The notes under the pieces are model-generated. The model did not search any database, was not told where the DNA came from, and was given only the letters and a program-made list of their open reading frames with translations. Positions 1 to 12,065 of a stretch of DNA of 12,065 nt are shown piece by piece. Made by a program: the position numbers and the translations under genes. This DNA comes from Candidatus Jordarchaeia archaeon. Its GTDB lineage: Archaea > Asgardarchaeota > Jordiarchaeia > Jordiarchaeales > Jordiarchaeaceae. Every line of letters begins with the position of its first letter. The stretch's first letter is position 1. Location of the stretch: positions 1-12,065 of the forward strand of contig JAHQXB010000115.1 of NCBI GenBank assembly GCA_029856435.1, written 5' to 3'.

Positions 1-1824
1 CAGTCCAAGTGGGCCAGCCAAGTAGCATACGAGCTGGACGCCAAAATAGTGGAGGCCCTCAAACAACACGTACAAGAGTTCGAAGAAAAAATAGCAAACG
101 CCAAACACCAAACAGAAAACACCCTCAGCAAAAGTTTAGGTGAGTTTGAGAAAAAGATTTCTAATCTACAAGATACCATCAGTGTTACTTTGAGTGAGGA
201 GGTAGGATTAATTGAGAAAATTGAAAAGGAGATTAAAAGTGAATTAGAAGACAAGGTTTCTTTGTTGTTGGAGGAGAATCAAAAGTCGGTTGAGAGTTTG
301 AAAAGTATTAGTGAGCAAAGGATTAAAAGTAGTTTGAACTATTTAGGGGAAGAAAGTAACAAGTTAAAAAATAGCTTTTCTTCTTTGATTAACAAAAAAT
401 TGGAAGAAAAGAGAGTGGAAAATGAGAAATTAGCTAAAAGCGTGCAGGAAAAAATTGAAGAAGAGAGGAAGGCGTTGGAGAATATAGGTTTAATTCTATT
501 CAGTGAAGCTACCAACACGTTAAATATGCAACTTATCGAAACCAAAGAAACAATAGGTAAGAGTCGAGAGATACTGCTTGAACACATTTCAGAACTAATT
601 GGAGCCATTAAAGATTCAAAAGAGAAAGCTGTAAAAAATATGTTTGAAAATGTGCATCTGGAACTTGAAAGTTTTCAAACGATAATGCGAGACCTAAATG
701 AAGAAATCGTATCTTTAATGGAAAAGCAGGAGAAAAAGTTGGAGAGCCTCGTAGAAGTCGCCAAACGCGATACAGAAGAGAAGATTAAAAAAATTGTGCA
801 GGAAAACACTGATTTTGCAAAATCATTAAAAGATGAAACAAAAGAAACCTTTGCAAATAATTCTAAGGCAATAGAGGAAACACTCAAGGTCACTAGGGAA
901 TCATTAACAAATATGGTAATGGAACACACTAAAGAGTTAGAGGAACAAAAAGAGCGCATTAAAGTCTCATTAGTGGAATCCTTAAACAGTTATTTGGGGG
1001 AGCTAAGAAGAGCAGTTTCCAGCTTTAAGGAGCAGACATCACAATTGATAAAGGGACACCTAGACGATTACAACAGAACAATTAGCGAAGCCAAAGAGAA
1101 AACAGTGGAAACATTAAATAACCACTCAGGAACGCTGATTCAAACCGTAATTCAGATCCAAAGCAAAGTGGGTGAAACCCTGAGTAAACACGAAGGGGAT
1201 GTTAAACTTTTAATTGATAAAATACAGAGTTACCTCAGCTCCAATCTCGAAAAAACAGAAAACTCCATCGCCACATACATAAATGAAACATCCTCGGCTG
1301 TCAACACTCTATTTGAGAGAACAGAAAACGATTCTGAAAAAACCGCGGAACTCCTCAAATCTGCTTGGAAAGAGTTGGAAAAATCGAAGTTAAACGAAAT
1401 CCAAAAAACCTGGCACCTAGCTACAAAGGAGTCAATAATAGCACATATAGTAGATATGGTTAGAAGAGCCTCAAAATCAATAACAATAATCGTCCCCAAC
1501 CTCCAAGATATTCCAACGGGGGAACTACTGAAAAAAGAGGAATCAGTAATAATACACCTAGTAACAAACTTCAGTGAGGAGGAAACAAAAGAAGTAGAAA
1601 AGCTCCTAAAAAAGAAAATTAGGATATGGAAAAATACTCGAGGAAAACTCTACGGCTGCATAAAAGATCAACAGGAAACACTACTTGCACCCTTAAACGC
1701 CACAGAAGTACCAGTAGCAGTAGTCAGCGAAGAAGAGGGATATGCAAAAGTATACCAGAACATAATATTGCCCAACCTAATAGCTAAAGCTCAAGAAATC
1801 AACCCCCTCAAAACAGAAATTTAA
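1..1824 (+). CDS. Long amphipathic/coiled-coil 22-mer repeat protein with C-terminal PLD-like (TrmB sugar-binding-domain-like) domain; 5' end lies outside the window
   Basis: Frame is open from base 1 (QSKWASQVAYELDAKIVEALK...) to TAA 1822-1824, so the GTG at 49 is probably not the true start. The region up to ~1374 is E/K/S/L-rich and helical. From 1408 (TWHLATKESIIAHIVDMVRRASKSITIIVP...IKDQQETLLAP) it reads as an alpha/beta domain resembling the PLD-fold effector domain of TrmB-type proteins, without HxK. Confidence 0.8.
   Translation, partial: QSKWASQVAYELDAKIVEALKQHVQEFEEKIANAKHQTENTLSKSLGEFEKKISNLQDTISVTLSEEVGLIEKIEKEIKSELEDKVSLLLEENQKSVESLKSISEQRIKSSLNYLGEESNKLKNSFSSLINKKLEEKRVENEKLAKSVQEKIEEERKALENIGLILFSEATNTLNMQLIETKETIGKSREILLEHISELIGAIKDSKEKAVKNMFENVHLELESFQTIMRDLNEEIVSLMEKQEKKLESLVEVAKRDTEEKIKKIVQENTDFAKSLKDETKETFANNSKAIEETLKVTRESLTNMVMEHTKELEEQKERIKVSLVESLNSYLGELRRAVSSFKEQTSQLIKGHLDDYNRTISEAKEKTVETLNNHSGTLIQTVIQIQSKVGETLSKHEGDVKLLIDKIQSYLSSNLEKTENSIATYINETSSAVNTLFERTENDSEKTAELLKSAWKELEKSKLNEIQKTWHLATKESIIAHIVDMVRRASKSITIIVPNLQDIPTGELLKKEESVIIHLVTNFSEEETKEVEKLLKKKIRIWKNTRGKLYGCIKDQQETLLAPLNATEVPVAVVSEEEGYAKVYQNIILPNLIAKAQEINPLKTEI
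55..1374 (+). repeat. 20 consecutive degenerate 22-aa (2x11) repeats within ORF1
   Basis: Cut into 22-mers from ALKQH..., the protein needs no gaps. Position 2 is hydrophobic in all 20 units (e.g. TLSKSLGEF.., TLSEEVGLI.., TLNMQLIET.., SLNSYLGEL.., TLNNHSGTL.., TLSKHEGDV..), and positions 6, 9, 13, 16 and 20 are mostly hydrophobic. No obvious repeat is visible at the DNA level. Confidence 0.85.
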
Positions 1825-2100
1825 ATCCATAAAAATAAACTACACCACCCAATTCACCAATACTGACACAAAGCAACAGATAAATCGTCGTCTTCAAACG
1901 CAGGTTAGAACAAAACTTTTCCAGAACAGTTAAAGGAACTATCGGAATTCAACTGCTCCGAAGGTTAAGGGTGAAAAAAGGGGAAAGCGAATCTTTTATG
2001 GTGAATGGGGCTTTCGAATTTAGCTATAACAAAAAGGATACGCTTTCAAATCCTTGAGAAGCTCTGTAAAGGATGTTTTCGTCTCGTATTTTGTGCTTAT

Positions 2101-3165
2101 TTAGTAAATTCGGCTTGCGACGAAGTCCGCTAGATTTAGGAAAAATTCTTGTGATTCTTTTTTTAGTGGTGGTTTAGTTTTAAGTAGCCTTTTTTTGGCT
2201 TCTTCCTTTAGCTCTAGCGCCAGTTTTTTGGATTTCTCCAGAGCTCCAGTTTCTTGAAATATTTCCCTAACCCTTTCTACATCATTTGGATTTGCATCTG
2301 AATCGCCGAGCACCTTCTTGAGAATGTTTAGGTCATTAGAAGAAGCATTGTTTAATGCATGAACCACTAATACGGTTTTTTTGCCTTCTTTGATATCTCC
2401 ATCTGTTGGTTTTCCCGTGTCTGACTCCACTCCGAATGTTCCCAGTATGTCATCCTGAATCTGGAAGGATTGCCCCACCAGCACCGCGTATTCTCTGAGC
2501 ATTTTGATTTGGCTCGCTTTTGCTCCCCCCAATACTGCCCCGATTTGTATGGATTTTTCCAGTAGAGAAGAGGTTTTCATTTTCACCATTTGTAAGTATT
2601 CATCGAGTGTCACACTTTCTTTTCTTTGAATCACGCTCTCGTACATGACCCCGTCAATTAGTTCTTGAAATACTTGTTGGTAGAGTCGGATAGCTTCACA
2701 GATCAGTTTATGGGGAAACTTGGAGGATAGAAGGGTCTCTATGCCCAAATTATAGGTGGTATTTCCACCCAAAATTGCCATGGTGTTTCCAAAGTCTTCA
2801 GCTTTGGTGCTTGACATAAATTCCTTCTTGTACCACTCTCTATAAGTTACGTGGAATGTGGGGCCGCTTCTTCGGAGCTCATCGTGGTCTATGATGTCAT
2901 CGTGGATTAATGTTGCATTGTGAAGGAGTTCGACGGAAAGGGAGGGAAGGAATATTTTCTCGCTGGAATCCGCTACTCCCCTGTAGGCTTGGATGAGGGA
3001 AATTGGCCTGAGCCTTTTTCCTCCCCGCATAATAAACTCTTTAATATTTAAGTAGTATGTTCGGTGATAGGAGAAAGGCGCCATTGCAATTTTACGATCC
3101 AAAAAGGAAACAAGAACCTGATTGACCTTGTTTGAGAGATCCTCTACGACCTGACTGAATTGCAA
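2101..3165 (-). CDS. idsA: Trans-isoprenyl diphosphate synthase (polyprenyl synthetase family; GGPP synthase-like, possibly longer-chain)
   Basis: Motifs GGKRLRP, FARM HDDIIDHDELRR, KT, SARM FQIQDDILG and GKPTDGDIKEGKKT. The ORF extends to ATG 3237. TTG at 3165 is preferred because it has an AAGGAG SD-like sequence 8 nt upstream and gives a typical 354 aa, but the start is uncertain. Confidence 0.95.
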   Translation of the reverse strand: MQFSQVVEDLSNKVNQVLVSFLDRKIAMAPFSYHRTYYLNIKEFIMRGGKRLRPISLIQAYRGVADSSEKIFLPSLSVELLHNATLIHDDIIDHDELRRSGPTFHVTYREWYKKEFMSSTKAEDFGNTMAILGGNTTYNLGIETLLSSKFPHKLICEAIRLYQQVFQELIDGVMYESVIQRKESVTLDEYLQMVKMKTSSLLEKSIQIGAVLGGAKASQIKMLREYAVLVGQSFQIQDDILGTFGVESDTGKPTDGDIKEGKKTVLVVHALNNASSNDLNILKKVLGDSDANPNDVERVREIFQETGALEKSKKLALELKEEAKKRLLKTKPPLKKESQEFFLNLADFVASRIY

Positions 3166-3557
3166 TCTTATCTCTCCTTGAACCCAAGAGTTATAGATTC
3201 GGTCTAAGGTTTCTCGTGACTTTAAGATTTGAAACATTTAATCTTTTCTTATGAACCTTAGGAGTGATTCGTCAAAATTACAAGAATACACCATTTCCTC
3301 TTATTAATACGTATTTTAATCCAAATTGGGAAAAGAGAACATATTCAGCATTCTTCAAATCTTCTGGAATTTCAAGATTAATTGCTTTCAAGAAAACCTA
3401 CTTTTTCCACATTTTTGTGCTAAATAATTGCCCTGCAAGCGGGTAATTTACATACCCTTTAGTCAAATTTGCATTCAACAGGCATCGCATCACAAATTCC
3501 AACGATAGGGGGATAAATGCTAAAATTGTCGATTCAACATTAAGACAATGCACAATA

Positions 3558-3565
3558 TTTAAATA
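3558..3565 (+). promoter_or_regulatory. Candidate TATA box for the mevalonate operon
   Basis: TTTAAATA, within the perfect palindrome TATTTAAATA (3556-3565), about 87 nt upstream of the hmgB ATG. A GAGGGT SD-like sequence precedes the ATG. Confidence 0.5.
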
Positions 3566-3651
3566 CGCTATAAGTAGCCATGAATCGCTAACCACATACT
3601 AATTCCTAATAATACTTCTAACATCTTTTATCTTGAGGGTAGTTAAAATTG

Positions 3652-4722
3652 ATGAAACCAAGCCAACCAGTAGGGATAATCGGCTGGGGAGCATATATAC
3701 CCCAATACAGAATCAAAGTAAACACAATTGCACAAGTATGGGGCGCCCAGACCGAAAGGTACACCGAAGGACTGGGAATAGAGGAAAAGGCAGTGGCAGG
3801 ACCCGATGAAGACACAATCACAATCGCTATAGAAGCAGCCCAAAACGCAATAAAAAGAGCCCAAATAGAACCCAAAGAAATCGGGGCAGTACTATCAGGA
3901 TCCGAATCCCCGCCCTACGCCGTCAAACCTACTGGTTGCACGGTAGCAGAAGTTATAGGGGCAACACCCAACATATTGGCAGCGGATTTAGAGTTCGCCT
4001 GCAAAGCAGGCACTGAAGGAATACAATTCTGCATGGGGTTAGTATCCTCAGGCATGATAAAGTACGGCATGGCCATAGGTGCAGATGTAGCCCAAAGCGC
4101 ACCCGGCGACGATTTGGAATACGCCGCCGCGGCAGGAGGAGCCGCCTTCATTATAGGCAAACTAGACAGCAACGCTGCCGCCGCTATCAACGCCTCAACC
4201 TCCTATGTCACAGACACACCGGACTTCTGGAGACGCTCGGAGCAGCCCTATCCCAAACATGGAGGCGTATTCACAGGACAATCATACTTCCACCATATAT
4301 TGAATGCAGGGAAGCAATTAATGCAAGATTTGGGCATGAACCCCAAAGATTTTCAGTATGCCATATTTCATCAACCCAACGGGAAATTTCCGGAAAAGGC
4401 GGCAAGGGAATTAGGTTTCACGTCGGAACAGATAAGGGTGGGAATGCTGGTGAACAGAATAGGCAACACGTATTCGGGTTGCATTCCCCTAGGTTTATCA
4501 GCAGTTTTGGAGGCTGCCAAACCGGGAGACAACATATTTGTGGTTTCATATGGTTCTGGGGCGGGAAGCGACGCATTCCACATCGTAGCCCTAGATGCCA
4601 TTGAAAATAAACGTGAATTAGCCCCTACGGTTCAAGATTACATAGAAAGGAAGGAGTACGTGGGTTATGCTTGTTACGCTAAATGGCGAAAAATGATAAT
4701 TGGATTAGAAACAAAAAGATAA
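3652..4722 (+). CDS. hmgB: Hydroxymethylglutaryl-CoA synthase, archaeal type
   Basis: Catalytic motifs GSES (Glu), FACKAGT (Cys), FHQPNGKFP (His), GNTYSG and SYGSGAGSDAF. ATG at 3652 follows an in-frame TTG at 3649. Confidence 0.97.
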   Translation: MKPSQPVGIIGWGAYIPQYRIKVNTIAQVWGAQTERYTEGLGIEEKAVAGPDEDTITIAIEAAQNAIKRAQIEPKEIGAVLSGSESPPYAVKPTGCTVAEVIGATPNILAADLEFACKAGTEGIQFCMGLVSSGMIKYGMAIGADVAQSAPGDDLEYAAAAGGAAFIIGKLDSNAAAAINASTSYVTDTPDFWRRSEQPYPKHGGVFTGQSYFHHILNAGKQLMQDLGMNPKDFQYAIFHQPNGKFPEKAARELGFTSEQIRVGMLVNRIGNTYSGCIPLGLSAVLEAAKPGDNIFVVSYGSGAGSDAFHIVALDAIENKRELAPTVQDYIERKEYVGYACYAKWRKMIIGLETKR

Positions 4723-4742
4723 TCAATGGAGGGTAAATAGGT

Positions 4743-5894
4743 ATGAGAGAAGTTGCAGTTATAGGAGTTGGACTAACTAAAGTTGGCCATCTATTCAGTG
4801 AATCTTTACGTTCCCTATTTTCAAGAGCTATTAGAGGAGCCCTTGAAGATGCGGGGAATCCTAAAATTGAAGCACTCTATGTTGGCAACATGTCTGCAGG
4901 ACAGTTCAATAACCAAGAGAACATCGCTGCCTTACTATCAGATTTTGCGGGTCTAAACGGGATTCCAGCAACGAGAATTGAGGAGGGTTGTGGTTCTGGC
5001 GCCGCAGCCATTTACAATGGGTATAAGGCTGTAGCTTCGGGAGTCCACGACTTCGTGGTGGTGGGAGGAGTGGAAAAAATGATGGACACTACCGCTAACG
5101 ATGCTACCTCGATTATTTCAACAGTCACTGACCAAGAGTATGAGGCGTTTCTTGGTCTCTCCTTGGTGGGAATCAACGCCATGGTAATGCGGCTTTACAT
5201 GAACACATTCAATGTTGACAGAGAACCCTTCGCAAAATTCTCGGTGCAGATGCATGAAAATGCCTCGAAAAACCCCTATGCTCAGTTTCCATTTAAAATC
5301 TCTCTGGATAAGGCAATGAACTCAAACCCAGTGGCGGATCCGATACACCTTATGGATTGTGCGCCCCTAGGCGACGGGGCGGCGGCCCTAGTTCTGTGCC
5401 CCAAGGAATACGCAAAAGACTTTACCTCTAAACCCGTAGAGATTATAGGCGCAGGGCATGGTATGGATAACTTCATATTCCACACCAGGGACGACTTCCT
5501 CTCTCTCAAGGCTATCCGAGATGCGGCAAGAGAGGCTTACAGGATGGCGGGAATCACACCAGACGAGGTAGACGTGGTAGAGTTACACGATGCCTTTTCA
5601 ATAACTGCCTTTTTGTCGATTGAGGATTTGGGTTTTGTGGAAAAAGGTGCCGCGGGCCAACTAGTTGATGAGGGACTAATTGGTTTGGATGGGACTCTGT
5701 CCGTGAATCCCTCCGGAGGGTTAAAGGCGAGGGGGCACCCAATTGGAGCCACAGGGGTTTACCAAATGGCGGAGATTGTACTGCAGCTTCGTGGAGAGGC
5801 AGGAGCCAGACAGGTACCGGGTGCTGAAATAGGACTTACAAATAATATAAGTGGTTTTGGCGCTTCATCCTATGTACATATTCTTAGGGTTTAG
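4743..5894 (+). CDS. acaB: Acetoacetyl-CoA thiolase (acetyl-CoA C-acetyltransferase), archaeal type
   Basis: Nucleophile motif EEGCGSG, VVGGVEKM, DCAPLGDGAAA, ELHDAF and NPSGGLKARGHPIGATG. Lies between HMGS and DUF35, the usual archaeal triad. GGAGG SD upstream. Confidence 0.95.
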   Translation: MREVAVIGVGLTKVGHLFSESLRSLFSRAIRGALEDAGNPKIEALYVGNMSAGQFNNQENIAALLSDFAGLNGIPATRIEEGCGSGAAAIYNGYKAVASGVHDFVVVGGVEKMMDTTANDATSIISTVTDQEYEAFLGLSLVGINAMVMRLYMNTFNVDREPFAKFSVQMHENASKNPYAQFPFKISLDKAMNSNPVADPIHLMDCAPLGDGAAALVLCPKEYAKDFTSKPVEIIGAGHGMDNFIFHTRDDFLSLKAIRDAAREAYRMAGITPDEVDVVELHDAFSITAFLSIEDLGFVEKGAAGQLVDEGLIGLDGTLSVNPSGGLKARGHPIGATGVYQMAEIVLQLRGEAGARQVPGAEIGLTNNISGFGASSYVHILRV

Positions 5895-5908
5895 GTAGGG
5901 GTCGAAAA

Positions 5909-6325
5909 ATGCAGGTTTCAAAGTTTTGGAGAGAACTCCCCCAACGTTACAGGTTAGAGGGTAAAAAGTGCGTCCAGTGCGGAAAGGTTTGCTTTCCACC
6001 TAGGGATATCTGCCCCAGCTGCGGTTCAGATCAAATGGTAAAAGCTATTTTGCCTAAGAGAGGAAAAATCGTAACATACACGGTTATGTATACTGCGCCG
6101 GCCAATTTTGAAATATTCAAACCCTACATTATTGCCTTGGTGCAATTGGAGGATGGGACACACCTTACCACCCAGCTCACAGACTGTAAGCCTGAAAACA
6201 TAGAGATTGGAATGGATGTGGAGGCCGTTATTAGAAAGATAAACGAAGATGGGAAAGATGGAATAATTTACTATGCCTACAAATTCCGTCCAGTCCTAAA
6301 AAAGGCCGAGAAGAAACTGAACTAG
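5909..6325 (+). CDS. acaC: DUF35 Zn-ribbon/OB-fold scaffold protein of the thiolase-HMGS complex
   Basis: CxxC-x10-CxxC (KCVQCGKVCFPPRDICPSCG), then an OB-fold region (GKIVTYTV...PYIIALVQLEDG...IGMDVEAVIRKI...YAYKFRP). Confidence 0.95.
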   Translation: MQVSKFWRELPQRYRLEGKKCVQCGKVCFPPRDICPSCGSDQMVKAILPKRGKIVTYTVMYTAPANFEIFKPYIIALVQLEDGTHLTTQLTDCKPENIEIGMDVEAVIRKINEDGKDGIIYYAYKFRPVLKKAEKKLN

Positions 6326-6382
6326 CAGTCGAGAAGAAGCATCTCTACTTTTAATTGGTTGTTTTCTGTGTGCGTTGAAATC

Positions 6383-6396
6383 AAAAAGATTAAATG
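6383..6396 (+). promoter_or_regulatory. Possible internal BRE/TATA promoter upstream of the UbiD gene
   Basis: AAAAAG (6383-6388) is followed by ATTAAATG (6389-6396), about 30 nt before GTG 6423. It sits in the only long (97 nt) gap of the cluster, after a T-rich tract. Confidence 0.3.
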
Positions 6397-6422
6397 TCAC
6401 ACCACTTTCTATAAGGTAACAA

Positions 6423-7739
6423 GTGGTAAGGAGCCTGTCGTTTTTGAGAGAGTTTATCGAGGATCTCAAGTCTCGTAACATGATAGTTGAGATTAACAAA
6501 AATGTGCCCCTAACAAAAATTCCTGCACTTTTAAAGAAGCTGGATGGTAGGCCAGTTCTATTTAACATGGTGGAAAATACACCTTACAGGATAGTTGGGA
6601 ATATTTGTTCTAGCAGAGACCTTTTAGCTCTCTCCCTAGGGGTGAGAAGGGAAGGGTTATTATCACGATTAGCTGAAGCTTTTGAAAAAAGAAGTGAACC
6701 AGAAATAGTTAAGAGTGGGCGGTGCCAGGAAATAGAGGAAACAGTTAATCTGAACAAATTACCAATTCTTACTCACACTTTGGGAGATGGAGGCCCCTAC
6801 GTTACTTCAGGGGTGCTTATACTTCGTGACCCCGAGTTTGGGAGAAACGCCTCTATTCACAGACTTATGAAGTTGGATGATAGAAGGTTTGCTGTGAGGC
6901 TTGTGGAAGAGAGAGACGCAGATGTCTATTTAAAGAGAGCTGGCGGAGAATTGGATGTTGCAATTTGTATTGGCAATCATCCCTCACTCTTGCTAGCGGC
7001 AGCCACATCCCTAGACATAACTGTGGACGAGTTGGAAATAGCCAATAGTTTAAGAGAACTGAAGCTGGTTAAGTGTAAAAAAGTGGATTTAGAGGTACCA
7101 GAAAATTCGGAGATAGTACTGGAAGGAAGAATAATTAATGAGTTGGTGGATGAGGGACCCTTCCTGGACTTAACTGGTACCTATGACATTATTAGGAAAC
7201 AGCCAGTAATTGAAGTTACCCATTTCACCCATACTAGAAATCCCATATATCAGGCTCTGCTTCCAGGAGGACTTGACCACAAGCTTCTCATGAGTCTGCC
7301 GAGAGAGACTGCCATTTACAATGAAGTGAAGAAGGTTTGTGAATGCAAAAATGTGTTAATAACTCCTGGAGGATGCTCCTGGCTCCACGGAATAGTGCAA
7401 ATCTGCAAAAAGAAGCCTGAAGATGGAATGAACGCGATAGAAGCAGCATTTAGAGCCCATAAATCTATGAAACACGTAGTCGTGGTGGACGAGGACATAG
7501 ACATTTACGATTTGAACTCTGTTGAGTATGCCATCGCCACAAGGTTCCAGGCATCAAAGAATCTCGTTTTAAGAAAGGATAAAGGTTCATCGCTTGATCC
7601 TTCAGCAAACCAAGTGACCCGAGAAACAACCAAGGTTGGAGTCGACGCCACAATACCATTTGATAAGGATAGAACTCACTTTATCCCTGTAAAAATCATT
7701 GGGGAAGAAACCATAAGGGTTGAAGATTATGTATCTTAA
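6423..7739 (+). CDS. ubiD: UbiD-family prFMN-dependent decarboxylase; probable trans-anhydromevalonate 5-phosphate decarboxylase
   Basis: UbiD motifs DGGPYVTSG, RNASIHRL, EIVLEGRI, EGPFLDLTGTYD, VVVVDEDIDI, AIATRFQ, GSSLDPS and TTKVGVDAT. Its stop overlaps the AcnX large-subunit gene, which supports the AMPD role. Alternative start TTG 6444 (MREFIEDL). Confidence 0.9.
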   Translation: MVRSLSFLREFIEDLKSRNMIVEINKNVPLTKIPALLKKLDGRPVLFNMVENTPYRIVGNICSSRDLLALSLGVRREGLLSRLAEAFEKRSEPEIVKSGRCQEIEETVNLNKLPILTHTLGDGGPYVTSGVLILRDPEFGRNASIHRLMKLDDRRFAVRLVEERDADVYLKRAGGELDVAICIGNHPSLLLAAATSLDITVDELEIANSLRELKLVKCKKVDLEVPENSEIVLEGRIINELVDEGPFLDLTGTYDIIRKQPVIEVTHFTHTRNPIYQALLPGGLDHKLLMSLPRETAIYNEVKKVCECKNVLITPGGCSWLHGIVQICKKKPEDGMNAIEAAFRAHKSMKHVVVVDEDIDIYDLNSVEYAIATRFQASKNLVLRKDKGSSLDPSANQVTRETTKVGVDATIPFDKDRTHFIPVKIIGEETIRVEDYVS

Positions 7740-8916
7740 TAGGGAAGAAGAGAAAATCCTTCAAGGCGAGTACGGCGAGGCGCAAAGGCTTGCCATGAAA
7801 ATACTTTGCGCTCTGGGAGATTTCTTCAAAGCGGAGAGGCTGATAAAAATCGAGTCCGCCCACATATCGGGGGTCTCATACAAAACTGGTGGAGATGCGT
7901 TAATTGAAGTTCTAGAGAGATTCGTAAAGGGCGAAACTAAAATCTTGGTGGCATCCACTCTTAATCCGAGTGGAATGGACCTAGACAGATGGAGAGAGAT
8001 GGGTGTAACAGAAGGTTTCGCCCAAAAACAGAGCGAAATAATAAAAATTTACAAAGCTATGGGCATCCTTGATTTATGCAGCTGCATACCATACGAATTG
8101 GGCAATGTTGCAAAGCTTGGTGACCACATATCGTTTTCAGAGTCCTCAGCAGTAACCTTTATGAACTCCTTTTTTGGAGCCTATACAAATAGAGAAAGCG
8201 GGCTTTCCGCCCTAGCCTCAGCAATAGTTGGGAAAACACCAGAGTATGGGATACACTTACCAGAGAACAGAATGCCCGAAATACTTGTGGAATTGGATGC
8301 AGAACTCAACAATCCCACGGATTATGGCTTGTTGGGATATAGCATTGGGAAGAGCTTCGGCTCAAAAATTCCACTTTTACATAAGGTTCCAAGTATAGAC
8401 CTGCAGCAAGCCAAACAGCTCTCAGCAGCTATGGCGGCATCTGGCTCTGTACCACTATTCTACATTCGCAATTATGAAGAAAGAAAATTCGAGAAAGAAC
8501 ACCCGGAAAAAGTAATATTTGACCAGAAAAAGTTGAAGGCTCTCAGAGAAGATTTTGCTCCCACATCACAACCAGACATCGTTATGGTTGGGTGCCCTCA
8601 TACTTCACTAAGTATCCTCAAAAAGATTTCCGAAACACTTGTGTCGCCAGTATCAAATCAAACTAAGCTGTGGATTTTCACCTCCAGACCCATTAAATTG
8701 ATGGCGGAATCTATGGGATACACCCAAAAAATAGAGCGAATGGGAGGCAAAATTTTCTGCGACACTTGCCCTGTGGTCTGCCCCATCCCTAGATTCGACT
8801 TAGCTTTAACTGATTCCATTAAAGCTGCCCATTACCTTCCAACAATGAGTAAAATTGAATCTGCGTCTTTGCCCCTCGAAGACTGCTTAAAAATAGCTAT
8901 GGGAGGGAAAGTGTAA
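7729..8916 (+). CDS. Phosphomevalonate dehydratase large subunit (aconitase X catalytic domain, Fe-S)
   Basis: Typical N-terminus MYLNREEEKILQGEYGE (ATG 7729; ORF opens at TTG 7720), HISGVSY, TLNP, ESSAV, TNRESG and GKTPEYG. Three candidate cluster-ligating Cys in SCIPY, GCPH and DTCP. Confidence 0.93.
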   Translation: MYLNREEEKILQGEYGEAQRLAMKILCALGDFFKAERLIKIESAHISGVSYKTGGDALIEVLERFVKGETKILVASTLNPSGMDLDRWREMGVTEGFAQKQSEIIKIYKAMGILDLCSCIPYELGNVAKLGDHISFSESSAVTFMNSFFGAYTNRESGLSALASAIVGKTPEYGIHLPENRMPEILVELDAELNNPTDYGLLGYSIGKSFGSKIPLLHKVPSIDLQQAKQLSAAMAASGSVPLFYIRNYEERKFEKEHPEKVIFDQKKLKALREDFAPTSQPDIVMVGCPHTSLSILKKISETLVSPVSNQTKLWIFTSRPIKLMAESMGYTQKIERMGGKIFCDTCPVVCPIPRFDLALTDSIKAAHYLPTMSKIESASLPLEDCLKIAMGGKV

Positions 8917-9347
8917 TGAGGTTGGTACTAAAAGGAGAAGGGCTGAGAGGGTTAAAAAATCCCAGAGTAGAGGGAGAGGCACTCGTAACCCAGATGCCCA
9001 TATCCTTCCTTGGATTCGTAGACCCAAACACGGGCACGGTTATCCAAAAGGGACACGAACTAGAGGGAAAAAGCATTAAAGGAAAAGTACTAGTATTCAG
9101 CACCGGGATAGGGTCAACCGTGGGATCATACGTTTTGATAAATCTTGCAAATAGGGGGTTGGCTCCTAAAGCGATTATTCAGAGGGAATCCGACACCGTA
9201 ACACTCGTGGGAGCAGTTATTGGAGAAATCCCCCTTGTACACCGATTAGAAAAGGATCCCCTCGCCGTGATAAAAAATGGTGACAGAGTAATGGTGGATA
9301 GCGAAAAAGGAATAGTGGAAATCGAAAAAAGAGAAGGAAGTGGGTAA
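8916..9347 (+). CDS. Phosphomevalonate dehydratase small subunit (DUF126, aconitase X swivel domain)
   Basis: VEGEALVTQMPISFLGFVDPNTG, HELEGKSIKGKVLVF and GSTVGSY with the catalytic Ser. TAATG stop/start overlap with the large subunit. Confidence 0.95.
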   Translation: MRLVLKGEGLRGLKNPRVEGEALVTQMPISFLGFVDPNTGTVIQKGHELEGKSIKGKVLVFSTGIGSTVGSYVLINLANRGLAPKAIIQRESDTVTLVGAVIGEIPLVHRLEKDPLAVIKNGDRVMVDSEKGIVEIEKREGSG

Positions 9348-9350
9348 AAA

Positions 9351-10628
9351 ATGGCTCAAGAAAAAATTACTCAAGAAGAACTGATTGAAAAAGTAGTCAA
9401 AGGAGAAATCAAATTCTACCAAGTCGAAAAATACACCGATATAGAAACCGCAACAACCATTAGAAGAAAAGCTATAGAAAAAATAATTGGGAAAGAGCTC
9501 AAACATATAGGATCCTACTCAATAGATATGAAGCAGACAGCATCAAGAAACATTGAAGCCCCCATAGGAGTTCAACAAATACCCCTAGGAATCGCCGGTC
9601 CCCTAAAAGTGAAAGGAGAAATAGCAGACGGCGAATACCTAATCCCTTTAGCCACAACTGAGGGGGCTCTGGTGGCAAGCGTCAATAGAGGATGCAGCAT
9701 CATAACAGCAAGCGGCGGAGCAAAGGCGCGAGTACTAAAAAGCGCCATTACCCGAGCACCATGTATCCTAGTTCCAGACACTGAGCACGCAGTTAAACTT
9801 GTAAATTGGGTGAAAGACAATTTCGAAAAAATATGCGAAGTTTTTAAAGGACAAGATCCCTTCCTAAAACTTCTAGATTTCCAGCCCTGGATAATTGGGA
9901 GAAACGTCTTCCTCAGACTGCTAGCAGACACCGCCGACGCCATGGGAATGAATATGGTAACCAGCGCATCCGAAGCAGTGTGCAACTTTATTCAGGAGCA
10001 TCTCCCCTGGGCAGAAACCGTAGCACTCAGCGGAAACATGTGCGTCGACAAGAAGCCAACAGCCCTAAACTTTATTCTAGGAAGAGGAAAAACCGTCCAA
10101 TCCGAAGCCATCCTAAAAAAGGAATACATAAAAGAAACCCTAAAAACCACCGCCCAAAAAATGGTCGAGGTTGTTTATCGCAAAATATACGTAGGTAGCG
10201 GTCAAGCAGCCTCCTACGGATTTAATTCCCACGTAGCAAACATCATCGCCGCCATATGGATCGCCACCGGGCAGGACGCCGCCCACATAGGAGAATCAAG
10301 TATGGGAATAGTCACAGCCGAAGAAATCAATGACGGTGACTTATACGTATCCCTAACACTTCCCTCAATGATATGCGGAACTATAGGAGGGGGAATGTGG
10401 CTAAGCCAGATGCAAGAAGCGCTCTACATAATGGACTGTGGCGGAGGCTTCATAAAAGGAAAACCTCCAGGAACCCTCGCCAAAAAATTTGCCGAAATTG
10501 CCTGCTCAGCAGCACTCGCTGGAGAGATATCCCTCATTGCCGCACTCGCCGCCGGCCACCTAGCACGTGCACATGAAGCACTGGGAAGAGGAGAAACCGC
10601 CCGAAAAAAAGTGGAAAAACTCTTTTAA
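9351..10628 (+). CDS. hmgA: HMG-CoA reductase, class I (archaeal), with atypical cofactor-binding residues
   Basis: ATTEGALVASVNRG (catalytic Glu), DAMGMNM, DKKP (Lys), TGQDAAH (Asp), GTIGGG and HLARAH (His). Confidence 0.97.
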   Translation: MAQEKITQEELIEKVVKGEIKFYQVEKYTDIETATTIRRKAIEKIIGKELKHIGSYSIDMKQTASRNIEAPIGVQQIPLGIAGPLKVKGEIADGEYLIPLATTEGALVASVNRGCSIITASGGAKARVLKSAITRAPCILVPDTEHAVKLVNWVKDNFEKICEVFKGQDPFLKLLDFQPWIIGRNVFLRLLADTADAMGMNMVTSASEAVCNFIQEHLPWAETVALSGNMCVDKKPTALNFILGRGKTVQSEAILKKEYIKETLKTTAQKMVEVVYRKIYVGSGQAASYGFNSHVANIIAAIWIATGQDAAHIGESSMGIVTAEEINDGDLYVSLTLPSMICGTIGGGMWLSQMQEALYIMDCGGGFIKGKPPGTLAKKFAEIACSAALAGEISLIAALAAGHLARAHEALGRGETARKKVEKLF

Positions 10629-10723
10629 CTTCAGTGGAAAGCCCCTCCGATGAGGAGGAGGCGAAGAAGTCGATATACGCATATTTTCCCATGAGTCACA
10701 TCTTTCCTCGGTGATACTGAAGT
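10628..10723. other. Self-complementary element right after the hmgA stop (candidate structured 3' UTR or small RNA)
   Basis: ACTTCAGT (10628-35) pairs with ACTGAAGT (10716-23), and GGAAAG (10636-41) with CTTTCC (10702-07). An inner hairpin CCTCC-GATGA-GGAGG spans 10644-58. Confidence 0.45.
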
Positions 10724-10747
10724 GGAGATTCGTTAGATTTGGCCTCC

Positions 10748-10775
10748 AAAAGAAGCGTTTACAGGTCTTCTTTTT
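10748..10775 (+). terminator. Probable terminator of the mevalonate operon
   Basis: AAAAGAAG (10748-55) and CTTCTTTT (10767-74) form an 8-bp inverted repeat whose 3' arm ends in a T5 run. Confidence 0.5.
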
Positions 10776-10884
10776 AAATTATAGAGTCTCGAAAAATAGG
10801 GTGTAGAATCGAGCAAGTCTACAGTGCATCATTAAAAAACTATTTAATGGAGAACTCTTAATAAATAAGGTAAAATAATTTAAG

Positions 10885-10892
10885 TTTATATA
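10885..10892 (+). promoter_or_regulatory. Candidate TATA box of the Roadblock-domain gene
   Basis: Consensus TTTATATA about 55 nt upstream of ATG 10947, in an AT-rich stretch. Confidence 0.5.
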
Positions 10893-10946
10893 AGGATAAC
10901 ATTTAGAATTTGTATTTATCATAAATTTTAGAGGCGTTAAAATAAG

Positions 10947-11687
10947 ATGTCTGGAGATGCGAATTTCCTAGATAAATTGAAGGGTGAATTACGCTCATTC
11001 GGAGCAATAACTGATAAAGGGTTAGCTCTACTTACAATGAAAGGCGAAGTTCTCTACTCAGATTTAACAAAAGAAGTTGAGCAGAGGCTCATGTTGTTTA
11101 AACCAAGCTTCCCGGGTCTAACTGTCGGGTCAAACATTACACTCGCAGCGGAAAACGAATCTTTAATTGTAATACGCGCCTCGCAACAAATCCTAATGGC
11201 GGTGCAGACCCAGCAGAGGGTGGGCTTAACCCTAGTCATGCTATCAGGCCTCATCAAAAGATACGGGAGTAAATTCGATGAATTCGCACAGACCGTAAAA
11301 ATCGCCCCACCGGCGATAAAGCCAACAGTCAAAATAGAAAAACCAGCACCAGCGGCAGTAATAGAGACCCCCATAAAAGAAATGGTTGTAAAAGAAGAAG
11401 CCAGAGAAGTTGAGGCAGAATTAACTGAAAAAGAGGTTGAAGCCTACCAAAAATCATTAATATATGAGCTCATCCCACCACTAACTCCCGAAAACGTGCT
11501 AAACAAGTCTGGGGTATGGAGCAGAGCATCACGCCTAATGCTTAGAAACCTAGACCAAGATCTAACAGTGGAAGAGTTACAAGAGGGACTCAAAAATGCG
11601 GGTTTCGACGTAACTTGGCAATGGGTGTACGAAACTCTGCGCGCATTGGAAACCCGTGGAATAGTAAGAATAAAAGGTAAAAGGTAG
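10947..11687 (+). CDS. Roadblock/LC7-like domain + Pro/Ala/Glu/Lys-rich linker + C-terminal winged-helix-like domain protein
   Basis: The N-terminal ~110 aa show the Roadblock pattern (GLALLTMKGEVLYSDL ... SLIVIR ... ILMAV ... RVGLTLVML). After a low-complexity linker (APPAIKPTVKIEKPAPAA), the C-terminus LTVEELQEGL...WVYETLRALETRGIVRI fits an HTH plus wing. Fold assignment is by eye. Confidence 0.7.
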   Translation: MSGDANFLDKLKGELRSFGAITDKGLALLTMKGEVLYSDLTKEVEQRLMLFKPSFPGLTVGSNITLAAENESLIVIRASQQILMAVQTQQRVGLTLVMLSGLIKRYGSKFDEFAQTVKIAPPAIKPTVKIEKPAPAAVIETPIKEMVVKEEAREVEAELTEKEVEAYQKSLIYELIPPLTPENVLNKSGVWSRASRLMLRNLDQDLTVEELQEGLKNAGFDVTWQWVYETLRALETRGIVRIKGKR

Positions 11688-11691
11688 GCAT

Positions 11692-11765
11692 AAAACAGAC
11701 GAAAAAGCTTCCGCAGCAAATTTGTTTGAAGGGGCGGATTCAGCTGACTGTTTTGTAGCTTTTTA
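11692..11765 (+). terminator. Imperfect hairpin plus T tracts after the Roadblock gene
   Basis: Nested arms AAAACAG/CTGTTTT (11692-98 / 11748-54), AGCT/AGCT and TCCGC/GCGGA, followed by T-rich sequence. Confidence 0.35.
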
Positions 11766-11978
11766 TCTTGTTTCTAAACGGGATTATTATTCATCCTTTT
11801 TCTCAAAAAGTGGTCCTCTTATGGCTTCTCCTAAAGTGAGAACCCAAAACCCCGTTGCTCTCCATTTTAAAGATGTTTCTAAAATCCCTAAACGCAAAAA
11901 AAAGAATTTTATGCTCCACTGGCTAAAGGGTGAAAAGCGCTCAAAAAAAGAAAAGATTCTTTTAGAAGAGCGAGAGTT

Positions 11979-12065
11979 CTAGAACGGTAGAGATAGTATA
12001 TTGAAAGCAGGCATCTGACCCGAGAGCAGCCAAATAATTACAAAGCATACTCCACACAAGGCAAG
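11979..12065 (-). CDS. Probable C-terminal tail of a membrane protein entering from beyond the window
   Basis: The - strand frame is open from the window edge, LALCGVCFVIIWLLSGQMPAFNILSLPF*, with TAG at 11979-11981 and one TM-like hydrophobic stretch. Only 28 codons are visible. Confidence 0.4.
   Translation of the reverse strand, partial: LALCGVCFVIIWLLSGQMPAFNILSLPF

Follow-up and report, generated by a model that had tools for sequence, protein, structure and literature searches.

The 12,065-nt stretch of Jordarchaeia (Asgard) DNA analysed here, referred to as the window, encodes a class I HMG-CoA reductase (HMGR) in which the Ser626-Arg627 pair of the human enzyme is replaced by Asp169-Pro170. 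We consider it probable that this enzyme prefers NADH as hydride donor, possibly with residual use of NADPH. This reading is based on the equivalence of residues between class I and class II HMGRs, on the repeated origin of the dipeptide among class I enzymes and on the Asp that class II enzymes of the same phylum carry at the corresponding site.

An intact class I reductase at the end of a mevalonate operon

The ORF of the reductase is intact and encodes 425 aa with a PF00368 match of E 5e-124 in the Pfam search. In a phmmer comparison with the PDB sequences the best match was 6HR7 (E 4e-118). All class I chains were found between E 4e-118 and 2e-79, those of plants and human between 1e-89 and 1e-79, while class II chains, at 5e-5 or weaker, reached only about 1e-4. 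An AF2 model built on 90 homologues had a mean pLDDT of 94.3, and Foldseek placed 6HR8 and 1DQA on top of the structural matches for this model (TM about 0.9, rmsd 1.7 Å), with TM values of 0.89/0.95 and an identity of 51% for 6HR8. The window protein is a class I HMG-CoA reductase and lies outside class II. Its nearest database relatives, with 88–98% identity, are labelled Freyarchaeota or Jordarchaeaceae (Asgard).

The initial annotation had described all catalytic residues as intact, and the alignment of 90 sequences agrees: Glu104, Asp233-Lys234-Lys235, Asp309 and His408 are all found in the window protein, at columns that are either invariant or conserved to at least 90%. Glu104, Lys234, Asp309 and His408 correspond to Glu559, Lys691, Asp767 and His866 of human HMGR. 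The cofactor-binding motif DAMGMNM (Asp196-Met202) is unaltered. In the C-terminal flap, HEALGR, the catalytic His408 is followed by Arg413, the equivalent of human Arg871, which the initial annotation had correctly taken to be kept; both positions are at least 90% conserved in the same alignment.

Among the enzymes of known structure the HMGR of Methanothermococcus thermolithotrophicus (6HR7 apo, 6HR8 with NADPH) has the same fold and catalytic residues as the window protein and likewise carries DAMGMNM and, at the C-terminus, the H..LGR flap; both are soluble archaeal proteins of about 420 aa. They differ in the cofactor loop, which reads Thr-Arg-His in the methanogen enzyme but Asp-Pro-Phe in the window. 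The catalytic domain of human HMGR (1DQA etc.) belongs to class I as well, and no gaps interrupt its alignment across the S-domain; it differs in having Ser626-Arg627 in place of Asp-Pro. The membrane domain and the context of Ser872 phosphorylation are found in human HMGR only and are absent from the archaeal protein.

The genes of the window and the positions within the reductase that are discussed below are collected in Table 1. Upstream of the reductase gene a co-oriented operon spans positions 3649–9347 on the forward strand, and only 3 nt separate the stop codon of the AcnX small subunit from the start codon of the reductase. The assembly comprises 3.54 Mb and is 97.8% complete, and the PF00368 search of this genome gave no second gene, so that the reductase is present as a single copy. 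An NADPH-type HMGR paralogue in the same genome was rejected on the basis of this search. Judged from the archaeal mevalonate operon and from the fact that this is the sole HMGR of the genome, its predicted role is mevalonate biosynthesis.

Table 1. Genes and reductase features in the window. Positions count from the first nucleotide of the window.
Feature	Positions	Strand	Basis
Polyprenyl synthetase, divergent orientation	2101–3237	-	PF00348, E 1e-55
HMG-CoA synthase	3649–4722	+	Pfam
Thiolase	4743–5894	+	Pfam
DUF35 scaffold	5909–6325	+	Pfam
UbiD-family decarboxylase	6423–7739	+	Pfam
AcnX large subunit	7720–8916	+	Pfam
AcnX small subunit	8916–9347	+	Pfam
Class I HMG-CoA reductase, closing gene of the operon	9351–10628	+	PF00368
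Cofactor-adenosine loop FKGQDPFLKL, residues 165–174 (TTT AAA GGA CAA GAT CCC TTC CTA AAA CTT)	9843–9872	+	
Asp169-Pro170 (GAT CCC), replacing human Ser626-Arg627	9855–9860	+	phmmer alignment
Phe171, position of human Phe628	9861–9863	+	alignment
DAMGMNM cofactor-binding motif, Asp196-Met202	9936–9956	+	translation
C-terminal flap HEALGR with catalytic His408 and Arg413	10572–10589	+	translation

At the upstream end of the window (1–1824, forward strand) a long helical protein, rich in Glu and Lys and repeat-like, runs past the window start; its only match, to apolipoprotein A1/A4/E, is weak (29.9 bits, with the cut-off at 90). Downstream of the reductase a 246-aa ORF (10947–11687, forward strand) is without Pfam match. 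Elsewhere in the genome (C29:9912-11447, C104:10770-11417 and C3:55270-55827) there are adjacent homologues of CofE (F420 ligase) and CofD and a second CofE. This gene content suggests that coenzyme F420 is synthesized in this organism.

Asp-Pro replaces two presumed ligands of the NADPH 2'-phosphate

The phmmer alignment places FKGQDPFLKL without gaps on human FDSTSRFARL, with Asp-Pro over Ser-Arg, exactly as the initial annotation had proposed. In the human chain 1DQ8 (467 aa) this Ser-Arg is found at chain positions 205–206, which we take to be residues 626–627, provided that the construct ends at residue 888. The columns of the window Asp-Pro are occupied, again without gaps, by Ser-Arg in Arabidopsis (8ECG/7ULI) and by Thr-Arg in M. 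thermolithotrophicus (6HR7/6HR8). A placement of the dipeptide outside positions 626–627, which would have spoken against the proposal, was thus observed for neither the human, nor the plant, nor the methanogen enzyme.

According to what Istvan et al. reportedly described in 2000, Ser626, Arg627 and Arg871 of human HMGR bind the 2'-phosphate of NADPH specifically. Two of these three presumed ligand positions are replaced in the window protein (Asp169, Pro170) and Arg413 alone is left, so that the full set of NADPH ligands characteristic of class I is missing. NADPH exclusivity is a described property of the characterised class I members and lies outside the sequence definition of the class. 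The NADPH contacts listed for human HMGR comprise Ser626, Arg627, Phe628, Asp653, Met655-Asn658, Val805, Asn870 and Arg871 (PMC7503714).

In the AF2 model residues 167–172 form a loop between the helix 158–166 and the strand 173–182. We had also considered that Ser, Thr or Asp followed by Pro might be equivalent as helix N-caps; this idea was dropped for class I, as the model has residues 167–172 in a loop and not at a helix start.

The site corresponds to the NADH determinant of class II

A likeness to the Asp of NADH-dependent class II HMGRs had merely been asserted in the initial annotation. We compared the two classes using a class II set of eight genes from plasmid records, numbered against Pseudomonas mevalonii 1QAX. 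Within class II, Asp146-Gln147-Leu148...Leu152 of 1QAX aligns with D-P-Q-L...L of the Sagittula enzyme, and D-P is also found in the class II HMGR of Ruegeria pomeroyi (9V7Y). An Asp is located at the homologous column in the NADH-dependent class II enzymes 1QAX, R. pomeroyi 9V7Y, Delftia acidovorans 6DIO and Burkholderia cenocepacia 6P7K. It is Asp146 in P. mevalonii and Asp154 in R. pomeroyi, and in R. pomeroyi and Sagittula it is followed by Pro as in the window protein. When 85 class I sequences were aligned with the class II set by hhalign, Asp169-Pro170 fell on Asp146-x147 with a probability of 99.8–100%, in global as well as in local mode. The profile-profile alignment therefore supports the earlier assertion: Asp169 occupies the site homologous to Asp146, the class II residue that determines NADH use.

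Asp146 is invariant in NADH-specific class II enzymes, where it contacts the 2'/3'-OH, while NADPH-type enzymes have Tyr or His instead; a class II D146A + L148R mutant was shifted toward NADPH (PMC10070635; PMC12292504). Class II positions 148/152 are Leu/Leu in P. mevalonii and Ser/Arg in E. faecalis. Position 148 corresponds to Phe171 of the window protein, which is no phosphate ligand; position 152 falls into an alignment gap and is without class I counterpart, and Arg413 is retained.

Class II enzymes share only about 25% identity with the window HMGR and differ from it in the flap domain, and their hairpin leading from the Asp site to DAMG has 10 additional residues. Whereas class II Asp146 is located on a short helix (PMC10070635), Asp169 lies in a loop in the AF2 model, and its geometry may differ from that of Asp146 despite the shared column.

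Distribution of Asp-Pro among class I enzymes

The family as a whole was represented by 150 clusters at 50% identity; at the first loop position 141 (about 94%) of their representatives have Ser or Thr and 8 have Asp or Glu. The deviation thus exceeds chance, but it is not peculiar to this gene: all close relatives and several other archaeal lineages share it, and among anaerobic archaea the motif is widespread. All 13 relatives with at least 72% identity to the window HMGR (P0002-P0014) carry Asp-Pro. It is further found, rarely as Glu-Pro, in proteins labelled Helarchaeota, Promethearchaeota, Nezhaarchaeota, Thermoprotei, Syntropharchaeia and Alkanophagales, and as Glu-Pro in a protein labelled Methanopyri. 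Asp/Glu-Pro thus recurs across Jord-, Hel-, Loki-, Nezha- and Syntropharchaeia lineages, and isolated cluster representatives with an acidic residue followed by Pro are P0092, P0129, P0191 and P0126. Ser/Thr followed by Arg/Lys or similar is retained in Thermococcus, Methanohalophilus and all representatives of eukaryotic length. The second loop position varies even in Ser/Thr-type enzymes (SS, SN, SG, SK).

P0015 (ENA, on a 1968-nt contig; 63% identity) groups with the Freyr/Jordarchaeia clade and has its C-terminus in common with P0013, but carries Ser-Ser in the loop; this is either a real reversal or the product of a chimeric short contig. In P0125, P0126, P0141 and other long representatives a prokaryote-like class I domain is part of proteins of 600–1000 aa, fused to other domains. 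P0126 (626 aa) has Glu-Pro in the loop.

Neighbouring positions differ between the two types as well. Position 171 is His in 54 of 77 Ser/Thr-type enzymes of prokaryotic length (≤480 aa), and Phe or Tyr in 77 of 80 Asp/Glu-Pro enzymes. Position 195, just before DAMGMNM, is Ala in the window HMGR; it is mostly Gly in the Ser/Thr-type and Ala, Phe or Tyr in the acidic type. The trends at positions 171 and 195 repeat in several independent origins. In the column statistics Lys149 was enriched in the Asp-Pro group. Co-variation at positions 170, 171 and 195 runs in the expected direction; in a phylogenetically paired comparison, co-variation of 170, 171, 195 and 413 with the acidic residue was not significant, with only 3 well-supported pairs and hence no power.

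Asp/Glu-Pro arose repeatedly

In a FastTree phylogeny of 269 sequences, calculated after removal of the motif columns, we counted at least 14 changes between the acidic and the hydroxyl state. An IQ-TREE analysis of 90 archaeal-type sequences gave 11 changes for the acidic state and at least 8 for Asp/Glu-Pro. The best tree uniting all 28 Asp/Glu-Pro rows was 418 lnL units worse (AU p 4e-6), and a single origin of Asp/Glu-Pro is rejected. For example, the Asp-Pro group of Syntropharchaeia/Alkanophagales adjoins the Thr-Arg group of Thermococcus in the tree, and lone Asp-Pro sequences are nested among Thr-Lys/Thr-Arg relatives. Because the tree is a gene tree, the spread of one Asp-Pro gene by horizontal transfer cannot explain the pattern. 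The changes to Asp/Glu-Pro, at least eight in number, indicate that one two-residue solution was selected again and again.

Class I and class II HMGRs in the phylum

Within the same GTDB phylum 151 genomes were sampled, and the Pfam search detected HMGR in 139 of them. A protein-based search of these 151 genomes found it in 21 only, which is an artefact of sensitivity; most of the HMGRs found with Pfam turned out to be class II. We took 95 HMGR loci from the phylum and sorted them into the two classes by HMM score, with 73 falling into class II and 22 into class I. Asp occupies position 146 in 63 of the 73 class II loci (62 Asp-Pro and one Asp-Ala); the remaining ones are one family with Asn-x and two single genomes with His-x at 146–147. 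On the class I side 16 of the 22 loci carry Asp/Glu-Pro (four families including the order of the window) and 6 carry Ser/Thr-x. For one class II enzyme that was checked individually (genome G005) the best PDB matches were the bacterial NADH-type enzymes 9V7Y and 1QAX (E 1e-126). In the sampled loci an Asp at the ribose-2' site is thus the rule in the phylum for either HMGR class, which fits a general use of NADH for the HMGR step.

Most sampled Asgard genomes contain a class II HMGR (loci L064-L123, L041-L063), and only a few families, among them the order of the window, have class I. We found no literature on class II HMGR in Asgard archaea in a search that covered few subscription journals. 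Three genomes contain two reductases, namely G143 (L033/L035 and L091), G129 (L034/L042 and L102) and G168 (L092, L093), in each case a class II enzyme with Asp-Pro and a class I enzyme with Thr-Arg or Thr-Ser. These may represent an NADH-type beside an NADPH-type enzyme, or contamination of the bins.

Cofactor preference and alternative explanations

In the mechanism we propose, the adenosine 2' pocket would be remodelled from a phosphate-binding Ser/Thr-Arg/Lys-His/Phe to Asp-Pro-Phe. The 2'-phosphate would lose a hydroxyl and a guanidinium as ligands, and the added carboxylate of Asp would repel the phosphate. The same carboxylate would hydrogen-bond the free 2'/3'-hydroxyls of NADH, like Asp146 in class II, and HMG-CoA would be converted to mevalonate mainly with NADH. 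We counted in favour of NADH that the enzyme is the sole HMGR of its genome, so that there is no second gene to supply an NADPH-type activity, and also its biosynthetic operon context. Against it we counted the public annotations of Asp-Pro class I enzymes, all of which read 'NADPH'. The retained Arg413 may mean that part of the phosphate site survives; this residue is kept in every lineage and may instead serve flap closure.

Two NAD kinase genes (PF01513 plus PF20143) are located at C42:13138-14214 and C7:19752-20501 of the same genome, from which we conclude that NADPH is available in the cell. The notion of an organism without NADP was rejected for the same reason. One of the two genes is part of an open frame of 441 aa and possibly has an additional domain.

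The availability of NADPH is one of the points in favour of an enzyme that still prefers this cofactor, with Asp-Pro as a tolerated loop variant and the 2'-phosphate held by Arg413 together with Lys149 or Lys173. Arg413 is still there, at a position conserved to at least 90%, the variable second position in Ser/Thr-type enzymes implies that Arg627 itself is dispensable, and the enriched Lys149 could in principle give a substitute positive charge. We nevertheless regard this explanation as unlikely: replacing a hydroxyl by a carboxylate beside a phosphate is not a neutral change, the identical dipeptide arose repeatedly, and Asp169 coincides with the column of the class II NADH determinant.

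An enzyme using NADH and NADPH with comparable efficiency, in the manner of some Asp-bearing class II HMGRs that accept both, would look the same in sequence as one that prefers NADH. Arg413 could preserve some affinity for the phosphate, and the class II HMGR of A. fulgidus, which carries the Asp, works with either cofactor but favours NAD(H) (PMC12292504). With Ser/Thr and Arg/Lys gone, and often His171 too, the phosphate site should be strongly weakened, and we rate truly dual specificity as improbable.

It is very improbable that the altered pocket accommodates a different hydride donor, for example F420H2. The Asp-Pro lineages Methanopyri-like, Syntropharchaeia, Alkanophagales and Nezhaarchaeota are F420 users, and the CofE and CofD genes for F420 biosynthesis are present in the genome of the window, so that gene absence provides no argument against such a donor. 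To our knowledge, however, no HMGR binds F420, neither the fold as a whole nor the DAMGMNM motif that binds the nicotinamide has changed, and the change is limited to the adenosine-ribose site, where it copies the NADH solution of class II. That the protein is an HMGR-derived acyl-CoA reductase (FcrA-like) instead of an HMG-CoA reductase is scarcely credible, given that it is the only PF00368 gene of an archaeon needing mevalonate, that the gene is translationally adjacent to the HMGS, thiolase, DUF35, PMDh and AMPD genes, and that its product shares 51% identity with 6HR8, the HMGR of M. thermolithotrophicus, in the Foldseek comparison.

Implications for HMG-CoA reductases and archaeal lipid synthesis

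Up to 2026 class I HMGRs have been stated to use NADPH exclusively or primarily (PMC13488460; PMC13001223; PMC10070635; PMC12292504). We found no NADH-using class I HMGR in the literature accessible to us, which covered few subscription journals, and the titles and abstracts of the literature on 'NADH-dependent HMGR' mention neither a class I nor an archaeal enzyme. What appears to be new here is that the Asp-Pro of class I is equated with the Asp146 column, together with its multiple origins and the phylum-wide Asp in class II.

Extending the preference for NADH beyond the window protein, we lean slightly towards the view that NADH dependence characterises a large group of archaeal class I HMGRs that has hitherto gone unnoticed (Jord-, Hel-, Loki-, Nezha-, Syntropharchaeia and others). 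This state would have originated at least 8 times by the change from Ser/Thr-Arg to Asp-Pro, mirroring the determinant of class II.

The initial annotation had pointed to redox balancing in engineered isoprenoid production as an application. This expectation is weakened: with NADH-dependent class II HMGRs already established as routine tools, the gain for metabolic engineering would be modest. The consequences for the enzyme family would be larger. If the predicted preference is true, the rule that class I uses NADPH only would be overturned, and a two-residue, directly testable specificity switch would be available in the class containing the human drug target. That class I and class II came to carry Asp-Pro repeatedly and independently would then be a clean case of convergent cofactor engineering by evolution. 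Many strictly anaerobic archaea, Asgard included, would fund their isoprenoid lipids from the NADH pool. Together with the Asp-bearing class II enzymes, this would mean that the synthesis of membrane-lipid precursors in the archaeal relatives of eukaryotes is generally driven by NADH.
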